Shown: positions 1-64,000 of the stretch, in pieces
How the letters are laid out: each line of letters starts with the position of its first letter
Position numbering within the stretch: position 1 is the stretch's first letter
IMG/VR virus record: IMGVR_UViG_3300044856_000241
Span: 32,001 to 96,000 of that record
DNA from: a virus
Lineage: Duplodnaviria; Caudoviricetes
Length of the DNA: 64,000 bases
Strand: one strand, 5' to 3'
Made by a program: the position numbers and the translations under genes
The notes under the pieces: generated by a model
What the model was told of the DNA's origin: nothing
Databases searched by the model: none
What the model saw: only the letters and a program-made list of their open reading frames with translations

Positions 1-649
1 ACCGCCTTATTTATTTTTCATCCGCAATGTAAGAGTCAAATCCAGTCTCCTCATTGCATGTATACTCAAAGTTACTCCAACTCTGCAATTTATCATTTTT
101 TGCAGTTGTTCTATAGCATGTCTTCTTCATAGGACAGCTCTCAGAACTGCATTTAGTAATATCTGCCATAATTATTGCCCCAAAGATCCCACATATTTTT
201 AATTTTTACTTTGATTGTTTCAAGTTCTTTATACTCATCGGAATCATAATTATCTTTATTCTCAATGATCATTTTTGTTTGTTTTTCACAAATCAAATCA
301 ATTGCCACCTTCTTCTGATCTTTTGTAAAAAACTTGTCAAGTAATATTCTTTTCATGTCATCCTTTTTGATATATATCCCATCAGAGCAATATTTAATAG
401 CAACTCCTGAGTCTTTGTCATTCATAATAATTACCTCACAATGTTTCCAGTTACTTCACGACATACGAGAGTTTTGTACATACAGCTATCGTCATAATTA
501 GCAATATGTTTACCTATCCGTGTGTGATCCACAACATATTCTTGATCGCCAACAGTCACTGTCAATAGAAAATCTGGATCATCCAGTAATTCTCTGGCAA
601 GACTGTGGCTTGTATTCAAACTACTAATTTGTAATCACTTCCTAACTCA

Positions 650-1219
650 TTATTCTACGTAGTATCCAAGGACTCTCTTAATTACTTCATCCAGATCATA
701 ATCGTAATTGTTGTATACGATTTTATCTGCTAGACAACCAGCAACCTTAAAGTCCTTGTGGTCTTTAATCTGTCTACGTTCATTCTCAGATTGATTAGCC
801 TGTCCTCTTTTGACTCTTTCAGCCATTCTTTTATCAATTGTTGACTGGTTGGCGTAAATCCAAATAACTTTCATATCCAGATTGTATTTGAGAATATCCC
901 GTACTCCCTCAGGAGTAAGGATAACAACTGTATTCTCATCAGCGTTTTGTAAGTCTTCTAATGCAGTACCGTAGTACCATTTTCCATAAGTATCTTCATT
1001 GATTTTTGCCAGATATGTTTTGTGCTCTGCAAAGAATCCATCCTCAATCTTTTGTTTGAATTCTTCATCTGAGATATAATGGTATGTGACATCCTGTATT
1101 TCACCCTTTCTGATTGGACGCGTTGTATAGGTAACAATACTATGAAAACCATACTTGTTAATCAATTCGTTTTTAATGGTATCTTTACCGGAAGTCGATT
1201 TTCCTATAAGTACTAACAT
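650..1219 (-). CDS. gmk: Guanylate kinase-like protein
   Basis: P-loop GKSTSGKD, TTRPIRKGE and YYGT motifs of guanylate kinases. Confidence 0.88.
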   Translation of the reverse strand: MLVLIGKSTSGKDTIKNELINKYGFHSIVTYTTRPIRKGEIQDVTYHYISDEEFKQKIEDGFFAEHKTYLAKINEDTYGKWYYGTALEDLQNADENTVVILTPEGVRDILKYNLDMKVIWIYANQSTIDKRMAERVKRGQANQSENERRQIKDHKDFKVAGCLADKIVYNNYDYDLDEVIKRVLGYYVE

Positions 1220-1361
1220 CTAATGTCCTCCACAATAAAGTTTCGGATATGTCCATCATTAATTAATGTGGTTGTATGTTTCTTCTCAAACAGCTCTATA
1301 CATTCATCTAAAGTGACCAAATCGAGGTCAATTACCTGTTCATAATTCATACCCATATAAA

Positions 1362-1607
1362 TTAAGCCTCCACTTTATATTCTTCGCAAATTCGCTCCAG
1401 AGTGTCGATTTCTTCCGTTGTATATACGTCCATTGAAATTGACATTTCATCAATAGAAATTGACAATAATCCGAGGATAGATTTCGCATTTACGACATAT
1501 CTACCACTTTTCGCATCAACATCTCCAGAAACATATTTTTTAATCTTTGCACAAAACTCACTTGTTTCCTGCGCGTTTTTAAATCCTACCTTAAATTCTT
1601 TACTCAA
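1362..1607 (-). CDS. HPr-like phosphocarrier protein lacking the N-terminal His
   Basis: VNAKSILGLLS matches the HPr Ser46 region; 81 aa; no His in the protein. Confidence 0.75.
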   Translation of the reverse strand: MSKEFKVGFKNAQETSEFCAKIKKYVSGDVDAKSGRYVVNAKSILGLLSISIDEMSISMDVYTTEEIDTLERICEEYKVEA

Positions 1608-2470
1608 TAGTCACACACCTCGTCATAAACAATTACTTGGGTGATCATACTGTTCCAATCATCTTGAGCATAAGAAATATCACCCATTTTTTTTACGCTT
1701 CTGCTTAAATTACTGCTACTTACTACAAATTCAACTAAAGAGCCATCGTGTTCTGTAATAGTATTTTCAGAATTTGTGTCTTTATCTGCTTTCTGATCAG
1801 CCAAAATACATGGAATAACTGTACCGTTTTCAAGTACTAAATCAATATATTGACCAATTTTGCTTGTATAAGCACTGCCTACGGCAATACAATATCTACC
1901 ATTAACCTGTCTGATGCCGTGAGTCCCGGTATACGCAATCTGTTGTAACTTCCACTGAGCACTGTTTCTACTTGTAATTGCTGTATACGGCATATATGAC
2001 TTTATGCGATTGTATGGAGCATAATATGTGCTGCTTGTAATTTCATGATCAGAAATCAAATCACGATGAACATATGCGATTGAATCATTGTATTTAATTA
2101 CACACCACTCATCATTAAAATATTCATACTCAACCTGAGAGTATTTTGGTAATACTGTAAGAATATTGTCATCAGAAAATCCATCATATGATCTAACATT
2201 GGTATTAGACTTTAACCAACCACTTGAAAAATGATAGTCTCTATGGACGTATACAGATACTAACCGTACTCCTTCTGAACCATCAGTTTTATGCAGAACA
2301 GATTTGTTATTATCATTATTAATAAGTTCCAATAAATCTTGAGAATCATTCTCATAGTTAATCTGTTGCTCTTTGATAATATCCATATTCATACACTGTC
2401 CCCAAACGGGGACGGCATGAAGTAATGGTAACTGAGCTAACAGAAGACCAATTACTAATTTTTTCTTCAT
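1604..2470 (-). CDS. Secreted SH3 plus 3D-like cell-wall hydrolase domain protein
   Basis: Signal peptide; SH3-like NVRS...WCVIKYN...YV segment; C-terminal IAVG...IDL...DQKAD region. Confidence 0.55.
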   Translation of the reverse strand: MKKKLVIGLLLAQLPLLHAVPVWGQCMNMDIIKEQQINYENDSQDLLELINNDNNKSVLHKTDGSEGVRLVSVYVHRDYHFSSGWLKSNTNVRSYDGFSDDNILTVLPKYSQVEYEYFNDEWCVIKYNDSIAYVHRDLISDHEITSSTYYAPYNRIKSYMPYTAITSRNSAQWKLQQIAYTGTHGIRQVNGRYCIAVGSAYTSKIGQYIDLVLENGTVIPCILADQKADKDTNSENTITEHDGSLVEFVVSSSNLSRSVKKMGDISYAQDDWNSMITQVIVYDEVCDY

Positions 2471-2535
2471 AAAAATTCCTTTCGAAACTGTTTACTTGTT
2501 ACACTTTGTATATTCTCTGAGGGATTTGATGAATT

Positions 2536-4515
2536 TTAAGAAATCATAGAAAGAAGTTCTTGCTCAGTGATAATTGGTATATTTAACTGAATAGCCTTCT
2601 TATTTTTACTACTTGTTGAATTCGGGTTGTTATTTACAAGATATGATGTTTTAGCACTTACGCTACCAGATACTTTCCCGCCAAGTGACTCAATTTGTGC
2701 TTTTGCTTCATCACGGTTATTGAAATGCTCAAGACTACCAGTAATGACGAATGTTTTACCTGCTAATTCTTTCTTTACACCAAGCATTTTGAAGATTGGT
2801 TCTGGTTTCTGGAATTCGAATTCTTCTGCCAGTGCATAAATTTCATAACAATCTCGTGAGAAATACTGATTCAATGAATTAATCAGTGAATCCCCAATGC
2901 CAGGAATATGGCGGAAGAACTCAGCTCCAGATACAATCATGCCTCGTGTGAATGATTCATAGTTATAATCCTCAGCTTGTGCGATTGCTTTACTTGCTGT
3001 TTTACCCAACAACGGTATAGATAAGCTATACAGGAATCTGTCAAGTGTAGTTTTTCTACTGTTTTCAATTGAAGCTAATAATTTGGTAACTGATTTCGAT
3101 CCGAAACCTTCAAGATTTTTCATACGGAGTTCGTAATCTTTTAGATGATAGATATCTTTGATGGATTTAAGCCATCCAAGAGAAATGAATTTGTCAATAG
3201 TTGCTTCTGAAAGACCTTCAATATTTAACGCGTTTCTGGAGACCGCATGACTAAGTCTACCGAGAAGTTTTCCAACACATGCTGGATTTGTGCAAATGAG
3301 AACTTCAGAATCATTTTCTTTAATAATTTTTGTCTCACCGCCACAGATAGGGCATGTTGATGGGATTGTAAAATTACCAGACTTATCAATACTTTCATGT
3401 ACTTTTGGAATTACCTTGTTAGACCGATAAATTCTAATCCTATCTCCAATTCCAAGCATCATTTTTTTGATATATGTAATATTATGAAGCGTAGCTCTTG
3501 TTGTGAGTGCACCTTCCAAATTAACAGGCTCAAAAACTGCCACTGGATTAATCAATCCAGATTTTGATGTGTTCCATTCAATATCAATAAGTTTTGTTTC
3601 GTATAATTCATCTTCATATTTATATGCAATTGAATGACGGAAGAACTTATCTGTACGACCAGTTGATTCAGCTAATTTATAATCATCAATTGCCAAGACA
3701 GCTCCATCATAAGGAATATTTTTCTCGTCTGCGACATTCTGTAGATTTTCTAGCATGTTTGGAAGATCCTCTTTGTCAGATGAATTATTTACATATGTCC
3801 ACATTGGGATAATTTCGAAACCATTTTTCTCTGCTTCTTTTAAGTCTTCAAATACTGATTTATGTCCAAAACCTTTAATGACACGCCATGCTACAAATCT
3901 CATATCACGTTTAGCAGCTTCTTTGCTATCTAACATCGTCAAACTACCAGATACAAGATTGCGTGGATGCTCATATTTCTTGCCAGTTAATGAATCATTA
4001 ATCCTCTGAAATGTGTCCCATCCAATAATTGTTTCGCCATCAATAATCAATTCATCTTTATAATCAATTTCTTTTGGAATATTTTTGATTGTAAGTACGT
4101 TATGATAACAATCATATCCTTTATCTCCACTACCTCTTGTTTCAGCTGATACTAATTTGCCGTTTAAATATCGAAGTGTTGTTGAAAGACCATCAGCTTT
4201 TACTGATAAAATACAAGCTTTGTTACCAGCAAAATCAATTAATCCATCAATCTGCTTAGTCTTGTCTAAAGATAACATTAAATGATTATGCGGTACTTCT
4301 TTTAATTTATCAATAACTGTGTACCCGACGTTCTGTGTTGGACTATTAGGATAGATGATACAAGTTTCTTTCTCAAGAAGTTGTAACTCTTCATACATTT
4401 CATCCCAATCATAATCGCTAATAATAGGTTCTGAATTATAATAAGCATTAGATGCTTCATTTAATAGATAAATTAGTTTTTTAATTCTTTCAATATTATT
4501 TGTGCTTTCTCTCAA
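2536..4515 (-). CDS. ligA: NAD-dependent DNA ligase
   Basis: MLSLDK, KADGLS adenylation motif, TRGSG, Zn finger CPICG..C..C, HhH repeats, C-terminal BRCT (FVITG...GSVS). Confidence 0.96.
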   Translation of the reverse strand: MRESTNNIERIKKLIYLLNEASNAYYNSEPIISDYDWDEMYEELQLLEKETCIIYPNSPTQNVGYTVIDKLKEVPHNHLMLSLDKTKQIDGLIDFAGNKACILSVKADGLSTTLRYLNGKLVSAETRGSGDKGYDCYHNVLTIKNIPKEIDYKDELIIDGETIIGWDTFQRINDSLTGKKYEHPRNLVSGSLTMLDSKEAAKRDMRFVAWRVIKGFGHKSVFEDLKEAEKNGFEIIPMWTYVNNSSDKEDLPNMLENLQNVADEKNIPYDGAVLAIDDYKLAESTGRTDKFFRHSIAYKYEDELYETKLIDIEWNTSKSGLINPVAVFEPVNLEGALTTRATLHNITYIKKMMLGIGDRIRIYRSNKVIPKVHESIDKSGNFTIPSTCPICGGETKIIKENDSEVLICTNPACVGKLLGRLSHAVSRNALNIEGLSEATIDKFISLGWLKSIKDIYHLKDYELRMKNLEGFGSKSVTKLLASIENSRKTTLDRFLYSLSIPLLGKTASKAIAQAEDYNYESFTRGMIVSGAEFFRHIPGIGDSLINSLNQYFSRDCYEIYALAEEFEFQKPEPIFKMLGVKKELAGKTFVITGSLEHFNNRDEAKAQIESLGGKVSGSVSAKTSYLVNNNPNSTSSKNKKAIQLNIPIITEQELLSMIS

Positions 4516-4740
4516 ATTATCCCTCCTCTCTTATATTCTCTGTGTCTACACCTGCGAATTCTTTAAATAATTCTAGTGTCATATCCTCCTCGAAATAGAA
4601 CGGATCTACGCCACGCTGTTGTAACCACCCAAAAAAATTCAACATAAGCTGCGAATATCTCCAGTCTGGAAACTGCTGCATATGAATTCGCATTATTTCA
4701 TTATAGAATGTATATAGCCTATTTGGATCTCTCATTGTTA

Positions 4741-5358
4741 TTATTCCTCATTATGTAAACTATAGAAATATTCGTTATATGCGTCATATCTTGCCTGAAT
4801 GTTTAACCAATTAATCTTTTTGCCATTGTCTTCTGCCCATTTGATAAAATCAGTAATTTTACCACAGCATCCAAATTCAGGACAACCTGCTCTATACACA
4901 CAATTCGGCACCAGCACGTCTGATAGCTCCTTTTCGTGTTTTCTTAATGTTGTTTTAAAATCTTCCATATACTTTCTAGTTTCTGGATGAGCTTGATTGC
5001 ATAATCTATATCTTGCAACATTTATACAAGCTTGCGCATTTCCTTCGCCGTCATAATTTACCAAAGCATCCTGTGGTAAATTGTCTCTGTTTCTTCCAGT
5101 TCTGTCATCTCTTTGTGTACTTATCCATTTGTCCCATCCAAGCCAATGCCTAGAAAAATGTACTGAAATCCATGATTTAATTCCTTTCCATCTCCATTTA
5201 ATTTTAATAAGTCTAATTGGAGAATGTTCTGAAATTAATATTTTCTTTTTAAAATCAGTTGTCGTTTCTTTATTGGAATATTCTTTATTAATCGTATTAC
5301 GGCATTCATTTTTAACATCAATCCAATCGGCTGTTACTTTTGTTATGTTTGTTAGCAT
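4741..5358 (-). CDS. thyX: Flavin-dependent thymidylate synthase ThyX
   Basis: EHSP and RH-x8-STQR ThyX motifs, RLC..A..ETR, C..GCPE. Confidence 0.85.
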   Translation of the reverse strand: MLTNITKVTADWIDVKNECRNTINKEYSNKETTTDFKKKILISEHSPIRLIKIKWRWKGIKSWISVHFSRHWLGWDKWISTQRDDRTGRNRDNLPQDALVNYDGEGNAQACINVARYRLCNQAHPETRKYMEDFKTTLRKHEKELSDVLVPNCVYRAGCPEFGCCGKITDFIKWAEDNGKKINWLNIQARYDAYNEYFYSLHNEE

Positions 5359-6172
5359 TTTTATTATTTCCTCTTCTTATATACTTTCTTCCAGATTTTA
5401 ATTTTTCAAAATATCCTTCCGGAGCTATGTTTATAAATGTTTTCCCGTACCATATATCATTAAATGTACTCCTGTTTAATTCAGAATGCTTTTGATATAC
5501 TTCACTTGGAGATAATTCTTCATTAATATAATCTTCTCTAATAGACATTACATGCTTAATTGTTGAGTTATATATTCCGCTGTTGTATATTTTATAGTCA
5601 TTGCCTTTTTTCGCATATTCTTTCTTTAGTTCTTCCGTATATACATCCATATGAATGTTTTTATAGCGATATCCTCTCCATATATTTATAAATGCAGAAT
5701 ATGATATTTTATTTTTATATGTGATATATATATCTTTCGGATCTAATGCTTTTGAATATGCTTCTCTAATATCATAAATGTCTTTGTTTGATAATTTTGC
5801 GTTTGGATGTTCCTCACCACATTTAGTTGGCGCAGTGTCTGTTTCATATGTACTATTGTACCCATTGTTAACAGAATCATATTTCAATATAAATTCATAT
5901 TCTTTTTTTAACATTGTGTCAATGTCTTTTGTTTCATAAATACATGATACATCCCAATCGTCAAAATCATATTTTCTTAATGCATTATAAAAATGAGAAT
6001 TATAATTTGAATCATTTAGATTATTGCTATGCCTTAGGTGTTCTCCAATTCTTTGATATATATTTTTACTTCTTCCTATATAACTTTTTCCTGTTAGTTT
6101 ATTCGTAAATTTATATATACCAGATATGTTATTTAAAAAGGCATATTTATCATAAAAATATATTTTTTTAAT
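5318..6172 (-). CDS. Free-standing GIY-YIG homing endonuclease (probable ATT start at 6172)
   Basis: Frame stays open upstream of the listed ORF (5318..5914) and reads SGIYKFTNKLTGKSYIGRS...RIGEH; NNGYN motif; GEEHPNAKL DNA-binding repeat; GAGGTG RBS 6 nt before ATT. Confidence 0.85.
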   Translation of the reverse strand: MKKIYFYDKYAFLNNISGIYKFTNKLTGKSYIGRSKNIYQRIGEHLRHSNNLNDSNYNSHFYNALRKYDFDDWDVSCIYETKDIDTMLKKEYEFILKYDSVNNGYNSTYETDTAPTKCGEEHPNAKLSNKDIYDIREAYSKALDPKDIYITYKNKISYSAFINIWRGYRYKNIHMDVYTEELKKEYAKKGNDYKIYNSGIYNSTIKHVMSIREDYINEELSPSEVYQKHSELNRSTFNDIWYGKTFINIAPEGYFEKLKSGRKYIRRGNNKNANKHNKSNSRLD

Positions 6173-6260
6173 TTATTACACCTCTTTTATTGTCAGTTGT
6201 TCGGCAATGATTTTTTACTCGCTTCCAATCATCACCAATCCAATTAAAAACAGTTTTCAT
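6168..6260 (-). pseudogene. Truncated original 5' end of thyX (MKTVFNWIGDDWKRVKNHCRTTDNK...)
   Basis: DWxxVKNxCRxTxNK is shared with the N-terminus of ThyX at 4741..5358. Confidence 0.75.
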
Positions 6261-9200
6261 TCTTAGCCCTCCGTTTTATCTAATTTTCTAATAAGTCCAT
6301 TTGCCAAATCAGTTACGCCTGACACGTAATTGTAAAAATCTCTATATGCAGCATCATTATTCTCTTCAGTCCAATCAAACGCCTCTGTGATCATTTTTAA
6401 TGCTTGATTTGAAATAGTTTTTTCATCCATTATTTTATTCCTCAATTTCTTTCGTAAAAAAATAAATACATTATCGGTACACCATATTGATTATTCGCCA
6501 TTTGCGTAGAAACTAATTTATATCCGGCATTACCGTGATTAATTGATATTTCCTCTAATGCATGTGCACAATAACTACTTACATATGCCGCTGTATTTTT
6601 ATATTTTTTCATTATTTATCACCTTCCTCTGGAAGTTTTGCGTAGTTCCATGATAAATAATCATCTTCATCATAGTACGGCTTGCTCCATGATGTACAAC
6701 CAGCGCGCCACGCATAAACAACGCCGTCTTCAAACTTTGCAAAATGTCTATGTCGCCATTCATCATTTTTGATATCATTAACCAAAATTGGCGTATCTAC
6801 TGGTACTTTGCTCCAGTCAACTGGTGATTCGACATATTCTGAGTTGCACCATTCTTGACACGCAATGCTACAATCCCCATCATCTTGTGTTGAAAAATAA
6901 CACTCATCACAATCAAGTAAGTCACATGAGATTGGAGTCATTGTTTTTATATGTACTCCTACACAAGATCCGCCACACGCAACATCTAAAATCTGTTTTT
7001 CATATTTTTCTCTATTTGTCATTTCAATTCTCCTTATAACATTGCCAAACATAATCACTAAAATGTTCCCAGTTATTCATCACTTGATCATAAATGTCTA
7101 CTTTAATTGCAGAATCATCAGATTCGATCCACGGAGCCACAATAATCTCATGTTCACATTTTGACCAGTAATAATATCTCAACTCACTTTTTAATCTCTC
7201 ATCAAAGTATTCTCTAGTCATTTCTTTTTCTGGTGTATTGAATAATTTTTGAATATATTTCCAGAAACTTCCATGGTTAAATATATTAAATACATATATT
7301 TTTCTGGCATTTACATCGTATCTATATACATTCCATACAGGTTTGTTTTCTTTGTTCATATGTATTATCACCTATCCGTATCGTCTAACATTTTGTAATC
7401 TATTAGTCTAAAAGTCTACACCATATATGACTTAATGTGTTGTCTGCTACATCTGAAATACGACTTTCTGGATTTGAACTTTGAAGTTCACAAAGTTTTT
7501 CGATACAGTATATAGCGACATCACACAGTTTGTATGTGTTTTTTAATCTGGTTTTGTCTATGTAGGCATCTCCAGTCGATTCAGTATACCCAACCATACA
7601 ATTTAATGCTTTGATAATTTCTTTAGAATTCATTTTCTCACCTCTTTTCATCTCATGAAACAGGACTTTCATCTGTTAAGAAATACTGTTCATATAGCCT
7701 ACATAAAAGTTGCAATACAATCCCATACATACCGGAACAATCTTTCCAAGTACTATAGATGCATTGTTTTCTGCACGTACAACTAACCCAAAAAATACAA
7801 GTAACATACCAATTGCCATCATAATAATGCTTAATACACTTTTCATATGCTTACCTCATTTCTACTTCGCCAAACGACAATGTGTTATCGCAAAATACTT
7901 TATTGCCTTGAAAATATCCACATAAACCTTTTGTATTTTTGTCATGCAATCCATTTAGTGACACCTCTGCATCTTTTACAATATAGTCAATTGTATCTTC
8001 ATTCATAAAAATATATGGAGAATTGTTGTGTTCAATATAATAATTGTCAACCTGTTTCCACAATTCCATATAATCAATTTTGTGTTGTACTACAAAAAAT
8101 GTAGATCTGTTAGCTCGTCCATCCATTAATACTTATTCCTCGTAATTCCTATATTATTGTTCTTTTGTGTATCACTTCTCATTTACTCATAATAATAGTG
8201 ATAATAAGGAAAACTAATATGAATACTCCCCATCCAGCTAAACTGATCCAGAATGGACATAATACCCATATCCATGACCAGTTAATTACTTTACAAAGTT
8301 TCAGAACAATAAATACAATTCCTAAAACACTTGCGAATCCAAGTCCTGTACTACTATTTGAATCTTTCATAAAATTCTCCTTTCTACATCATTGTAACTG
8401 TACATTTGCCATCGTAAATTAGCTTATGAACTACTTCGCACGGATCATCAACACCAGCTCTTTCAACTCTTTCAATCGCCTGTTTTAACGGCATTCGTTT
8501 TGAAATTACTAATGTACCATCTTCTTGTACTTCATAGCTATCAGGCGGTTCATAAAAGCAAACTGGTTTTTCTTCTTTTGGTAATAGATATATTGTGCTA
8601 TTATCTAATATTACATAACCATTTGCTTCTTCAAATATCTGCATTTTTACCACCTCACAAAATCTGGGTCGTATTCGCCATCAAAATAATATTTCCAAAC
8701 ATCTAGTACCATTTTATGTATACATCTTATAGGATACCGTGAATCAGTATCATATATCTTATAAGGACATTCACCGCAACAATACTCAGCGCAGCATTTT
8801 AATCCATGTTTTACTTCTTCTTTAGTCATTCTCTATTACCTCATCTGGTACTTTAGTAATAAACAGCCCAACCAACGAATCGTCTTCAATACTATAAGTC
8901 ACCTTAAATTCGCATCCGAATTCCTCTAATTCTGCCATTACGTCTGTAGCATTATTTTCTGGAGTCCATATCATATCACCATTTTTGACCTCTATTCCAT
9001 AAGCATGTGCAGAACTTGCATATAATTCTTGATTCGGAAGATATTCTCTTCTTACACGCACGTATGGCTTTAATATCTCATCAAGGATATTATCGTCAAA
9101 ATCAACACCAATCCAGTCATCTACTGGCTCAATTAATCTTCTATTTCCTTGCCACATATTTATACATTCTCGCTTATTCACCATACTTGTTTTCGAAAAC

Positions 9201-10031
9201 ATTTTTCTCATCATTATTATTAAATTTCCGGCAATCTTTGAGCGAAATATATTTACTACAATTCGGACAGCTAATTGTGCAATCTTCTGGTTTATAATTT
9301 ATCATTCTTGGTATTGCCACTTCAGAATTATTAAAAATAAAAACTGTTCCACACTGTCCACATACACAACCGTATTCTGCTGGTTCTGGTTTTGGTTTTT
9401 CTAAATGTTTATTATTTACTTGTAAAATTTTCATATCTATGTATTCTCTATTAAATGATTAATTCTCATATTTTTCTTTTAACCTTGCCAACTCCGCAAG
9501 CTCTTTTTCTCTCAATTCTGCTTCTTTTTTTAGTCGTTCTTTTTCTTTAAATGGTGCTAAAAATTTTTTATTCATAAGATCAACATTTTCCTGAAATACA
9601 GTTCCGTCTCCATATGAAAGTAATTCCGCCATATAATCTTGTGCAATTTTTTCTGCTAATTTTCTGTTGTCGTGATCAATATTAACCGCAAAGCATATCC
9701 ATGTTGAACCGCACTCGATATTATTACATCGCAGATTGTCTTCTACATAACATTCATATCTATTTGGTTCTTCTCTCATAATCCATTTTTTACCTATATG
9801 GTCAAATACTATTTCGTGTTGATATTTTAAAGAAACCGTGGATAAATCTCTTTCACCTTCAAGGTTTTTCATTGATTTTACATAATAGTCACCATTACCA
9901 CAAACGCAACAATACTTATTCGCTTCTTCTTCATTATTGAAATATCCAACTAAATACCAGTCACTATAACATCCACCAAATACTCCATAAATCATTTTTT
10001 TCTCTCCTTTTCAAACAACGGTTTAATCGCC

Positions 10032-10319
10032 CTATTTGACATTTAAAACAGCATTTTTGTCAAAAGTAATGCCAATTTTATTTAACATTTCTTTTATATC
10101 TACATTTATTGTGACATTTCTATTTGCAATTATTTTATAAATCACATTGCCAGCCGGGTCTGTAATATCTTCTGAATCGCACTTTACTTCAACATTAATT
10201 GTTGACAGCATCTTTTCATAATTTTCAGACTAACGTTTCATTGTGAGATAATCGTCTTCGCTCAATCTTAAACGCTCTATAAAATTATGCCACTTTTGTT
10301 CTAATCGTTTGATTTTCAT
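10032..10319 (-). pseudogene. Hypothetical gene with an internal in-frame TAG at 10230-10232
   Basis: MKIKRLEQ...MKR*SENYEKMLST...NVK; RBS before the first ATG and none evident before the downstream part. Confidence 0.5.
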
Positions 10320-10332
10320 GTGTATTCTCTCC

Positions 10333-10755
10333 TTACTCAACTCTTTTATCTGAAATAGAGATATCCCATAATCCATATGAACCTGACATGATAAATGATC
10401 CCATTCTAAATGAATCATCCAATACAGTTCCTACTTCTACAGAATCATAAAATTCTTTACTTACAGGAATATCAATGTCCACATCATTCATATCATCTTT
10501 GATATATGAATCAATCTCCCAGAATGGATGAGACTGCGCAACATTAATTGTTACTACATATACAGCAGTACCATTGTCAATTTTCTTATCAACAACCTCA
10601 GCTTCAAGTTTTTCTTTCTGTTGCTTTAGATCATCAATCTGACTCTGTAATTGTGATACTTCAGCACTCATGTTTTCTGTTTTATTACCGCAACCGGTAA
10701 ATAATGCTGTTGCACATACAACAGTTGCAAATAAACCAATCAATTTCTTTTTCAT
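10333..10755 (-). CDS. Hypothetical lipoprotein with coiled coil
   Basis: Lipobox-like FTGC after a hydrophobic signal. Confidence 0.6.
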   Translation of the reverse strand: MKKKLIGLFATVVCATALFTGCGNKTENMSAEVSQLQSQIDDLKQQKEKLEAEVVDKKIDNGTAVYVVTINVAQSHPFWEIDSYIKDDMNDVDIDIPVSKEFYDSVEVGTVLDDSFRMGSFIMSGSYGLWDISISDKRVE

Positions 10756-11169
10756 TTCTATATTCTCCTTACTTCTTTCTTCCTACTGTAAATATCCAAT
10801 AGAACAATTTATATACTGCACAACAAAATAGCCGCCGGATAGAACATTACTATAATAAATAATGTTCCACATAACACTCCTAGCCAATTCAAATTATCCC
10901 ATGTTTTGTAGTTACATTTTGGATTGAAATAAGAATAATCCATACCGATTTCATAGGAATATAAACTAAACATGGCTGCTATAAGCGTAAAAATAATAAA
11001 AAATATTACTAAAATTTCTACCATTATTTTTCTCTCCTCAAAATTTCAATAACCACTTTATCCGCATCAGTATTCAATGCTTCGGATAATTCATATTTAA
11101 ATGCATTGCATCTATACTCGTCTAATGTACATTTAATATGTACTTCGTCATGTTTAATCACTTGATATG

Positions 11170-11385
11170 TCATTCTACGCTCTCCACACTTATAACAAAC
11201 CCACAACCTCTTTTATGAAGTTTATTCCATTCTTCAATAGTCAACATATCTGAATATGTCCCATAAGACCACCTACTACCACATTTCTTACAATGAATTG
11301 ATGGATCTTGTGACCATGGTTTTGATGGAGATAAATACACTTCTCCGCCACAATGACATTTTTCTAATTTATATTCTTCCTTCAC
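11170..11385 (-). CDS. Lar (restriction alleviation)-like Zn-ribbon protein
   Basis: CHCGG...CKKCG...EEWN pattern. Confidence 0.5.
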   Translation of the reverse strand: MKEEYKLEKCHCGGEVYLSPSKPWSQDPSIHCKKCGSRWSYGTYSDMLTIEEWNKLHKRGCGFVISVESVE

Positions 11386-14300
11386 GATATCTACCTCTTG
11401 TTTTCAAAAATATAATCTTTAATTAGCTTTTTATATCCAAACGGTGAATCTACTACTCGATTCGAGTATTGGAATTGTTTTAAGAATTGCATTACCTGAT
11501 ATGCATCCTGATGCGCGAGTGGCATAAACTTTACATATTTCGGATGACCTTGGATGCATATAACTGCCCAAGAATGTTCATTTGATTTGAAACCAACGTC
11601 AACACCGACATCTATTAGCTGTTCTATTAATTTTTGAGTAGCATCTAAATCTGCTTTAGCGATTTTGGCAGCAACATTGGCTTTGTTGTGTTCATTACAT
11701 GCTTCTTCATATTTAGAGATTGCGTCATTTAATGCTAACAACTCATCTTTGAACAACCAGTTCTTTAATTTTTCTCTCAATTTCATATTATTTTCCCTAG
11801 TTGAAAGCGCAGTTTCATCTACTCAAAATATTCACATATGTTTTGCTACGCTCATTCAGATTAATTTCATATACTTTGAAGAAATAGCTATACTTTTCCT
11901 CCAACTCTTCTAATGCTCTCTGTACATGTTCTTCATCATATACACCAAAGATATTGATCTCAACACCCCATGAATCTTCGTATGTATTTGCGCTAATTAC
12001 ATATAATTTCATTATTCTTCATTCTCCATTTTTTCATGCCACGCATCCAACACAGTAAGTAGCATTTCTCCTTTTTCAGTGAGCCAACATCCGCCAATAC
12101 TACTTCCGTGTTCTGTAAAATCATAATGATCCAAAACGTACATCATAAATTGAAGAACGCCATGTTCTGTGTCATTATCTACATCAATACATAGCTGCGT
12201 CTTATATTGCTCTTTAATCCCATCCCATGTAATATCTTTGTTCTCATGCCGAAGTTTTCTGATATGTAAATATCTTCTGATTGCTTCATATGTATCTTCC
12301 GGATTACCACATCCGCATAAATGTAATACATCAAACATGTAATAGTTCATTAATGAATCGATTAGAGATTCTTCGTACCAACTTTCTCTACAACCAGGAA
12401 TCACTTCACCGTTGTATACCATGTAGCAATCTGGATTAATTTTTGCAATATGTTCTGCAATTTCACTTAATTTCATTATTCTTTATTCTCCTAATTCTTC
12501 TTCGATTTGTTTCTGTAGTAACTCTTGAAAATTAGATCCAGAATAAAAATTATGTTCAAAAAATTTTAACCAAAGCATCATTTCTTCAATATCATCAGAA
12601 CCAAAATCCTTATGTATAGCATATGACAACGCCCTCAAAATATTTGGGCTAATATCTTTGTCATATCTGTCAAGAACTTTTCTAATAGTTTTGAATCTGT
12701 TCTCTTCTTTCTTCACTTCTGAAGTTGGTGGAATAAATAAATCATTAGAAATACCTTTATAATCTTCAGATTTCATAGTTATAATAAAAGCTTCTTCTTT
12801 TACATCTTCCAGAATACATGTAATATCATCATCCAGCCGGTTATAATTATTGGTATGTTTGTCCACAGCTGCAATTACTTCACTTTCCAGAAGCAATCTA
12901 TCTTTCTTATTCGCCATCTTTTCTCTCAATTCCTTCCTCAATAATATTTAAAATATCTGTTATACTTCGGTCTACACGATCAAAACAACACTGCAATGAT
13001 TTATACTCACCAAGAACACCTTCAGCATCTAATAAATTAGCAATATCTGATAAAATATCTTGTGCGTTGATAATTGCATCATACTCTTCTCTTGTCAGTT
13101 CAATTGATACCTTTGTAACTGTTCTCATATTTATATATTCTCTCCTACTCCATGTTTATTTCATAGTTACCTTCTTCTGTTAATGTATTTGACGGGACTG
13201 TGATGATATATTCTTTTTCTGTATTATCACTAAGATCTGTTCTTGCCAACAAACACAACCATGGATCAAATACTTTCCATCCGGTAGCTTTCTCCCAATC
13301 TATTTTTTCTTGATGTACTTCTATGTTCGGATGTACATCATCATTATATTTGATGTAAGAACTATCAGCTGGTACATGTCCAATAATCTCTCCTTTATCC
13401 ATTGTTCTTGAAAAGAAATAACTTAATTCTCCGTCAATATGTCCGCTTCTGTAATATATATATCCTTCAGTTACAAGGTTGTCTTTCATTGAATTAATGT
13501 TGAATTTATAAGAATAATCATATGTTGGGAAAACTGGTAAACAGATTACAATAAATGTAAGAAGTCCAGAAACAATAAAAGTTATCATCGCACTAAGAAT
13601 AAAACCACATACCACATCTTTTTTAAAACTGCATTCATCAAAATGTTTATAATTATACCAGCCATTCTTATATCTTTTTTGTATACCATCATCATTATTA
13701 AAAAATACCCACAACATAAAAATTGCCATTAATATGATAAATATCATCGTTTTCACCTCCCGGTTGAAAGAATAATTTTATGTATCATTCAAAGTAACTA
13801 TCAACTTCTTCGTCTGTTGGTGCTGCCATTTCTCCACAAATTTCTTTATAAACTTCTGGAGGAATATCACCTAATGAATGATCCTGTACATATAGTTCGT
13901 ATGAATCAAATGGAAAATGTAAAATCATTGTTCCTCACCTCAATTCTGACATCTTCATAAGTTCTACAATTTCTTCTTCCGTCAAATTTCTACCAAATTC
14001 CTGCCACATATCTGTCATTTCATGTATTTTTTTCTTTGTCGAAATAATCCGGAAGTTCCATTAAAACATTACTCAGTTCTTCTAAATTTTTGTATTTTCT
14101 CATAGTGTTACACGCTAACTCACATGCCTCATCTACTTTGGCAATTGTGGCATAGTATCTATCTTTGTCATTGTCAGTAATGATTGAGGCTCTGATTTTC
14201 TCGATCTCAGCTTCTGAAGTGGCTGGATCGAGAATTCTAATTGCTTTTTCTATTGTCATAATATTATTCTCCTTTTAATACCAATAATTGCTTGAGTAAT

Positions 14301-14531
14301 TCCAGCTAATTCTAATTGTCTCTGTGCTTTTCTAAATACATAATCAATATTTTCTGTTGGTTTAATAGTTCCATCTTCTTCCAAATGTTTATTTGGAATC
14401 CAAACATTTTGGTTCGTATTATTGATAGTAAAACGCTTCGCTTTCATATTTTTATATTTTCTATGTATAAGCTTTAAAGGGATTCCTTTGTAATACTGCA
14501 TCTCATAGTTCATATTCATACTTATTCTCTC

Positions 14532-15062
14532 CTACTTGAACAGATTCTTTAGATAATACTCAAAATATCCTCTAATGAACAACCCAGAATACTTATTATC
14601 TGGCATGAAGAATACAGGAATATCATATTTAAACCATATAGAATGAATTGAAGCCCAAAATGATTTTTTGTTATACTTCGTATCATAATTACCAGTTGCA
14701 ATATCAGCATAAGAACCATTTTCGATCAATAACACTTTATTCTCTGGAGCAAGACACAATTCTTTCTCAAATCTATCTCTTCCATTCGTAAGATTCCCGC
14801 TTATCTCTTCAAGGCTTCCTTTTCTTTCAACAACAATTCTTTTATCAAAATATAAATCTCTTGGTATTGATAATTTATTATTCTCTTCAATCATGAAGCT
14901 ATAATCACCATAACTGAGTGCTTTCTTTTTATACTTGATATTTTTACGGTCGAAGTAGTCAAGTATGTGCTGACACTTCTGTTCACGTGTATCAATAAGG
15001 ATTACGATGGACGAGATTAACTCATCCATCTCCTTATCTGTATATTTGTAATTACTAAACAT
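14532..15062 (-). CDS. ERCC4-domain nuclease
   Basis: IDTREQ, GDYS, VERKGS motifs. Confidence 0.88.
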   Translation of the reverse strand: MFSNYKYTDKEMDELISSIVILIDTREQKCQHILDYFDRKNIKYKKKALSYGDYSFMIEENNKLSIPRDLYFDKRIVVERKGSLEEISGNLTNGRDRFEKELCLAPENKVLLIENGSYADIATGNYDTKYNKKSFWASIHSIWFKYDIPVFFMPDNKYSGLFIRGYFEYYLKNLFK

Positions 15063-18000
15063 CCTCTTCTTCCTCAATTTCATCTTTTATCATGAATTTT
15101 TTCAGCCAAAATTCAAATTTTCCTGGAACATCCGCGTATATTTTTTTGCCTGTATCTGGATTTATTTCACCAGTAGGTTCTCTTTTATTCTTCTTTTCAA
15201 GTGAAAAAATCCAAAGAATCGATCCTTCTTCGAATCGTTGTTTTGAAAACTGACTTGTCCACATTTTGACCTGGCGAGTTTTACCACTATAGATTTCATA
15301 TAAAGAAATATTTACAATGGTTTTTCTTTCATCGATATTTGACACATAATAAAAACGTTTGCTAACTGTCGGATCAAAAATATTAATAATACCAAGAATT
15401 TGTTGTTGATTGTCTAACATCTCTTTTAATGACAACTTTCTATAAGGTATCATCTGTATTAATGTAAGAATAAGTTTTGCAGAATCTAATTTATTAAATT
15501 GTTTTTCTGTTTCATTACCATATTCTTTTAATATATCAAACGGGATATTGTATTCTCTTGCTTTATCTTTTGAGATCTGTTTTCTTCCATTTAATAAGTC
15601 ATAATATTTCATTGTTTCAAGAAGAGTATTTACATTTCCATATTTTTTGAAATAATTGAGCCTAATCAACTTATTTATAATTGTCTTGTTAATGGAATTT
15701 GAAATAAGTGCAGACAAAACATCTGTAAATGATTGATATTCAAATTGCCCCAATTCATAAAGAGCACCTACAACTCCTTCTCCAAAGCCTTTTACACTTG
15801 ATAAATTAGGATATATTGTTTTATTATCTTCATTAATTGTTACTTTTCTATTATCTGCGCCAAATTCATAATCTCCTAATTTATAACCCCAAAAATTAAT
15901 AGCTTCTTTTACCAATGCATCTATTTTATCTTTTTTATTTTTTTCTTGATAATGGTTGATTGCTACTTCGTAGAATTTTTTTGTATGATGTGCTTTAAAC
16001 CATGCCTGATATGCAGAGTCCCCCGACATCGACCAAGCATGTGGAGCATTGAAGGCATACGAGCCAGAAGCCTCTATTACATTCCAAACATTATTGAAAT
16101 TATTCAGTGCTCCAATTTCTTTCTTCCAACCAATTGTCAGCTTATTTAATAATTCTTCAAGCATCTCCGGATGATCTCTGTATTTCTTTTTAGAGATATT
16201 TTTGATTACTCCATATGTTTCAGACATTTGAAATTGCAAGAATGAAAGAACTTTCATAATAGATTCCTGATAGATCATAAAATGTGCAGTGTCAGATAAT
16301 AACGCATCAATTTTCTTTTCTCCTGTTGTATAAGGTTCACGATTTAAGAATGTATTCAATAGAGAAGAAAATCCTGGTCTAATAGCTGCAATAAAACTAC
16401 TTAACTCTGCTAAATTTTGTGGTTTATATTTTTTTACACGATTAGTTGTAGCTTCTTTCTCACATTGATTTACACAGCATGTAATTCCATTTGCATAGAT
16501 ATCCCAAGTTTCTTTATCGCCATCAATCATTTCTCGTAACTTTTCAAACGATGGAACTTCCATTCCAATACTATGAAAAAATTTATATGTAAGATATACA
16601 CTATCTACAATAAGAAAGTCTTCTTTTACATATCCAAATTCATCCAGATATCCACCCTCAATAGCAGCACAAATAGTTCTTTTGCCTGTTGATTCTGAAA
16701 CGGCACTGATTAATCCAACTTCTCTCCTAATGTCTCCATCAAAAATAAAGTGACCGCAAGCATGAACTTTTAAATTAATAGTAATTCCTTGATATTCATT
16801 GCTTTGTTTAAATAATTTAGCGTATCCTTCTGGGATAAAATCTTCTACATGAATATTCTCTTTTTCTTCATCATCTGCATACTTTAATGCTTTGTTATAA
16901 TCATCAAGATATTTTGAAATTTTATTAGCATCTTCAGGACTAACATCATTTACTCCAGCATATAGTTGCCATGCAGCTTTTTCTTTTAGTTTTTCAATTG
17001 CCATCAATGGATAACAACCATGTTCTCCTAATAATTTTCGAGCTGCCTTCACAAATGGTTCCTGTGTAGCAACATTTAAATCTATATCAGGCATTTGTCC
17101 TGCAAGAACACGCTCTTTTGTCAAAAACCGTTCTGGATAAATAGGAATATCTGCATTAAATCGATCAACAGTTGTAAGTCCTAGAAGTTTATTTGTGATA
17201 TATGAAGCAGCACTTCCTCTTGATGTTGTAGTTAATATTCCACCTTCGTTTTCTACTGCATCATCCACAATAGCTTTACTTGTTAAAAAGTAATCAACGA
17301 CACCAGAATCCATAACCTGTTTTGCTTCATACCTAATACCATCCGCTTTTTCTTTTGATTTTTCTTTTTCTTTAGAATATGCTTTATTTAAAATATCCTT
17401 ATAAATCTTACACTTTTCTTTATATGTTTTTTCTTTATGTACACTTGGAATTTTAAATTTTCTATCAAAAACAATTTCTTCACATTCCGACACAAAAACA
17501 TTTGTGTTCATAATTGCCATAAAAATTTCTTCAATAGAAAGAACTCCTTGTTTCAAAAATCTTTCAATTACGGTTTGAGTATCGGGATAATCGAGATACC
17601 ATCCCTGTTCATCAGGATAATTAATATTTTTATATTTCAAAATCTGATCACGTTTTATTGAATTTTCTTGTTTTATATAATGACTATCAAGACCACAAAT
17701 AATTTGAATATTATTTTCTTTTGCTATGCTCAAAATCTTTTTATTCAATGCCTTTTGGGAATCTGTGTTATGGTACTGTACTTCTAAAAAGAAATTATCT
17801 CCAAAATATTCGTGAACTTTTAACCAAATATTTTCGGCATCTTCATAATTCCATCCGGCTAAACAGGCAGAAGTTACTATTACATTATCTTTTGGAATAT
17901 TGAACAATAAATCTAAATCTATTCTTGGTTTATAATAGTATCCGTTAATATTCGCCATTGAAAGAGCGTAATTAATATCTTCTCTTCCTTGAGCATTTTT

Positions 18001-18381
18001 TGCAACAATTATCATATGACAATTAGCTCGATCTTTTTCTTTTCTGTCTTTTACCCAATATGCTTCTGTGGAATGAATGTATTTTAGGTGTTCTTTTTCT
18101 GCAACTTTGTATACTTTAAATTGATTCCCTTGAGAACCATGTTCTCCTGAATATAAGCACTTTGTTCCAAATTCATGAATTCTATTAGCATAATTTTCAA
18201 TTGATTCCGCACAATCCGGTGTTGATGTATTGCTAAAATCTTTATGACAATGATAATTCTCAAGATATAAATTTTTCGCAAAATCCTCTGCTGAATAAGG
18301 AAATTTAAACTTAAGTTTCGGTAATAGGTTTTCTACTAAGTCTAAATATTCTATATCAATCAACCTCCTCAATAGAATCAC
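15055..18381 (-). CDS. dnaE: DNA polymerase III alpha subunit (DnaE-type); start uncertain, possibly ATT/ATA near 18360
   Basis: PHP domain (YHCH, DSH), RGSAAS, PDIDL, HACG, YAFN..HA. Confidence 0.93.
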   Translation of the reverse strand: MILLRRLIDIEYLDLVENLLPKLKFKFPYSAEDFAKNLYLENYHCHKDFSNTSTPDCAESIENYANRIHEFGTKCLYSGEHGSQGNQFKVYKVAEKEHLKYIHSTEAYWVKDRKEKDRANCHMIIVAKNAQGREDINYALSMANINGYYYKPRIDLDLLFNIPKDNVIVTSACLAGWNYEDAENIWLKVHEYFGDNFFLEVQYHNTDSQKALNKKILSIAKENNIQIICGLDSHYIKQENSIKRDQILKYKNINYPDEQGWYLDYPDTQTVIERFLKQGVLSIEEIFMAIMNTNVFVSECEEIVFDRKFKIPSVHKEKTYKEKCKIYKDILNKAYSKEKEKSKEKADGIRYEAKQVMDSGVVDYFLTSKAIVDDAVENEGGILTTTSRGSAASYITNKLLGLTTVDRFNADIPIYPERFLTKERVLAGQMPDIDLNVATQEPFVKAARKLLGEHGCYPLMAIEKLKEKAAWQLYAGVNDVSPEDANKISKYLDDYNKALKYADDEEKENIHVEDFIPEGYAKLFKQSNEYQGITINLKVHACGHFIFDGDIRREVGLISAVSESTGKRTICAAIEGGYLDEFGYVKEDFLIVDSVYLTYKFFHSIGMEVPSFEKLREMIDGDKETWDIYANGITCCVNQCEKEATTNRVKKYKPQNLAELSSFIAAIRPGFSSLLNTFLNREPYTTGEKKIDALLSDTAHFMIYQESIMKVLSFLQFQMSETYGVIKNISKKKYRDHPEMLEELLNKLTIGWKKEIGALNNFNNVWNVIEASGSYAFNAPHAWSMSGDSAYQAWFKAHHTKKFYEVAINHYQEKNKKDKIDALVKEAINFWGYKLGDYEFGADNRKVTINEDNKTIYPNLSSVKGFGEGVVGALYELGQFEYQSFTDVLSALISNSINKTIINKLIRLNYFKKYGNVNTLLETMKYYDLLNGRKQISKDKAREYNIPFDILKEYGNETEKQFNKLDSAKLILTLIQMIPYRKLSLKEMLDNQQQILGIINIFDPTVSKRFYYVSNIDERKTIVNISLYEIYSGKTRQVKMWTSQFSKQRFEEGSILWIFSLEKKNKREPTGEINPDTGKKIYADVPGKFEFWLKKFMIKDEIEEEEDV

Positions 18382-19975
18382 AAACTGCTTTTAACACAAA
18401 TTTTCTACCTAACCAACCAGAATCGAGCGTCACCACAGCTTCCAATTCATCTCCCATCATTGAATGATCTTCCATATAGTCAAATGATCCATTAAAATTC
18501 CACTTAATAAACTGTAAAAAATCGTTTGGTTTTACCACTAAGTGCTTATAATCGCTCATTTGACCTATTTCGTATTCATCAATCCCATCAACAAAAAATC
18601 GAAATTGTTTAAATCCTGTACCAGATACAAAATCCAGCTCTTTTACGCCGTCAATTAATTTTCTGGTAATATCAGATACATCAATTTGTGCATCTACTGT
18701 AATTGTTGTTTCTGTTGATAATTCTGGAAGATTATCCTCGATATAAAAAATGAAATCATCAAAATTAGATTTTTCGATTTTAATACCTGACGCAAGTTCA
18801 TGACCATCAGCTTGTGCCAATCCGCTGTCATTACATATTTTTCTGAAATCATCTACGCCAACAGCTCTCATAGAACCGGAATATGCGTCTTCAACATTTT
18901 TTAAAACAAGAATTGGTTTTTGATATTTCTCAAGAAGTTTGTTTGCTAAAAGTCCTGCGATGCCAAATTTTGTATCAATAAACGCATATACCATTTTTTT
19001 ATCTGACTGTAAATCACACTGAGCAATTACATCAGGAAGTAATCGTTCAACTTCTTCATTCTGTTGCTCCTTGCATGATTTTAATACTTTCACATATTTC
19101 AGGACTTCTTTGTTTTCATCTGCCATAAAAGCAGACATAGCATCTTCATTTTTACCAATTCGGTTTGCCGCATTAACCAACGGAGCAATACTGAAAGAAA
19201 TCGCCGTGCTGTTGAATGGGAAACTACCAACAATTTTTTTAACTGCTGGATTATAAATCTTTTGCAATCCTTTATATACAATATATCTATTCTCCATCAC
19301 GGTCATATCAACCATATCCGCCACAAGTCCACATGCTGCCAAGTCCATCAGTTCATCAGCATATGACATACTATATCTCTTGTCTAGGTATTTACAAAAT
19401 TTCCACGTAACACCTGCACCTGATAATGCCGGATTATCGTAATCACGCTGAGAAGATACTAAAATAGCATAATCATCATATGGAATTTCTGGTTTAATTG
19501 CATGGTGATCTAAAATGATAATATCTACACCAGCTTCCGCTAACTTTTTATATTGTTCGACACTATTATCCAAACTATCTACAATGATTAGCAGGTCTAA
19601 CATTTCAAACTTTTTCAAGTCCTGACCTTTTAAACCATGCTTCTTACCATAATCAATATATGTATTCATTTTCGTTGTAAGGAAATTTTGCAAATATCGT
19701 GTAATAATAGTGCCGGACGACACGCCATCCAAATCCGTATCCCACAACACGCCTACCCATTCATCATTTTTAATTGCTTGATCAACACGTTCTGCCGCCA
19801 CGCCTATGTACGTCATACTGTCGAGCGGTAGCATATATTCTTCCGTAGGATGTAAAAAAGAGTCTGGATCATTAATACCTCTACTTTCCAATAAAGTATC
19901 AATGATCTCCTCTTCGTACATCCCACGGCAATCATTTAAAATATTATAATTCTTCTTCGTCTCTACTATCTCCAA
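18356..19975 (-). CDS. recJ: RecJ-like DHH exonuclease
   Basis: DTDLDG, DHH, SGAGV, GSMR, GHELASG. Confidence 0.9.
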   Translation of the reverse strand: MEIVETKKNYNILNDCRGMYEEEIIDTLLESRGINDPDSFLHPTEEYMLPLDSMTYIGVAAERVDQAIKNDEWVGVLWDTDLDGVSSGTIITRYLQNFLTTKMNTYIDYGKKHGLKGQDLKKFEMLDLLIIVDSLDNSVEQYKKLAEAGVDIIILDHHAIKPEIPYDDYAILVSSQRDYDNPALSGAGVTWKFCKYLDKRYSMSYADELMDLAACGLVADMVDMTVMENRYIVYKGLQKIYNPAVKKIVGSFPFNSTAISFSIAPLVNAANRIGKNEDAMSAFMADENKEVLKYVKVLKSCKEQQNEEVERLLPDVIAQCDLQSDKKMVYAFIDTKFGIAGLLANKLLEKYQKPILVLKNVEDAYSGSMRAVGVDDFRKICNDSGLAQADGHELASGIKIEKSNFDDFIFYIEDNLPELSTETTITVDAQIDVSDITRKLIDGVKELDFVSGTGFKQFRFFVDGIDEYEIGQMSDYKHLVVKPNDFLQFIKWNFNGSFDYMEDHSMMGDELEAVVTLDSGWLGRKFVLKAVCDSIEEVD

Positions 19976-20972
19976 TCATTTTTATTTCATTTTCCAAAAT
20001 GTAATATAATCGTTCTTTACCTAAATCAGATGGTGACGACTTATTAGGATAATCCTTATCAAAGAAATCCCAATATCCGATTTCAATTTCAGCAAACCGC
20101 GAATATGCTTGTACCATTCTGATATTACGTTCTATATATTCATATTTGTAACCAACATCATGCATAAAAATTACTCTATGTGGGTTAAGTTCCAATAAAA
20201 GCTGTACCTGTTTTGAACTAACTGTTCCCGATCCAAGTGCAACACAATTTCTTATTCCGTATGAATAACACTGAAGAACGGATTTCTCCGCTTCAAAGAT
20301 TAATATTACTCCACCGGTAAGATACTCATAGTTTTGATAATATCCGTAGAGTGTCAAACTCATCTGACATGGTTCTGCGTAAAAATACTTCATTTCTCCA
20401 TCAGGAACTTCATAATTGAATCGTTCCTTTACACCCATGAGTTGTCCATACGGATTTCTTATTGGGATTGTGATTCCTTGTGCCTCAATATCATAACCAA
20501 TCTCAAATTTTTTCTGCGCTCCAAGCGAAATATTATCTTGAAGAAATCTTAAATTACAAATATGTTGATATTGGTCAAGAACCGATTCATCATATATTTT
20601 TTCTTTACATACACTTTTCTTGTGAACATGCTTATAAAATCCGCCAAAAATCCCACGTTTGTTAAAGTACTCATAATAATCAGAGATACCAAGTTCTTTT
20701 TTTACAACGTTAAGTACATCTTTAAACTCAACATGTCGTTGTGAAATAATGTACGAAAACATATCCTGATTGATATTTCTCGGATAATCATTCACATATA
20801 GATACTTGTTACCCTCTAATTTGATTACGATTGACTTCTTAGAAGATTCAGCATCTCTTCCAAACTGGATATATTTCGGTCGTACCACAATATTGCAGTA
20901 GCCGAAATGTTCCAGTACGTTCCGTAGTTTTTCTGGATGTTCTATAAGCTCTTTTTTAATTTCTTCAAGCAT
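19944..20972 (-). CDS. DNA primase (TOPRIM)
   Basis: IPIRN..G, LYG, FEAEKS, MHD; lies between helicase and RecJ. Confidence 0.8.
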   Translation of the reverse strand: MLEEIKKELIEHPEKLRNVLEHFGYCNIVVRPKYIQFGRDAESSKKSIVIKLEGNKYLYVNDYPRNINQDMFSYIISQRHVEFKDVLNVVKKELGISDYYEYFNKRGIFGGFYKHVHKKSVCKEKIYDESVLDQYQHICNLRFLQDNISLGAQKKFEIGYDIEAQGITIPIRNPYGQLMGVKERFNYEVPDGEMKYFYAEPCQMSLTLYGYYQNYEYLTGGVILIFEAEKSVLQCYSYGIRNCVALGSGTVSSKQVQLLLELNPHRVIFMHDVGYKYEYIERNIRMVQAYSRFAEIEIGYWDFFDKDYPNKSSPSDLGKERLYYILENEIKMIGDSRDEEEL

Positions 20973-20991
20973 ACTTCACTCCAAAACTAAT

Positions 20992-22551
20992 TTATTTTAT
21001 TTCTCCATGTTTAAATCTCGCCTGCGCCACTTCCCGAAAAATACAATGATCACCTGAATATTTAATTAAATATCCAACTCCTGTGTCACTTGAGTTTGAT
21101 CCTGAGCGGCATTTTTCCACGAACAAAGCTCGCCATACAGCAGATCTGTCTGGTTTATACTCCTCTTCAATCCATTTGCCATTTACTTTTTTCAATCTAA
21201 ATGGATGGCAGTAATATTTACTTTTTTCGTCGAGTTCTTCATCATACACCGTGCGCATTAAGAATAGATTTTCCAAAATTTCTTTAATCTGTTTAGCATT
21301 GCTCAAACAACTTGCATCTAAAAATAGCTTACCTTTCATATACTCAGCTAACTGAACAGAAGCCAACATGATTAAATTATATTTTTTGGCAAGTTTATCA
21401 AGTTCTCGGCTATCTCTTACTAAAGCTAAGTCCTGACGAGAGTTAGAAAAATCACCCTCTTGAATTTTAAATGTGTCATATAAGACGGTATCATATCCAT
21501 GCCTCAATACATTTTCTCGAATTTTTTTCTTAATAACTCCCATATTTGCATCATTAATAGAAATAAATTTAACCTTACCTTTGTAATTCTCTCTCCAAAA
21601 TTTCTGAACATCAGTAAGCTGCGCTCTTGATTCTGGATCAATATCGCCAGTGGATAATTTTTTTTTGGTTAATTTAAAATATCTATTGCGTTTTGCCAGG
21701 AGCCAAATCATGAATTTCACTTTGAATTTCTTTATAGACTCTTCATTCGATATAATCAGAATTTTTCGTTCATAATACAGCAATGCCATTAAAATGGTGA
21801 TATAATATGTACTTTTTCCTACGCTCGAAAAGCCACCCACCATAGTAAATGTTCCTTCGAGTAAACCCATTACTTGTCTGGATAGAAATGGGAAACAATT
21901 TATCTCTTCACCATTTTTATCATATCCAGCAATGTCAAACGGAACACCATTCTCTTCTCCTTCTTCGCAAGATTCAATAAATTCATCATCAAAATCAATC
22001 TCCTCTTCCTCAAGAATTTTGCTGGAGTATCCTGTGCCATATGAACTAATCCTTGCCTCGTACCAATCTGTCACTTCTTCTGCTGTCATTTTACGAAACA
22101 ATTTAATCGGGATAATTTCTTTGCCGTTAAAATCAATTTTCTGCGAAAGGTTGAACCCATCGTCATGTAGTTTCAGGATAATATTCTCTCTGTATAGAAT
22201 ATCTATATAAGTATCAAAATTCTGCACATTAATAATGTCAATCTGATGTTGAATTGTTTCCCATCCACCATTGGCTTCATAACGCTCCAAAGCCTCAGAA
22301 GAGAGGTTCGATAAAATAGTGATTTCATCAAGAGAATAGAACCCTTTTTTTCGCAAATTCGATACTAAACCATAATAAAAACGACCATCTGAAGTGATAA
22401 AATCGTCAGATTCGAAAGTTGTATCGTCTAATAGCAACATATCTTTGAAAAAACAGCTAACAACATTACCCTCAGCTTCCAATCTTCCTTTCAGAAGAAT
22501 AGCAGGATACTTTTCTTTTACACCTGTTAAAAATTCCCCGATGTTTATCAC
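20992..22551 (-). CDS. DnaB-like replicative helicase
   Basis: Walker A GFSSVGKS, SNE, YDTFK, VQL, EKCR. Confidence 0.88.
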   Translation of the reverse strand: MINIGEFLTGVKEKYPAILLKGRLEAEGNVVSCFFKDMLLLDDTTFESDDFITSDGRFYYGLVSNLRKKGFYSLDEITILSNLSSEALERYEANGGWETIQHQIDIINVQNFDTYIDILYRENIILKLHDDGFNLSQKIDFNGKEIIPIKLFRKMTAEEVTDWYEARISSYGTGYSSKILEEEEIDFDDEFIESCEEGEENGVPFDIAGYDKNGEEINCFPFLSRQVMGLLEGTFTMVGGFSSVGKSTYYITILMALLYYERKILIISNEESIKKFKVKFMIWLLAKRNRYFKLTKKKLSTGDIDPESRAQLTDVQKFWRENYKGKVKFISINDANMGVIKKKIRENVLRHGYDTVLYDTFKIQEGDFSNSRQDLALVRDSRELDKLAKKYNLIMLASVQLAEYMKGKLFLDASCLSNAKQIKEILENLFLMRTVYDEELDEKSKYYCHPFRLKKVNGKWIEEEYKPDRSAVWRALFVEKCRSGSNSSDTGVGYLIKYSGDHCIFREVAQARFKHGEIK

Positions 22552-22555
22552 TCCC

Positions 22556-23035
22556 TTACATTAAGTCGTCCAGTGCGCGACGTTTTTTATTTCTTTTGAA
22601 TTTCATATTCACAATATCGCCCTCAACCTGATGTGTGATTACAGGCTCTGGTGTGTGGTCATTTACAAAATCTCTCATGTTATTACTAAGAATTGTGGAA
22701 AAATATCTGATTTGACCGTATTCTTTCTCAAAATCACGGTGCATGACTTCATACAGATAATCAAAATTATCAGTGAGATAATCACCGATAGAATCATATG
22801 GATAACATTTTGCTAATGCATTAATTTCCTTATATAATGCAGTATTTGTTACTACATATCCAAAAATCTGATTAATTAAATCATATACCCGCTCTCGGTC
22901 TTGACGTTCTTTAATCACAGAATTGTATTCTTCTTCATTACAGTAGTAGGTGTTTTTATCACCTACTACTACTTTGAATGCTAACTTCTGATCAATTTTT
23001 TCTCCGCACTTGCGGCATTTGACCATTCTCGGCAT
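22556..23035 (-). CDS. Hypothetical Zn-finger replication protein
   Basis: CRKC..YYC; located in the replication operon. Confidence 0.5.
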   Translation of the reverse strand: MPRMVKCRKCGEKIDQKLAFKVVVGDKNTYYCNEEEYNSVIKERQDRERVYDLINQIFGYVVTNTALYKEINALAKCYPYDSIGDYLTDNFDYLYEVMHRDFEKEYGQIRYFSTILSNNMRDFVNDHTPEPVITHQVEGDIVNMKFKRNKKRRALDDLM

Positions 23036-23045
23036 AGCTTTTCTC

Positions 23046-24182
23046 CTAGTTCATCATATCGTAAATTCTTTTTAATCCATCTTCATCTACATCTTTGAGT
23101 TTACCGTACTCAGCGATAACCTCTTTTACCTGAGCTTTCAGCGTGGCATCAGTACACTCTTTGAACATCATCCGGATTATCTCATCCAGATTCTCCGGAT
23201 ACGCTGACTCTTCAACGGAATCAATTGTATCGATATCGCCATCAATATCCTCTTCAAATGGTACTTCTTCCGCTACTGGCGGTGCTGTTTCTGTTTTTAC
23301 TGGGGATGTTTTTTTAGCAGATGTTGTTCCAGATTTTTTAGAATTTTTGATTGCATCTTTTAATGCTTTAATAAGAGCGTCAGAATCAAGTGGAATCTCA
23401 TTTACAATTCCGCTGAATCTTGACTTGGAATCTACAGAATAGGAATCGTCTCTGAATACGATTTTTCTCTTCTCATCTTTTACTTTATTTACGGTAATTT
23501 CTTTGTGATTGATGATATTTGTACGACCAGTACCTTCTGCTTCGATTGAACGATCCAGACAAGCAACACCAACTACATGTACTTTTGTTTTGAAATCATT
23601 GAAATATCTCTGAGCCATGTTGGAAGTAAGTGTTGTATACGCTGCACTTGTAACAGGATCAACAATGTCTTTTGTTTTTGAATGGCATGTGTACCATACT
23701 TTTACACCAACTTTTCCAAGTGCTCTTACTTTATCATAAATCATATTGAAAACAACATCATATCCAGCTCCGAAACCACCCTCTACAGAATTAAGTGTTT
23801 TTGCTGGTTTGAAGTTTTTATTTCCCATATTCTCACGGTTCCAATTATCAATTGCTGTTTTCTCAGTAATCTCAATCAACTGATCCAGAGTATCTAAAAT
23901 CACAACTTTTAAGTTTGCATAATCTGTTTTCTTATTTTTAATGATATCTTTTACGACCTCATCAAACTTTTTGTATGTTGGAACATCCTCATATGTAACT
24001 CCATCAATTGCGGAAACACCTTCTTCATCTCCTGTATTTAAAAGAAGATATCCATCCTCTCCAAACTCTTTTTCGCAGAGTTCACTCAATACAGTTGTTT
24101 TACCAATTCCAGATTCTCCACAGATCATAATGGAATAATCATATAAGTTGTCACTAATTTTACTTCTTTTACCAAATGCCAT
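23046..24182 (-). CDS. AAA_24/Sak4-like ATPase
   Basis: GESGIGKTT, VILDT, H.K motif, KSR. Confidence 0.8.
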   Translation of the reverse strand: MAFGKRSKISDNLYDYSIMICGESGIGKTTVLSELCEKEFGEDGYLLLNTGDEEGVSAIDGVTYEDVPTYKKFDEVVKDIIKNKKTDYANLKVVILDTLDQLIEITEKTAIDNWNRENMGNKNFKPAKTLNSVEGGFGAGYDVVFNMIYDKVRALGKVGVKVWYTCHSKTKDIVDPVTSAAYTTLTSNMAQRYFNDFKTKVHVVGVACLDRSIEAEGTGRTNIINHKEITVNKVKDEKRKIVFRDDSYSVDSKSRFSGIVNEIPLDSDALIKALKDAIKNSKKSGTTSAKKTSPVKTETAPPVAEEVPFEEDIDGDIDTIDSVEESAYPENLDEIIRMMFKECTDATLKAQVKEVIAEYGKLKDVDEDGLKRIYDMMN

Positions 24183-24245
24183 ATATTTATATTCTCCTAT
24201 CTATGTAAATTTTCTAAGTAGTTAGAGGGCATATAGCCCTCTTTC

Positions 24246-25469
24246 TTACAGCTCGTCATCATCTTCAACTACTTCTTCATCAAACAGATCGACATCTTCT
24301 GCCTCCTCATCATCAGAAACAAGTGGTTTAACAATCATGTCCTCTTCTTTGTAAACCGTGTCTTCTCTGCCTTTCATAAACCCTCTCGCTGGTTTAACAA
24401 ACTGATATTCACGAATTCGATCACCGTAAGCACTTCCACCAAGGTCTTTTCTAATGTCATCAAGAGTAATAAGTCCGAACTTAATATCCTCTTTCTGCTC
24501 ATCGGTAAGCATGTCCTCTGTGATTTCTACCCGCTGTGCGCCATTGAGCATGTTGACAATTACTCCATACTCTTTAAATGACTCGTCATCATCCTCGAAC
24601 ATGAATTTATGTTTTACACGCTCCGCCCATTTCTGAGACTTCTCATCATCTCCGATTGGAATAGCAATCGTTACAGGAACAGGAAGATTCTCTTTGCGGT
24701 TGTTGTCGTACTGCATCATGTACCCATTGACATAATATTTGTGCTTCTCATCTGCGCTCATATCGTCAAGACTTTCATGATTGAAGATGATATTTAATGT
24801 AGCCGTGGAAGATTGTTCAGCATTTGGTGCTGCAAGATAGATACGTGTCGGCACGTATGATTCATAGAATCTCTGATTTTTATCAGAGTAAGAATATTCT
24901 CCATTACCTTTAATGTAGAATAATGAGTCTTTGTATTTGTCACTTTCAATAACTTTTTTGATGAAATCTACGAAATCCCATTCAGAAATAAACTCATGTC
25001 GTTTCTTTTTGCTTTTCTCAAGAGCATCTGTAATTTCATCTTTTGATGTAAGTTCAACTTTTGCAAGTTCTTCATCAGTTGCTTCTCCACCTTCATGGAT
25101 TTTATCTGCTAATTTCTGCAGTTCAAATCTTCTATTCGGTTTCTCAAGATCAACAATGAATTTTTTGAATTCTGCAATCTCTGCAATTTTCGGAGATGTA
25201 AGTCTATCCTTAAATGGAATCTGGATTGACTGACCTTTTACTCTGTTGCCATTTTCATCTACAGTTGATTTAGTAAAACTGTAAATATCACCATGACCAT
25301 CCGCGAAGGCTCCTGCCTGAACAGAAAGCATGTGACGATTATCACCGCATGTTACATTAAAAAGTAATGTTTTTCTTTTCCAGCCAGATGGATAGGTTTT
25401 CTCCTCATACGGCTTAAATTTGTCGCTCTCTTTCGAGATACTAAGTTTTCCTGTCATTTCAAAATTCAT
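24246..25469 (-). CDS. Putative single-stranded DNA-binding protein
   Basis: Beta-rich OB-like sequence, very acidic C-terminal tail, adjacent to the Sak4-like gene. Confidence 0.55.
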   Translation of the reverse strand: MNFEMTGKLSISKESDKFKPYEEKTYPSGWKRKTLLFNVTCGDNRHMLSVQAGAFADGHGDIYSFTKSTVDENGNRVKGQSIQIPFKDRLTSPKIAEIAEFKKFIVDLEKPNRRFELQKLADKIHEGGEATDEELAKVELTSKDEITDALEKSKKKRHEFISEWDFVDFIKKVIESDKYKDSLFYIKGNGEYSYSDKNQRFYESYVPTRIYLAAPNAEQSSTATLNIIFNHESLDDMSADEKHKYYVNGYMMQYDNNRKENLPVPVTIAIPIGDDEKSQKWAERVKHKFMFEDDDESFKEYGVIVNMLNGAQRVEITEDMLTDEQKEDIKFGLITLDDIRKDLGGSAYGDRIREYQFVKPARGFMKGREDTVYKEEDMIVKPLVSDDEEAEDVDLFDEEVVEDDDEL

Positions 25470-25914
25470 GAAATGTCCTCCTTGTATATGTAAAAATTTT
25501 TTAAAACAAACTAAAATATGCCAACCTGTTGAAATTTACTTTTTGTTGATATTTTTTGACGCTCTCATACCAGACTCTTTAATATTTTTCATCAACTGGA
25601 TATTGTCATTAATCATTAACGCTAATGCCTGATCATCGGTGAATCCAACATTTACAAAAGCGTCATACGTTTTCTTTGCTGACATTGCTCTGATTTTTGG
25701 ATAGCGATCATTACTTGCGACTTCCTCATAAATATCCAGTACTGCTTTGCCAGTTGCACGAATTAACGGTTTTGCTTTCTCCGTATACTCGTTAATTGTT
25801 TCTGGTAATGAATCCGGATCAATCATGACTTCCAGAAGTTTACTCAGAACTTGCTGTTTCATTTCTTCATTCATTCTCATTTCTCCTATTCTTTTTAGAT
25901 TTTTATATGATTAA

Positions 25915-26014
25915 CGCTCGAATTGAGCGGGACATAGAAGTAAAATCTATGTAAAAGATTTATAAGAAACAGTGATTTTTGAGTACACGAACCCAAGGGT
26001 ATGCTGTGCCACCC
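25915..26014 (-). ncRNA. Structured leader or sRNA of four hairpins, the first with ACAGCA in its loop
   Basis: Hairpins at 25997-26014, 25979-25996, 25932-25952 and 25915-25929; GAGAATA box at 26022-26028 just upstream. Confidence 0.45.
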
Positions 26015-26648
26015 ATATTTTTATTCTCTATTTAGTTTTATAAGTTTGGAATTATTGGCTGAATTGCCAAGTGAGTTAATTATTAAGAAAATTTCTGATG
26101 TCATCCATCATTTTATCTGATTCATCTAACAGATATCTATAAGTCTCGTTGTCGTCATAATACTCAAAATAAGGTATTGGTTTGTCATTCTCATCACACA
26201 TCCAACCAAGTTCCGAATAACCATCGAAGTATACAGATACATGCTTGCCATTGTGATTAATCCAAAATCTAATGATTGCTCCTGCAAACGGCGGAATAAT
26301 TTTCACATCCCATTCTTTGTCAAAATGCAGTGCAGGTAACTCATTAGCCCATTTTCTATATTCATGAAACTCTTCTGCTTTTGCAATTGTTAGTATTTTG
26401 TTCACATTTACCATTACGTCTTCCATTAATAGATTCTCCTTCGTTTTTTGGAGTGCGTTCATTTCCACACTCCAATTGGACATTCTTCTTCCTCAGCATT
26501 ACCTGTAGAAGCGAGGTATGTTCCTTGCCATTATATTCTCCGAAGAGTTTCAGGCAATACGTCCATTGGTTGACTGGTATTTTACAATCAGCCTTCACCT
26601 TTGTATTTTCAGCATCTCAGCTTTTCTACTACTTTCACCTCGTTTTAC

Positions 26649-26717
26649 AAGACACACTTCCGGTATCCCATCCGGTTAATTTATTATGTCGAAATAATAA
26701 TTTGCTGTATGTGTCTT
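26649..26717 (-). ncRNA. ACAGCAA-motif hairpin RNA unit A
   Basis: AAGACACA/TGTGTCTT stem followed by TACAGCAA. Confidence 0.75.
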
Positions 26718-26725
26718 TCTTATCC

Positions 26726-26779
26726 TAGATACATTTTTCTTTCGATGCTTGGAAATTAATAATTGCTGTGTTGTATCTA
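26726..26779 (-). ncRNA. ACAGCAA-motif hairpin RNA unit B
   Basis: TAGATACA/TGTATCTA stem followed by ACACAGCAA. Confidence 0.75.
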
Positions 26780-26793
26780 TATCTATATATTCT

Positions 26794-28314
26794 CTACGCC
26801 ACCAGATCTTTTACCGCATTCTCAACTGGTGCGTATCTTTCAGAATTTAATTGCTCCAGTAAACACTCAAATGGATCTGTACTGTTACTCAATACCATTT
26901 TCACAATTGCAGGACTGAAACCACTTACAAGTGCTACACCAGCCTCATTCTCTTTTACCGGAATTGTGCCAGTACGACTCATGATATTCCAGAATACTAA
27001 TCTTGGAAGTTTATATCCATGAGCTTCATATCTATCAGCCAGTTCTTCGAATAATCTCTTATCAGTACGTCCAGAAGTCATACGATCAAATTCTAAATCT
27101 GAAAGTACCAGTACATTCTGTGGCATATCATCCTGAGTCATCTCATTCCTGATCGCTGTCTGGAGAATCAGATCAAATGTTGCTTCAATATTTGTATTTG
27201 TCATCTCACAATGATTCAGCGCAATCTCAATTTTCTCACGCAATGAATCGGCATTGCTAAAATCAACAATCTGCGGGTGACTACTAAACGTAATATATGT
27301 ATCTTTGAACTGTCCAGAACTTCTCTCTGCAAAGTAAATGGCTAATGCATTTGCCACACTAAGAGCTGTGACATTCGTACCACCAATTCTTGAAGTCATA
27401 CTTCCTGATCCATCAGCTACACAAATTGTATTTCCTGTTCCGCTAACGTAATCAGGCAATGCTTTCCAAAGCTGTTCAAGTGTCGGATCATCAACAGGTG
27501 ACAAGTTCCATCTACTTGAGCCATACTTATGTACAATATCATGCGGGAATAAAACACCGGCATTGATTTTTGTTTCGCCTTTTTCTAACTTATTCAAGTA
27601 TTCTCTACGTCTTTCCTCATCATTTCGTAAGAAAGCATTGTTGTAAATTAGATTTGCTCTTGACGGAACAGCTGCATAATCAATTTTATCCCACTGTTTT
27701 GCAGACATTTTAACTTCAACCACATTCAGGTACGCACGGAGCTCGGATAACATTTTTCTATATTGTCTGTCTGTGAAAATGATGTTATCCATGATGATAT
27801 GTGCCAATCGTTTTGTCTCTTTTGAAGAGGTGTTAGCACTTGGCATCCATTTAGCAAGAAGCGAAATCGGTTTACTCTGCTTCATATTTACACCATCTTC
27901 TAAGAGCTGATGTACTACTACTTCACACACATCATCTTTTAAATCAGTGTCCAATAAACACCATAAATCATCCCAACGTCCATATTCAGGAACCAGTTTA
28001 ATTACTTCCTTGGCAATATCCTGATGATTCTCTGCAAGATATTTTATACAAGTTCTAAACAGTCTTCTCTCGCCAATTCCCTCTCTACAATCACGGCAAT
28101 AAAATAACCATTTCATTGCCAAAATTTTGTCCTCATAGAACGCTTTTACGAACTTTTCAACGATTTTTTCTTCGCTCATGTTCCTCATAGATGATACTGA
28201 AAAGTTTAAATCAAGAAGTTCTTTACCTGATGTTCTATAACCAAGAGCACCATTCTCAGTAACTGAATAATTGAAGTCATCATTCAGTGTTTCTTTTAAA
28301 TTTTTCATAAACAT
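26794..28314 (-). CDS. DUF2828-family protein: helical TROVE-like N-terminus plus vWA domain (Ro60-like architecture)
   Basis: TENGA, RD.R.G.GER, AKWMP, MIDAS DGSGSM, TN, SDLEFD, FWN, VSGFS. Confidence 0.85.
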   Translation of the reverse strand: MFMKNLKETLNDDFNYSVTENGALGYRTSGKELLDLNFSVSSMRNMSEEKIVEKFVKAFYEDKILAMKWLFYCRDCREGIGERRLFRTCIKYLAENHQDIAKEVIKLVPEYGRWDDLWCLLDTDLKDDVCEVVVHQLLEDGVNMKQSKPISLLAKWMPSANTSSKETKRLAHIIMDNIIFTDRQYRKMLSELRAYLNVVEVKMSAKQWDKIDYAAVPSRANLIYNNAFLRNDEERRREYLNKLEKGETKINAGVLFPHDIVHKYGSSRWNLSPVDDPTLEQLWKALPDYVSGTGNTICVADGSGSMTSRIGGTNVTALSVANALAIYFAERSSGQFKDTYITFSSHPQIVDFSNADSLREKIEIALNHCEMTNTNIEATFDLILQTAIRNEMTQDDMPQNVLVLSDLEFDRMTSGRTDKRLFEELADRYEAHGYKLPRLVFWNIMSRTGTIPVKENEAGVALVSGFSPAIVKMVLSNSTDPFECLLEQLNSERYAPVENAVKDLVA

Positions 28315-28361
28315 AATTCTTTTTCTCCTTTTGAATCAAAATTAGTAGTAACTTTGATTCC

Positions 28362-28418
28362 TAGACGGCATGGAAAATAGATTAACAGTCTATACCAAAA
28401 AATTGCTGTAGCCGTCTA
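28362..28418 (-). ncRNA. ACAGCAA unit C with Asn(GUU) anticodon-loop mimic
   Basis: TAGACGGC/GCCGTCTA stem, TACAGCAA, inner ATAGA-CTGTTAA-TCTAT. Confidence 0.8.
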
Positions 28419-28431
28419 AAGAATCATTTAC

Positions 28432-28488
28432 AAGATAGCTATATGTTAATATTCTCCGCTTGAATTAAATATTTGCTGTAACTATCTT
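28432..28488 (-). ncRNA. ACAGCAA unit D
   Basis: AAGATAG/CTATCTT stem followed by TTACAGCAA. Confidence 0.75.
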
Positions 28489-28491
28489 CAA

Positions 28492-28607
28492 CGACAGGAA
28501 CAGGACTCGAACCTGTATCAATGCCTGGACGTGGAATAAATATCGCTGTTAATGTCTATTACAAGACATATTTTTTTCACCGTTTTAACCAATTAAACTA
28601 TCCCGTC
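28492..28607 (-). ncRNA. tRNA-like unit E with ACAGCGA module in place of the anticodon loop
   Basis: Acceptor GACGGGA/TCCTGTC, D-arm, T-arm ACAGG-TTCGAGT-CCTGT; insert ATGTCT/AGACAT followed by TAACAGCGA. Confidence 0.8.
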
Positions 28608-28684
28608 ATGTGAGTATTCTCATACGGCAATACAAGAATACTCAGCTTGCAACTTATTAACTTACTTCCCACAAAGAAAGGAGC

Positions 28685-28743
28685 TAGACGGTTTTGGTTA
28701 GTAAATTAAAAGTCTTCTCCAATAAGTTTGCTGTATCCGCCTA
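28685..28743 (-). ncRNA. ACAGCAA unit F with Lys(UUU)-like loop
   Basis: TAGGCGG/CCGTCTA stem (G-U pair only on the minus strand), TACAGCAA, inner GACTTTTAAT. Confidence 0.75.
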
Positions 28744-28748
28744 TATAC

Positions 28749-28813
28749 AAGACACTTAGCCACTTGGCATTTGATTTGCAATCAAATTGTTCAATGTTGC
28801 TGTTTTGTGTCTT
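28749..28813 (-). ncRNA. ACAGCAA unit G with Cys(GCA) anticodon-loop mimic
   Basis: AAGACAC/GTGTCTT stem, ACAGCAA, inner ATTTGA-TTGCAAA-TCAAAT. Confidence 0.8.
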
Positions 28814-28815
28814 AA

Positions 28816-28934
28816 TGGAGATGGAGAGATTCGAACTCCCGACAAATGGTTACCCTTAATTAATATTTGCTGTTGATGTCTTATACAAAACACACATAAT
28901 ATTTCCATCGCTCTACCAACTGAGCTACATCTCC
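28816..28934 (-). ncRNA. tRNA-like unit H with ACAGCAA module in the anticodon arm
   Basis: GGAGATG/CATCTCC acceptor, TAGCTCAGTTGGTAGAGC D-arm, GGGAG-TTCGAAT-CTCTC T-arm; insert ...AAGACATCAACAGCAA. Confidence 0.82.
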
Positions 28935-29012
28935 GTATGAATTCCTTCCTATTATAATAAGGAAGAAACTCATGTTATTTGTAACAATACGTTTTCCACA
29001 GAAAGGAGATCC

Positions 29013-29072
29013 TAGACGGTATCTGGGTTGCAAATTAAAAGTTGTTCCAAAGAAAATTGCTGTTACCGCCTA
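29013..29072 (-). ncRNA. ACAGCAA unit I (paralog of F) with Lys(UUU)-like loop
   Basis: TAGGCGGTA/TACCGTCTA stem, ACAGCAA, inner CAACTTTTAATTTG. Confidence 0.75.
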
Positions 29073-29085
29073 TTTTGTTGTGGAA

Positions 29086-29256
29086 TCACCGGATCTGGGT
29101 TCGAACCAGAATCTGCATCGTCCATTAAATTAAAATTTGCTGTAAGCGGATGACTATGTATCAAAAAGAAAAGAGAGGATTTTATGAAAGTATATGTTAT
29201 TTTTTCTATCCGCTTTTTAATTGTGATGCTGTTTTACCAATTGAAACTATCCAGTG
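29086..29256 (-). ncRNA. tRNA-like unit J with ACAGCAA module and long pyrimidine-rich loop
   Basis: CACTGGA/TCCGGTG acceptor, D-arm, GCATC/GATGC stem, AAGCGGAT/ATCCGCTT then ACAGCAA, TCTGG-TTCGAAC-CCAGA T-arm. Confidence 0.8.
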
Positions 29257-29260
29257 TAAA

Positions 29261-29383
29261 TTGTAGGGGCTGGATTCGAACCAGCGAAACCATAGGTGTC
29301 AGATTTAGAGTCTGATTTGCTGTTAGTGATTATACCTAATCACATTTTTCTTCTGATGCGTTTAGCCACTTCGCTACCCTACA
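29261..29383 (-). tRNA. Tyr-type tRNA body with CUA (amber) anticodon and a 41-nt ACAGCAA insertion (unit K)
   Basis: TGTAGGG/CCCTACA acceptor, TAGCGAAGTGGCTAAACGC D-arm, TCAGA-CTCTAAA-TCTGA anticodon arm, long variable arm, GCTGG-TTCGAAT-CCAGC T-arm. Confidence 0.78.
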
Positions 29384-29391
29384 ATGTAATC

Positions 29392-29447
29392 GAGACACTT
29401 TATTATCATCCGTATTATAATATTTTAACATTTGCTGTTAGTGTCTC
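29392..29447 (-). ncRNA. ACAGCAA unit L
   Basis: GAGACACT/AGTGTCTC stem followed by AACAGCAA. Confidence 0.75.
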
Positions 29448-29455
29448 ATCTTTAC

Positions 29456-29521
29456 TAGATTCCATATTTATGTATTCTCTATTAATGAATTAATTTCTTG
29501 AATATTTGCTGTTGGAATCTA
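29456..29521 (-). ncRNA. ACAGCAA unit M
   Basis: TAGATTCCA/TGGAATCTA stem followed by ACAGCAA. Confidence 0.75.
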
Positions 29522-29528
29522 AATGTTC

Positions 29529-29594
29529 AAGACGATATCATATTTGTTTGCCAGTATTATCTTTAATATTTTGTAAAATTGCTGTGATCGTCTT
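29529..29594 (-). ncRNA. ACAGCAA unit N
   Basis: AAGACGAT/ATCGTCTT stem followed by CACAGCAA. Confidence 0.75.
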
Positions 29595-29601
29595 ATTTAT
29601 A

Positions 29602-29608
29602 TATTCTC
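29602..29608 (-). promoter_or_regulatory. GAGAATA putative -10 box for the RNA array
   Basis: Recurrent intergenic motif, here about 8 nt upstream of unit N with no ORF to serve as an RBS. Confidence 0.5.
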
Positions 29609-29628
29609 TGTCTATGACAGTGAATTTT

Positions 29629-29913
29629 TTAATTAATATCTGCGATACTCTCTACAAAACAGTTGTAATAGATGTATCTTTTCCCGTCATAATCGAACTT
29701 CACATAACCACCATCGTTTGTATCAATATCTATCTTTCCTTGATATGTAGCAATGACATCACCATCAGCTGTGTATACTGTAACCGTTCTGTTGAGTCCA
29801 CCATTCAGATTGCTCTTGGCATCTACAACCGCTCTCTCAAATGAACCTGTACATCCACACATTCCAATAGTAAGTCCTGCAATCGCTGCGAGTGCAATAA
29901 TTTTCTTCTTCAT
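29629..29913 (-). CDS. Small phage lipoprotein (DUF5052-like)
   Basis: Lipobox-like MCGC, GGLNRTVTVYTADG. Confidence 0.55.
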   Translation of the reverse strand: MKKKIIALAAIAGLTIGMCGCTGSFERAVVDAKSNLNGGLNRTVTVYTADGDVIATYQGKIDIDTNDGGYVKFDYDGKRYIYYNCFVESIADIN

Positions 29914-29927
29914 ATATCTGTATTCTC

Positions 29928-30203
29928 CTATACTTCAAAGTCAAAACCATCTGATGTGATTCGTGTATTACTTACTTTTTTATAAATATCCACATACATC
30001 TCATCTTTATCTCGGTTATAAGTAACCTCTGCATACAAATATCCCATTGGTTCTCCCCAAATAGTACATTTCTTATAACCTAATTCATGTGCAAACCATA
30101 CTAAATCGAGCTGATCAATTGTAATATCCTTGCGATTTGTTATTTCTTTTAATACTTTAGCGACTGCATTCTTTGCAGCTTTTTCAAATTCATAACTTGT
30201 CAT
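29928..30203 (-). CDS. DUF6275-like phage protein
   Basis: VWF...YAEVTYNRDKDEMYVDIYKK. Confidence 0.55.
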   Translation of the reverse strand: MTSYEFEKAAKNAVAKVLKEITNRKDITIDQLDLVWFAHELGYKKCTIWGEPMGYLYAEVTYNRDKDEMYVDIYKKVSNTRITSDGFDFEV

Positions 30204-30494
30204 ACTACTTTATTCTCCTTTCGGAATAACAATTTTGTGTTTTCCTGATGAATTTCTATATACTTTAAACCCAACATGTTTAATTTGATTAACACCTTTA
30301 TTATATTCAGCAATTTGTTGAATACATCCAGATGAATAAATAGACCACATTTTGTCTAAATTCTCCTCAAATTCTTCTTTTCTGAAAGCGATTTCTAACA
30401 TGCTGGTGTCTTTATAATCAGATGTATTTTTATATGCATTAAGGTAATTATCAAACATATCATCGAAATTGTATGCCATATATCTATATTCTCC

Positions 30495-31400
30495 TTACTC
30501 TTCTACACTTTTTAATAACAACTCGTCTGAACTAAATCCGGCTGCTCCAGGATGTCCACCACCACCATATTTCATGGCAATTTCAGAACAATTTACTTTT
30601 GTAGAACGTAATCCGTAAGTCCATCGCTTACCGTTGAATGAAAATCCAATGAACATATCATATTTATCCTGATCAACAGATGTAAAATTATCACTTCCAG
30701 CCATTGCCATATTAATTGCGAAACATTTATGTCCTTCGAATTCTGTTTCGAATCCAACTGACTCACAATACTCTTTTGACCAGTTATCACGATATTTAAG
30801 AAGATTTTTGCCATTCACAATGATATCTACTGTACCAATCTCATTGTTATATAGCTTATTCCAAATGTTATCAGCATCAGTCGGATCTGTATCTTCCAGT
30901 GTTAATCCAATTTCAAACGCTTTTGTCCTTTCCCCATATTTAAATTTCCAAACATCATAATCTGCTACATATTTTGTAAACATCGGTGCATCATAGCACA
31001 TATCTTCCTTGAACGGTACACATACTAAGCTATTCTCTTCTGTGATATGTACAAGCATATGTTTGAAGTAACAATATGTCAGCATACAACCGGCAATACC
31101 ATCATATCTAAGACCAGGAATCTGATGTGGAAATCCGTCATATCGTTTAATTGCACTGATATGATGATCAATCCAAGTAACATTGTTTGTGATTTTTAGT
31201 AACTCTTCCATCTCTTCTGGCATAATAGAATAATCAACAATGAACACCTGTTCATCTTTTTTGATTTTCTCAAACGGGAATTCCATTCCGTAGTTAATCA
31301 TGATATATTCTTCATCATAATCATCTAATTTAGGTGCTAACTGATGCACCCAGAAAGCACTAAGTTTGCCGTCGTGATCGACATGATACATACATTTCAT
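30495..31400 (-). CDS. DHH/DHHA1 phosphoesterase (NrnB-like)
   Basis: YH.D.DG, VD, IDHH, GGGGHPGAAGF. Confidence 0.88.
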   Translation of the reverse strand: MKCMYHVDHDGKLSAFWVHQLAPKLDDYDEEYIMINYGMEFPFEKIKKDEQVFIVDYSIMPEEMEELLKITNNVTWIDHHISAIKRYDGFPHQIPGLRYDGIAGCMLTYCYFKHMLVHITEENSLVCVPFKEDMCYDAPMFTKYVADYDVWKFKYGERTKAFEIGLTLEDTDPTDADNIWNKLYNNEIGTVDIIVNGKNLLKYRDNWSKEYCESVGFETEFEGHKCFAINMAMAGSDNFTSVDQDKYDMFIGFSFNGKRWTYGLRSTKVNCSEIAMKYGGGGHPGAAGFSSDELLLKSVEE

Positions 31401-31423
31401 ATTTCTGTATTCTCCTTCTAAAT

Positions 31424-32780
31424 TTATACATTTGTATGTTTCATATATGAGATAAGTTCATAAGGATTATTCTTAATCTCTCCGTTGATAACCATATTAA
31501 GTAAATGATTTAACCAATATCCAACCATTTTCCCAGAACATCCCATATATTTCATAACATCATTGCCATTTACTGCTAAATCCTTTAACGAAAAGCACTG
31601 TTCTTCACTTAATATATTCTCCAGAAGTTCTTCGATTTTCTGAATTTTACCAAGTCTTTTTTCTTTATATTCTGGATTTTGTGCTGAGACATCAGCTTTA
31701 CGAAGCTCTAATAATCGTCTAAATTGTTCTTCTCCAATACGATTCAACCAACGTTTGATATATTTTCCTCCGACCTCGAATGTTGAATCATGATAATATA
31801 CAAGCTGCACAACCTTTTCTCTGGTATCATTGTCAAAACGAAGTCGTTTCATAATCTTGTCTGTCATATCTGCGCTTACTTTTCCATGACCTTTGAAATG
31901 TCCAACACCATTCTCATCTTCTGTATAACAGTGTGGTTTACCGATATCATGAAAGAATACTGCCAGGCATGTGATTAAGTCATCTGAATCACAATACTGT
32001 ATTGCATGAACTGTATGATTCCATACATTATTAACATGATACGGATTATTCTGCTCAAATCCGAACATATCTTTAATCTCCGGAATAAACTGGGCAAGTA
32101 CACCATCGTACAAAACCATCTGAATACAAAAATCTGGTGCAACAATCATTTTACAAAACTCACTATTAATTCTCTCAGTAGATGTATTCTCTAAACTTTT
32201 ATATAAATGACTTGCTTCATAACCTGCCTCAGCATCAATCACAAATTCTAACTGAGAAGCGAATCTCATTGCACGTAAAATTCGTAAGGCATCCTCGGTA
32301 AAGCGATCTTTTGCAACGCCAACACATCGAATAAAATGATCTTCAATGTCTTGCATTCCATTAAACGGATCAATTAATCCATCTTTTTCGTTATATGCCA
32401 TAGCATTAATGGTGAAATCCCGTCTGCTTAGATCTTCAATAAGATTGCTTGTGAACTCTACAGAATCAGGATGTCTTCCATCTGAATATTCTCCGTCCCT
32501 TCTGTACGTTGTGATTTCATACCCAACATTATCAATCATTACAGTGACCGTACCATGTTGAATACCGGTAGGAATTACTTTGTATCCTTTGCTTTCAAAA
32601 AGTGAAAAAATTTCATTTATTGTAACTGGCGTACAGATGTCCCAATCATGCACTGGTCTCCCCATAATACTGTCTCTTACACTGCCGCCTACGATGTAAG
32701 CCGTACTTCCGTATTTTCCGATTACTTTGAAAAATTTCTTTTACAGCTTCCGGAAGTTCAATTCTAATATCTTTACTCAT
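31424..32780 (-). CDS. cca: CCA tRNA nucleotidyltransferase with HD domain; +1 frameshift near 32730
   Basis: GGSVRD..DWD, DLSRRDFTINAMA, ED.LR.LR, HDIGK; N-terminus MSKDIRIELPEAVKEIF is in a different frame. Confidence 0.85.
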
Positions 32781-32862
32781 CAAAATTCACCTCGATCTCC
32801 GGTACTTAATGGAATATTACAATCTTTACAGAATCGTTCTTTTAATTTAGTTGAAACTTCCA

Positions 32863-33891
32863 TTAGATTTCTCCTCTCACGACTCGCTCATTCACATACA
32901 TTATAAATTCATTAATTCGCTTATAATCTGGTTTATCTGGAAGAGATGTGTTTTCTTTTGCATATTCAAATCTCTTCTCATATTCATTTAACAGATCATA
33001 AAATTCAGGGATTGGTTGTCTATTCTCATCTAAGTATTCTCCATTGCGGATACTCATCAGCAAGTCATGTTCATCTACTCTGTATGTAATAATTTCTTCA
33101 TTTTCCAGAATATCAATACACATCATATACAGTCTCAGCAAATGAGCCATATGTTTTCCTAATTTATCATGACTAATAGCTTTTTCATTACGTTTGCCAA
33201 TTTTGTTGTAGCTACTTACAATAGATTTCATTTCGTTCCACATACCAGCCCAGTCTCTTAATGGATAATGTTTTAAATTAATATCCATAAAAATTTCAGT
33301 CTCATATCCTTCCTGTACTGCTTTATCGATATATAAATTCACATCACTCTCATCATGTGGGAAATATCTGTTTTTGAAATCATATTTTGCATTTTGAATA
33401 CTTTTGAAAATATACTCTTCGTTCTGAGCCTGTCCGACTAAACGTGCTGCTTTATTCTGTAAACGTCTCAGCTGGCTTTGCGAATAACCTGCAAAAGAAT
33501 GAATGCAAATTTTTGATAAGAACATTTTCCTGTTATCTAATAATTCTTTTCCTATATCAGACAAATATAGATAATGCTCTGGTTTCGTTCCTAACAGCTC
33601 GATCGTGTTTGGATTATTAGAAGTCAATAACTTAACGATCTTATTGAAAGAATATACAGTTGTATCTGTTGGAACATCAACAACCTGTTCAAAATCGGTA
33701 CCTAAAAGAACTTCTGATTTACTGTTTAAAGCAACACTACGGATATCTAAGTCTGAATTAGGAGTTTCCATCCCGTATGCATGACTTCCGCCTAATGTCA
33801 ATAACATAATATTCTCTCCAAGATGTTCATCATTTCTCAAGAAATCATATTTCTCAGTTTTCAATTCTGATTTAATTTTATCAATTGTCAT
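32863..33891 (-). CDS. RlaP/YcgL-like nucleotidyltransferase
   Basis: GSHAYG...SDLD, NPN..ELL, KHMAHLLRL, IRNG. Confidence 0.8.
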   Translation of the reverse strand: MTIDKIKSELKTEKYDFLRNDEHLGENIMLLTLGGSHAYGMETPNSDLDIRSVALNSKSEVLLGTDFEQVVDVPTDTTVYSFNKIVKLLTSNNPNTIELLGTKPEHYLYLSDIGKELLDNRKMFLSKICIHSFAGYSQSQLRRLQNKAARLVGQAQNEEYIFKSIQNAKYDFKNRYFPHDESDVNLYIDKAVQEGYETEIFMDINLKHYPLRDWAGMWNEMKSIVSSYNKIGKRNEKAISHDKLGKHMAHLLRLYMMCIDILENEEIITYRVDEHDLLMSIRNGEYLDENRQPIPEFYDLLNEYEKRFEYAKENTSLPDKPDYKRINEFIMYVNERVVRGEI

Positions 33892-34460
33892 CTTGTCACC
33901 TCACAGTGTTTGATAATCTGATTCGCCACTTTTCTCACAGGAATATCTACAGGGCACAAATCACTCATTTCAATTCTGCTTACGACAACCGGCGTAACAC
34001 CAAACTTTGTATGACAGTAAATTGTATCCCCTACTTTAATATTCTCTGCAAAACCACACCAATTTTCAGGAACTCGCCACACAAACTCTTTTGTACATTT
34101 GCTGTTCGGATGAGTACCATATACATATGTAGTGGTCTTTGTTCTGTAAGTTGGTTTCTTCTTTTCACCAAACTTACCGCATTTAATATAATAAGCCTCT
34201 TCTACATTATTCTCTTTAAGAATCAGATACTGAATATAACCGTCCACCAGAACATTTTCATTATCCAGAACTAAGTACATACTCTGCTTACCTGTATTTG
34301 CAAAGCGTTTTCTGTATTTCTGAACTTTTTGTTCAGATGGAACTGATGCAGCAAAAGCCGAACTAATTACAATATCAGATAATTTAATACTTTTCATGAT
34401 CATTCTACTCCACAGGTTTAAAGTATTTCGCACTTTTATATCTCCACTGACCATCTTCAA
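33888..34460 (-). CDS. ParB/Srx-like domain protein (true start probably near 34397)
   Basis: IKLSDI...LVDGY. Confidence 0.4.
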   Translation of the reverse strand: MKMVSGDIKVRNTLNLWSRMIMKSIKLSDIVISSAFAASVPSEQKVQKYRKRFANTGKQSMYLVLDNENVLVDGYIQYLILKENNVEEAYYIKCGKFGEKKKPTYRTKTTTYVYGTHPNSKCTKEFVWRVPENWCGFAENIKVGDTIYCHTKFGVTPVVVSRIEMSDLCPVDIPVRKVANQIIKHCEVTR

Positions 34461-34638
34461 AGATTAGAAACTGTGGATATCCATTACCATCATCTCTAAC
34501 ATTGTAGACTTTGTATCTACACGTTCTACATTCACTATGCAAATAACTATTATTATTGGTATACTCACATGAATATGTAGTTTTTTTTGTTTCCACTTCA
34601 AACATAAATTTCATTTGCTCCTTTCTGAATTTTAGAAA

Positions 34639-34711
34639 TACGGGAGGCACGAGTCGAACGTGCCGCAACTGATTTATAAGATCAGCCCCATCACCGCTTG
34701 GGTACTCCCGC
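34639..34711 (-). tRNA. tRNA-Ile (UAU)
   Basis: GCGGGAG/CTCCCGT, CTGAT-CTTATAA-ATCAG, GCACG-TTCGACT-CGTGC; no encoded CCA. Confidence 0.8.
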
Positions 34712-34823
34712 TTATTGAATATCATCACAACAGCGACAATGTGCGAAACCAGAAAAAAATGAAGCGAAAGAAAGGATTTACTGCCGTGATAATATTCAAT
34801 TGCCAAAATATTTACTTGATTAA

Positions 34824-34896
34824 CGGGGCTAGTAGGATTTGAACCTACGAATACCACATTCAAAGTGTGGAGCCTTAACCGCTTGGCGATAGCCCT
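34824..34896 (-). tRNA. tRNA-Gln (UUG)
   Basis: GCCAAGCGGTTAAGGC D-arm, CCACA-CTTTGAA-TGTGG, GTAGG-TTCAAAT-CCTAC. Confidence 0.88.
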
Positions 34897-34902
34897 ATGG
34901 TT

Positions 34903-35059
34903 GCACCGAGAGCGGAGCTATGCACAACTCCCAATTGATTAACTTCATACGATACTTTCTTGTAGGTCTAATTTAAATTTTACATCCAAGTACTAGGATT
35001 ATCTCAGATGACAATATCCTCTCGTATTTAATTAAACAAATGTTGCATACTCTCGATGC
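34903..35059 (-). ncRNA. Unidentified ~157-nt structured RNA between tRNAs
   Basis: Closing stem GCATCGAGAG/CTCTCGGTGC, TATGCA/TGCATA, ATACGA/TCGTAT and internal hairpins. Confidence 0.5.
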
Positions 35060-35062
35060 TAA

Positions 35063-35135
35063 TACGCCCACCCAGAGTCGGACTGGGAATCGCTGTGTAT
35101 AAGACAGGTGCAACGTACCGCATCACCTTGGGCGC
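35063..35135 (-). tRNA. Degenerate tRNA-Ile (UAU)-like gene
   Basis: GCGCCCA/TGGGCGT, loop CTTATAC, T-loop TCCGACT (non-canonical), weak D-arm. Confidence 0.6.
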
Positions 35136-35497
35136 ATATTTGTGGTAGTTGTTTCTTCCTTATTATAGGGATGACTCGTTCCAACCCACCACGTAATAAC
35201 GAGTGTAAGTTTATATTTATTTATTTTCCATCAATTTACTAAAAACTCTGAATCAACAGCCAGATCATTGTTGGATAATATATAATATCTACTATAGAAA
35301 AAAGTAACTCTCTAAATCTATTAACTGAGAACTCTTCGCCTTTTTCTAATTTTGTAGCATATGAACTATAGTCGAAAATGTTAATAATACAACTTACTAC
35401 TTCAATAATTGACATAATAAGTGCAAAATTATTGTCTGCAAATCTCATTCCGAGTTTTGCATAGATAATTCCGAGAATTATGTAAATAATCCAACCA

Positions 35498-36812
35498 TTG
35501 AACTTCACACCGCTAAAGTGGTGTGATTCTTGGGAAATTATCTCTACTGAGATAATATTTACCAAGCTATCCCGATTGTTCCAACCGTTCTTATTTATGA
35601 TTATTAAGCTACTTCCAGTAGCCTTAATCCTTCGTTTAATATATTAATAGCAGCATTAATATCTCTATCATGATGTGTATTGCAACAAGGACAATCCCAT
35701 TCTCTAACATTAAGATTTTTTGTTTCCTTATTAACATAACCACATACATTACAAGTCTGTGAGCTTGCAAAAAACTTACCTACTTTTATAACTTTTCTAC
35801 CATACCAACCAACCTTATACTCTAATTGTCTTACAAATTCAGACCATGATACATCTGCAATAGACCTTGCAAGTTTATGATTTTTAATCATGTTTTTTAC
35901 TTGTAAATCTTCCAAACAAATCACATCATTATTTCTGATAATCTCTGTAGATAATTTCTGCAAGAAATCTTTTCTCTGATTTGCAATATGTTCTTGAAGT
36001 CTTGCAACTTTAATTCTTGCTTTGTTACGATTAGAACCACCTTTTGATTTTCGAGATAATTCTATTTGTAATTTAGCAAGCTTGTCCAATGACTTTTTGA
36101 GATATTTCGGATTCGGAATCATTTCTCCATCAGATGTTATACAAAACTCTTTAATACCTAAATCAATACCAACAGAATTTCCAGTTTTTTCCAATGGTTT
36201 CATTTCTACATCAGTACAGCATAGCGAAACATAATATTTTCCACTAGGCTCCTGTGATACGGTAGCATTTAATATTCTTCCTTGCGGAATTAATTTATTT
36301 TTAGTTTTTACCACTCCAAGTTTTGGTAATTTAATATGTCTTCCGCAATACTGAATATTATTATTTGTACATTTCGATTTATATGAATATCTATGTGTTT
36401 TCTTTGATTTAAATTTAGGATAACCGGTATGTTCTTTGAAGAATTTCTGATAAGCAGAATCTAAATCTCTAAGTGAAGATTGAAGAGCAGTGGAATCAAC
36501 TTCTTTTAACCATTCCAGTTCAGACTTAAGTTTTGTCATGTCTTTTGAACATTGTGTATATGAAAATGTTTCATTTTCTTTTTCATACATTTCAACTCTT
36601 TTTGCAAGATATGTATTATATACAAACCTACAACATCCAAAAGTCTTTGCTATTATTTCTCGTTGCTTTTTATTTGGATAAATTCTGTACTTATAAGCCT
36701 TTTCCACTACCTTCACCTCGCTTTCTTTCTAATTTATCACCTCATATGTATATTCTCCATTTGGTGTCGATTCATCTCACCACTGAAGTGGCGAGTGTTC
36801 TCACCTTTCTTC
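35498..36812 (-). mobile_element. Non-autonomous IS200/IS605-family (tnpB-only) element
   Basis: Left-end hairpin CTCGCCACTTCAGTGGTGAG, right-end hairpin TCACACCACTTTAGCGGTGTGA ending in TTCAA, inserted after TTTAT. Confidence 0.8.
35604..36716 (-). CDS. tnpB: RNA-guided endonuclease TnpB
   Basis: [12 protein letters not shown], RuvC GIDLG/EDL/DRDINAA, Zn finger CNVC..CPCC. Confidence 0.95.
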
Positions 36813-37203
36813 ATAAAATTGGAATTACACATCCTGCCCAGGTAAGTGCAATTTGCCATAAATGTAATAATTGATCTTCTACAAGATTAATTTCTTTCTT
36901 ATTGGCTTTTCGATCATCTATAAAATAATGCATTCCAATATTCCAAAGGAACCAGAAAAAATGAACACAAAAAAATTCCTTCATACATAATGCGTATATC
37001 GCAACCGGCACCATCACCATGAACGACCATGCGAAACTATGCATAAACAACGCCATCTTATAATCGTTCTTATACATTTTATCTGGAGCATTTTTCTCCC
37101 ACCATTCTTTTTGTTTAGCGGATGCAAGCCAACCTTGTAGATTATAATCAGCTATGATATGACAGAAGATCATAAGAATTAAGATTAATAATGCTATTTT
37201 CAT
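36811..37203 (-). CDS. DUF3307-like membrane protein, C-terminus clipped by the IS
   Basis: HIIADY.LQ, H..ID..K, DQLLH. Confidence 0.7.
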   Translation of the reverse strand: MKIALLILILMIFCHIIADYNLQGWLASAKQKEWWEKNAPDKMYKNDYKMALFMHSFAWSFMVMVPVAIYALCMKEFFCVHFFWFLWNIGMHYFIDDRKANKKEINLVEDQLLHLWQIALTWAGCVIPIL

Positions 37204-37222
37204 ATTTATTTATCCTCCATCA

Positions 37223-37624
37223 TTAATGTAAAAAATCTCTAATACCATCTACAAGTTCATGATAGTTCTCACCGGTAAGATCAAAATTGAACATATCACA
37301 TACGAGAAAGCTGCCGTCTCCAATCAATACAGTGTATTTCCCATCGACTCTACATTTTGTAATGATGCCTTTACCAGTTCCTTTTACCTGCACGATATCG
37401 CCTATTTTTGGCATTACGGTTTTAATGCACCAATCGTTAGCTAATAGATTATAAGATGTCATCAATGCTACCGAAATTTTTTCATCCTCAGAAAAAGATA
37501 AATCATCATAAAATTTTATTGTATTATCTTCTTTATCGATAAACAAATATCTATTTGTGAGCCATTCTTTTCTTGTAACCTTTTCTCCACTCTTCATAGC
37601 ATCCAACGCTTCACTAAAATTCAT
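37223..37624 (-). CDS. DUF2829 (Tad2-like) domain protein with C-terminal extension
   Basis: MNFSEALDAMKSGEKVTRKEW...LLANDW. Confidence 0.65.
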   Translation of the reverse strand: MNFSEALDAMKSGEKVTRKEWLTNRYLFIDKEDNTIKFYDDLSFSEDEKISVALMTSYNLLANDWCIKTVMPKIGDIVQVKGTGKGIITKCRVDGKYTVLIGDGSFLVCDMFNFDLTGENYHELVDGIRDFLH

Positions 37625-38014
37625 ACTATCGCTCCATTCTGCTAATCTGTCTTCTCAGTTTTCTTACAACTCCACCACATTTAATGTTCTTCGGAGACAC
37701 CTGCAGTTTCGCCAGTCTATCCTTCATTAATGCTAATTTTGCTTCATTTGTCATGATTTAGTCCTCAACTTTCTTATATTTTTTATTTCACAACTACTTA
37801 TTCTCCGCCAGCTTTCTTCCACAATACGGACAATAATTGATGTAGTTCTTCTGATGTATATATTCGCCATCATAATTATCCCATTCCATTGTTTCGATAT
37901 CTTCATACCATTCTTTTGTCAATGGATCTAAGTAGATACAGCAATCATTCGAATGTGAATCACAATATTTACACATTTATGTATTCTCTCCTCTCTCCAG
38001 ATGAAAACAAACTT

Positions 38015-38614
38015 TCAGACGTACAGTTGATACTTCCTGCCAATCTGATCGATCACTCCACTATCCATCGGTTTAAAACCAATTACAGTAAGCGTCCTAC
38101 CATTTTCTTCCGGTTCTAACTCGGTATAGCAGTTATCATGGATCAACCAAAAGTCTTCATTCTCAACCATTCCCAAATCTTCTGCCATGGACTTAGCTTT
38201 CAGAAGCTGATTTTTATTCTTCGCTCTAAGAACACACTTTGTATATTCTCCACACATCCATTGCTCGTACAAATTTTTGTCAATAGTAAATTCTGTCTTG
38301 TAATGACTTACAGTTGGTTCATCCACCATTATTTGTTTGCCATATGGATTCTTCTGATTTGCCGGCTTATAATAAACCCATCTTTTACCATTCTGTCTTG
38401 TAATCTCTGCGAAATCATCTAAATCTGGATGTCTATACCATTGTGGTTTGCCGTCTGAACCATACGCCCTCAAAATCTTCTCATTAATGATCTTCGTCAC
38501 ATTATATCTAATCATTTGCATAAGAAATGCATTAGACGCATGACTTACTTGCACAGCCAATTTTTCTGGTGACATTTCCAGGTCTTTTCTTGCTATAATA
38601 ACTTGTTTGTACAT
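38015..38614 (-). CDS. Peptidyl-tRNA hydrolase, Pth2 family, with internal insertion
   Basis: KQVIIARKDLEMS..KLAVQVSHA, K.VL, IHD..YTELEP..TLTVIGF.P. Confidence 0.8.
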   Translation of the reverse strand: MYKQVIIARKDLEMSPEKLAVQVSHASNAFLMQMIRYNVTKIINEKILRAYGSDGKPQWYRHPDLDDFAEITRQNGKRWVYYKPANQKNPYGKQIMVDEPTVSHYKTEFTIDKNLYEQWMCGEYTKCVLRAKNKNQLLKAKSMAEDLGMVENEDFWLIHDNCYTELEPEENGRTLTVIGFKPMDSGVIDQIGRKYQLYV

Positions 38615-39171
38615 TTAACAAAAATACCCTTCTGTAAAATCATATCCATCAATATCATGAAAATATCTTGAGGAACCCCACATCTGACCTGTATCAAAAC
38701 TAGAATATTCAAGATGATCATATGGTATTGTTATATCGTAATCGTTTTCTGTACTCTCTATAAAATAATCTCGCCAACCACATAGAGTATCACGTACAAT
38801 TCCTCCGGGAATATATTTCATATAACGCACTTGTTGATTTTCTCCCCAGTCAATTAATTCTTCCTGAAGCCCATCTAACGAAAACTGTTCGCCATATTCA
38901 TCAAATATTTTTATATCTTCACAATGTTCTTTAATAAATTGCTTCATTTCTGTAACAGAATTATATGCTTTCTTATGCGTCTCAAATAATGGTTTCCAAC
39001 CTAAGCTACGCTTTCCTATATGAATCTCGTATCCGAAAAATGGTTCATCTACTAATTCATATTCTCCGTCAAAATATTTTTTTGCTAACTTTTTATTGTC
39101 TGTCATCATATAATAATTTGTTCCCAAATTTACTCACCACCTTATATACTAAATCTGTTTCTGCTATTTAC

Positions 39172-39762
39172 TTATTCCTCTGATTCAAAGATTGAAGAGG
39201 AAAAGATACAAACCGGGCGAACACCGTAGTCGTTGCCACAGCCGTAGCCGTAGATACCGCCGGGCGGAGAAACAACGGTGACTGTTTTTGAGTATTCGTT
39301 ACAAGGTGTGCTCCACGGAGTAACAAGCCACCACCATTCATCAGTATTCGGAATGAATTTTCTGTATTTTCGGTATTCGTCAACCGTCAAAAGAGATACA
39401 AAATCATCTGTTTCCCCATATTCTTCCTGTCCATCAAGAGACAACAGGTCTCTTTTAAAAGCAACAATATTATCCTCACCAATCTCTTTGGAAACCTTTT
39501 TATAGAACTCTGTGTGGAGATAACTTCTCAAACTACTTTCATTCCAGTCACTTGAGTTTTCATCAAACTTTTTATCTCCCAATGAGTCACCAATGCACAT
39601 ATATCCAGCATCCGTAATATCAAGGATTTTCCAGTTTGTGTCTGCAAGTTCAAATTCATCTCCGATTTTTAATCCTTTCGGAATATGTGTCACACCTAAC
39701 TTTTCCTCAAGTGCTTTAACTCTGCCGAACAATTCTGAAATATCACTTACTATACTTCTCAT
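39172..39762 (-). CDS. DUF6273-like protein, probable DGR target
   Basis: W..SSLR.YL, LLT.DEY, WWWLVTP, C-terminal YGVRPV. Confidence 0.65.
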   Translation of the reverse strand: MRSIVSDISELFGRVKALEEKLGVTHIPKGLKIGDEFELADTNWKILDITDAGYMCIGDSLGDKKFDENSSDWNESSLRSYLHTEFYKKVSKEIGEDNIVAFKRDLLSLDGQEEYGETDDFVSLLTVDEYRKYRKFIPNTDEWWWLVTPWSTPCNEYSKTVTVVSPPGGIYGYGCGNDYGVRPVCIFSSSIFESEE

Positions 39763-41475
39763 ATTTACACCTCTTCATTGTATTTTCTCAGTTGGTTATA
39801 ATAATCTAATTTATTATCCAACTCCCGAACTTTTCTTCTGAGATCTTCTTCTTTTGATTTACTGTCGGTAACACGAGCACCTTTACAAAGAATGTCTCGT
39901 TCACGTTCCAACCGAGCATACTCATCAGAGACATCTTCTTCTCTAATAATTTCTGTTTCGATTTTTTCACCACAGAACGGGCAATATTTAATCGGATAAT
40001 AATTATCCTGCTTAAAATCTTCTTCCCATTCAGTCCACTCGTCATAGTCTGCAATGCAAAATTGTGGTTCTGAAATATAATTTTCTGTAACGTCATATTC
40101 TCCAGCTACTAATTCAATTACTGGATTTCTTGCTAATTCATGACAACAGAAGCTCATAGGCTTATATTTATAACTCACTTCATCGCCCAAATTCTGTTTA
40201 ATAATTTCAACCTTCACAATCTTTTACCTCACTTTTTATAATCTAAATTTACTCTGTAAACGTGTTCTGGACAAAGCGTATATCCGCTCTATACTATGTG
40301 ATTCTCTACAGAGATTTTTTATAATCATCTACCACTTTTGATACCCATTTTATATACAAACGATACTTGGCAAGAAAATATCCATCAGCTACTGAAAATT
40401 TATCATCTTTGTAGCAACTGGAACGTGATCTGATTTGTCGATCGTTTTTCATTCTAACCTGCACACGTTTCTCATTATCTGTACGCCATTCCAATTCAAT
40501 CACATCAAAAATATCAGTAACAGGATTATAAAAACTAGTATCTGTTGGTTGCCACTTAGCCCACTCATGTTTCTTCTTCTCTACTTTATTGTCTGTCGAT
40601 ACTAACTCAAAATATTCTTCAAATTTTTCGTAAGACATAATTCCAACACCTTTATTATGTCTAAAATAAATTTCTCCTGTGGATAAAATATTGGCTACTT
40701 CACAAACTTCACCAATTTTTGTTAAAACACCAAAAGGTTTAACTAATCTAATTTTATCTCCTACAACCATTTACTTGTCCTCCATCTCTTTCTTTAACAT
40801 GTTCAGATCATTCTGATAAGAAGCAATCTGCTTCTCTAAATCTTTTATTCTCTGTCGCTTTGCTTCTTCTTCAATATGCGCCTTCAGTTCTAAATCATCT
40901 TTATAAAAAGCATCTTCAAAGTCCCAGTAATCATGCTCATCGCCATTCCATACACCATTATCTACGTCATAACACTTGTATACTGTTACCGCTGGTGCAT
41001 CCCAGTCACAACCATGCCCGCAACATTGATAATCCTCATTGTAGTCTTCATCTCCAGGCTGACATTCACAATAACCCAAATATCTCTCATCGTATGAAAA
41101 ATGGATTTCATAGTGATATTTTTTGAGTTCTGGGAAGATCATCTGCTCGTCTAACCAAACATCTTGGCGACGACTTGAATCATTTTCATCCCACAAGTTA
41201 ACGCTATAAATGTCACCATATTCATTCGGAACAATCTGATATGAATATTTATCTTTTATGTCATCAAAAAATTCTTTGTATTTCTCACCATGAAATTTAA
41301 ACTGGTTCCATAGAGCCGCTATGTAAAATGGAACAGGTGCTTCATATGTATTCGGATTTGATTTATTTACTTCGTTCCAGTCTGCTATTTCTCTAGCCAG
41401 ATTATCTAAGAATTTCTGACCAATTGCATTGCCACAATACTGCATATTTTTATATTCTCCTTTGCAATTTGATAA

Positions 41476-41651
41476 AAATGCGGGTGTGGATTTGCACCAC
41501 ACATGAATGTTACCATTCTGATTGTCGGTTTCTAAGGATGAAGAACCATCGTGCTCCCAGTTAACATCCGGGTGCTATTCAGTCGTACAATTAAGTACAT
41601 TTCTCGCTTACTCGAAAACCAATCTATGTTTACCTATTCCATCACCGCATT
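41476..41651 (-). ncRNA. tRNA-like RNA with a ~100-nt multi-hairpin insert replacing the anticodon loop
   Basis: AATGCGG/CCGCATT acceptor, TGATGGAATAGGTAAACAT D-arm, GATTG/CAATC stem, GAATG/CATTC variable arm, TGTGG-TGCAAAT-CCACA T-like arm. Confidence 0.65.
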
Positions 41652-41658
41652 GGATTAA

Positions 41659-42402
41659 TTATGCTTTATACTCAAAATACGGCATTGGCTGTACTTTGAA
41701 TAAATTCTTCTCATGCATATAATCAATCTTCTTTTTAATTTCAAGATCATCAATTTCACCTGTGCGAAGATAACGATCCAACACTGCATACGAGAATCCA
41801 AAATTCTCTTCGTCTGTTTTCCCGCATAAGCCATCTAAGGAAACTTTCTGTACAAGATGTTCTGGTAAATTAAGAACTTCTGCAATTGACCGAACTTCTG
41901 TTTTTGTAAACATTTGTAACGGAGAGAAGTCCCCTACGCTGTCCGCAAATCTGGTGTCATATCCCACGTATGTTTCTGAAAAATTACAAGTATTAGCAAC
42001 TCGTCCATTATGAGACTGTGAAACAGCATACAAGGTTGACATACGAATTCTTGCAGGAAGATTAATTTTTGTCTGCTCTGTAATATCAAAACCAGAATTA
42101 ATATGAATCCTATAAAGTAATCCACCTACTGTGTCTCCAATATTAACTACGCAGTAGTCAATACCAAGATGTTCACAAAGTTCATATGAATAATCAATGT
42201 CGCTCTGAGTACCCTGTGGCATCAATACACCATATACTCGATCAGCTCCAAGAGCCTCCACGCACAACGCCGCAACAGTAGATGAGTCGACTCCGCCACT
42301 AATCCCAACTATGGCGTTACATCCTTTACCATTGATTTCAAAAAATTCCTGTATCCACTCGACTAACTCATTTTTTACTTTTACTGCATCAAACTCAGCC
42401 AT
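41659..42402 (-). CDS. nadE: NH3-dependent NAD+ synthetase
   Basis: GISGGVDS, N..ARIRM..LY, NFSE..GY.T..D. Confidence 0.92.
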   Translation of the reverse strand: MAEFDAVKVKNELVEWIQEFFEINGKGCNAIVGISGGVDSSTVAALCVEALGADRVYGVLMPQGTQSDIDYSYELCEHLGIDYCVVNIGDTVGGLLYRIHINSGFDITEQTKINLPARIRMSTLYAVSQSHNGRVANTCNFSETYVGYDTRFADSVGDFSPLQMFTKTEVRSIAEVLNLPEHLVQKVSLDGLCGKTDEENFGFSYAVLDRYLRTGEIDDLEIKKKIDYMHEKNLFKVQPMPYFEYKA

Positions 42403-42898
42403 TATCTAACCTCCATAATTCCACATTCTGATATTTAAAAATCTTATCAATCATCTGATACACTTCATCCCAATTAGCCCCGCCTCTACAACATCCAATC
42501 TTCCAAGGCATTGCAACTGTTGCTCCACAATTATTGTTTCTCTCGCATATTCTTCCGTTCATATGCTTGAAACACTTCTCAAGAGCATCTAAATCCGTAT
42601 ATAACTTTCCGTCATAGCCATAATTGTCCTGTGCGAACATGTTACAAATCCACTGCTCTGTATACGGTACTGCCAGACTTCCACAATCATATCCAAGATA
42701 CATTTCTTTCACAGGAACAATCTGAACCTGTCCAAGCATCTCAGGAGAGGCTACTTTACAATATTCTCTGTATACATGAGGAAATTTTTCTCTCACTTGT
42801 AAAGCAACTCCTGATCCCATACGTTTCTGACAATTAACCTGGTGGCAAATGAACTTTGCATCTGTTGTAAACAGGTCGCCATCAATCACTTTAATCAT
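42395..42898 (-). CDS. Macro domain (ADP-ribose binding or hydrolysing) protein
   Basis: GDLF, HQVNC..MGSGVA, P.KIGC..GG..W. Confidence 0.88.
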   Translation of the reverse strand: MIKVIDGDLFTTDAKFICHQVNCQKRMGSGVALQVREKFPHVYREYCKVASPEMLGQVQIVPVKEMYLGYDCGSLAVPYTEQWICNMFAQDNYGYDGKLYTDLDALEKCFKHMNGRICERNNNCGATVAMPWKIGCCRGGANWDEVYQMIDKIFKYQNVELWRLDNG

Positions 42899-44366
42899 TT
42901 ACGCCACCATTCAATCTTTCTCTGATCTCGCCAAAAGTCTGCTCTTTTACTAATTCTCCATCTTTGAAGACAAGTTTCAGTTCATTCTCTTCCGGAATAG
43001 TATCTTCTGTGTATCCGTCAGTGCACACAAACTTGTCTCCATCTTTGGTAATACAGCACAGACCTTTATGTGATTTCTTAAGATTATTTCTGTCTGTTTT
43101 CGGGTTCTTCTGAATCGTATATTCTTTACCATCAATAATACAGTAAGTACTCTTCATAGCGAATCCAAAAGTATCTCTAGTCAGACAAACCATTCCGTCC
43201 TCCGGAGTACACATTGCCGAGAATGAGAATGCACCAACACCAAACAGGATTGTATCGGCTGCAAATCCTAACTTCTCAAGTTCAGTCCAGATTTCTTTGA
43301 TTTTGCTGTACTGGCAACCATCACCGTAGATAATTCCAATCTTCGGATTCAGCTCTCTATATCCTTTAGAATTAACACTACCGCCAAAAATCTCATACAA
43401 TTTCTGTACAGTTTTTACAGAAATCTCAATAATATCTCCACTGTCAGGTCTCACAAGGAATTTACCATTATGTTCCTTAATCTCTTTTCTCAGCTTTGGA
43501 AGTGTTTCTTCAATAAGCTTCCAATAATCGAATGTATCAGACACATAGCTGAAAGAAGTATTCTTATATGTATCAGTCAGAAGTCTTCTTAATAAATTCT
43601 CCTCAGTCTCACATACGGCTAAGTTACTACATACTGTCGCATGTTCCAGACTGACTGCACCGATTCCAATATGATTCTTGGCACAATCAGCGTTATACAT
43701 CAGGTCTACATACTGTGTTGCAGGAATGGTTGAAGTCTTATCGAATGATAACAACCATGAAGAACTTGCATGGATACCATTCTCAATACCAAGACCTCTG
43801 AATCCGAAATCTGCCATAGCCATAGCAGGATTGGCACCATTTGTTGTTTTCTCGTAGAACTCATTTGCCAGTGTTCTATACTTATGTCCTACAGTTGCCC
43901 AGTTACACGTACCAAAAGTGAACGACTGAATTCCGCACTCTAACCATTGCACTACCCATGCGAAGTCTGGATGAGTATTTGTCATCTCAATACATGGAAT
44001 TCCCATATTTACTACAGATCCTTCCGGTAATGCTTTAATCTCTACTGGTAAATACTGTAAATCCCATAATTTCTCAATACGTCCAAGGTCATAACTCTGG
44101 GAACCAATCTGATTATCCAGATACTTTTTATACTCAGCAATTACTTCATCTTTTGGACGTTTAAAGAATGTATCATTTACCAGCTCAATCAGATACTCTT
44201 TGATAAATCCCTGAAGTCCAAAAAATACAACTTCATTCAGATTTTTAAACATAGACTTTCTCGGAGTAATATAAGAAGTCAGTTTTGTGAGTCCGTCCGG
44301 TAACGCATCCGGATTTGTATTTTTGTAAGTGTCAGCCATCAGCATAAAAGAAATATTTCTCATCAA
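42891..44366 (-). CDS. NAMPT/NAPRT-family phosphoribosyltransferase (Namat-like)
   Basis: DTYK, DFGFRG, EH, SDTFD, RPDSGD, YGDG, RDTFGFAMK, K.PKTD..KKS.KG. Confidence 0.9.
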   Translation of the reverse strand: MMRNISFMLMADTYKNTNPDALPDGLTKLTSYITPRKSMFKNLNEVVFFGLQGFIKEYLIELVNDTFFKRPKDEVIAEYKKYLDNQIGSQSYDLGRIEKLWDLQYLPVEIKALPEGSVVNMGIPCIEMTNTHPDFAWVVQWLECGIQSFTFGTCNWATVGHKYRTLANEFYEKTTNGANPAMAMADFGFRGLGIENGIHASSSWLLSFDKTSTIPATQYVDLMYNADCAKNHIGIGAVSLEHATVCSNLAVCETEENLLRRLLTDTYKNTSFSYVSDTFDYWKLIEETLPKLRKEIKEHNGKFLVRPDSGDIIEISVKTVQKLYEIFGGSVNSKGYRELNPKIGIIYGDGCQYSKIKEIWTELEKLGFAADTILFGVGAFSFSAMCTPEDGMVCLTRDTFGFAMKSTYCIIDGKEYTIQKNPKTDRNNLKKSHKGLCCITKDGDKFVCTDGYTEDTIPEENELKLVFKDGELVKEQTFGEIRERLNGGVND

Positions 44367-45292
44367 TACACCTCCATCACTTTGATCTTTTCATGTTTAC
44401 CTGTGAACAAACTATCTGTTGTAAACAGTCTCTCTACTGTATTATTCTCCAGGTCTTTGATCAAAGTTCCTTTTTCCTTATCAAGTACAGAATTCTCACA
44501 ATGAGTTGCATAAGCGTAAACTTTCTCTGGTTTGTAATTCATTAATTCTTGCACACCATAGTGTATTGAACCACCGTAACTAATAAGATCGTCAAGTACC
44601 AATACAATCTTGTTTTCCAGATTAATGCCATTTGTTCTAATATCAATTCCAAGAATCTTACCAGTCTCCCAATCACGTTTCTTCTCTCCATAGCAGTATC
44701 TAAACTGAGGGAACATGTCAGCATAACGTTTTGAAGCACTATAATCTGGGAAATACAGTACTAATTTAGAATCATCAAACACTGAATTTTCATAAGTGTC
44801 AGAAACTACATCATTTTTAATATCTGAGAATTCCGTAACTACTTCTTTTTCTATATTCTCGTTTCTAATTTCGTCAATTGCTTTCTGGATAAAATTCTTA
44901 GGAGATTTATTGATACAATTATTAAGAAGTGCTACAGATACATTGCTATGAGCATCCAGAATGAATACTCGTGAAAAATTAAGTGAATTGATTACATCAC
45001 AAAAATACTTAAGTGTGAATACTTCACAATCTCTTTTAGTTCTGTCCATCCGTCCATTTGGAATATAATCCATTGTCAATAAGTATGTAACATCTGCTAA
45101 ATTTGCATCCAGATGTTTTTTAATCATAGTCAGATACATCAACTCTGCATCATTTTCATATTTCCATCTGATATGTATATACGATGTTGATCCATCTGTG
45201 AAATCTGGAATATCATCAACATCCAGATTAATTCGTGGTGTTCCATCAGGATAATGTTCAATCTTTACTTCTAGTTCATTTACACTAATCAT
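44363..45292 (-). CDS. PRPP synthetase-like (Adps-like) protein
   Basis: YIP..RMDR, DAHS, PD..A.KRY, KKRDWETGKI, DDLISYGGS. Confidence 0.85.
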   Translation of the reverse strand: MISVNELEVKIEHYPDGTPRINLDVDDIPDFTDGSTSYIHIRWKYENDAELMYLTMIKKHLDANLADVTYLLTMDYIPNGRMDRTKRDCEVFTLKYFCDVINSLNFSRVFILDAHSNVSVALLNNCINKSPKNFIQKAIDEIRNENIEKEVVTEFSDIKNDVVSDTYENSVFDDSKLVLYFPDYSASKRYADMFPQFRYCYGEKKRDWETGKILGIDIRTNGINLENKIVLVLDDLISYGGSIHYGVQELMNYKPEKVYAYATHCENSVLDKEKGTLIKDLENNTVERLFTTDSLFTGKHEKIKVMEVY

Positions 45293-45981
45293 AAGCTATA
45301 TTCTTCCTCTCTAATTCTTTTATACTCTGTATATATTCTATTCTCACAATAATACAGATTGTAATCACACTGCTCGATATACCACCATAATTTCTGATGT
45401 CCAAGACGAAGGTAATCTTCCAAATAATGCTGTTCTTCGTAATTGTTGCCAACCATCTGACGGAAACTTAATTCATCAATATCAGAACTATTTTTCACAA
45501 ACAATGCAATATCCATAATGTCATTAATGCTATAATTTTCAGTTACAACAAATACAACTCTTACAATCTCTCTACCAGTTCTTTTAATATGGGAAAGTTG
45601 CTCATAACTATTCGCATGATATACAACACGATAACAATCATAAAATGGGAAAGATGTTTCATCTGTCATATAGCTTGTGTGCATTTCTACCGGAATTTGA
45701 CGTTCTTTATTGTTGCGATAAACATTACGTTTATGTACTATACTGAAAAATTTTCGATACCAATCAATATGTTTTTCATATTCATGAAGTGGATCCCCAC
45801 CTCCAGAAAGAGAGATAATATTGCAGTTATTTTCTTTTAACACATCTTCCAAACAATCCAGCCCACCAATTGTACTTTTTGGAATCTGGAGATTGTTGTT
45901 TGTCACAATACAATAAGGACATTTATAATGACAGCCAAAATTTGTAATTACACTCAAATATTTATCCATCTTATTCTCCAA
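45289..45981 (-). CDS. Radical SAM protein
   Basis: CHYKCPYC (CxxxCxxC), SGGGDP. Confidence 0.85.
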   Translation of the reverse strand: MENKMDKYLSVITNFGCHYKCPYCIVTNNNLQIPKSTIGGLDCLEDVLKENNCNIISLSGGGDPLHEYEKHIDWYRKFFSIVHKRNVYRNNKERQIPVEMHTSYMTDETSFPFYDCYRVVYHANSYEQLSHIKRTGREIVRVVFVVTENYSINDIMDIALFVKNSSDIDELSFRQMVGNNYEEQHYLEDYLRLGHQKLWWYIEQCDYNLYYCENRIYTEYKRIREEEYSL

Positions 45982-46471
45982 TCACTGTAATCTGACAACT
46001 CTTCATAACTTCCATCGCTGCTCTGTGAGCCTGTGGTGTAGTTCCGGCACAACAACTTGCATCTACAATAATCTCCGCGAATGGATAAATTGTTTTAAGA
46101 ATCAGTGCATTTGTTACTACACAGATATTTGATACAAGTCCTACAATGTGAATTTCTTCAAACTGATTACAAAGCTCTCTCCAATGTCTCCATCCAAAGG
46201 TATTTTTATCAATATATCTACAATTTGGTTGTTCTAAGCCATCAACAATTTTCCATCCATCAGTATTTTCAATACAATGCGGAATCGGCAACTTCTTACC
46301 TTCAGGCGTGTTTAAATAATCTTCGTTGTGTGTATCTCTTGTAAAAATCAAATCTCCATCCCATTCTTCAATCTTCTTTTTAACTTTCGGGACGATTGCT
46401 CTAGCTTCAGGTGTCCCTAAGCAACCCGTCACAAAATCATTTTGCATGTCGATCACAATCAATAACTTCAT
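45971..46471 (-). CDS. Nicotinamidase/isochorismatase-family hydrolase (PncA-like)
   Basis: IDMQNDF, RDTH, PHC...GW, K.TFG, GLVSNICV. Confidence 0.85.
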   Translation of the reverse strand: MKLLIVIDMQNDFVTGCLGTPEARAIVPKVKKKIEEWDGDLIFTRDTHNEDYLNTPEGKKLPIPHCIENTDGWKIVDGLEQPNCRYIDKNTFGWRHWRELCNQFEEIHIVGLVSNICVVTNALILKTIYPFAEIIVDASCCAGTTPQAHRAAMEVMKSCQITVIGE

Positions 46472-47177
46472 TTTCCATCTCTCCTTTTTCATACTCATCC
46501 AACTTTGAATTCATCATATCCTGTTGAACCATGCTTCTATATAACCTATTCTCTTTACACCAATCACAACTTCCATGATTCCTGCATGTACTGTCAATAG
46601 CTTTACATCCGGTATACGGTTTTCTATACTCTTTCTTGTGTTTTATAGCTTTATCCAATGACATAACATCACCTCACTATTCCGCATCAATTACTAATTC
46701 GTGATTCACTCCTTCGTATATTAATGCGTCTCCAATTTTAATGTCACTACCATCACTCGGATGTTCTACAATAATTATCGTATTCGGATTCACTTTCTTA
46801 TACCGATCCAGGCACTTGATTACATCACTTAGAGTAGAACCCCAGACACGTTTATCTTCTTTATAATATCGAATTGTATCTTCGTACAACTTCTTCATAT
46901 TTTCATATTTTTTCTTCGTTACTAATCCAAACATTTACATATTCTCCGTACTAAATCTTACAGAACGCTCATATGCATATTCTCTAATTGTGAGACTTTT
47001 CACCTATCAGCCAAAGACTGATGGGATTGCGAGCCTGATTTTTTCCTCAAGATTCTTAATAGAAATAGAACAATCACTCACTGCCTCGACTAATTCTTTC
47101 CTCTTCATATTTATATATTCTCCTTCTATATTTTTTAGAAATGAGCTGACTAGCTATGACACCAGCCAACTCTGAAA

Positions 47178-47270
47178 TTATTTATTCTTTTTTAACTTTC
47201 CTACGACAAAACCTGCTCCAAAACACGCACCAAAACAAATTAGGAAGATTCCGATATTTAATACGATCAT
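47178..47270 (-). CDS. 30-aa single-pass membrane peptide
   Basis: MIVLNIGIFLICFGACFGAGFVVGKLKKNK; TGATG-coupled to the PspA-like gene and followed by a hairpin at 47143-47172. Confidence 0.55.
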   Translation of the reverse strand: MIVLNIGIFLICFGACFGAGFVVGKLKKNK

Positions 47271-48019
47271 CACTTATTACCTCTCTGTCTCTTCATGTCA
47301 TCAAGAATCTGACGAGCATTACGTTCTCTTTCAGAATTAGCAAGTCTTCTTTCATTAGCCTGTGCACTAGAATCATATGCAATTCTACTTCCTTCGGCAC
47401 GTTCTCTAGTTTTTCTAGCCCCCTCACGGACTCTTTCAAGCATTCTATCACTCTCATTGTTTGTGTTGAGATTGTCCATGCTCTGATGAAGTTCAATAAT
47501 CTGACTATCTGCTTCCATTTGGAAAAGTACTTGTTCTTTTTCCTCTTTTAATTTCTGTAAATCTTCTGCTGCCTGATCACGAATTTCTTTCTGATGAGCC
47601 TGTGCTACTTTCATTTCTTCAATGGCATCTTTTAACACATTAATCTTATTCTCTAAAGTAGATTTCTTCATCGCATACTGCATTGCTTCATCTTCCTTAT
47701 TCTCATCAAGACAAGCATTAATCTGCTGTGTAACACGCATAATATCTTTGTTTGCTTGATACATATCTTTTTCTGCTGTATCACGTTTTCCAGAAATATC
47801 AGCATATGTAATAGAAGCTTTGTTATAGAAATCTTCTTTTTCTCTGATTGCAGCATTATAATAATCTCTTGCCCCTTCTGGAGTTTGCGCATCTTGGCGC
47901 ATTACTTCATCTGTTCTGCCACGAAGTTTTACACGAAGCTGTTTCCCAAATGGAGTAAAGAACAGAACTGCTGCAATTAAAATAATCGCCACAATCACAA
48001 TAAACATAAAATTTGTCAT
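47270..48019 (-). CDS. PspA/IM30-like coiled-coil protein with N-terminal TM
   Basis: TM segment followed by long heptad coiled coil, P..A..YY..AI. Confidence 0.6.
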   Translation of the reverse strand: MTNFMFIVIVAIILIAAVLFFTPFGKQLRVKLRGRTDEVMRQDAQTPEGARDYYNAAIREKEDFYNKASITYADISGKRDTAEKDMYQANKDIMRVTQQINACLDENKEDEAMQYAMKKSTLENKINVLKDAIEEMKVAQAHQKEIRDQAAEDLQKLKEEKEQVLFQMEADSQIIELHQSMDNLNTNNESDRMLERVREGARKTRERAEGSRIAYDSSAQANERRLANSERERNARQILDDMKRQRGNK

Positions 48020-48028
48020 AAATTCCTC

Positions 48029-48610
48029 CTACTCTGCGTCAATTCCGTACTGATTGCAAAGTGCTTTTAATCCGCCGTTATAACCACTACCTACCGCTTT
48101 AAACTTCCATTCGCTGTTGTGTTTGTAAATTTCTGCCACGACTAAAGCTGTCTCAGTAGAAAAATCCTCACTTAAATCAAAACGGATAAGTTCTTCTCCT
48201 GTTTCTTCATCAACAACGTGAATATATGCGTTCCCAACCATACCAAAATTCTGGAGTCTGGTTTCAGCATCATAAATAGTTACCGTTACAGCAAGAGTCT
48301 CGTATCCTGATGGGATCTTATCAAGACTAATTTTGATAACTTCATCATCGCCCTCTCCTTCACCTGTACGATTATCTCCCATATGTTTTACGCTCTTGGA
48401 ACCGTGCTCAAGATTACCATAGAAGACAAAATCCTCATCTTTTCCTACTTTACCATTCTCTTTTGTCATAAATACAGAAGCGTCAAGATCAAAATCCGCT
48501 TCTCCGTCATAATGGTTAATATCCCATCCCAAACCAATAAGAATATTTTTTAGTGATGGTCTGCCTTTTGTTAAGTCCACTCTCTGTCCCTTACTTAATG
48601 AAACTGACAT
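48029..48610 (-). CDS. TerD-family stress protein
   Basis: GLGWD, DLDAS, GDNRTGEGEGDDE, WKFKAVG. Confidence 0.93.
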   Translation of the reverse strand: MSVSLSKGQRVDLTKGRPSLKNILIGLGWDINHYDGEADFDLDASVFMTKENGKVGKDEDFVFYGNLEHGSKSVKHMGDNRTGEGEGDDEVIKISLDKIPSGYETLAVTVTIYDAETRLQNFGMVGNAYIHVVDEETGEELIRFDLSEDFSTETALVVAEIYKHNSEWKFKAVGSGYNGGLKALCNQYGIDAE

Positions 48611-48723
48611 ACTTCTTCTCCTTTATCATTGCTCTTAATAATATCTTTTGATACGGGAGTAGTTTAATTCCAAAAAATTCTTCTAAGAATTTATCTGGAC
48701 AAATCTCCCAGTATTTTATTACA

Positions 48724-49299
48724 TTATTTATATCTGTGGATAAGTTCGCTGATGCTTGAGTCATTTGTTCCCTGTCCAATTGCATTAAACTTCCATTCTC
48801 CATCTTTCTTATAAACCTCAGCAAATACCATTGCTGTTTTACCAGCATAATCATCTGAAAGGTTGTATTTACAGATTTCTTTGCCAGTGGATTCATCAAC
48901 AAGTCTGATATATGCGTTTTTAACCAGACCAAAATCCTGTTTTCTTGCAACACAGTTGTAGATATTTACAACAAATACAATTTTCTCAACCTTATCTGTG
49001 ATGTTGGCAAGATTAACTGTAATCTGTTCATCATCTCCATCTCCGTCACCAGTAAGATTGTCTCCGTGGTGATATACACATTTACCTTCTGCGGATCTGT
49101 CACCATAGTAAACACATGTACGATATTCACCGTCTTTACCTAAAATAATTGCAGATGCATCGCAATCAATATCCGGTTTGGAACCAAATAAACCTTTTTT
49201 AACAACGTCCCATCCAAGTCCTACCATAATTTTTGTAAGACCGCCTGTTACTTCCTTAGATAAATTAATTTTCTGTCCTTTTACTAAATTTACTGACAT
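48724..49299 (-). CDS. TerD/TerZ-family stress protein
   Basis: GLGWD, DCDAS, GDNLTGDGDGDDE, WKFNAIG. Confidence 0.92.
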   Translation of the reverse strand: MSVNLVKGQKINLSKEVTGGLTKIMVGLGWDVVKKGLFGSKPDIDCDASAIILGKDGEYRTCVYYGDRSAEGKCVYHHGDNLTGDGDGDDEQITVNLANITDKVEKIVFVVNIYNCVARKQDFGLVKNAYIRLVDESTGKEICKYNLSDDYAGKTAMVFAEVYKKDGEWKFNAIGQGTNDSSISELIHRYK

Positions 49300-49317
49300 A
49301 TGTATATTCTCCTTTTC

Positions 49318-49896
49318 TTATAAATCAAGTCCAAAATTTCTGCCAATAGCAGCTAAACCACCATTATATCCAGAACCGACGGCATTGAATTTCCACTCAC
49401 CATTCTTACGATATAATTCACCAGCAATGACACCTGTTTCTAATGAAAAATCCTCGTTTAATTCATATTTGAAAAGTTCCTCATTTGTATCAGCGTTATA
49501 TGCTCTAATATAAGAATTGTCGACCATTCCAAAATTCTGTAAACGATTCTCTGCATCATAAATTGTTGCGGAAAAGCTAATTTTGGTAATATTGGACGGA
49601 ATTTTATTTAACTCTACAACCATTGTCTCATCGTCACCGCCCCCTTCTCCAGTTCTGTTATCGCCAGAATAGATTAATGCGCCGCTCGGATGCTGTGGCT
49701 GACCATAAAATACAAAATCCTGTTCTCCCGTTACTTTTCCTGAATCATCTGTGAAGAATGCTGACACATCCAGATCAAAATCTGCGTTACCATCGTATCT
49801 GTTTGTGTCCCATCCAAGACCAAATACAACTTTGTTTAACCCAGCGTTACCTTTTGTAAGGTCAATTTTCTGACCCTTTACTAAACTAATTGACAT
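49318..49896 (-). CDS. TerD-family stress protein
   Basis: GLGWD, DLDVS, GDNRTGEGGGDDE, WKFNAVG. Confidence 0.93.
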   Translation of the reverse strand: MSISLVKGQKIDLTKGNAGLNKVVFGLGWDTNRYDGNADFDLDVSAFFTDDSGKVTGEQDFVFYGQPQHPSGALIYSGDNRTGEGGGDDETMVVELNKIPSNITKISFSATIYDAENRLQNFGMVDNSYIRAYNADTNEELFKYELNEDFSLETGVIAGELYRKNGEWKFNAVGSGYNGGLAAIGRNFGLDL

Positions 49897-52501
49897 TCCT
49901 TTTACCTCCAACTTTTTTATTATTTACAGCCTTTCTTATAAGATCGACTGGAATAACCATAAATGCTAAAATTACAATCACTGCCCAATGTCTAAAATCT
50001 AAAGCAGTCAATTTTACAAGATTTTCTGCGAAGTTGCAAAGAATAATAGTCATTGCAAAAATTCCAATTGCAATTACCGAGAACAATTTATTCTTTCCAA
50101 TACCATGAAACAGATTCATATGCTCTGTGCGAATATTAAATCCATTAAATATAGCCATAAAACATAACAGAGCAAATCTTGCTGTCATAGCTTCTGTTTC
50201 AGTTGCAAACATATTTGCTACCGGACTGAATGTAATAATTCCATAAAGTACAATAAAAGCTACCATACTAATCGCAATACGTTTCTTTGCTCCTCTGATA
50301 AATAAACTAGAACCCTTTTTAATAGGCTTTTCTGTCATATATTCTTCTTTTGGTGGTTCTCCGCCAAATGATAATGAATTAAGTGAATCCATAATAATGT
50401 TTACAATCAGAATCTGAACAGATGCAAGCAACGCACCTGTTGCAATCATCGGATAAATAACACTAAGAATAAGAAGTGAAATATTAATTGGTAACTGGAA
50501 TTCAAGAAACATCATGATATTATGCATAAATGTTCGTCCAAGCTCTACTGCTTTTACAACACTTGCAAAGTTGTCATCTGTCAGTACAATATCAGAAGCT
50601 TCTTTTGCTACATCTGAACCACCCTGCATTCCAAATCCAACATCTGCTCTTTTTAGTGCCGGTGAATCATTTACCCCATCGCCAGTCATAGCAACTGATT
50701 TTCCAATATCTTGTGCTAATGTCACAAGTCTTAATTTTGTATTAGGTGAACATCTGGAAATAACTCTCAGTCGTGGAATGATGCTTTTTACTTCATCATC
50801 TGACATTGCTTCAAATTCATCATTCGTAAGTGCTAAATCTCCATCTTTATAAATTCCACATTCTGTAGCAACTGCAACGGCTGTCTCAATACAATCTCCT
50901 GTGATTTCGATAACCTGAATACCAGCTTCATGTGCTGTTTTTACTGCATCTGGTACTTCTTCTCTAATAGGATCTACAACTCCGATAATTCCAAGAAACG
51001 TCATATCATTTGGTAATTCATTCTCCACTAAATCACCGTCAGCCATAGTTAAAGCGATACATCTCATAGATTTCTTTGTCATTACTGTAATCGCATCATT
51101 CAATACACTGTAGTCACTATTTTCTACAACTTCACCATCTGAGTTCATCGCTTTAGTACAATGTTCGATCAGTTTTTCTGGTGCGCCCTTATAATATGTA
51201 ATTCCTTGTTTTAATGTAATAGCTGAATATTTATTACTACTATTAAATACCTGCTTTGTTTTAATCGTGAAAGCTTCTTGAGTTTGTGCATATCTTTTAA
51301 AACTTACAAGACTAAGTACGGCTCTATCAATTGAATTGCCACCTGTAATATTATTCTCTGAATCAAATGTTGCACTGTTGTTTAAACAAATATTGTCTTC
51401 AATATTACTCCAAAGAACTGAGTCTCTTTTCACTTCATTTCCAGACCCATCAATAATCTTCTTTGGTGTCATCACACCAGTCGTTAATGTACCTGTTTTA
51501 TCTGTGCAGATAATATCTACATATGCTAACTCTGGAATTTTGCCAGGATTCTTTGCCAGAATATTGAACTTTTCCATTGTCTTTACATTCTGTTTTGTTA
51601 CAAGTTTTACGATTAGCGGAAGACCTTCCGGTACAGCGGCTACAATAATTGTCAACGCAACTGAGAAGTTCTGCGCAATTTTCTGAATAATATCAAAAAC
51701 TCCACCACCAAAATATTCTCCAAAACCAGTCTGTACAATTCCAGAAACTGTTAATACTACAAATGTAATAACAGCTGCGATTGTTCCCCACTTAGAAATA
51801 AAATTACTTAAATTGTCAAGTGCAATATCAAGTGCTGTCTTTGGTGCTTCAAGAGTCTGCATTTTAATGAGTGTATCACCGTTGACTGTATTTACACCCA
51901 CATCGGTAACAATCATCTTTCCTTCACCAGACATTACAGTTGTACCAGCAAATAAGCAATTCTGATTTGTATAAGCATCTGTTGAAGTAGTTTTTACATA
52001 TTTATATCCTTCAACTGGTGTTTTCTTACACTCTTTTGTTTCTCCGTTGATAGCAGCGTTATTAACAGAAATCTTACCTTCAATAAGATAACCATCTGCA
52101 AAGATTTCTTGTCCCATTCCTACGCAAACAACATCACCAACCACTAATTCATCTTTGTTGATTGTCTGGACTTTACCATTTCGGATTACATCACAATACC
52201 TAACGGATGTTTTTGCTCTCAATTCTGCTGCTGACTTTTGAACTCCCAGTCCAGTCTTTACAGCAATACATGTTACGATTGCTAATACGACAAGAATCAT
52301 AATCGGATCTGATAAATCCATTACACCAAAGATTCCAAGGAACAACTGCAACACTGCAATTGCAATAAGAATCATTGTGATTTTCTCAGTTAACGCTTCT
52401 TTGGCAAAATCGTACCACTTGTTCAATTTTGGTTCAGGAAGTTTGTTACTTCCATGAAGTTCCCTGCTTTTAAGAACTTCTTTACTACTTAATCCATTCA
52501 T
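49886..52501 (-). CDS. P-type cation (Ca2+-like) transporting ATPase
   Basis: NGET, VPEGLP, DKTGTLT, KGAPE, TGD, GDGVND. Confidence 0.93.
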   Translation of the reverse strand: MNGLSSKEVLKSRELHGSNKLPEPKLNKWYDFAKEALTEKITMILIAIAVLQLFLGIFGVMDLSDPIMILVVLAIVTCIAVKTGLGVQKSAAELRAKTSVRYCDVIRNGKVQTINKDELVVGDVVCVGMGQEIFADGYLIEGKISVNNAAINGETKECKKTPVEGYKYVKTTSTDAYTNQNCLFAGTTVMSGEGKMIVTDVGVNTVNGDTLIKMQTLEAPKTALDIALDNLSNFISKWGTIAAVITFVVLTVSGIVQTGFGEYFGGGVFDIIQKIAQNFSVALTIIVAAVPEGLPLIVKLVTKQNVKTMEKFNILAKNPGKIPELAYVDIICTDKTGTLTTGVMTPKKIIDGSGNEVKRDSVLWSNIEDNICLNNSATFDSENNITGGNSIDRAVLSLVSFKRYAQTQEAFTIKTKQVFNSSNKYSAITLKQGITYYKGAPEKLIEHCTKAMNSDGEVVENSDYSVLNDAITVMTKKSMRCIALTMADGDLVENELPNDMTFLGIIGVVDPIREEVPDAVKTAHEAGIQVIEITGDCIETAVAVATECGIYKDGDLALTNDEFEAMSDDEVKSIIPRLRVISRCSPNTKLRLVTLAQDIGKSVAMTGDGVNDSPALKRADVGFGMQGGSDVAKEASDIVLTDDNFASVVKAVELGRTFMHNIMMFLEFQLPINISLLILSVIYPMIATGALLASVQILIVNIIMDSLNSLSFGGEPPKEEYMTEKPIKKGSSLFIRGAKKRIAISMVAFIVLYGIITFSPVANMFATETEAMTARFALLCFMAIFNGFNIRTEHMNLFHGIGKNKLFSVIAIGIFAMTIILCNFAENLVKLTALDFRHWAVIVILAFMVIPVDLIRKAVNNKKVGGKRNVN

Positions 52502-54461
52502 TTGTGCTCTCCTTTTTATTTTTATATGTTAATTGATTACATATCTATATTCTCTACTGTCTTTTGAAATATTCGTTTCATCAGTACTCAACAATCTGGC
52601 ACTCTACACTTTCATCAGCTTTCTCAATTGAATCATAACAAATGATAATTTCTGGATTCCAATTAGCTTCGTCTTTATTCGGACTTTTAATTCCACAAGC
52701 ACACCAGTTTGGTTTGATTTTGTCACACTGTTTGAGCAATTGTTTTAATGTAATGTCTTCCGGTGCTTCCGCTAGAAAAGCAATATCACAACCGTTCAGC
52801 CAGAATTTAATCGTGTCAGCCATTAACACCACCGGCTCCTTCCATATAATCTATTCTCTATTGATTCTTTCAAAGTATTAATAATCCACTCAACATTATT
52901 CTCATCTTCGAACCAAGTTTCAGTAATTTCTTCTAATGGCAAATTAATGCAGTCTAACTCTTCTCGTACTTTACTTCGTAAACCGTCTTTTACAATCTCT
53001 CTCAGCTCCTCATTAGAAACTGATTTTGCTGCTTCACGAAATCTATCAGCAATCGGTTTGAGTGAAATATAATCTTCTGTTTGTTTACTCATTTGTTTCC
53101 TCTTTTCTCATAGACAACACATACGGCGTGTTTTTGAACTTAAGTTGATATTCTCCGCTTTCACTATGGACTTCTTCTCCATATTTTTGGATGAACCAAT
53201 CAAATACAGCTCTTATTGCCATATCTGTTACATCTTCTTTTTCTCCAACCCATTCGTCATCCTTAAGCATTCCACAATAAATCGTTCCTGTGATTGGACT
53301 TACACCCATTGATTTTCCTGAATTATTGTTCATAATTCTTTATCCTTCAATCGCTTTTTCAAGTTCTTATTTTCTTCTTCCAAAACTTCAATTTTTTCTT
53401 CCAAGATGTCATTATGATTATCAACAACAGCTAATTCATCTTCTATATTAGATAGAGCATATTCCAAATCCACTAAGTTAGATTCCAACTCTTCATATTC
53501 TTCATCAGTGTGTTCTGGAATTATTTTTTCAATAATATCTGCAAGATCTGGATTATAATAGTCTCTAACAACAGAAACTACGTCGTCCAAATCTTGCACA
53601 GACAACCAAATATCATTCACAAGTATCATAGTTATGTATTCTCCTTCGGTTTTGTCATTCTTGAGAGATATCCTCTGATCAGAATTTCTTTCAAATCATC
53701 TCCATGAATACTGGTAATATCACAGAATACTCCAAGAATCTCTGTTTCTTCATGAGTCATCGCATGATAATTACAACTGTCTCCAACTTGATTATCACTC
53801 AATTGAATCTTATTGTCTGTAAACCAGTTGTTGATTAACGCGTTGATTAGCCTTTCTGTAACTATATAAGACATAATAATCTACTCCTTATTCTTGTTCC
53901 CATCAAACCACCAGTCACGAAAATTCTCGGCACACATATTTTTACATAATTTATCTGCACTGGCATTAACTTCTCTTCCTCTAATTTTAATTGATTCTTC
54001 TTTTATCGTAGTGTACTTATCTTCCATATCTAAGTTCACACCTTCAGTAATTATGTTCCAATTGCCTGTTCCTGTGAATACTGGTTGACGTTCTATATAG
54101 AACCATCTTTTGTATTTTTCTTTTGCTTCTTCATCATTTGTTGCATAAATATATTTCACATTTCGGAAAATACTATAATCGTCATTTTCTCTATTTTTCT
54201 TTAAAAATGCTGGTTTATTATAAATAAAACTTTGATGTGTGCCCACTTCAAAAAGTGGCATAATTATCACCTCTACTTCCTTTATAAAATGTCTCATTTA
54301 TCTGGTTACTTATTTATTCTCTTTTACAAAAACTTTTAATCCACTTCTTTGTGCTCTAAGGGTCGGAGCATAACCGTTTAAGAATTTCACACCACAAAAA
54401 CCAGTATTTGTATCATCAATACAGATATTAGTAATATCGTTGTCTTCATGTTCATATTTAT

Positions 54462-56018
54462 TTAAGATATGGGGGAAAATTCTCCGCAATTAATACTTTC
54501 ATATAATCTGTCTAAACCAGCCTCAAAAGCACCAATGCCTGAGAAGAAACTACCAAGTCGTAAATCTGTGAATAAATAAGGCATTGCCTTATATAATTCA
54601 ACTAATATGTAATAAAGCACATCAACAACAATTGAATTACCAGATTGTTTATATAACTGACTATTACTACATACTTTCTCAGCTGCATTAAAAGCTTCAT
54701 CAGAAAATCCCATAAGTCTGAAACATTCTCTCGGTGTAAGCTTACGAATCCTAATTGGTGATTCAATTTTGCATACTCCAGTTTCTGTAGCTGTCAATGT
54801 AGGACAAATATTTCCACCCTCTTGAACTCTTCCTCTTCTTGTCTTAGACTCAGGATAAGATAAATCTGCAACACCACCGATTTCACACTCAATATATCCT
54901 TTTTTAGTAGCTTGGCGGATTGCGATCTTACTACCCTCACCTTTATTTGTCGTGACAGTTGGGGCTAATCCGTCTGTATCAAAAACATTGCCATTCATTC
55001 CTTTGCCAGATGGATTAATATTACCTATGCATTCGAGAACAGCTGTCCCTTCAGATTTTCTATTAGAAATGCCTCTATCTTCTCTAGCAGTTATACAATT
55101 TGCATATTCAATTTGTTTTGTATCATTGTAATATTTATCAATGCCTTGTAAAATATGTGGTTGTCTGCCACCACCTTGCATAGTTGTTAATGTTGGTGAA
55201 ATATTATTTGTGTCCCACACACCACCTGCATAACCAGTCCCAAAGTCTGGTCTGTTTATATTTCCTACAAATTTAGGAGAATTCTCACCTTCATCCAATT
55301 TATCAATATATAAAGTTTTTAAAAACTTCTGTGTCTTTTCTTCTGATACATAAAATTTCTCATCGACTACATCTTCCAAAATATCTTTTAACCTAATTCC
55401 ATTATCAAATGGCTCTGGAAATTTAAACTGACCATTATCAAAATCTTTTTTAATAAAAATCAAGTAAACACGTTCACGATTTTGAGGGATTCCATAATTT
55501 TTGGCATTGAGCACTTTCCAATATACGTTATAACCATACTCCTCTAATTCATTTGTGAATAATTTAAAAGTTGTATCTTTGAATTGTTTTCCAACAATAT
55601 TTTTGACATTCTCATACATACCGAAGCTTGGTTTATTCGATCTAATTATTCTCAAATATTCTACAAGCAATGATGATCTTGTTTTCTCAATATTATTACT
55701 TCCACAGCAAGGACATTTATCTCGTTCTGACCAATGAACTGTTAACGGATTATATATTTCACCGCAATCTTTACACGTCCATACAGAACCCTTTTGTTTA
55801 CCAGCTACACTGAAATCCTGACACGGTGATCCTCCACACATCATTGTAAAATGCGGTAATCGAGATTCATCTACTTTTGTAATATCTCCAAGATTTAAAC
55901 TCTCATCTACATTGTGAATTGCACAATATGACGCTGTCGCATATTTATCAAATTCACAAAAATTTACCAGTTCCCATTTCTTTCCTAATGAATTTTCATT
56001 TTCAAGTCTTTCTTCCAA
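54462..56018 (-). CDS. Circularly permuted, probably multispecific DNA cytosine-C5 methyltransferase
   Basis: SPCQDFS, ENVKN, PQNRER, RKLTPREC, YKQSGNS; motif I FSGIG at the C-terminus. Confidence 0.88.
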   Translation of the reverse strand: MEERLENENSLGKKWELVNFCEFDKYATASYCAIHNVDESLNLGDITKVDESRLPHFTMMCGGSPCQDFSVAGKQKGSVWTCKDCGEIYNPLTVHWSERDKCPCCGSNNIEKTRSSLLVEYLRIIRSNKPSFGMYENVKNIVGKQFKDTTFKLFTNELEEYGYNVYWKVLNAKNYGIPQNRERVYLIFIKKDFDNGQFKFPEPFDNGIRLKDILEDVVDEKFYVSEEKTQKFLKTLYIDKLDEGENSPKFVGNINRPDFGTGYAGGVWDTNNISPTLTTMQGGGRQPHILQGIDKYYNDTKQIEYANCITAREDRGISNRKSEGTAVLECIGNINPSGKGMNGNVFDTDGLAPTVTTNKGEGSKIAIRQATKKGYIECEIGGVADLSYPESKTRRGRVQEGGNICPTLTATETGVCKIESPIRIRKLTPRECFRLMGFSDEAFNAAEKVCSNSQLYKQSGNSIVVDVLYYILVELYKAMPYLFTDLRLGSFFSGIGAFEAGLDRLYESINCGEFSPIS

Positions 56019-56105
56019 ATTCCTTTATTTATGGGGATTGCGCAATCTCTTTATCCTAGGTTTACCAATTTCCTTTCTTATTGATTTTTAAAAATGTGAA
56101 AATTA

Positions 56106-56124
56106 CTGGCACTGCAGCTGCCAG
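56106..56124 (-). terminator. Possible intrinsic terminator
   Basis: CTGGCA/TGCCAG hairpin followed by a T-rich tract on the minus strand. Confidence 0.4.
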
Positions 56125-59100
56125 AATAAAAATGAAATTTAATTTGAATTATTTAGATCAATATTGATATGCTAATAGATTGATATTTTCCACCCAATGA
56201 AAAACAAATTTCAGCTGACTATTTCTCCGTCAGTTCACTGACAAAACGATAAAATTCTTCTAATTTACTTTTTGGAATACTAACTTTCACATCTTTCCAA
56301 ACATCGAGACTGTCAAAATATTCTTTGATTTCTTTCTGCTCTGCTTCCCAGTCAATATTATTACTGCTATATAAATCCCTTAACGAATCTTCAAGATAGT
56401 CCCCATCGCATCTATTCCACCCACACTTTGCATATTCTTCATCTGTATTCCATTCACTTTGGATTTCAATGTCTCCGTGTGTGTCACTATATTTTCCATC
56501 TAACTCACCACAATATCCTCTTTCTGGGAAAATATCTTTAAGCTGTTCATATGAAGATTTCTTAATCCAGATATTATCTTCATAAGTTGCATTACTATAA
56601 TATGATTCTCCATATAAGCAAACATTTACTAATTCCATACTTACTTCTCTCCTTTATTCTCTTTCAGTGCTCCAATAGCTCTGAGTGTCTGTACTGCACA
56701 AATACGTGCAGAAATCGGATCTAAATTTGCTTTCTTAGCAAATTCGTCAATGAAACGATCCATACCTTTATAATAAGCATCTAAATTATAATTCTTTGAC
56801 ATAATTACTCATTTACCTCTTCAATTTTGAATTCCATATCATCATAACTTGCATCCTCAAGCGAATAATCATCCAGCTCAAAATCAAGATAATCAGTGTA
56901 TCCTTCATTTTTCAATTTATTTAAAGCATCCTCTTTTGACTCTGCTTCAATAATACCTTCTCTGTGACCATATCTCAGATACCCCATCACATACTCGGCA
57001 TCCTGTGTTACTCTAAATTTTTTCATCTAATATTCCTCCCTACATTTTCAATAATGCAGCAATGTCATCCAATTCTAGCTCTGTTTTCTTATCCTCGGAT
57101 AACAGTTTGTCCAGTTTTGCTTCCATAGCTTTTAATTCATTCTGTTTCTGTTTTATTTCATGAATCTCTAATTTTTTATTGATATCACTAATCCAATCAT
57201 CCAGACTGTATCCAGAAATTTTGAAATCAGTAATCTTCATATCAATTACTGCCATTTTGTATGTATACAGTTGAATTTTTAGAAATGTTAAAGACTCATC
57301 ATTTAATACATTCAGATTGTAAGTTGTCCCATCCAGTATAAGAATACAATTTGTCTCTGGAGAAAACTTTGTATTTTTCTCCATAAGTGCAGTTTTCTTC
57401 TCGTCAATCTGCTTTTTTAATTCTAAAATTCTGTCATCATTCTTACTCATCTTTCAACTGTCCTCTCTTCTTATATTCTCTGCCATTTTGCAAATACGTT
57501 TGAACATATTCTGGTTTCATTTTTTCAAAAATCTCCTCTAACGAAACTGGGATCATTTCCTTTTCTCCATATTTATTTGTTTCAAATGGAAAAATATCGC
57601 AAAATTTGTGGTTCCACATGCTTATTTTTTCATATATAACATATCCAGAACCCGTCTTACTTTTACGTATTTTATAATCCTTATATTCTCCTAGATATTT
57701 ACTTATAAAGAATCCATAGCCCCAATAATTAAAGTTATCTCTAAATCCATCAATTGTGTATGAAGCAATTTTATCTTTCGTTTTATCATATGGCGAATAC
57801 TCGGAATCTCCTTCCATTTTATAAAATAAATCAGCATAATTATCATTGCACTTATCATCTAAGCAATCAATAATCTTATTTTTAGGAAAAGATTTTTGAT
57901 GGAAAAAGTAACTACCATCATAGAACCAATAATGTTTACCTTGTGGCTGTGGATCATAATGTAAGCCACTATATGCATTAAATCGCCCCATATAAATCCA
58001 ATGTTCATTATCTTTTGTAAGATAAGTTTCACCAACTACAACGTCTTTTGCAGATATCATCTTATTCTCTTTTACTTTGTCACTATATGAAACCATCTCT
58101 TTATAATCTGGTGATTCTACAGGAATAAGCACTAAGTCCTTGCCGTCCCATCCATAGATAAGTTCACCCTCAATACCCTTTCCTTTGATACATGAAGTAT
58201 TCTCCAGAATATAAAGTAAATTTTCAATTGTAATTTCAAATTCAAATCCGCGCGGATCATACACGCGGCAATATGATTTTCTTACATCCCAACCCCAAGA
58301 GTTCTCAACTCCACCGGCATGTTTATTCAGAACAAAGCCTTCTGTTGGAATATTTTCAAATTCATCATTTGGAATATTTTCGTCTCTCCATCCATTCCAG
58401 GACTTCTCTTTTCGTAATACACCTTTTTCATCCCAGTAAATTACATAAGCCAGTTTTCCGGTATATGTATCTTGGCGTTGCTGATATCCGACATTTATTT
58501 TCTTCGGAATATATATCGCTGACTTCATTTATTTTTCACCTCTATTTAATTATTCTCTATAACTTTTATGAAATTTTGAGCGAACTGCTCATAAGATTTA
58601 ATACGGTTTCCGTCTGCATCCAAGATAATCCGGAAAGAAAGAAGTATCATATGTATCTACAAAATCATCATGACAAATTACACCATGCTCCAAATCGTTC
58701 ATCCAATTGATTAATTCATGCAATATATTATCAAACTGATCTGGTTCAGGATAATATACAAAACCAATGTCATAATCATCATGATCATGTAAAACTATTT
58801 GAATTGTATACTCTGTATCACCCCAGGCATTTTCTTTTTCTTTCCATGCTATAAGTGACATCCATGTACGACCACAAAATAGATCTGGTCTGTCAAAATG
58901 TATATCTGCTACGACTCGTAAAAATTCAACATTGAACTTTTTATGATACGAATGTCTAATTATCTGCATTTTATTTCTCCTGTAAATTCATAACATTCTT
59001 TCTTGTTCTCAAAAAATGCCAAAATTTGTTCTGCTCTTATGTATCTACGCTCCCTATTCTTGCACTTTACAACAAGAAGTTCAGATTCCAATATTGTATC

Positions 59101-59946
59101 TTCAATCCAGCCGTGCATGATTTTATTTATTCCTCGTTGCTCAAATGCGATCCATTTCCCAACAAATGTAGAATAATCTTTTTTAACAATATAGCCATGA
59201 CTTTCCAAATATTCTTTTGCAGAATTTATCCGCTGTTCATACGTTAATCCCATTTTATTTCCTCCAAATATTCTGCCAGAACTTCTGGATCTTCTCTCAT
59301 CTCCGGTGCTTTCAATCCATAAATTGCTACGACAATTTTTGCAATACATTTATTACATATTTCTTTTTTTGAAGATTTTATTCCGTACCAATTTACTTTT
59401 GGAGCATATTCCATATCTTCACGGCTAAAAATATTCGACATATCAGCAATATATGATTCTAATTGTGGTACAATGATTTTTCGTGTATAATCCAGTCTCC
59501 CACAAATAGCGCATTTATGTATCATTATTTCTCCTCCGATGGAAGCATGATTTTATCGGGGAAATCGACCTCGAAAACTCTTGATTTTACTACGTCCCAA
59601 GATTCCCACTTCCCAAAATCAAACATTTTAGGAACTAAACTTGAATAAATAAGCATTTTTTTCGTTTCTGTGTCAATATCAGAATCAATTACTAATCCAT
59701 GATTCTTACATCCACGAATACTTTCATTCGGCATAATTACTTTTAACTTGCTAAAGCTGGTAAAATCAATTATAAATGCGCCATAGTGGGTTTTATAATA
59801 TTTTGAAATATAGTACATGCGCATTGTTCTTAACAGAGTATCACATACAGCTTTAAAATGATCTTCTGAAGCAACATATACTCCACATCTGTAATTCTCC
59901 ATAGTAATACATAACTCAACTTGTTTTCTCAACGCTTCTTCTAGTG

Positions 59947-60552
59947 TCATACACTCACCTCCGACATAATTTCTGCCAACGTCCTCGGTGTATAATCCAT
60001 ATACGGCATCATACATCCAACGTTATAAGCTGCACATTTAATGTTATATACGTTATTTAGTTTTGAAATATAATCCTGGAAAATTGTTTGCTCATAAGAA
60101 TTATGAACATGCCCGTATAACTGAATCGCCCAGACTGTCTGTTTATCACCATCTCTTCGTAACTGATGCTGATGATTCCAGAACATAAACGGAAAATGAG
60201 ACAAGACTAAATGATATTCCTTACCGTTGATTCGATCTTTGATTTCTTTATAATCAACAATCTCTGTAAATAGCTGTCTATATCTCTGATCTTTACATCG
60301 ATCATGATTACCAAGAATTAGATGCTTATTTCCTCGCAATGTACTTACGAAAGTAATCGCATCTTCATTTTCTTTCCAGGATAAATCACCAAGGATATAA
60401 ACATGATCAGCATTTGTAACTGTATTATTCCAGTTCTTTTTTATTGTCTCATGCATCTGCTCCAAATTATCAAACGGACGGAAATCAAAATTACTGCCCG
60501 CTTTTGTTACATTCTTATGGAATAAATGCAAATCACTTATGTAATAATTCAT
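59947..60552 (-). CDS. Calcineurin-like metallophosphoesterase
   Basis: SDLH, LGD, GNHD, HFP, GHVH. Confidence 0.9.
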   Translation of the reverse strand: MNYYISDLHLFHKNVTKAGSNFDFRPFDNLEQMHETIKKNWNNTVTNADHVYILGDLSWKENEDAITFVSTLRGNKHLILGNHDRCKDQRYRQLFTEIVDYKEIKDRINGKEYHLVLSHFPFMFWNHQHQLRRDGDKQTVWAIQLYGHVHNSYEQTIFQDYISKLNNVYNIKCAAYNVGCMMPYMDYTPRTLAEIMSEVSV

Positions 60553-61431
60553 TTATTCTGTTGCCTCAATATAAACCAGTTCGTCAATATATTTCCTTCC
60601 ATCTCCTTTAAAGATTGGAATTTCCGTATCAATAATCCACTCGCGCTCTGATTTCTTTGGATTTCTAAGTTCACATGTTTCCTTTCCGTCCGCGGACACA
60701 CTTATAACACGGCGATTTCTGACGCAACAACTTCCTCTCTTGTATGAAGTTTTCAAATCATTCCAATTAATACCTTTTTGAGTCATCAGCATATCTTGAA
60801 TTTGATTACGCGTCTTATGCTGCAGTTCCTTGTGACTAAAATTAGCCTGCCCAACCATCTGAATAGAATTGCGTGTTGCGTCAAGCTGCCTCCAATATAA
60901 GCAGTTTGTTACTTCCTCTTTTGGAATATTGAAACACCGGCAATCGAACATTGCGCCTTTATCAACTGCTTTAGAATATGTTTCGCATATTTCGTATTCT
61001 GGTGTCCCCTTACCGTACCAACCATTAGTTTCATGTTCTATCGCATAATCCTGTTCGAGATTGTAAAAATTATTAGCGAAGAATTTATTAAATGCCATCG
61101 TAGCCATACTCGCTGCAATGCTGCAAAGTTTATCAACTCTATATTCGAAAAAACAATCCGAATTCAATTTCTCATAATCGACCAAAACTAATGTAATCTC
61201 ATCACTCTGCTGATATGAGCATTTGACATTCTGCATATTTTCACACAAATATTTTGCGGTTTCTTGCATTGCCTTAATAAATATTTCATCAAATGGTCTT
61301 TGAAACCCCCTTGTAAACGAGTGTCCAGACCTCATATCTAGCCGAAGAATTACCGGCATTCTACGCTGAAGATAATATCTATTTCTTCGTTCATAGTCTT
61401 TCATTCTTTTTGCCAAATCACTTGTATCCAT
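60553..61431 (-). CDS. tRNA(His) guanylyltransferase Thg1-like protein
   Basis: RMKDYE, RLD..S.H.FT, QSDEI, FDCR, WRQ.DA.RNS. Confidence 0.9.
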   Translation of the reverse strand: MDTSDLAKRMKDYERRNRYYLQRRMPVILRLDMRSGHSFTRGFQRPFDEIFIKAMQETAKYLCENMQNVKCSYQQSDEITLVLVDYEKLNSDCFFEYRVDKLCSIAASMATMAFNKFFANNFYNLEQDYAIEHETNGWYGKGTPEYEICETYSKAVDKGAMFDCRCFNIPKEEVTNCLYWRQLDATRNSIQMVGQANFSHKELQHKTRNQIQDMLMTQKGINWNDLKTSYKRGSCCVRNRRVISVSADGKETCELRNPKKSEREWIIDTEIPIFKGDGRKYIDELVYIEATE

Positions 61432-62368
61432 AGGGTATTATTCCTCACTTTCTTCCTCTGAAACAGATTTTTCAAACGGCTCAATATATTTCCATGCGAT
61501 AGGTTTTCCAAAATCCTGTTCAAGATACTCTTCGTCGATTGGATTAAACCAAACTTTTAATGTAAGATTTATGTAGGCAACAACTGGATTCTCATATTCT
61601 TCTGTAATAACTAAAACTTCATCAGAAAAAGTATGCCCATATGCATGATCTATTTCCGGCAAATCATCCGGATTTTCTCTCAAATCATGCCATCTATATT
61701 TATCAACTTCCTCCAATACTTCAATAGCTTCCTCAATGACATAATCCTCTTGCTCTGGAAATACATATCTCATACCATAAGCCCATGCAGGAGCACCGAC
61801 CATGCCGGCATAATCTTCCTTTGGATTTTGTAGACTTCTTAATAATTCAATCGTTTCCTTCAATTCCATTCTCTTCTTATTCATCTCCAACATCTGTTTC
61901 TTTTATATCCCAATCTAAATATTGTCCACACCAACTACAGTAATATGAACCATGCATTGTAAGATAAGCCCCGCATGTAGGACATGTCCCTTCCATGGTA
62001 TATGGATTACCATTTAAATCCTTAATTACTTTCTTATCTTCTACAGGCTTTGCAATCTGTTTGTCATACACTTCACAAAAATCTTCATCATCATTTCCAA
62101 TCAAACTTTCAAATTCGCTTAATCCACCAAGTGCAGCGTTAAACGCATCTCCACCTTCTTCTTCCTGTACATTATCTAATACATGTGCAGCGGCGATTCC
62201 ACAGTTAAAGTAAAAATCAGAATTATGCTTATATCCTGAAATTCTCTGCTCCATCTCTTCTAACGGTGTGACTTTATCTGTATTCCAACTATATGTAATC
62301 AATCGATCTGCTTCACGTACAAATCTTTCATAATAAATATCTGGGCATCCCATGTTTTTCACATCCTT

Positions 62369-62785
62369 TCATTTCACAATATCAAAAACAGTCTTACTGT
62401 CAATTTCTCCAACCATTTCAAATACTTTCTCGACTGGATATCCTGCTCTCAGGAAATTATTAATTTCTCGAAGATAATATAAATATTCTTCTATAATAAA
62501 ATTGTCCGAACACTTCTTTAATGCCACTAATATCGCTTCATCCATTGTCTTTTCGTCAGACAATTCAGCAATTTTCATCAACAGGTATCCTTCTTCCCAT
62601 CCAGTCTTCTGTTTAAACTGTTTGACCCGTTCTTCTGCTAACTTCCTGATTTTATTAGTAAGACCAGTTACTCCTTTGATACGTTCATCAATCCAATCAA
62701 AAGAATTATTCTCATTAGAATGTTTGTCACCATGTCTGATATATTTTTCACCTGTTGCGCTGTTACTTTTTCTATTCTCTGCTAT
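62369..62785 (-). CDS. Hypothetical protein with probable ATA start
   Basis: Frame is open for 68 codons upstream of the listed start, up to an ATA 5 nt after GAGGTG. Confidence 0.5.
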   Translation of the reverse strand: MAENRKSNSATGEKYIRHGDKHSNENNSFDWIDERIKGVTGLTNKIRKLAEERVKQFKQKTGWEEGYLLMKIAELSDEKTMDEAILVALKKCSDNFIIEEYLYYLREINNFLRAGYPVEKVFEMVGEIDSKTVFDIVK

Positions 62786-63296
62786 ACTATCACCTCACTT
62801 TCCAGATGAAAGATTACTTCTATCTTTTCCATAAATTTCAGACAATTCGTTCCATACTTTATCATCACCATTGAAGAAGTCTTCTATATCTTTTTGTATC
62901 TCCTGTAATTTTGTCAACGGACACCAATCTGGCTTCTGTAAATAATATCCAAATTCTGTTTTAATCATCCTATATAATGACGGATTGTATACATCACCCG
63001 CCAATTCGCAACAAGAATTCAATCCTTCCCCTAATTCTATACGAAATTTACAACTGGAACAATTTTTTGGATTCTTTGTAACTGATATTGTTTTACTCAT
63101 CGCAAATCCTCCAACTCTCTTTGAATTTCTCTCTTCGTTTCCTTCCGGAATTTCTTTTTGAAAATTCTCCGATTCTTTTTCTTCATTTTTGACCAACCGC
63201 CATGATTATTAGCCCACGTTGCTAATCTTCTGCTAAACCACGACTGACATTTATTGGAGAATTGTCTTCTGCTTATTTCGGATCTCTTACTCATAA

Positions 63297-63578
63297 TTAT
63301 TCTCCTATCAAAATCCATAGCTTCCGTTTCTTGCTTACTTTCAGATTAGAAATAAAGTCCATTTTATCTAAACTGACCATCAGCTGTGGTTTATTTCTTC
63401 TAATCTCACTTATCGACGGATATATGCCAAGATCGACTAAAATTCTTGGTAAGAACCGTTCATCTGTGTAATATGTTTTCTCCGCCTCTACTTTATTCCA
63501 ATCATCTTCATCTGAAGCAAACATCTGCGGCGGCTCCGCTATAGGAGTGCCTATTACAATATTCTCTACGTATGCCAT
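63297..63578 (-). CDS. Hypothetical protein with S4-like RNA-binding motif
   Basis: ILVDLGIYPSISEIRR resembles the S4 L...G...S.SE.RR motif. Confidence 0.35.
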   Translation of the reverse strand: MAYVENIVIGTPIAEPPQMFASDEDDWNKVEAEKTYYTDERFLPRILVDLGIYPSISEIRRNKPQLMVSLDKMDFISNLKVSKKRKLWILIGE

Positions 63579-63998
63579 TTATTTTTCCTTATCAAATTTA
63601 TTGCCAATAACTTCAATATCTCCGAATCTATGCAAGTACCCTATATTATCACCCAATGCACTGTTTTTATTAACGACTTGGAACCCGTATCCTTCATCAT
63701 TTAATTCAACGCAACCAAAATATTCCTCAGTATTACGTGTAAACTTAACTAAATCATTCTCCCAGATCATATTGTCATATACGTCCATAAATTCAGTACA
63801 CTGGCAAAGTGTATCCGGATTAACCTCATACTGTAACATTCTGTTTGGTAGTCCCTAATCTGTCATTGTTTCGTGCAGGATGTAGTGATGTACTGGAACT
63901 GGTGGTACATCTCCAATCGGACAGTATGTTGTCTCAGCCATTTTGTAATAATATCCAGTTACCCATTGACCATTATCTATCTGCTTTGCTTTTACCAT
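63579..63998 (-). pseudogene. YopX-family gene with internal in-frame TAG at 63855-63857 (5' end at or beyond the window edge)
   Basis: KAK.IDNG.WV.G ... MTD*GLPN ... TLCQCT..D...IWENDLV...EVIGN.FD. Confidence 0.7.
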
Positions 63999-64000
63999 GT

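What the first reader, a model, noticed from the sequence alone, without database searches (positions are those of the whole stretch)
28492..29383. Four tRNA bodies carry the same motif grafted into the anticodon arm in circularly permuted form
Seen: units E, H, J and K have intact acceptor, D and T arms, but the anticodon arm is extended by the ACAGC module. In stand-alone units the stem before ACAGC closes the molecule. In these four, that stem is capped by a loop and the other side connects to the tRNA elbow. E, H and J have no recognisable anticodon loop. Established: YrlA RNAs join a Ro-binding stem to a tRNA-like domain with a closed acceptor stem. Inference: this is the opposite topology. 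A free acceptor end could be processed by RNase P and the phage CCA enzyme, which would also cut the polycistronic array into units, and might be aminoacylated or act as a decoy tethered to DUF2828.
Basis: partly seen in the sequence, partly recalled or inferred. Interest (0 to 1): 0.85.

Follow-up and report, generated by a model that had tools for sequence, protein, structure and literature searches.

The report
tRNA-shaped partner RNAs of phage Ro60
Four tRNA-shaped genes beside a phage gene for a Ro60-like ring protein carry that protein's presumed RNA docking handle inside the anticodon arm, which makes them a back-to-front (circularly permuted) and apparently undescribed form of the tRNA-mimicking Y RNAs that partner Ro60 in bacteria.

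Summary
On the minus strand, four units have a 7-bp acceptor stem, D arm and T arm: K 29260-29384, J 29086-29256, H 28816-28934, E 28491-28608. A hairpin followed by ACAGCAA/ACAGCGA interrupts each anticodon arm. Only K keeps an anticodon loop (CUA).

- **Same module elsewhere:** with its helix opened it closes ten stand-alone RNAs around the adjacent 506-aa gene. That gene's product is predicted to fold like Ro60.
- **Conservation:** at least 47 of 68 related phage loci hold tRNA bodies carrying the module. The stems show compensatory changes and the motif is nearly invariant, so this is not decay.
- **Topology:** Enterococcus, Mycobacterium and E. coli phages carry the same module on YrlA-type RNAs, which are permuted tRNAs with a closed acceptor stem. 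Rotated at the acceptor loop, these align end to end with the native-topology units.
- **Reading (confidence 0.7):** unspliced Ro60-partner RNAs with a free acceptor end. They are neither intron-bearing tRNAs nor pseudogenes.
- **Untested:** binding, processing, CCA addition and charging. No RNA data were found.

I found no Rfam family or paper describing this form. The scan has already noted the same thing on other DNA (e.g. e1-5686463, e1-5319592, e1-5951843), with the same reading. I class it as a new variant of a known kind.

The parts
29260..29384 (-). Unit K: a type-II (long variable arm) tRNA body with the module inserted between the D arm and the anticodon stem. S hairpin 29326-29343, ACAGCAA 29317-29323, intact anticodon stem-loop 29299-29315 (CUA), T arm 29269-29285. 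The 5' strand of the anticodon stem (ATCAGA) occurs twice, at 29352-29357 and 29311-29316.
   Evidence: ARAGORN with a 41-nt insert. The MFE fold gives a cloverleaf plus extra hairpin, z = -3.2. Coordinates checked. The T stem differs from the sister phage L001 by fully compensatory changes.
29086..29256 (-). Unit J: a tRNA body. Anticodon stem gcatc/gatgc (29225-29229 / 29115-29119) is extended by the helix AATTAAAA/TTTTAATT (29215-29222 / 29128-29135). The S helix gcggat/atccgc (29208-29213 / 29146-29151) is capped by a 56-nt loop. ACAGCAA 29137-29143, T arm 29094-29110. No anticodon loop.
   Evidence: ARAGORN with a 100-nt insert. Fold. Coordinates. The homologue L002:3283-3406 has a 5-nt cap loop. 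In L001 a TnpB element interrupts J after its first 13 nt.
28816..28934 (-). Unit H: a tRNA body. Anticodon stem gatgg/ccatt is extended by AATATT/AATATT. S hairpin 28876-28893, ACAGCAA 28867-28873, T arm 28824-28840. No anticodon loop.
   Evidence: Rfam tRNA 53.8 bits with a 55-nt insertion. ARAGORN. Fold.
28491..28608 (-). Unit E: a tRNA body. S hairpin 28552-28569, ACAGCGA 28543-28549, T arm 28500-28516. No anticodon loop.
   Evidence: ARAGORN with a 37-nt insert. Rfam tRNA 21.6 bits, partial. The L001 counterpart has a compensatory S helix, ATATCTT/AAGATAT.
29391..29595 (-). Three stand-alone handle RNAs at 29528-29595, 29456-29521 and 29391-29448. Each is a 9-bp closing helix, then ACAGCAA, then 32-42 nt.
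   Evidence: long-range perfect helices of 9 bp.
29013..29072 (-). Stand-alone handle RNA between J and H, with helix TAGGCGGTA/TACCGTCTA.
28685..28814 (-). Two stand-alone handle RNAs between H and E, at 28748-28814 and 28685-28743. The first displays a Cys-like anticodon stem-loop, tttgaTTGCAAAtcaaa.
28361..28488 (-). Two stand-alone handle RNAs, at 28432-28488 and 28361-28419. The last one displays an Asn-like loop (atagaCTGTTAAtctat) and ends 47 nt before the start codon.
26794..28314 (-). Gene for a 506-aa Ro60-like protein (Pfam DUF2828 + DUF7788/vWA; phrog_850 'RNA-binding protein'). It is the presumed partner of all handle RNAs.
   Evidence: Pfam and PHROGs. AF2 model with pLDDT 77. 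The 12 best Foldseek PDB matches (all with E < 0.001) are Ro60/TROVE structures, best E 3.7e-7. The MIDAS residues D301, S303, S305 and D406 are invariant in 18 homologues.
26649..26779 (-). Two further stand-alone handle RNAs just after the stop codon, at 26726-26779 and 26649-26717.
31424..32665 (-). Phage tRNA nucleotidyltransferase (CCA-adding enzyme), 3 kb upstream on the same strand. It is an inferred accessory: none of the three canonical tRNA genes checked in the window, nor the four units, encodes CCA.
   Evidence: Pfam PolyA_pol + tRNA_NucTran2_2 + HD; phrog_2244. 3' ends read.

Best explanation
E, H, J and K are partner RNAs (Y-RNA-like) of the adjacent Ro60-like protein. They are built as tRNA mimics in the native tRNA order.

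Each joins two parts. The first is a docking handle: a 6-9-bp helix of consensus GnGUCU(W)G / (W)AGACnC, followed after 0-3 nt by an unpaired ACAGCAA. The second is a tRNA body. In bacterial YrlA the handle holds the RNA's two ends and the acceptor stem is closed by a loop. Here the chain is opened at the acceptor stem and the handle is capped by a loop, so the handle projects from the anticodon arm.

Proposed course of events:
1. The array is transcribed with the Ro60-like gene. This is inferred from the shared strand, the absence of any terminator-like site on that strand, and the last unit ending 47 nt before the start codon.
2. RNase P and 3' processing, followed by the phage CCA-adding enzyme, cut out the tRNA-shaped units and so free the stand-alone units between them. 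This is inferred from the 7-bp acceptor plus 5-bp T stems, from the back-to-back spacing of K and J (3 nt), and from the M. smegmatis YrlA precedent.
3. The Ro60-like ring binds the handle. This is inferred from strict co-occurrence across phage lineages.
4. The tRNA-shaped part engages a host factor that recognises tRNA, either as a tether (as Y RNA tethers Ro60 to PNPase) or as a decoy in the contest over tRNAs. This step is speculative.

The insert stays in the mature RNA.
For: **Partner protein.** It is Ro60-like by predicted fold, although Pfam files it only under DUF2828 and DUF7788.

**Association of handle and gene.** In 67 viral loci whose proteins are 46-98% identical to the window's, the motif array lies on the gene's strand next to it. 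No neighbouring protein gene is conserved across these loci. The same handle flanks the gene in Enterococcus phage A2, Mycobacterium phage Enceladus, Bacillus phage KoopaTroopa and E. coli phage wV8.

**The class is conserved.** At least 47 of 68 loci have tRNA bodies carrying the handle. In an alignment of 35 distinct units, RNAalifold recovers the acceptor, D, handle and T helices. Twenty of the 22 pairs have compensatory changes. U8, G10, A14, G18, the T loop and the C-GC-A positions of the motif are invariant. A closing helix of at least 8 bp is found at 49% of motifs, against 13% after shuffling.

**True circular permutation.** YrlA-type units carry the same handle; Rfam YrlA scores them 45.1 and 39.8 bits (E 3e-7 and 1e-5). 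Rotated at the acceptor loop they align end to end with native-topology units.

**Against splicing.**
- E, H and J give no canonical anticodon arm under any deletion.
- The insert lies in the 5' strand of the anticodon stem (26/27 or 28/29), not in the loop.
- The insert is the best-conserved part.
- No RtcB or RNA-ligase family was found in the complete phage genome.
- No body is a near copy of a canonical tRNA; the best identity is 0.69-0.82.

**Literature.** Y RNAs that mimic tRNA are encoded next to Ro60 in bacteria and 22 phages, and M. smegmatis YrlA is cut by RNase P and receives CCA (PMC4201824). Thermus phage phiLo Ro60 binds two phage Y-like RNAs and host PNPase (PMC12135203). In phage Bas63, the Ro60-like gp130 lies next to the tRNA genes and counters the Ppl defence (bioRxiv 10.1101/2024.10.10.617714).
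Against: - There are no RNA data at all, so transcription, the ends of the RNAs, CCA addition and retention of the insert are not shown.
- Binding of the handle to the protein is inferred from co-occurrence only.
- K would become a clean suppressor tRNA if its insert were removed. So would 33 of 56 related units, whose 7-nt anticodon-like loops obey tRNA rules (U33, and G37 after G36). Removal or a decoding role therefore cannot be excluded for these.
- The sequence of the handle (ACAGCAA) is not the GNCGAA motif that marks the Ro60 site of YrlA, and Rfam's YrlA model does not align to it.
- J is interrupted by a TnpB element in the sister phage L001, so single units are dispensable.
- Thermodynamic z-scores are modest for H, E and J (-1.0 to -1.7).
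Confidence: 0.7

Rival explanations
1. They are tRNA genes with a new kind of small removable insert. The hairpin+ACAGCAA segment would be cut out and the halves joined, perhaps with the Ro60-like protein as a helper, to give working tRNAs. For K the product would be a Tyr-like amber suppressor.
For: Deleting 41 nt from K leaves a perfect cloverleaf with anticodon CUA. In 33 of 56 related units a 7-nt anticodon-like loop survives, with its stem split by the insert. The short stems next to these loops covary, e.g. ggt/acc, ggg/ccc and cca/tgg around CUGUUAA. Related phages do hold tRNAs with other short inserts at the anticodon.
Against: E, H and J yield no canonical anticodon arm. The insert sits in the stem, not at position 37/38. 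At 30-100 nt as ARAGORN delimits it, and with no Rfam intron match, it is not a group I intron. The same module closes RNAs that contain no tRNA at all, and it holds the ends of YrlA-type RNAs. No RNA ligase or RtcB is encoded. The units mostly lack the encoded CCA that canonical tRNAs of the same loci have: 19 of 22 lack it. TAG is an ordinary stop here, so a constitutive suppressor would be harmful.
Confidence: 0.12
2. They are working tRNAs that keep the handle as an extra arm. They would be charged and used, or withheld, in translation, with the Ro60-like protein acting as escort or gate. In K and its Tyr-like relatives the duplicated 5' strand of the anticodon stem would give two exclusive folds, one with and one without a presented anticodon.
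For: The acceptor, D and T arms and the tertiary-pair nucleotides are intact. K folds with a canonical anticodon stem-loop beside the handle. In four divergent Tyr-like units the duplicated strand changes together with the stem: TCAGA, AGAGA, TGGA and CGGA. A few relatives encode CCA.
Against: E, H and J have no anticodon loop. No known tRNA carries a 40-100-nt arm at positions 26-29, and ribosome fit is doubtful. The phage uses TAG as a stop in 14 of 65 long ORFs, including the Ro60-like gene itself.
Confidence: 0.1
3. They are decaying tRNA pseudogenes hit by a repeated, perhaps mobile, sequence, and have no function as RNAs.
For: Unit content differs even between phages whose Ro60-like proteins are 98% identical. 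J is interrupted by a TnpB element in L001. K and H show short direct repeats at the borders of the insert.
Against: Compensatory changes keep all helices intact. tRNA invariants and the motif are conserved across proteins only 59-98% identical. The units always lie on the strand of, and next to, the Ro60-like gene. No empty-site copies exist.
Confidence: 0.04

Closest known systems
YrlA-type Y RNAs with Ro60/Rsr in bacteria and phages (Rfam RF02553; Chen et al. 2014, PMC4201824)
   Same: Encoded next to a Ro60-family gene and on its strand. A protein-binding stem is joined to a tRNA-like domain with T arm, D arm and acceptor-like stem. They are accompanied by shorter RNAs that carry only the binding stem (YrlB-like). 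In relatives of this phage's protein, the same handle sits on RNAs that Rfam's YrlA model detects at E 3e-7 and 1e-5.
   Different: The chain is opened at the acceptor stem instead of at the binding stem, giving native tRNA order with free acceptor ends. The handle is helix+ACAGCAA, not GNCGAA, and the YrlA model does not align to it. The partner protein is of the DUF2828/DUF7788 family, with no Pfam TROVE match. There are up to 14 RNAs per locus. The YrlA model cannot score the window's units; its only hit (20.8 bits, 29203-29306) joins the T arm of K to the D arm of J, which is the 'dimeric tRNA' false positive that the authors warn of.
[quoted passage not shown]
   Same: The end product has a free, CCA-tailed acceptor end and a Ro60-binding stem in the place of the anticodon arm.
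   Different: That form arises by cutting a closed acceptor loop and leaves two pieces. Here the one-piece form is encoded directly.
Deinococcus radiodurans Yrn1 (PMC4201824)
   Same: A Y RNA whose tRNA-like arms run in the other order relative to the RNA ends than in YrlA. This shows that topology varies among Y RNAs.
   Different: In Yrn1 the Ro60-binding stem takes the place of the acceptor stem and an anticodon-like arm lies between D and T. Here the acceptor stem is real and the handle is in the anticodon arm.
Thermus phage phiLo Ro60 with Yrl1/Yrl2 (PMC12135203; PDB 9KOP, 9L5Y)
   Same: A phage Ro60 homologue with Y-like RNAs encoded just upstream. 9KOP and 9L5Y are among the best structural matches to the model of the window's protein.
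   Different: Yrl1 and Yrl2 are stem-bulge-stem RNAs with a CGAA motif, and the paper does not describe them as tRNA-shaped.
tmRNA and viral tRNA-like structures
   Same: A tRNA-like acceptor/T domain with free ends joined to a non-tRNA module in place of the anticodon region.
   Different: There is no mRNA-like part or pseudoknot set here. ARAGORN finds no tmRNA. The added module is a protein handle shared with non-tRNA RNAs.

Membership tests
Y RNA, YrlA type (Rfam RF02553) | Encoded near a Ro60-family gene and on the same strand | tested here: met
   The units lie 177-1070 nt upstream of the Ro60-like gene (26794-28314) on the minus strand. The same holds in 67 related loci.
Y RNA, YrlA type (Rfam RF02553) | tRNA-like domain with T arm, D arm and acceptor-like stem | tested here: met
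   ARAGORN and Rfam tRNA. U8, A14, G18 and the T loop are conserved.
Y RNA, YrlA type (Rfam RF02553) | The 5' and 3' ends lie in the Ro60-binding stem, and the acceptor-like stem is closed by a loop | tested here: not met
   The topology is the opposite: the ends lie in the acceptor stem and the handle is capped.
Y RNA, YrlA type (Rfam RF02553) | GNCGAAN0-1G motif in the 5' strand of the binding stem | tested here: not met
   The motif is ACAGCAA (ACAGCGA in E) following the helix. In phage A2 the YrlA model does not align to the handle.
Y RNA, YrlA type (Rfam RF02553) | Score at or above Rfam's gathering threshold (69 bits) | tested here: not met
   The only window hit scores 20.8 bits across two neighbouring units. 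Permuted relatives score 45.1 and 39.8 bits.
Y RNA, YrlA type (Rfam RF02553) | Physically bound by the Ro60 protein | not testable with these tools
   Needs co-purification or a gel shift.
tRNA (Rfam RF00005) | Cloverleaf with 7-bp acceptor stem, D arm, T arm and invariant nucleotides | tested here: met
tRNA (Rfam RF00005) | 5-bp anticodon stem with a 7-nt loop (U33, purine 37) | tested here: not met
   Absent in E, H and J. Present in K only beside a 41-nt insert.
tRNA (Rfam RF00005) | Score at or above Rfam's gathering threshold (29 bits) | tested here: inconclusive
   H scores 53.8 bits. E (21.6) and K (19.6) fall below. J has no hit.
tRNA (Rfam RF00005) | Aminoacylation and decoding | not testable with these tools
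   Needs acid-urea gels and a suppression reporter.
Intron-bearing bacterial or phage tRNA (group I intron) | Self-splicing intron core in the anticodon loop | tested here: not met
   The inserts are 30-100 nt as ARAGORN delimits them, with no Rfam intron hit. The position is in the 5' strand of the anticodon stem.
Intron-bearing bacterial or phage tRNA (group I intron) | Removal leaves a canonical tRNA | tested here: not met
   True for K only. ARAGORN's best solutions for E, H and J have mismatched stems and arbitrary anticodons.
Ro60/TROVE protein family (partner protein) | HEAT-repeat ring followed by a vWA domain with a MIDAS site | tested here: met
   The 12 best Foldseek matches are Ro60/TROVE structures (E 3.7e-7 to 1.6e-4, TM 0.38-0.56). 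The DxSxS...D residues are invariant.
Ro60/TROVE protein family (partner protein) | Match to Pfam TROVE (PF05731) | tested here: not met
   Only DUF2828, DUF7788, and weak VWA_2 and vWA_Ro60 matches. A profile search of PDB sequences found no Ro60.

The most novel reading that the evidence does not exclude
The tRNA-shaped handle RNAs are matured like tRNAs, receive CCA and are charged, so the Ro60-like ring rides on, or gates, a chargeable tRNA. In K and its Tyr-like relatives the covarying duplicate of the anticodon-stem strand would make a two-state switch. The result would be a protein-controlled amber suppressor in a phage that otherwise reads TAG as stop.
Probability: 0.1. Interest if true: 0.9.

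Novelty: new variant of a known kind. Interest (0 to 1): 0.66.

Why it matters
Ro60 and its Y RNAs are a conserved but poorly understood RNA-surveillance particle, and Ro60 is a major human autoantigen.

- **A second handle.** This locus suggests that the large phage protein family filed as DUF2828 is a Ro60 relative with its own RNA handle. Homologues occur in 705 phage records.
- **Both circular orders.** Evolution has joined that handle to tRNA bodies in both possible orders. The native order gives a Y-like RNA with a real, free acceptor end. That makes it directly testable whether such RNAs are processed by RNase P, CCA-tailed, charged, or used as decoys for tRNA-directed host defences.
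- **Tractable relatives.** Felix-O1-like coliphages and Enterococcus Schiekvirus phages carry the permuted form. A Ro60-like gene of coliphage Bas63 already has a counter-defence phenotype.
- **Annotation.** tRNA finders miss these genes or call them intron-bearing tRNAs. In coliphage wV8 an annotated CDS overlaps one.

Tried and rejected
- **RNA evidence:** no RNA holder was listed for 28380-29600, so expression, ends and splicing could not be examined.
- **Promoters and terminators:** the scan gave no more sites than shuffles.
- **TAG recoding as a reason for K:** rejected. TAG ends 14 of 65 long ORFs. The three ORFs with mid-frame TAG give no sign of read-through: one resolves into two separate domains (TerD, then PspA), in one the single domain ends before the TAG, and one has no Pfam match.
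- **RNA repair or ligation genes in the 203.6-kb genome:** RtcB and RNA_ligase were not found. The Rnl1 search was uninformative because its control rang nowhere.
- **Recent origin from a canonical tRNA, or an empty-site copy:** none found. Best identity was 0.69-0.82. K is not a copy of the phage's own tRNA-Tyr.
- **Conserved protein-coding neighbours:** none beyond the sister phage L001.
- **Encoded CCA as a sign of tRNA-like maturation:** it does not hold. The units mostly lack CCA even where canonical tRNAs in the same locus have it.
- **The weak YrlA hit at 29203-29306:** an artefact that joins two neighbouring units.
- **Literature:** 'DUF2828' gave only unrelated plant and animal papers. 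Two reviews (PMC10870794, PMC6047535) and the supplement of PMC4201824 are not held.
- **Thermodynamic stability alone:** not convincing for H, E and J.
Full report
**1. What is there**

The finding lies on the minus strand. Read in that sense, 29600 to 28360 is an array of twelve small units that runs up to the start codon of ORF 26794-28314. Two more units follow the stop codon. ACAGCAAW occurs 20 times in the window against 6.3 expected, and ten of these lie in 28402-29585 on this strand. In the whole 203.6-kb virus record (the window is bases 32001-96000), 15 of the 41 minus-strand ACAGC[AG]A matches lie in the 2.9 kb around this gene.

**2. The four tRNA bodies**

ARAGORN in default mode sees none of them. 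With inserts allowed it finds exactly four in the genome, all here:

| Unit | Coordinates | Insert |
|---|---|---|
| K | 29260-29384 | 41 nt |
| J | 29086-29256 | 100 nt |
| H | 28816-28934 | 30 nt |
| E | 28491-28608 | 37 nt |

Rfam's tRNA model gives H 53.8 bits with 55 nt in place of the anticodon loop. E and K get partial matches of 21.6 and 19.6 bits.

All four have a 7-bp acceptor stem, a D arm with GG, and a 5-bp T stem with a TTCGA loop. None encodes CCA, and neither do the three canonical tRNA genes checked in the window. K and J are 3 nt apart.

Each insert holds a hairpin followed 2 nt later by ACAGCAA (ACAGCGA in E). Coordinates are in the parts list. In H, E and J, sequences on either side of hairpin+motif pair with each other and lengthen the anticodon stem (AATATT/AATATT in H, AATTAAAA/TTTTAATT in J). 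The handle therefore sits at the tip of a long arm with ACAGCAA as a one-sided bulge.

No 7-nt anticodon loop can be placed in E, H or J. K keeps tcaga-CUCUAAA-tctga, anticodon CUA.

**3. Same module, two connectivities**

In the stand-alone units the strand just 5' of ACAGCAA pairs with a strand 29-44 nt downstream (7-9 perfect pairs). In the four tRNA bodies it pairs with a strand just upstream.

Both forms share the consensus GnGUCU(W)G / (W)AGACnC, then 0-3 nt, then ACAGCAA, then a U-rich stretch. Over 352 distinct motif sites in related loci, a closing helix of at least 8 bp is present at 49%, against 13% after shuffling the flanks.

**4. The partner gene**

The 506-aa product matches Pfam DUF2828 and DUF7788 (a vWA domain) and PHROG 850, 'RNA-binding protein'. 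An AlphaFold model built from 18 homologues has pLDDT 77 and pTM 0.73.

Its 12 best matches in the PDB are all Ro60/TROVE structures: Xenopus, human, Deinococcus Rsr and Thermus phage phiLo (E 3.7e-7 to 1.6e-4). vWA/MIDAS domains follow. The MIDAS residues are invariant. There is no Pfam TROVE match, and a profile search of PDB sequences found nothing. The likeness is therefore one of fold.

**5. Relatives**

- A scan of viral contigs gave 67 loci with proteins 46-98% identical. In nearly all of them the motif array lies next to the gene on its strand. No neighbouring protein gene is shared beyond the sister phage L001.
- tRNA bodies with the handle in the anticodon arm occur in at least 47 of 68 loci.
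- An alignment of 35 distinct units keeps U8, G10, A14, G18, the T loop and the C-GC-A positions of the motif invariant. RNAalifold recovers the acceptor, D, handle and T helices, with compensatory changes at 20 of 22 pairs.
- Between the window and L001 (98% identical protein), the T stem of K changes from GCTGG/CCAGC to AAAGG/CCTTT. The handle helix of E changes from ATGTCT/AGACAT to ATATCTT/AAGATAT.

This excludes unconserved decay.

**6. The link to known Y RNAs**

Homologues of the protein (30-41% identical) are present in 705 phage records. In some mycobacteriophages they are annotated 'Ro-like RNA binding protein'.

- **Enterococcus phage A2 and Mycobacterium phage Enceladus.** Rfam's YrlA model gives sub-threshold but significant hits beside the gene: 45.1 and 39.8 bits, E 3e-7 and 1e-5. 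These RNAs begin with the handle's 5' strand plus ACAGCGA or GCAGCAA, and end with its 3' strand. In between come a T arm, an acceptor hairpin and a D arm.
- **E. coli phage wV8.** It has one such RNA and three stand-alone handle RNAs hidden in its tRNA array.
- **Viral contigs L049 and L067** have the same permuted form.

When these permuted RNAs are rotated at the acceptor loop, they align end to end with native-order units:

| Rotated permuted unit | Best native-order match | Identity | Rotated score | Unrotated score |
|---|---|---|---|---|
| A2 | L030:3586 | 73% | 141 | 51 |
| L067 | L036:3776 | 69% | 126.5 | 57.5 |
| L049 | L037:2840 | 63% | 110 | 58.5 |

The window's E, H and K score 80-106 against the best rotated partner, versus 30-54 unrotated and about 48 +/- 7 for shuffled sequence. 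J is weaker.

The connectivity is the same in both forms: the D arm leads into the handle's 3'-type strand, and the handle's 5'-type strand leads through ACAGCAA to the variable region and T arm. Only the place where the chain is open differs.

In a quick tree of the proteins, all loci with native-order units fall in one group of 59 rows (SH-aLRT 90). The permuted form occurs only outside that group. The tree is unrooted and not fully searched, so this is only a hint that a single switch occurred.

**7. Handle or intron?**

Against an intron:
- E, H and J give no tRNA after any deletion.
- The insert lies in the 5' strand of the anticodon stem. In 33 of 56 relatives an anticodon-like loop is kept, and in 26 of these the stem is split by the insert, most often after its second base pair.
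- The insert is the most conserved part.
- The same module occurs in RNAs that contain no tRNA.
- No RtcB or RNA-ligase family is encoded.
- No copy without the insert exists.
- The units mostly lack encoded CCA even where canonical tRNAs of the same locus have it, in 19 of 22 cases.

For some decoding-related role:
- Those 33 relatives keep a 7-nt loop with U33, most with the purine 37 expected from position 36. Examples are CUGUUAA, CUUUUAA and CUUAUAA, and loops with GAG, GUG and NGG anticodons followed by G37. Covarying mini-stems flank them.

These loops are therefore under selection. That fits display of anticodon arms (as decoys or recognition sites) as well as it fits decoding.

**8. 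K**

K is a type-II, Tyr-like body with anticodon CUA. TAG is a normal stop in this phage. It ends 14 of 65 long ORFs, among them the Ro60-like gene. None of the three ORFs with a mid-frame TAG shows a domain spanning the TAG. A constitutive suppressor is therefore unlikely.

In K and three divergent Tyr-like relatives (L002 about 3085, L007:3533, L010:6488), the 5' strand of the anticodon stem is present twice, once on each side of the handle. The duplicate changes together with the stem: TCAGA, AGAGA, TGGA, CGGA. This points to two mutually exclusive pairings. I cannot say what selects for them.

**9. Mechanism**

- **Shown by sequence comparison:** the anatomy, the conservation, the permutation, and the Ro60-like fold of the neighbouring gene's product.
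- **Inferred:** co-transcription; release by RNase P and 3' processing with CCA addition by the phage enzyme at 31424-32665; binding of the handle by the ring protein.
- **Speculative:** the tRNA-shaped part tethers or decoys a tRNA-recognising host factor.

The precedents come from the literature. Y RNA tethers Ro60 to PNPase in Deinococcus and in Thermus phage phiLo (PMC4201824, PMC12135203). M. smegmatis YrlA is cut by RNase P and CCA-tailed (PMC4201824). In phage Bas63, the Ro60-like gp130 counters the Ppl defence, and its authors guessed that some neighbouring 'tRNA genes' are Y RNAs (10.1101/2024.10.10.617714).

**10. Novelty**

Ro60 with tRNA-mimicking Y RNAs is known, including in phages. 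I could not find three things in Rfam 15 or in five literature searches:
- the helix+ACAGCAA handle;
- its tie to the DUF2828 family;
- the native-order, free-acceptor form.

Earlier notes of this scan describe the same class on other genomes and reach the same reading. I reached mine before reading them and tested the claims here. I class it as a new variant of a known kind.

Noticed in passing
L001:1953-3300 (sister phage; corresponds to window about 29013-29256): A TnpB / IS605-OrfB gene (L001:2052-3161; OrfB_IS605 + Cas12f1-like TNB + HTH) sits where units J and I lie in the window. Only the first 13 nt of J and the 3' half of I remain. Single units of the array are therefore dispensable, and the array changes by insertion and loss.
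   Followed up: partly
window 29184-29315, + strand: A 43-codon ORF (MKVYVIFSIRFLIVMLFYQL...) with a strong Shine-Dalgarno sequence starts inside the 56-nt cap loop of unit J. It runs antisense through the 5' half of J and the T arm of K. The homologue of J in L002 has a 5-nt cap loop, so the long loop is a lineage-specific insertion. It could be a small hydrophobic peptide gene or chance.
   Followed up: partly
related loci, e.g. L013:8048-8198, L017:577-741, L033:8815-8961, L008:5600-5732: Otherwise canonical tRNA genes carry 47-93-nt inserts at the anticodon. The inserts have their own T arm and acceptor-like stem, and they end in NCCA, like a mini-tRNA nested in the anticodon loop. They lack the ACAGCAA handle. 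None occurs in the window's own genome.
   Followed up: no
L071 (E. coli phage wV8) 5205-5990: Four unannotated handle RNAs lie between annotated tRNA genes, with motifs at 5222, 5388, 5784 and 5871. The YrlA-type one (about 5861-5989) overlaps the annotated hypothetical CDS gp048 on the other strand, which may be a mis-call.
   Followed up: partly
window K 29311-29316 and 29352-29357; L002 about 3085-3205; L007:3533-3661; L010:6488-6623: In the Tyr-like subclass the 5' strand of the anticodon stem is duplicated on both sides of the handle, and the duplicate covaries with the stem. This implies two exclusive folds. It is unexplained.
   Followed up: partly
window 28620-28660 and 28945-28975, minus strand: Strong hairpins without U tails lie in the spacers before units E and H, each after a conserved CTAG..CCTTTCT..TGTGGAA stretch. 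The pairs 'stand-alone unit + spacer + tRNA body' look like a duplicated cassette.
   Followed up: no
window 47270-48610, minus strand: Adjacent TerD-domain and PspA/IM30-like genes separated by a TAG stop. This is stress-response-type cargo in a phage.
   Followed up: no
window 34639-35136, minus strand: The only canonical tRNA genes in the window: two tRNA-Ile(UAU) and one tRNA-Gln(UUG), none with encoded CCA.
   Followed up: no

What the first reader, a model, noticed from the sequence alone, without database searches (positions are those of the whole stretch)
29261..29383. Amber-suppressor tRNA with a duplicated anticodon-stem strand: possible protein-controlled switch
Seen: the D-arm TAGCGAAGTGGCTAAACGC and long variable arm are Firmicute tRNA-Tyr-like, but the loop is CTCTAAA (anticodon CUA, reads UAG). 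ATCAGA occurs twice (plus strand 29311-29316 and 29352-29357), flanking a 41-nt insert with the GTGATTA/TAATCAC stem and ACAGCAA. Deleting the insert yields a clean 82-nt tRNA(CUA). Either TCAGA copy can pair with TCTGA, giving two mutually exclusive folds, only one of which forms a canonical anticodon arm. Inference: either conditional amber suppression gated by DUF2828 binding, or a target-site duplication showing the module is mobile. Most genes here end normally at TAG, so global recoding is not indicated.
Basis: partly seen in the sequence, partly recalled or inferred. Interest (0 to 1): 0.85.

Follow-up and report, generated by a model that had tools for sequence, protein, structure and literature searches.

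The report
Two-state tRNA mimic with amber anticodon
The "interrupted amber-suppressor tRNA" is real in the sequence, but it is most likely one of 14 small partner RNAs of a phage Ro60-like protein: a tRNA look-alike that can show or hide an anticodon arm, not a working stop-codon suppressor.

Summary
Observation confirmed. On the minus strand (29261-29383) lies a tRNA-Tyr-like gene with a CUA loop and a 41-nt insert between two ATCAGA copies. Removing the insert gives a clean 82-nt tRNA.

It is not alone. It is one of 14 RNAs sharing a "7-bp helix + ACAGCAA" handle that flank a DUF2828 gene. The predicted fold of that protein matches Ro60. Three sister RNAs are also tRNA bodies carrying the handle in the anticodon arm. 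This scan had already noted the same handle/protein pair in at least 64 other genomes. I also found it in cultured Listeria, E. coli, Bacillus and Mycobacterium phages.

New here: in eight related lineages both copies of the 5' stem strand covary with the 3' strand, so two mutually exclusive helices are conserved. The anticodon is not conserved. Orthologues carry CUA, GUA, UAA, GAA or GGG, or have no anticodon loop.

TAG is an ordinary stop in this phage. I found no in-frame TAG, no RNA ligase and no splicing endonuclease.

Best reading (0.58): a Y-RNA-like tRNA mimic that toggles between showing and hiding an anticodon arm, probably on protein binding. A spliced or gated suppressor tRNA remains possible (about 0.2). 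A neutral target-site duplication is unlikely.

The parts
29261..29383 (-). Unit K: tRNA-Tyr-like body with handle module and CUA stem-loop (the finding)
   Evidence: ARAGORN intron mode; deleting 41 nt gives a canonical tRNA; fold z = -3.1
29352..29357 (-). ATCAGA copy 1 ('a'), at the normal position of the anticodon-stem 5' strand, just after nt 26
   Evidence: Sequence; complementary to 29299-29303; covaries in 8 lineages
29326..29343 (-). P1 hairpin (GTGATTA / GGTA loop / TAATCAC), the handle helix closed by a loop
   Evidence: the same helix closes the stand-alone units from outside
29317..29323 (-). ACAGCAA handle motif
   Evidence: 381 copies on the gene strand of the window segment plus 67 related loci, against 28-69 for permuted control words
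29311..29316 (-). ATCAGA copy 2 ('c'), 5' strand of the local anticodon-like hairpin
   Evidence: pairs in the minimum-energy fold
29304..29310 (-). 7-nt loop CTCTAAA; CUA at 29306-29308
   Evidence: one base (position 34) away from the Tyr loop CTGTAAA of orthologues L008 and L013
29299..29303 (-). 3' strand TCTGA ('b'), shared by both alternative helices
29269..29285 (-). T arm
   Evidence: three stem pairs differ on both sides in the 98%-identical relative L007, and pairing is kept
29086..29256 (-). Sister unit J: tRNA body with a 100-nt handle insert and no anticodon loop
28816..28934 (-). Sister unit H: tRNA body with a 48-55-nt handle insert
   Evidence: Rfam tRNA 53.8 bits
28491..28608 (-). 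Sister unit E: tRNA body with a handle insert (ACAGCGA variant)
29391..29597 (-). Three stand-alone handle units (helix - ACAGCAA - about 40 nt - helix)
28361..28815 (-). Four stand-alone handle units around unit E. Two display Asn- and Cys-type anticodon arms, one a weaker Lys-type arm, and one has no canonical anticodon-type arm
26794..28314 (-). DUF2828/DUF7788 protein (506 aa), Ro60 fold
   Evidence: Pfam; phrog_850 'RNA-binding protein', E 1e-141; AF2 model pLDDT 77; top 13 PDB matches are all Ro60/TROVE
26640..26785 (-). Two handle units just downstream of the protein gene
30495..33891 (-). Upstream tRNA-end / RNA-repair genes: DHH phosphoesterase, CCA-adding enzyme with HD domain, RlaP nucleotidyltransferase
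   Evidence: Pfam and PHROGs

Best explanation
Unit K is not a decoder. It is a Y-RNA-like partner RNA of the phage's Ro60-fold protein (DUF2828), built on a tRNA-Tyr-type body. Like its sister units E, H and J, it keeps the normal tRNA topology (free acceptor end, D and T arms). It carries the protein's 'handle', a 7-bp helix plus ACAGCAA, where the anticodon loop should be. K and its orthologues also keep a complete anticodon stem-loop, because the 13-16-nt linker after the handle holds a second copy of the stem's 5' strand.

The RNA therefore has two states. In state A (the minimum-energy fold) copy 2 pairs with the 3' strand and a canonical anticodon arm is displayed, as on many stand-alone units. 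In state B copy 1 pairs with the 3' strand. That restores the tRNA's own anticodon stem and turns copy 2 plus the loop into the single-stranded linker seen in E, H and J.

I infer that binding of the Ro60-like protein to handle and linker selects state B, so the anticodon arm is shown only on free RNA or at one step of a cycle. The displayed arm is a bait or mimic for a host factor that reads anticodon arms (an anticodon nuclease, another defence protein or a modification enzyme), as part of a counter-defence or tRNA-repair island. The CUA loop is a single-base wobble-position variant of the Tyr loop, not an adaptation for reading UAG.

Shown: the anatomy, the family, the Ro60 fold, the covariation, the variable anticodon and the absence of recoding. 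Inferred: protein binding, the switch and the bait role.
For: (1) K is one of 14 structured handle units, all on the minus strand at 26702-29585 around the DUF2828 gene. Four of them are tRNA bodies with the handle in the anticodon arm.
(2) The protein model's 13 best PDB matches are all Ro60/TROVE, over its full length, with probability 1.0.
(3) The handle and the protein co-occur in the 67 viral loci whose motif positions I listed. Handle-bearing tRNA-like units also turn up in the 80 metagenome and 80 genome loci. The pair also occurs in Listeria LMSP-25, E. coli phage heid, Bacillus Skywalker and Mycobacterium LeBron. In LeBron the handle closes a YrlA-type permuted tRNA domain.
(4) Eight K-type lineages keep both helices. 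Matched pairing is 4.9/5 (copy 1) and 4.5/5 (copy 2) against 3.4 across lineages. Shuffling the 3' strands among lineages reaches the observed totals in 2e-4 and 4e-4 of trials. State A is the MFE in all eight, and state B lies 0.2-7.3 kcal/mol higher.
(5) In state B, K's linker (13 nt) and 7-nt spacer are comparable to those of H and J (both 17-nt linkers).
(6) The anticodon drifts among orthologues: CUA, GUA, UAA, GAA, GGG, a loop with A33, an 8-nt loop, or none.
(7) Display of anticodon arms is general. 76 of 442 distinct units have a canonical arm after the handle, against 10 of 299 for control words. The commonest are Lys UUU (24), Asn GUU (10), Cys GCA (8) and Pro UGG (8). One unit reads Cys here and Phe in the 98%-identical relative.
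(8) TAG is a plain stop, and a canonical tRNA-Tyr(GUA) lies elsewhere in the genome.
(9) A Ro60-like protein sitting just upstream of the tRNA array of the Felixounavirus Bas63 counters the Ppl defence (bioRxiv 10.1101/2024.10.10.617714).
Against: Conservation of both helices is equally what a precursor/mature-tRNA pair would give. A bait with CUA matches no normal host tRNA. In some orthologues the D arm seems to change with the anticodon (Tyr-like with GUA, Leu-like with UAA), which hints at real tRNA identities. Several orthologues encode CCA and a CCA-adding enzyme is a neighbour, so these RNAs may be charged. Asn-type grafted units have no copy 1 at the canonical position, so the two-state design is not general. 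Bas63 gp130 acted from a plasmid without phage RNAs. The eight lineages are related, so the shuffle figures overstate independence.
Confidence: 0.58

Rival explanations
1. K is a true intron-containing suppressor pre-tRNA. The handle-bearing insert, which ends with copy 2, is cut out by an unknown endonuclease and the halves are joined by a host ligase such as RtcB. This gives an 82-nt tRNA(CUA), charged with Tyr or Leu, that reads UAG. Copy 2 holds the loop and 3' strand in shape in the precursor; copy 1 forms the mature stem.
For: Excision gives a perfect tRNA. The repeat makes the product the same wherever the cut falls. Covariation of both helices is explained directly: mature stem plus precursor stem. 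Copy 1 pairs better than copy 2 in four lineages (5/5 against 4/5). The ends are tRNA-like, CCA is encoded in orthologues and a CCA-adding enzyme lies nearby. The Listeria phage homologue lies about 1.3 kb from an annotated 'tRNA splicing ligase' gene.
Against: No group I/II intron or ribozyme match at E<=10. The genome has no splicing endonuclease, RtcB or Rnl-type ligase (the T4 Rnl1 test was uninformative). No sequence is conserved at the putative junctions apart from the handle. Sister units E, H and J carry the same insert but would leave no canonical anticodon loop. The same handle occurs on RNAs with no tRNA body. Anticodons differ among orthologues, including GAA on a long-variable-arm body and a loop without U33. 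There is no in-frame TAG, and 35 of 240 ORFs of at least 100 aa stop at TAG. No insert-free allele was found.
Confidence: 0.15
2. One reading: the unspliced RNA itself works as a suppressor tRNA in the fold with the local anticodon arm, and DUF2828 binding switches it on or off (conditional amber suppression).
For: Two conserved folds. The protein gene is adjacent. The free-RNA fold shows a canonical CUA arm on an otherwise intact tRNA body.
Against: The 41 nt would protrude between nt 26 and 27, at the D-stem/anticodon-stem junction. That region contacts 23S rRNA helix 69 on the ribosome (established structural knowledge, not tested here). There are no TAG-interrupted genes or read-through extensions to serve. 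CUA is limited to two near-identical phages. Orthologues with sense anticodons would be redundant with canonical phage tRNAs.
Confidence: 0.05
3. The repeat is a target-site duplication left by a mobile ACAGCAA module that inserted into a tRNA-Tyr gene. K is a decaying pseudo-tRNA, and the second fold has no function.
For: A direct repeat of 4-6 nt flanks the insert. The module occurs in many tRNA bodies. The arrays are recombination-prone: units are swapped between 98%-identical phages, and IS605/TnpB insertions lie inside the arrays of L007 and L341.
Against: A neutral duplication should decay. Instead both copies change together with the 3' strand, between W and L008 (two pairs flipped on all three strands) and within the L013/L351/L437 clade, which shares one body and one module. 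The T stem keeps pairing through three two-sided changes. The 14 units share only the handle and no near-identical copies exist. No empty site was found. The loop keeps its 7-nt canonical form in six of the eight lineages (L016 has A33, L032 an 8-nt loop).
Confidence: 0.1

Closest known systems
Bacterial and phage Y RNAs of the YrlA type with Ro60/Rsr (Rfam RF02553; Chen et al. 2014, PMC4201824; Thermus phage phiLo Ro60 with Yrl1/Yrl2, PMC12135203)
   Same: Small RNAs are encoded next to, and on the same strand as, a Ro60-fold protein. One module is a protein-binding helix with a conserved single-stranded motif; the other is a tRNA-like domain attached at the anticodon-stem position. There are several RNAs per locus, and RNA-repair genes lie nearby.
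   Different: The protein belongs to the DUF2828/DUF7788 families, not Pfam TROVE. The motif is ACAGCAA, not GNCGAA(N)G or CGAA. YrlA scores only 20.8 bits against a gathering score of 69, and that hit is an artefact spanning K's T arm and J's D arm. K has the opposite circular permutation: the acceptor end is open and the handle helix is capped. No described Y RNA has a duplicated stem strand or a full anticodon arm.
Classical amber-suppressor tRNA-Tyr (supF type) and phage-borne suppressor tRNAs of recoded phages (from my own knowledge: Borges et al. 2022)
   Same: Tyr-type class II body, discriminator A, and a CUA loop that differs from the Tyr GUA loop by one base at position 34.
   Different: The gene is interrupted by 41 nt. 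TAG is not recoded. CUA is not conserved. No splicing route is known.
tRNA introns (bacterial group I introns in the anticodon loop; archaeal bulge-helix-bulge introns at non-canonical sites)
   Same: An insert within the anticodon arm whose removal restores a canonical tRNA.
   Different: Forty-one nt is far too short for a group I intron, and no Rfam intron match was found. I saw no bulge-helix-bulge motif (judged by eye), and the genome has no splicing endonuclease. The insert is a protein-binding handle that is also found outside tRNAs.
Class I RNAs of dictyostelid amoebae (Rfam RF01414; Kjellin et al. 2021, PMC7919456), a lead from earlier notes of this scan
   Same: An RNA of about 60 nt closed by a short covarying 5'/3' stem, with an unpaired 11-nt motif next to the 5' strand. 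The invariant positions of that motif (T3, C6, C9, A10, A11) fit the phage consensus ..T.AC.GCAA.
   Different: The RF01414 model finds nothing in this array. No protein link has been shown. K itself is the permuted, tRNA-grafted form.
Riboswitch or attenuator-type two-state RNAs
   Same: Two mutually exclusive helices share one strand, and both are supported by covariation.
   Different: There is no expression platform or downstream gene control. The presumed effector is a protein and the output is display of an anticodon arm.

Membership tests
Functional (suppressor) tRNA | Cloverleaf with 7-bp acceptor stem, D arm, T arm with TTCGA loop, discriminator | tested here: met
   ARAGORN intron mode; T-stem pairing kept through two-sided changes in L007
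Functional (suppressor) tRNA | Uninterrupted anticodon arm, or an insert of a kind with a known removal pathway | tested here: not met
   41-nt insert; no intron or ribozyme family at E<=10; no RtcB, Rnl2-type ligase or splicing endonuclease in the 203.6-kb genome
Functional (suppressor) tRNA | Anticodon conserved among orthologues | tested here: not met
   CUA only in the window and in one 98%-identical relative (L007 = L078; also L340). Orthologues carry GUA, UAA, GAA, GGG, an A33 loop, an 8-nt loop or none
Functional (suppressor) tRNA | Codons to serve: in-frame TAG or read-through extensions | tested here: not met
   Every TAG between two long open segments that I inspected (10 of 14) is a gene boundary, nine followed by a ribosome-binding site and a start codon; the tenth lies in a plus-strand frame antisense to the minus-strand genes. 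The other four had short flanking segments (60-94 codons) and were not examined. Code-11 ORFs total 169 kb, summed over all six frames, in a 204-kb genome
Functional (suppressor) tRNA | Mature, aminoacylated RNA in vivo | not testable with these tools
Y RNA / YrlA (RF02553) | Encoded within a few kb of, and on the same strand as, a Ro60 protein | tested here: met
   K lies 950 nt upstream of the DUF2828 gene on the same strand. The protein has a Ro60 fold by Foldseek, but Pfam TROVE is not matched
Y RNA / YrlA (RF02553) | Match to the Rfam covariance model at its gathering score | tested here: not met
   20.8 bits against 69; the hit spans two adjacent units
Y RNA / YrlA (RF02553) | Ro-binding motif GNCGAA(N)G in the closing helix | tested here: not met
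   Replaced by helix + ACAGCAA
Y RNA / YrlA (RF02553) | tRNA-like domain joined to the protein-binding helix at the anticodon-stem position | tested here: met
   Met, but in the opposite circular permutation
ACAGCAA-handle RNAs (undescribed family, noted repeatedly in this scan) | 6-9-bp covarying helix, 0-3 nt, ACAGCAA, A/U-rich linker | tested here: met
   K: 7-bp helix, TA, ACAGCAA. 73% of 381 motif copies have a perfect 7-bp partner, against about 38% for control words
ACAGCAA-handle RNAs (undescribed family, noted repeatedly in this scan) | Clustered beside a DUF2828 gene on its strand | tested here: met
Dictyostelid Class I RNA (RF01414) | Match to the covariance model | tested here: not met
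   No hit in the array at E<=10
Mobile element with target-site duplication | Near-identical copies elsewhere, empty-site alleles, repeats free to decay | tested here: not met
   Units share only the handle; no insert-free allele in IMG/VR; repeats covary with the third strand
Two-state (switch) RNA | Two mutually exclusive helices, each supported by compensatory change | tested here: met
   Positions 1-3 of a:b and 2-3 of c:b show 2-5 standard pair types across 8 lineages. The energy gap is 0.2-7.3 kcal/mol. Lineages are related, so support is moderate
Two-state (switch) RNA | An effector that shifts the equilibrium | not testable with these tools
   Protein-RNA binding cannot be modelled or measured here

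The most novel reading that the evidence does not exclude
The ACAGCAA handle marks a new kind of phage tRNA intron or regulatory insert. K is a conditional suppressor or 'remoulded' tRNA whose anticodon arm becomes usable only after the Ro60-like protein remodels or helps excise the insert. The phage would then control read-through of UAG (15% of its stops), or mistranslation of host messages, at one stage of infection.
Probability: 0.12. Interest if true: 0.92.

Novelty: new variant of a known kind. Interest (0 to 1): 0.6.

Why it matters
Ro60/Y-RNA particles are known from animals to bacteria, but the purpose of their tRNA-like modules is an open question. Here a very widespread phage branch of that protein fold carries partner RNAs that are whole tRNA bodies or bare anticodon arms; it occurs in 705 cultured-phage records, including Felix O1-like, Listeria P100-like and mycobacteriophage cluster L phages.

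K-type units add direct comparative evidence that the anticodon arm is a regulated, switchable display whose 'anticodon' evolves fast, mostly at the wobble position. This points to a concrete and testable idea: the particles bait or monitor host factors that read anticodon arms, such as anticodon nucleases and other defences. A homologue in a Felix O1-like phage is already reported to defeat the Ppl defence.

For annotation, such genes should not be called suppressor tRNAs or taken as signs of stop-codon recoding.

Tried and rejected
- blastn of the whole array against cultured phages: no match. The RNAs are too divergent, so the protein search was used instead.
- Exact scan of IMG/VR for the 17-nt anticodon arm: only the near-identical contig, unrelated suppressor tRNAs and coding hits. 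No insert-free allele.
After filtering, only one ordinary tRNA-Tyr remained. Two scans were wasted.
- MAFFT alignment of the eight K-type units (A4) mis-registers the handle and the repeats. I therefore did not use the count of structure pairs or a covariance model, and tabulated the three strands by script instead.
- A general test for a 'copy 1' anywhere upstream of all 47 grafted units that carry an anticodon arm was not significant (15 against 13 in the control). The duplication holds only for units whose D arm is of the Tyr/Leu (class II) type, where copy 1 sits at the canonical position.
- Rejected as explanations: global TAG recoding; group I or bulge-helix-bulge intron; membership of YrlA; membership of dictyostelid Class I RNA; and the odd 'tRNA(cta)' of L014/L015 as a homologue of K (unrelated sequence, irregular anticodon arm).
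- The PF09511 search was uninformative, because its controls did not ring.
- The sigma-70 promoter scan was not above chance and the terminator count (3 against 1.5 expected) was only marginally above it, so transcript boundaries remain unknown.

Full report
**1. What is there**

Read on the minus strand, window 29261-29383 is a 123-nt tRNA-like gene.
- It has a 7-bp acceptor stem, a 3-bp D stem with an 11-nt loop, a 13-nt variable arm, a T arm with a TTCGAAT loop, and discriminator A.
- No CCA is encoded.
- Between nt 26 and the anticodon hairpin lie 41 extra nt. These are a first ATCAGA (29352-29357), a 7-nt A-rich spacer, a 7-bp hairpin (29326-29343), TA and ACAGCAA (29317-29323).
- A second ATCAGA follows (29311-29316), then the loop CTCTAAA and the 3' strand TCTGA.

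Default ARAGORN and Rfam at gathering score do not call the gene. ARAGORN in intron mode does. After in-silico deletion of the 41 nt, plain ARAGORN calls an 82-nt tRNA(cta).

**2. It is one of a family**

The same 1.3 kb holds three more tRNA bodies interrupted in the anticodon arm: 28491-28608, 28816-28934 (Rfam tRNA 53.8 bits) and 29086-29256.
- Every insert contains a hairpin followed by ACAGCAA (once ACAGCGA).
- Between these bodies lie stand-alone units in which the same helix closes the RNA from outside: helix, ACAGCAA, about 40 nt, helix.
- Across the 203.6-kb genome, the structured copies number 14. All are on the minus strand between 26702 and 29585: 12 upstream and 2 downstream of ORF 26794-28314.

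That ORF is a DUF2828/DUF7788 protein and matches phrog_850 'RNA-binding protein'. Its AlphaFold model (pLDDT 77) has only Ro60/TROVE structures as its 13 best PDB matches. These cover the full length at probability 1.0 and include the Ro60 of Thermus phage phiLo.

Upstream lie a DHH phosphoesterase, a CCA-adding enzyme with an HD domain, an RlaP nucleotidyltransferase and, further on, a Pth2 peptidyl-tRNA hydrolase.

**3. The pairing is conserved far beyond this phage**

- Homologues of the protein were fetched from 67 viral, 80 metagenome and 80 genome loci, mostly from human and animal gut and binned with Clostridia.
- In the 67 viral loci whose motif positions I listed, ACAGCAA clusters on the gene's strand just upstream and downstream of the gene.
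- In the window segment and the 67 viral loci, 73% of 381 motif copies have a perfect 7-bp partner for the preceding 7 nt. Control words give about 38%.
- The protein occurs in 705 cultured-phage records.
- Handle units lie beside it in Listeria phage LMSP-25 (three in the leader), E. coli Felixounavirus heid (four within the tRNA array), Bacillus phage Skywalker and Mycobacterium phage LeBron. In LeBron the handle closes a YrlA-style permuted tRNA domain.

Earlier notes of this scan report the same system in at least 64 genomes. No Rfam family matches. I found no paper describing the RNAs.

The grafted units of this window are the circular permutation of the LeBron/YrlA layout: the acceptor end is open and the handle helix is capped.

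**4. What is special about K**

In the sister units (clearest in H and J) the anticodon stem closes a large loop made of a short spacer, the capped handle helix, ACAGCAA and a 17-nt linker. K fits this pattern if copy 1 pairs with the 3' strand (state B; linker 13 nt). K's linker, however, contains a second copy of the 5' strand, so a local canonical anticodon arm can form instead (state A).

The same design, with different 5-mers, occurs in seven more lineages of units whose D arm is of the Tyr/Leu (class II) type. The table lists copy 1 / copy 2 / 3' strand and the loop for each lineage.

| Lineage | Copy 1 / copy 2 / 3' strand | Loop |
|---|---|---|
| L008 | AGAGA / AGAGA / TCTCT | Tyr (GUA) |
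| L013 | ATGGA / CTGGA / TCCAT | Tyr (GUA) |
| L351, L374, L423 | GTGGA / ACGGA / TCCGC | UAA |
| L437 | GCGGA / TCGGA / TCCGC | GAA |
| L016 | GCGGC / TCGGA / TCCGC | lacks U33 |
| L032 | ATAGA / ATAGA / TCTAT | 8 nt |
| L391 | AAAGA / GAAGA / TCTTT | GGG |

- Matched pairing is 4.9/5 for copy 1 and 4.5/5 for copy 2, against 3.4 between lineages.
- Shuffling the 3' strands among lineages reaches the observed totals in 2e-4 and 4e-4 of 100,000 trials.
- Within the L013/L351/L437 clade, which shares one acceptor stem and one handle helix, an A-to-G change in the 3' strand is matched in both copies.
- State A is the minimum-energy fold in all eight lineages. State B costs 0.2-7.3 kcal/mol more.

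Both helices therefore appear to be under selection. The lineages are related, so the figures are indicative rather than probabilities.

**5. Is it an amber suppressor?**

The evidence points against this.
- Code-11 ORFs of at least 100 aa sum to 169 kb (over all six frames, so they can overlap) in a 204-kb genome. Their stops are TAA 153, TGA 52 and TAG 35.
- Fourteen TAGs lie between two open segments of at least 60 codons. I inspected ten. All ten are ordinary gene ends or lie in a non-coding frame. Nine are followed by a Shine-Dalgarno sequence and a start codon. The tenth lies in a plus-strand frame antisense to the minus-strand genes. The other four had short flanking segments (60-94 codons) and were not examined.
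- The phage has a canonical tRNA-Tyr(GUA) elsewhere, unlike K in sequence.
- The genome has no RtcB, Rnl2-type ligase or tRNA-splicing endonuclease, and no intron or ribozyme family matches.
- CUA occurs only here and in one 98%-identical relative. In a 91%-identical relative this part of the array is replaced by an IS605/TnpB element.
- Among orthologues the loop differs mostly by single substitutions at positions 33-34. K's CUA is one base from the Tyr loop. Several orthologues have lost the arm altogether (L009, L030, L039, L414).

Display of anticodon arms is a property of the whole RNA family. Of 442 distinct units, 76 have a canonical 5-bp/7-nt arm after the handle, against 10 of 299 for control words. 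Lys UUU, Asn GUU, Cys GCA and Pro UGG are the most common, on covarying stems. One stand-alone unit reads Cys here and Phe in the 98% relative.

These patterns fit a displayed mimic better than a decoder.

**6. Is the repeat a target-site duplication?**

As a neutral relic, no. The copies co-vary with the third strand. The units share only the handle. No empty site was found. An origin by insertion or recombination cannot be excluded, because the arrays are clearly recombination-prone.

**7. Proposed mechanism**

- K is transcribed with the array.
- Its ends are made by the tRNA-processing enzymes and the phage CCA enzyme. This step is inferred; Chen et al. 2014 showed such processing for YrlA.
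- The free RNA sits in state A and shows a Tyr-type anticodon arm with C34.
- The Ro60-like protein binds the handle helix, ACAGCAA and the following single strand. Copy 2 and the loop are pulled out as linker, copy 1 closes the stem, and the RNA takes the architecture of units E, H and J (state B).
- The arm would serve as bait or mimic for a host factor that reads anticodon arms.

Two points support a conflict role: the neighbouring tRNA-end and repair genes, and the report that the Ro60-like gp130 of Felixounavirus Bas63, encoded directly upstream of its tRNA array, counters the Ppl defence. I did not test whether gp130 is in the same family. A Felixounavirus homologue of the window protein (35.7% identity) has that position.

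The main rival is a precursor/mature-tRNA pair. It explains the double covariation just as well. It is held down by the missing splicing machinery, by the sister units that would leave no anticodon loop, and by the drifting anticodon.

**8. Limits**

- There are no expression, binding or probing data.
- Transcript ends are unknown: the promoter scan was at chance level and the terminator count only marginally above it.
- The eight lineages are few and related.
- The bait target is speculative, and a CUA bait matches no normal tRNA.

Noticed in passing
window 28747-28815 (-) versus L007:3500-3570: The same stand-alone handle unit displays a Cys-type loop (TTGCAAA) here and a Phe-type loop (CTGAAAA) in a phage whose partner protein is 98% identical. 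The displayed anticodons turn over very fast.
   Followed up: partly
L008:3418, L009:3439, L013:3900-3962, L032:3901-3959, L036, L039, L056 and others (unit just upstream of the protein start): The commonest displayed arm is a tRNA-Lys(UUU) look-alike (GA-CTTTTAA-TC) on many different covarying stems: 24 of the 76 arms. tRNA-Lys is the classic target of PrrC-type anticodon nucleases (from my own knowledge).
   Followed up: partly
L341:1-560 and L007:1960-3380; window 35604-36716 (-): IS605-family TnpB elements sit inside the handle-RNA array of two close relatives, replacing units J and U4 (and K in L341). A TnpB gene also lies 6 kb upstream in this window, next to the tRNA-Ile/Gln genes.
   Followed up: partly
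L095 (Listeria phage LMSP-25) 2640-2990 and 5841-7052: A cultured P100-like Listeria phage has three handle units in the leader of its 'RNA-binding protein' gene, and an annotated tRNA-splicing ligase (RtcB) and an HD phosphohydrolase within 3 kb. This is a tractable system for experiments.
   Followed up: partly
L105 (Mycobacterium phage LeBron) 3950-4230: Downstream of gp53 'Ro-like RNA binding protein' lie three handle units. One (GCAGCAA) encloses a T arm, a closed acceptor hairpin and a D arm, which is the YrlA layout. This links the ACAGCAA family to published Y RNAs.
   Followed up: partly
L014:6167-6243, L015:6158-6234; many loci: Relatives carry odd tRNA-like genes that ARAGORN reports with 2- or 4-base anticodons, that is 6- or 8-nt anticodon loops ('tRNA-???'), and a 'tRNA(cta)' with an irregular anticodon arm. 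I did not examine whether those phages recode TAG.
   Followed up: no
window 34639-35136 (-): Two tRNA-Ile(UAU) genes flank a tRNA-Gln(UUG). The UAU anticodon would read the AUA codon directly, without lysidine modification (from my own knowledge), in an AT-rich (34% GC) phage.
   Followed up: no
window 24246-25469 (-): A 407-aa ORF between the AAA_24 ATPase gene and the handle-RNA locus has no Pfam or PHROG match.
   Followed up: no
window 29203-29306 (-): The weak Rfam YrlA hit (20.8 bits) is produced by K's T arm followed by J's D arm. Tandem tRNA-like genes imitate the permuted YrlA order. Chen et al. 2014 already warned about this false-positive mode.
   Followed up: yes
L013:3533-3658, L016:6487-6620, L351:3509-3639: In this clade the handle motif and linker can also pair with the long variable arm in the minimum-energy fold. 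This possible third conformation was not assessed.
   Followed up: no

Follow-up and report, generated by a model that had tools for sequence, protein, structure and literature searches.

Depletion of NAD+ is among the commonest strategies by which bacteria defend themselves against phages, and of the phage responses known so far NARP1 is the most frequent. NARP1 consists of two enzymes, Adps and Namat (Osterman et al., bioRxiv 10.1101/2024.02.11.579819; structures PMC12774641, PMC13586617), to which NARP1-AP adds Adpp, a macro-domain ADP-ribose (ADPR)-1''-phosphate phosphatase (bioRxiv 10.64898/2026.01.28.702374). NARP2, known from Vibrio phage KVP40, pairs a phage NAMPT with an NMNAT and lacks genes for a PRPS-like enzyme, PncA and NadE, and the bacterial Preiss-Handler pathway comprises PncA, PncB, NadD and NadE. 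We propose, with a confidence only a little better than even, that the operon described here represents a nicotinate-type variant of NARP1-AP in which PncA, Adps, a Ser-type Namat and NadE would regenerate NAD+ via deamido-NAD.

The operon and its genome

The window (the whole stretch of 64,000 nt that was analyzed) is part of a gut phage genome of 203,624 bp that is without any N and has a CheckV completeness of 100%. The six-gene operon that the earlier note had described is indeed present, with all six ORFs on the minus strand and successive neighbors overlapping by 4–11 nt (Table 1). The gene names are backed by Pfam, PHROG and NCBIfam, with the exception of the radical SAM label. A scan for promoters and terminators yielded a number of sites no higher than in shuffled sequence, and ARAGORN finds no tRNA at a tRNA-like element just 3' of nadE. 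A Tad2-like anti-Thoeris gene is located 4 kb from the operon, which counts in favor of reading it as a NARP1 variant.

Table 1. Genes of the operon, with positions in the window.
Gene product	Position	Strand	Remarks
PncA-type nicotinamidase, 175 aa	45971..46498	-	Likely start Met10 at 46471; PF00857 E 1.4e-21
Divergent putative radical SAM protein, phrog_17662	45289..45981	-	Optional accessory; CX3CX2C and GGGDP motifs
Adps-family PRPS-like enzyme, 309 aa	44363..45292	-	phrog_619, 186 bits; proposed ADP-ribose pyrophosphokinase
Ser-type Namat homologue, 491 aa	42891..44366	-	Nearest structures 9w5x/9w5w; proposed nicotinate ADP-ribose transferase
Macro-domain protein, NARP1-associated Adpp (ADPR-1''-phosphate phosphatase) family	42395..42898	-	phrog_335 'phosphatase' E 4.8e-40
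NadE, single-domain NH3-dependent NAD synthetase, 247 aa	41659..42402	-	PF02540 E 9e-49

The absence of an NMN/NaMN adenylyltransferase, which had been claimed for the window, extends to the whole 203,624-bp genome. A genome-wide search for nadD had been named both as a check on the proposed pathway and as what might refute it, and neither nadD nor an NMNAT was found in the complete genome, which has no match to PF01467 or to the NMNAT-like profile of the clade itself. The sole phosphoribosyltransferase is of the NAMPT/Namat family and scores 25 bits against TIGR01513 NAPRTase (cut-off 297). The operon thus resembles the bacterial Preiss-Handler pathway in having PncA and NadE and in the deamidated intermediates that these would use, but it lacks a PncB-family NAPRT and NadD and has instead relatives of Namat and Adps, which would bypass NaMN. 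With NARP2 it would share the rebuilding of NAD+ by a NAMPT-family enzyme, and some relatives of the cassette do carry an NMNAT-like gene, but the window transferase falls outside the PRPP-type NAMPT clade and the genome is without an NMNAT.

The enzymes and the distribution of the cassette

As in NARP1, an Adps-family gene immediately precedes that of a Namat-clade transferase, in an anti-defense neighborhood. The PRPS-like protein belongs to phrog_619 together with the Adps of ICP1, which is a biochemically validated member of the family, and with Bas63-like and Bacillus-phage Adps, and against TIGR01251 PRPS it scores 56 bits (cut-off 113) where known Adps score 84–120 bits. The ICP1 Adps residues R87, H121, D161, K185, D212 and D213 are invariant, and the PP loop of the window protein reads DDLISYGGS versus DDIIDTAGT in B. 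subtilis PRPS. We assign the gene to the Adps family on its sequence, and this membership, together with the catalytic residues that are kept, speaks for ADPR as the source of the ribose. The Adps of SPbetaL1 makes no PRPP (bioRxiv 10.1101/2024.02.11.579819). Adps residues could not be used to distinguish ADPR from R5P as the acceptor, as the conserved ICP1 contacts are common to PRPS and Phe92 varies among Adps themselves (PMC13586617).

The pyridine pocket of the transferase is remodeled. HMMER aligns the window sequence LLSFDKTSTIPA to LLSFTGTDTIPA of SPbetaL1 Namat and places Ser212 on Asp215, which corresponds to Asp219 of human NAMPT, so that the by-eye alignment of the earlier note, with a Ser at that position, was correct. 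The changes relative to SPbetaL1 Namat are Asp215 to Ser, Gly213 to Lys, Ala242 to Ser, His187 to Ala and Ser190 to Gly. The Asp215 position is occupied by Ser or Ala in all 82 members of the clade, versus Asp or Glu in all 127 classical loci. Counted with five others around it that are changed throughout the clade, it is one of six positions within or close to the pocket motifs that set 18 Ser/Ala representatives apart from 63 Asp/Glu representatives. The new Lys sits two residues before the Ser, and the Ala242 to Ser change is found in 18 of the 18 Ser/Ala representatives. In SPbetaL1 Namat the D215A exchange lowers nicotinamide-dependent NAD synthesis 8-fold (PMC12774641), and PMC4919578 lists D219S as a switch of the substrate affinity of human NAMPT (citing Khan 2006). 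An apparently independent occurrence of the Gly to Lys and Asp to Ser changes, in Ralstonia phage RSP15, whose NAMPT is PRPP-type, proved to be an hmmalign artefact (the raw motif is KGSDT, of the Asp type), and that phage has no NadE and no PncA.

As in NARP1, the transferase retains the equivalents of the catalytic His, Arg306, Asp308 and TRD. The selectivity clamp departs in part from its reference (a GSX-phi-X-phi-X-phi-TRD helix motif whose positions 3 and 7 are aromatic, plus the loop residue Arg40), as the window has GAFSFSA, then a 10-aa insertion, and then LTRD. The Phe at position 3, corresponding to the adenine-stacking Phe392, is kept and the aromatic at position 7 is replaced by the insertion, while Arg40 is Met and Ser391 is Ala; these alterations count against the proposed pathway. 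Phass-1, a member of the Ser/Ala clade, retains a full clamp (GAYTYQYVTRD), and this, like the Phe392 that is kept, counts in favor of ADPR as the source of the ribose. The window transferase is more similar to SPbetaL1 Namat (9w5x/9w5w, E 8e-96) than to human NAMPT (1e-38). In FastTree trees, for which the support values are SH-like only, six phage NAMPTs and a giant-virus NAMPT are split with 100% support from a group made up of Namat and the Ser/Ala clade, and this clade lies in a polytomy with the Bas63-type and ICP1/Bacillus-type Namats. The phylogeny assigns the window transferase to the Namat clade, outside the PRPP-type NAMPT clade, and this placement, too, favors ADPR as the source of the ribose.

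Nicotinamidases are separated from other isochorismatase-like hydrolases by an Asp-Lys-Cys triad and an Asp/His/His metal site, and both are present in the PncA-like protein. Its best solved relative is the nicotinamidase of P. horikoshii (1im5), with catalytic Asp17/Lys98/Cys126 aligning with D10/K94/C133 and metal ligands Asp54/His56/His74 aligning with D52/H54/H71, which we take to be the PncA sites of 1im5. NadE scores 166 bits against TIGR00552 (cut-off 64), has the P-loop SGGVDS (as GISGGVDSS) in a single PP-loop ATPase domain with no glutaminase domain, and has 2e18, 3p52, 3fiu and 1xng as its nearest solved relatives.

The macro domain is placed by similarity in the NARP1-associated Adpp family: it shares phrog_335 and 29% identity (BLASTP E 4e-28) with the macro protein of Vibrio phage K408, which is encoded between Adps and Namat. 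The window differs from NARP1-AP in its gene order, Adps-Namat-macro versus Adps-macro-Namat, and in that a macro gene is nearly universal in the Ser/Ala clade versus 15% of NARP1 operons; the window protein also resembles DarG-type ADP-ribose glycohydrolases, with a DarG-like match below its cut-off. An Adpp-type macro or HAD-like phosphatase gene inside the cassette points to ADPR as the ribose source, as do the genes inserted in relatives (Tpt1/KptA, NADAR and SLOG), all of which are ADP-ribose-linked.

The gene set recurs in 80 IMG/VR loci, 2 GenBank phage records and 6 bacterial assemblies, and hence is far from a chance association. A megablast search of the operon against GenBank phages gave nothing, its relatives being detectable at the protein level only. 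NadE is found in 76 and PncA in 77 of the 82 Ser/Ala-type loci, the exceptions being those ended early by the contig or locus end. In contrast to NARP1, the Adps and Namat pair is otherwise always joined by a nicotinamidase and an NAD synthetase, which occur in none of the 127 Asp/Glu-type NARP1 loci in the sample. As the Ser/Ala type forms a single clade, this co-occurrence represents one evolutionary event and no repeated covariation. Among GenBank phage records a NAMPT/Namat homologue is present in 2040 and a NadE in only 52. The cassette is kept as a mobile module that travels as a unit, in phages of roughly 135 to 400 kb that include the code-15 phage Phass-1, and one 402-kb phage has two complete copies. 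Large phages that infect gut Bacillota commonly have this branch, and thus it might bear on how they cope with hosts in which nicotinate is the free pyridine pool, or with defenses that make nicotinamide unavailable.

The proposed pathway and its alternatives

The proposed pathway would begin with cleavage of NAD+ by a host NADase to ADPR and nicotinamide. The macro enzyme would release free ADPR from ADPR-1''-phosphate or other ADPR conjugates, the Adps homologue would convert ADPR and ATP to ADPR-PP, and PncA would hydrolyze nicotinamide to nicotinate and NH3. The Ser-type Namat would then form NaAD directly from ADPR-PP and nicotinate, with no mononucleotide adenylyltransferase step, and NadE would complete NAD+ from NaAD, ATP and NH3. 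With PRPP the Ser-type Namat could in a side route yield NaMN, which would go to the host NadD or to the NMNAT-like enzyme of the relatives. We infer every one of these substrate assignments, chiefly the reaction of ADPR-PP with nicotinate, as well as a role in counter-defense. We consider the chances to be even that the Ser-type Namat acts as a nicotinate ADP-ribose transferase (ADPR-PP + nicotinate to NaAD + PPi) and hence provides a third chemical logic of phage NAD+ reconstitution. If it is true, NAD+ would be reached via deamido-NAD without a mononucleotide or an adenylyltransferase, and the NH3 freed by PncA would be re-used at the NadE step. Our literature search found no paper on a nicotinate-type variant or on this reaction, and none that contains both NARP1 and nicotinamidase, and the supplements of the NARP1-AP preprint (bioRxiv 10.64898/2026.01.28.702374) make no reference to isochorismatase, nicotinamidase or NAD synthetase.

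The nicotinate logic of the deamidated pathway in the earlier note stands to the extent that the families fit and that the Asp is lost strictly together with PncA/NadE (82 versus 0 of 127 loci), but NMNAT-like genes in the relatives keep alive a phage-boosted Preiss-Handler pathway, which we nevertheless regard as rather unlikely. In such a pathway PncA would provide nicotinate, the PRPS-like enzyme or the host would provide PRPP, the transferase would make NaMN, and NadD or the NMNAT-like enzyme would convert it to NaAD for NadE, the macro domain being an unrelated ADP-ribose hydrolase. The NMNAT-like genes are of the NadM/archaeal NMNAT type (motifs GRFQxFHxGH and ISATxxR) and adjoin the cassette in 18 of the 80 loci from IMG/VR, in 7 of the 21 Ser-type genomes that are near-complete and at both cassettes of the 402-kb phage, versus none of the 127 Asp/Glu loci; PF01467 matches in two related megaphages are CoaD-like instead. 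These neighbors suggest a relevant mononucleotide intermediate, in those phages at least, and with such a gene in about one third of the related genomes a PRPP/NaMN route has to be considered. NadD, with its preference for NaMN, is to our knowledge present in all hosts. In addition, the adenine clamp is altered in the Ser/Ala clade and SPbetaL1 Namat can use PRPP without ADPR-PP (PMC12774641). However, the window genome and 14 of the 21 near-complete relatives are without the NMNAT-like gene, the PRPS-like enzyme belongs to the Adps family, a validated member of which makes no PRPP, and the transferase groups with Namat. A Preiss-Handler route would also leave the macro/phosphatase gene locked in the operon without a reason, and the complete genome has no Nudix for the conversion of ADPR to R5P.

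The set of Adps, Namat and macro genes is that published for NARP1-AP (bioRxiv 10.64898/2026.01.28.702374), and the operon could accordingly be an ordinary, nicotinamide-using NARP1-AP to which PncA and NadE are add-ons that salvage nicotinate via host enzymes or tune nicotinamide. The Ser by itself does not exclude nicotinamide, since the human D219S enzyme reportedly accepts both bases. We consider this reading improbable, nonetheless, as classical loci invariably have Asp or Glu, the D215A exchange is costly, the six clade-wide substitutions at or near the pocket motifs, with the new Lys among them, point to a changed ligand, a PncA made from the operon itself would consume the substrate of the transferase, and neither PncA nor NadE ever accompanies an Asp-type Namat. 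A Francisella-like order would have NaMN from the transferase converted to NMN by NadE, working as an NMN synthetase, before a final NMN adenylyltransferase step. In its favor, the phage NadE is a short NadE whose third-best solved relative is the F. tularensis NMN synthetase 3fiu (which counts against amidation of NaAD), and the accessory adenylyltransferase of the relatives is of the NadM/archaeal type. We consider this order very improbable, as the window phage has no NMNAT, 3fiu scores lower (92 bits) than 2e18 (120 bits), and the also close H. pylori short NadE (1xng) was reportedly solved with NaAD bound.

The nicotinate-type variant of NARP1-AP would extend NAD biochemistry by a new enzyme reaction and would show a natural switch of pyridine specificity in NAMPT-fold enzymes at the residue that was mutated in the human enzyme. 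In annotation, a call of NARP1 that relies on nothing but Adps and Namat would not separate this cassette from the nicotinamide pathway.

An accessory gene for a putative radical SAM protein

The earlier note included a radical SAM enzyme in the operon. A CX3CX2C motif (C17/C21/C24) and SLSGGGDP are invariant in eight homologues, in agreement with the label, but the PF04055 match of 14.7 bits is below threshold. An AF2 model (pLDDT 66) has radical SAM enzymes as its top Foldseek matches, and these are weak (E ~2e-3, TM 0.4) and generic (EpeE, PFL-AE, BlsE and MoaA, all with E 2e-3 or worse), such that no fold-based name was adopted. Its Atlas relatives are mostly viral clusters without function. 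An identity as the activase of the anaerobic RNR was rejected, as NrdD and NrdG of the phage itself are encoded at 29.4–31.5 kb of the genome. The gene is indeed present and overlaps its neighbors, but it lies within the operon only in the window and in the loci L002 and L026, representing three lineages; about 10 relatives have it at a distance of 4–5 kb, and the flanks in the others do not contain it. It is an optional passenger and not a core member of the operon.

The six-gene operon and its products

The six ORFs of the cassette, all on the minus strand, overlap successively by 4-11 nt and hence form one operon (see table). The closest solved relative of the phage PncA is the nicotinamidase of P. 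horikoshii, and the phage protein has every residue of the Asp/Lys/Cys triad and of the Asp/His/His metal site by which true nicotinamidases are recognized. NadE is of the short, single-domain, NH3-type with an SGGxDS loop. The PRPS-like protein belongs to a PHROG common to the Adps proteins of ICP1, Bas63-like and Bacillus phages, and it retains R87, H121, D161, K185, D212 and D213 of ICP1 Adps, for which ADPR pyrophosphokinase activity and a structure are published (PMC13586617). Its PP loop reads DDLISYGGS, versus DDIIDTAGT in B. subtilis PRPS, and it scores even below known Adps proteins against the PRPS model TIGR01251. The macro protein is homologous (E 4e-28) to that of Vibrio phage K408, whose gene lies between Adps and Namat in the NARP1-AP arrangement; in NARP1-AP, the macro enzyme Adpp converts ADPR-1''-phosphate to ADPR (bioRxiv 10.64898/2026.01.28.702374).

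Features of the operon, its surroundings and related loci (L numbers are collected loci of relatives)
Feature	Location	Strand	Match or motif
Operon, six ORFs	window 41659-46498	-
Gene 1 (in transcription order), isochorismatase-family protein (PncA)		-	PF00857, E 1e-21
Gene 2, 230-aa protein		-	phrog_17662; CX3CX2C motif; no Pfam match
Gene 3, PRPS-like protein		-	phrog_619, 186 bits
Gene 4, NAMPT-family protein		-	phrog_448, 485 bits
Gene 5, macro-domain protein		-	phrog_335 'phosphatase'
Gene 6, NadE		-	PF02540, E 9e-49
tRNA-like element	window 41476-41651
Terminator-like hairpin	window 41484-41502	-
Peptidyl-tRNA hydrolase domain protein	window 38015-38614	-	PTH2-type
Tad2-like protein, 133 aa	window 37223-37624	-	PF11195, E 2e-10
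TnpB/IS605 OrfB protein	window 35604-36716	-	Cas12f-like TNB domain
RlaP protein	window 32863-33891	-	RNA-repair-pathway polymerase-beta family
NMNAT-like genes	L034:14479-15054; L066:7368-7955; L226:3230-3793; L229:624-1184; L235:1372-1962
Interrupted cassette	L034:5348-13125
One of two cassettes of a 402-kb phage	L226:4625-11567
Radical SAM and SLOG genes	L005:12600-16046
TnpB gene	L005:16194-17300

The transferase pocket and the probable nicotinate-type module

The best solved relatives of the transferase are 9w5x and 9w5w (E 8e-96; human NAMPT, 1e-38), whose numbering (D13, Y15, R40, F189, D215) agrees with the published SPbetaL1 Namat (PMC12774641). A tree that includes six PRPP-type phage NAMPTs places the transferase and its relatives within the clade of Namats (SH-like support, 100%), where they, the Bas63-type and the ICP1/Bacillus-type Namats form a polytomy. 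The earlier note had placed a Ser, by eye, at the specificity position of human NAMPT, and this alignment is borne out, as Ser212 aligns to Asp215 of SPbetaL1 Namat. This Asp hydrogen-bonds nicotinamide, and D215A lowers NAD synthesis 8-fold (PMC12774641). The equivalent human D219S is listed as the substrate-switch mutant (PMC4919578; PMC7096376).

A comparison of 18 Ser/Ala-clade representatives with 63 Asp/Glu-type Namats, in SPbetaL1 numbering, shows that the change at Asp215 is not isolated. From the Asp/Glu type to the Ser/Ala clade, His187 becomes Ala, Ser or Gly, Ser190 becomes Gly, His207 becomes Trp, Gly213 becomes Lys in 14 of 18 and Arg in the code-15 gut phage Phass-1, Asp/Glu215 becomes Ser or Ala, and Ala242 becomes Ser in 18 of 18. 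We take His187, Gly213 and Ala242 to be human His191, Gly217 and Ala244. Mutations at these human positions block inhibitor binding at the nicotinamide site (PMC4919578), and Asp215 and Ala242 are among the nicotinamide-pocket residues named for Namat (PMC12774641). Loss of an acidic and gain of a basic residue would fit a carboxylate ligand. The adenine 'selectivity clamp' is partly kept, with Phe392 retained, Arg40 replaced by Met and the aromatic residue at position 7 replaced by a 10-aa insertion.

Scanning IMG/VR with the transferase gave 80 loci (46-95% identity), which with two GenBank records make 82 Ser/Ala-type loci. NadE occurs in 76 of these and PncA in 77, and all those without one or the other end early at the contig or locus end. 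A control set of 127 Asp/Glu-type loci was gathered with Namat queries from ICP1, a Bacillus phage and a Felixounavirus; 123 of these loci have Adps, but in none does NadE or PncA occur within 8 kb. Among GenBank phage records, a NAMPT/Namat homologue is found in 2040 and NadE in only 52. Since the Ser/Ala type forms one clade, the association with PncA and NadE reflects a single origin and long retention rather than repeated covariation, and retention of the module within the clade is strong. There is good support for the cassette as a conserved module of the nicotinate type.

The module is found in phages of about 135-400 kb, including Phass-1, which has a HAD-like phosphatase in place of the macro gene and an intact clamp motif. 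The 402-kb phage carries two complete PncA-Adps-Namat-macro-NadE cassettes (loci L072 and L226), one Ser-type and one Ala-type. Assemblies of Thomasclavelia cocleata DSM 1551 and Ruminococcus sp. AM36-2AA also contain the cassette, as do MAGs from Agathobacter, Acutalibacteraceae and other Clostridia (L227-L232), which makes gut Bacillota the likely hosts; IMG/VR classifies two related records as proviruses. The literature describes the NAD+ reconstitution pathways NARP1, NARP1-AP, NARP2 and NARP3; our search found no paper pairing NARP1 with a nicotinamidase, and neither NadE nor nicotinic acid comes up in the NARP1 papers searched.

The ribose source and the adenylyltransferase

The key reaction of the transferase is putative and would join ADPR-PP and nicotinate to NaAD. 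We favor this direct route, with ADPR as the ribose source, by a modest degree. The PRPS-like gene belongs to the Adps family, whose validated SPbetaL1 member makes no PRPP (bioRxiv 10.1101/2024.02.11.579819), the transferase is of Namat descent, and the gene for a predicted ADPR-releasing enzyme is locked within the operon in nearly all members. Two thirds of the near-complete genomes have no adenylyltransferase, and ADP-ribose-linked genes (Tpt1/KptA, NADAR, SLOG) are inserted between the cassette genes of relatives, which likewise argue for ADPR. In one subgroup (L034), genes for an adenylosuccinate-synthetase-like protein, a Tpt1/KptA RNA 2'-phosphotransferase, a YspA-type SLOG protein and a NADAR protein break up the cassette, giving a larger ADP-ribose-centred island.

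The alternative is a Preiss-Handler route through PRPP and NaMN, which the earlier note envisaged being completed by a nadD elsewhere. The window covers bases 32001-96000 of an IMG/VR phage record of 203,624 bp, a genome that is complete according to CheckV, and this genome contains no PF01467 adenylyltransferase and no Nudix protein. In relatives, however, an NMNAT-like gene is frequent; it is of the NadM/archaeal type, has the motifs GRFQxFHxGH and ISATxxR, and scores below curated cut-offs. It adjoins the cassette in 18 of 80 IMG/VR loci, and both cassettes of the 402-kb phage have one alongside. It occurs in 7 of the 21 Ser-type genomes with at least 90% completeness and in none of the 127 Asp/Glu-type loci. 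This gene suggests that the mononucleotide NaMN is handled in some relatives; it keeps the Preiss-Handler reading alive and is the main reason why our preference for the direct ADPR-PP route is so limited. A profile built from the relatives' genes has no match in the six-frame translation of this phage, and the adenylyltransferase is hence an optional sixth cassette member.

The putative radical SAM gene and neighboring features

The cluster and GGGDP motifs of the putative radical SAM protein, the product of gene 2, are invariant, and its modeled fold is radical-SAM-like at low confidence. Its proposed membership of the operon holds here but extends to only three lineages; the gene lies 4-5 kb from the operon in about ten relatives and is missing from the flanks in the others. 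In relatives that have it outside the NAD operon, as at L005, it overlaps the YpsA-family SLOG gene that follows it, the two being fused head-to-tail in at least L005, and another radical SAM gene is located 1.4 kb upstream. We treat the gene as an optional accessory of the cassette. Identity as an RNR activase was rejected, and the phage encodes an RNR activase elsewhere.

The Tad2-like (Thoeris anti-defence 2) gene, 4 kb downstream of nadE, suggests an anti-defence neighborhood, consistent with a counter-defence setting. The tRNA-like element directly downstream of nadE contains no tRNA by ARAGORN, and the hairpin is at its 3' end. The peptidyl-tRNA hydrolase and RlaP genes also lie downstream of the operon. 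A TnpB gene is present inside the phage genome, and a similar one adjoins the radical SAM-SLOG pair of L005.
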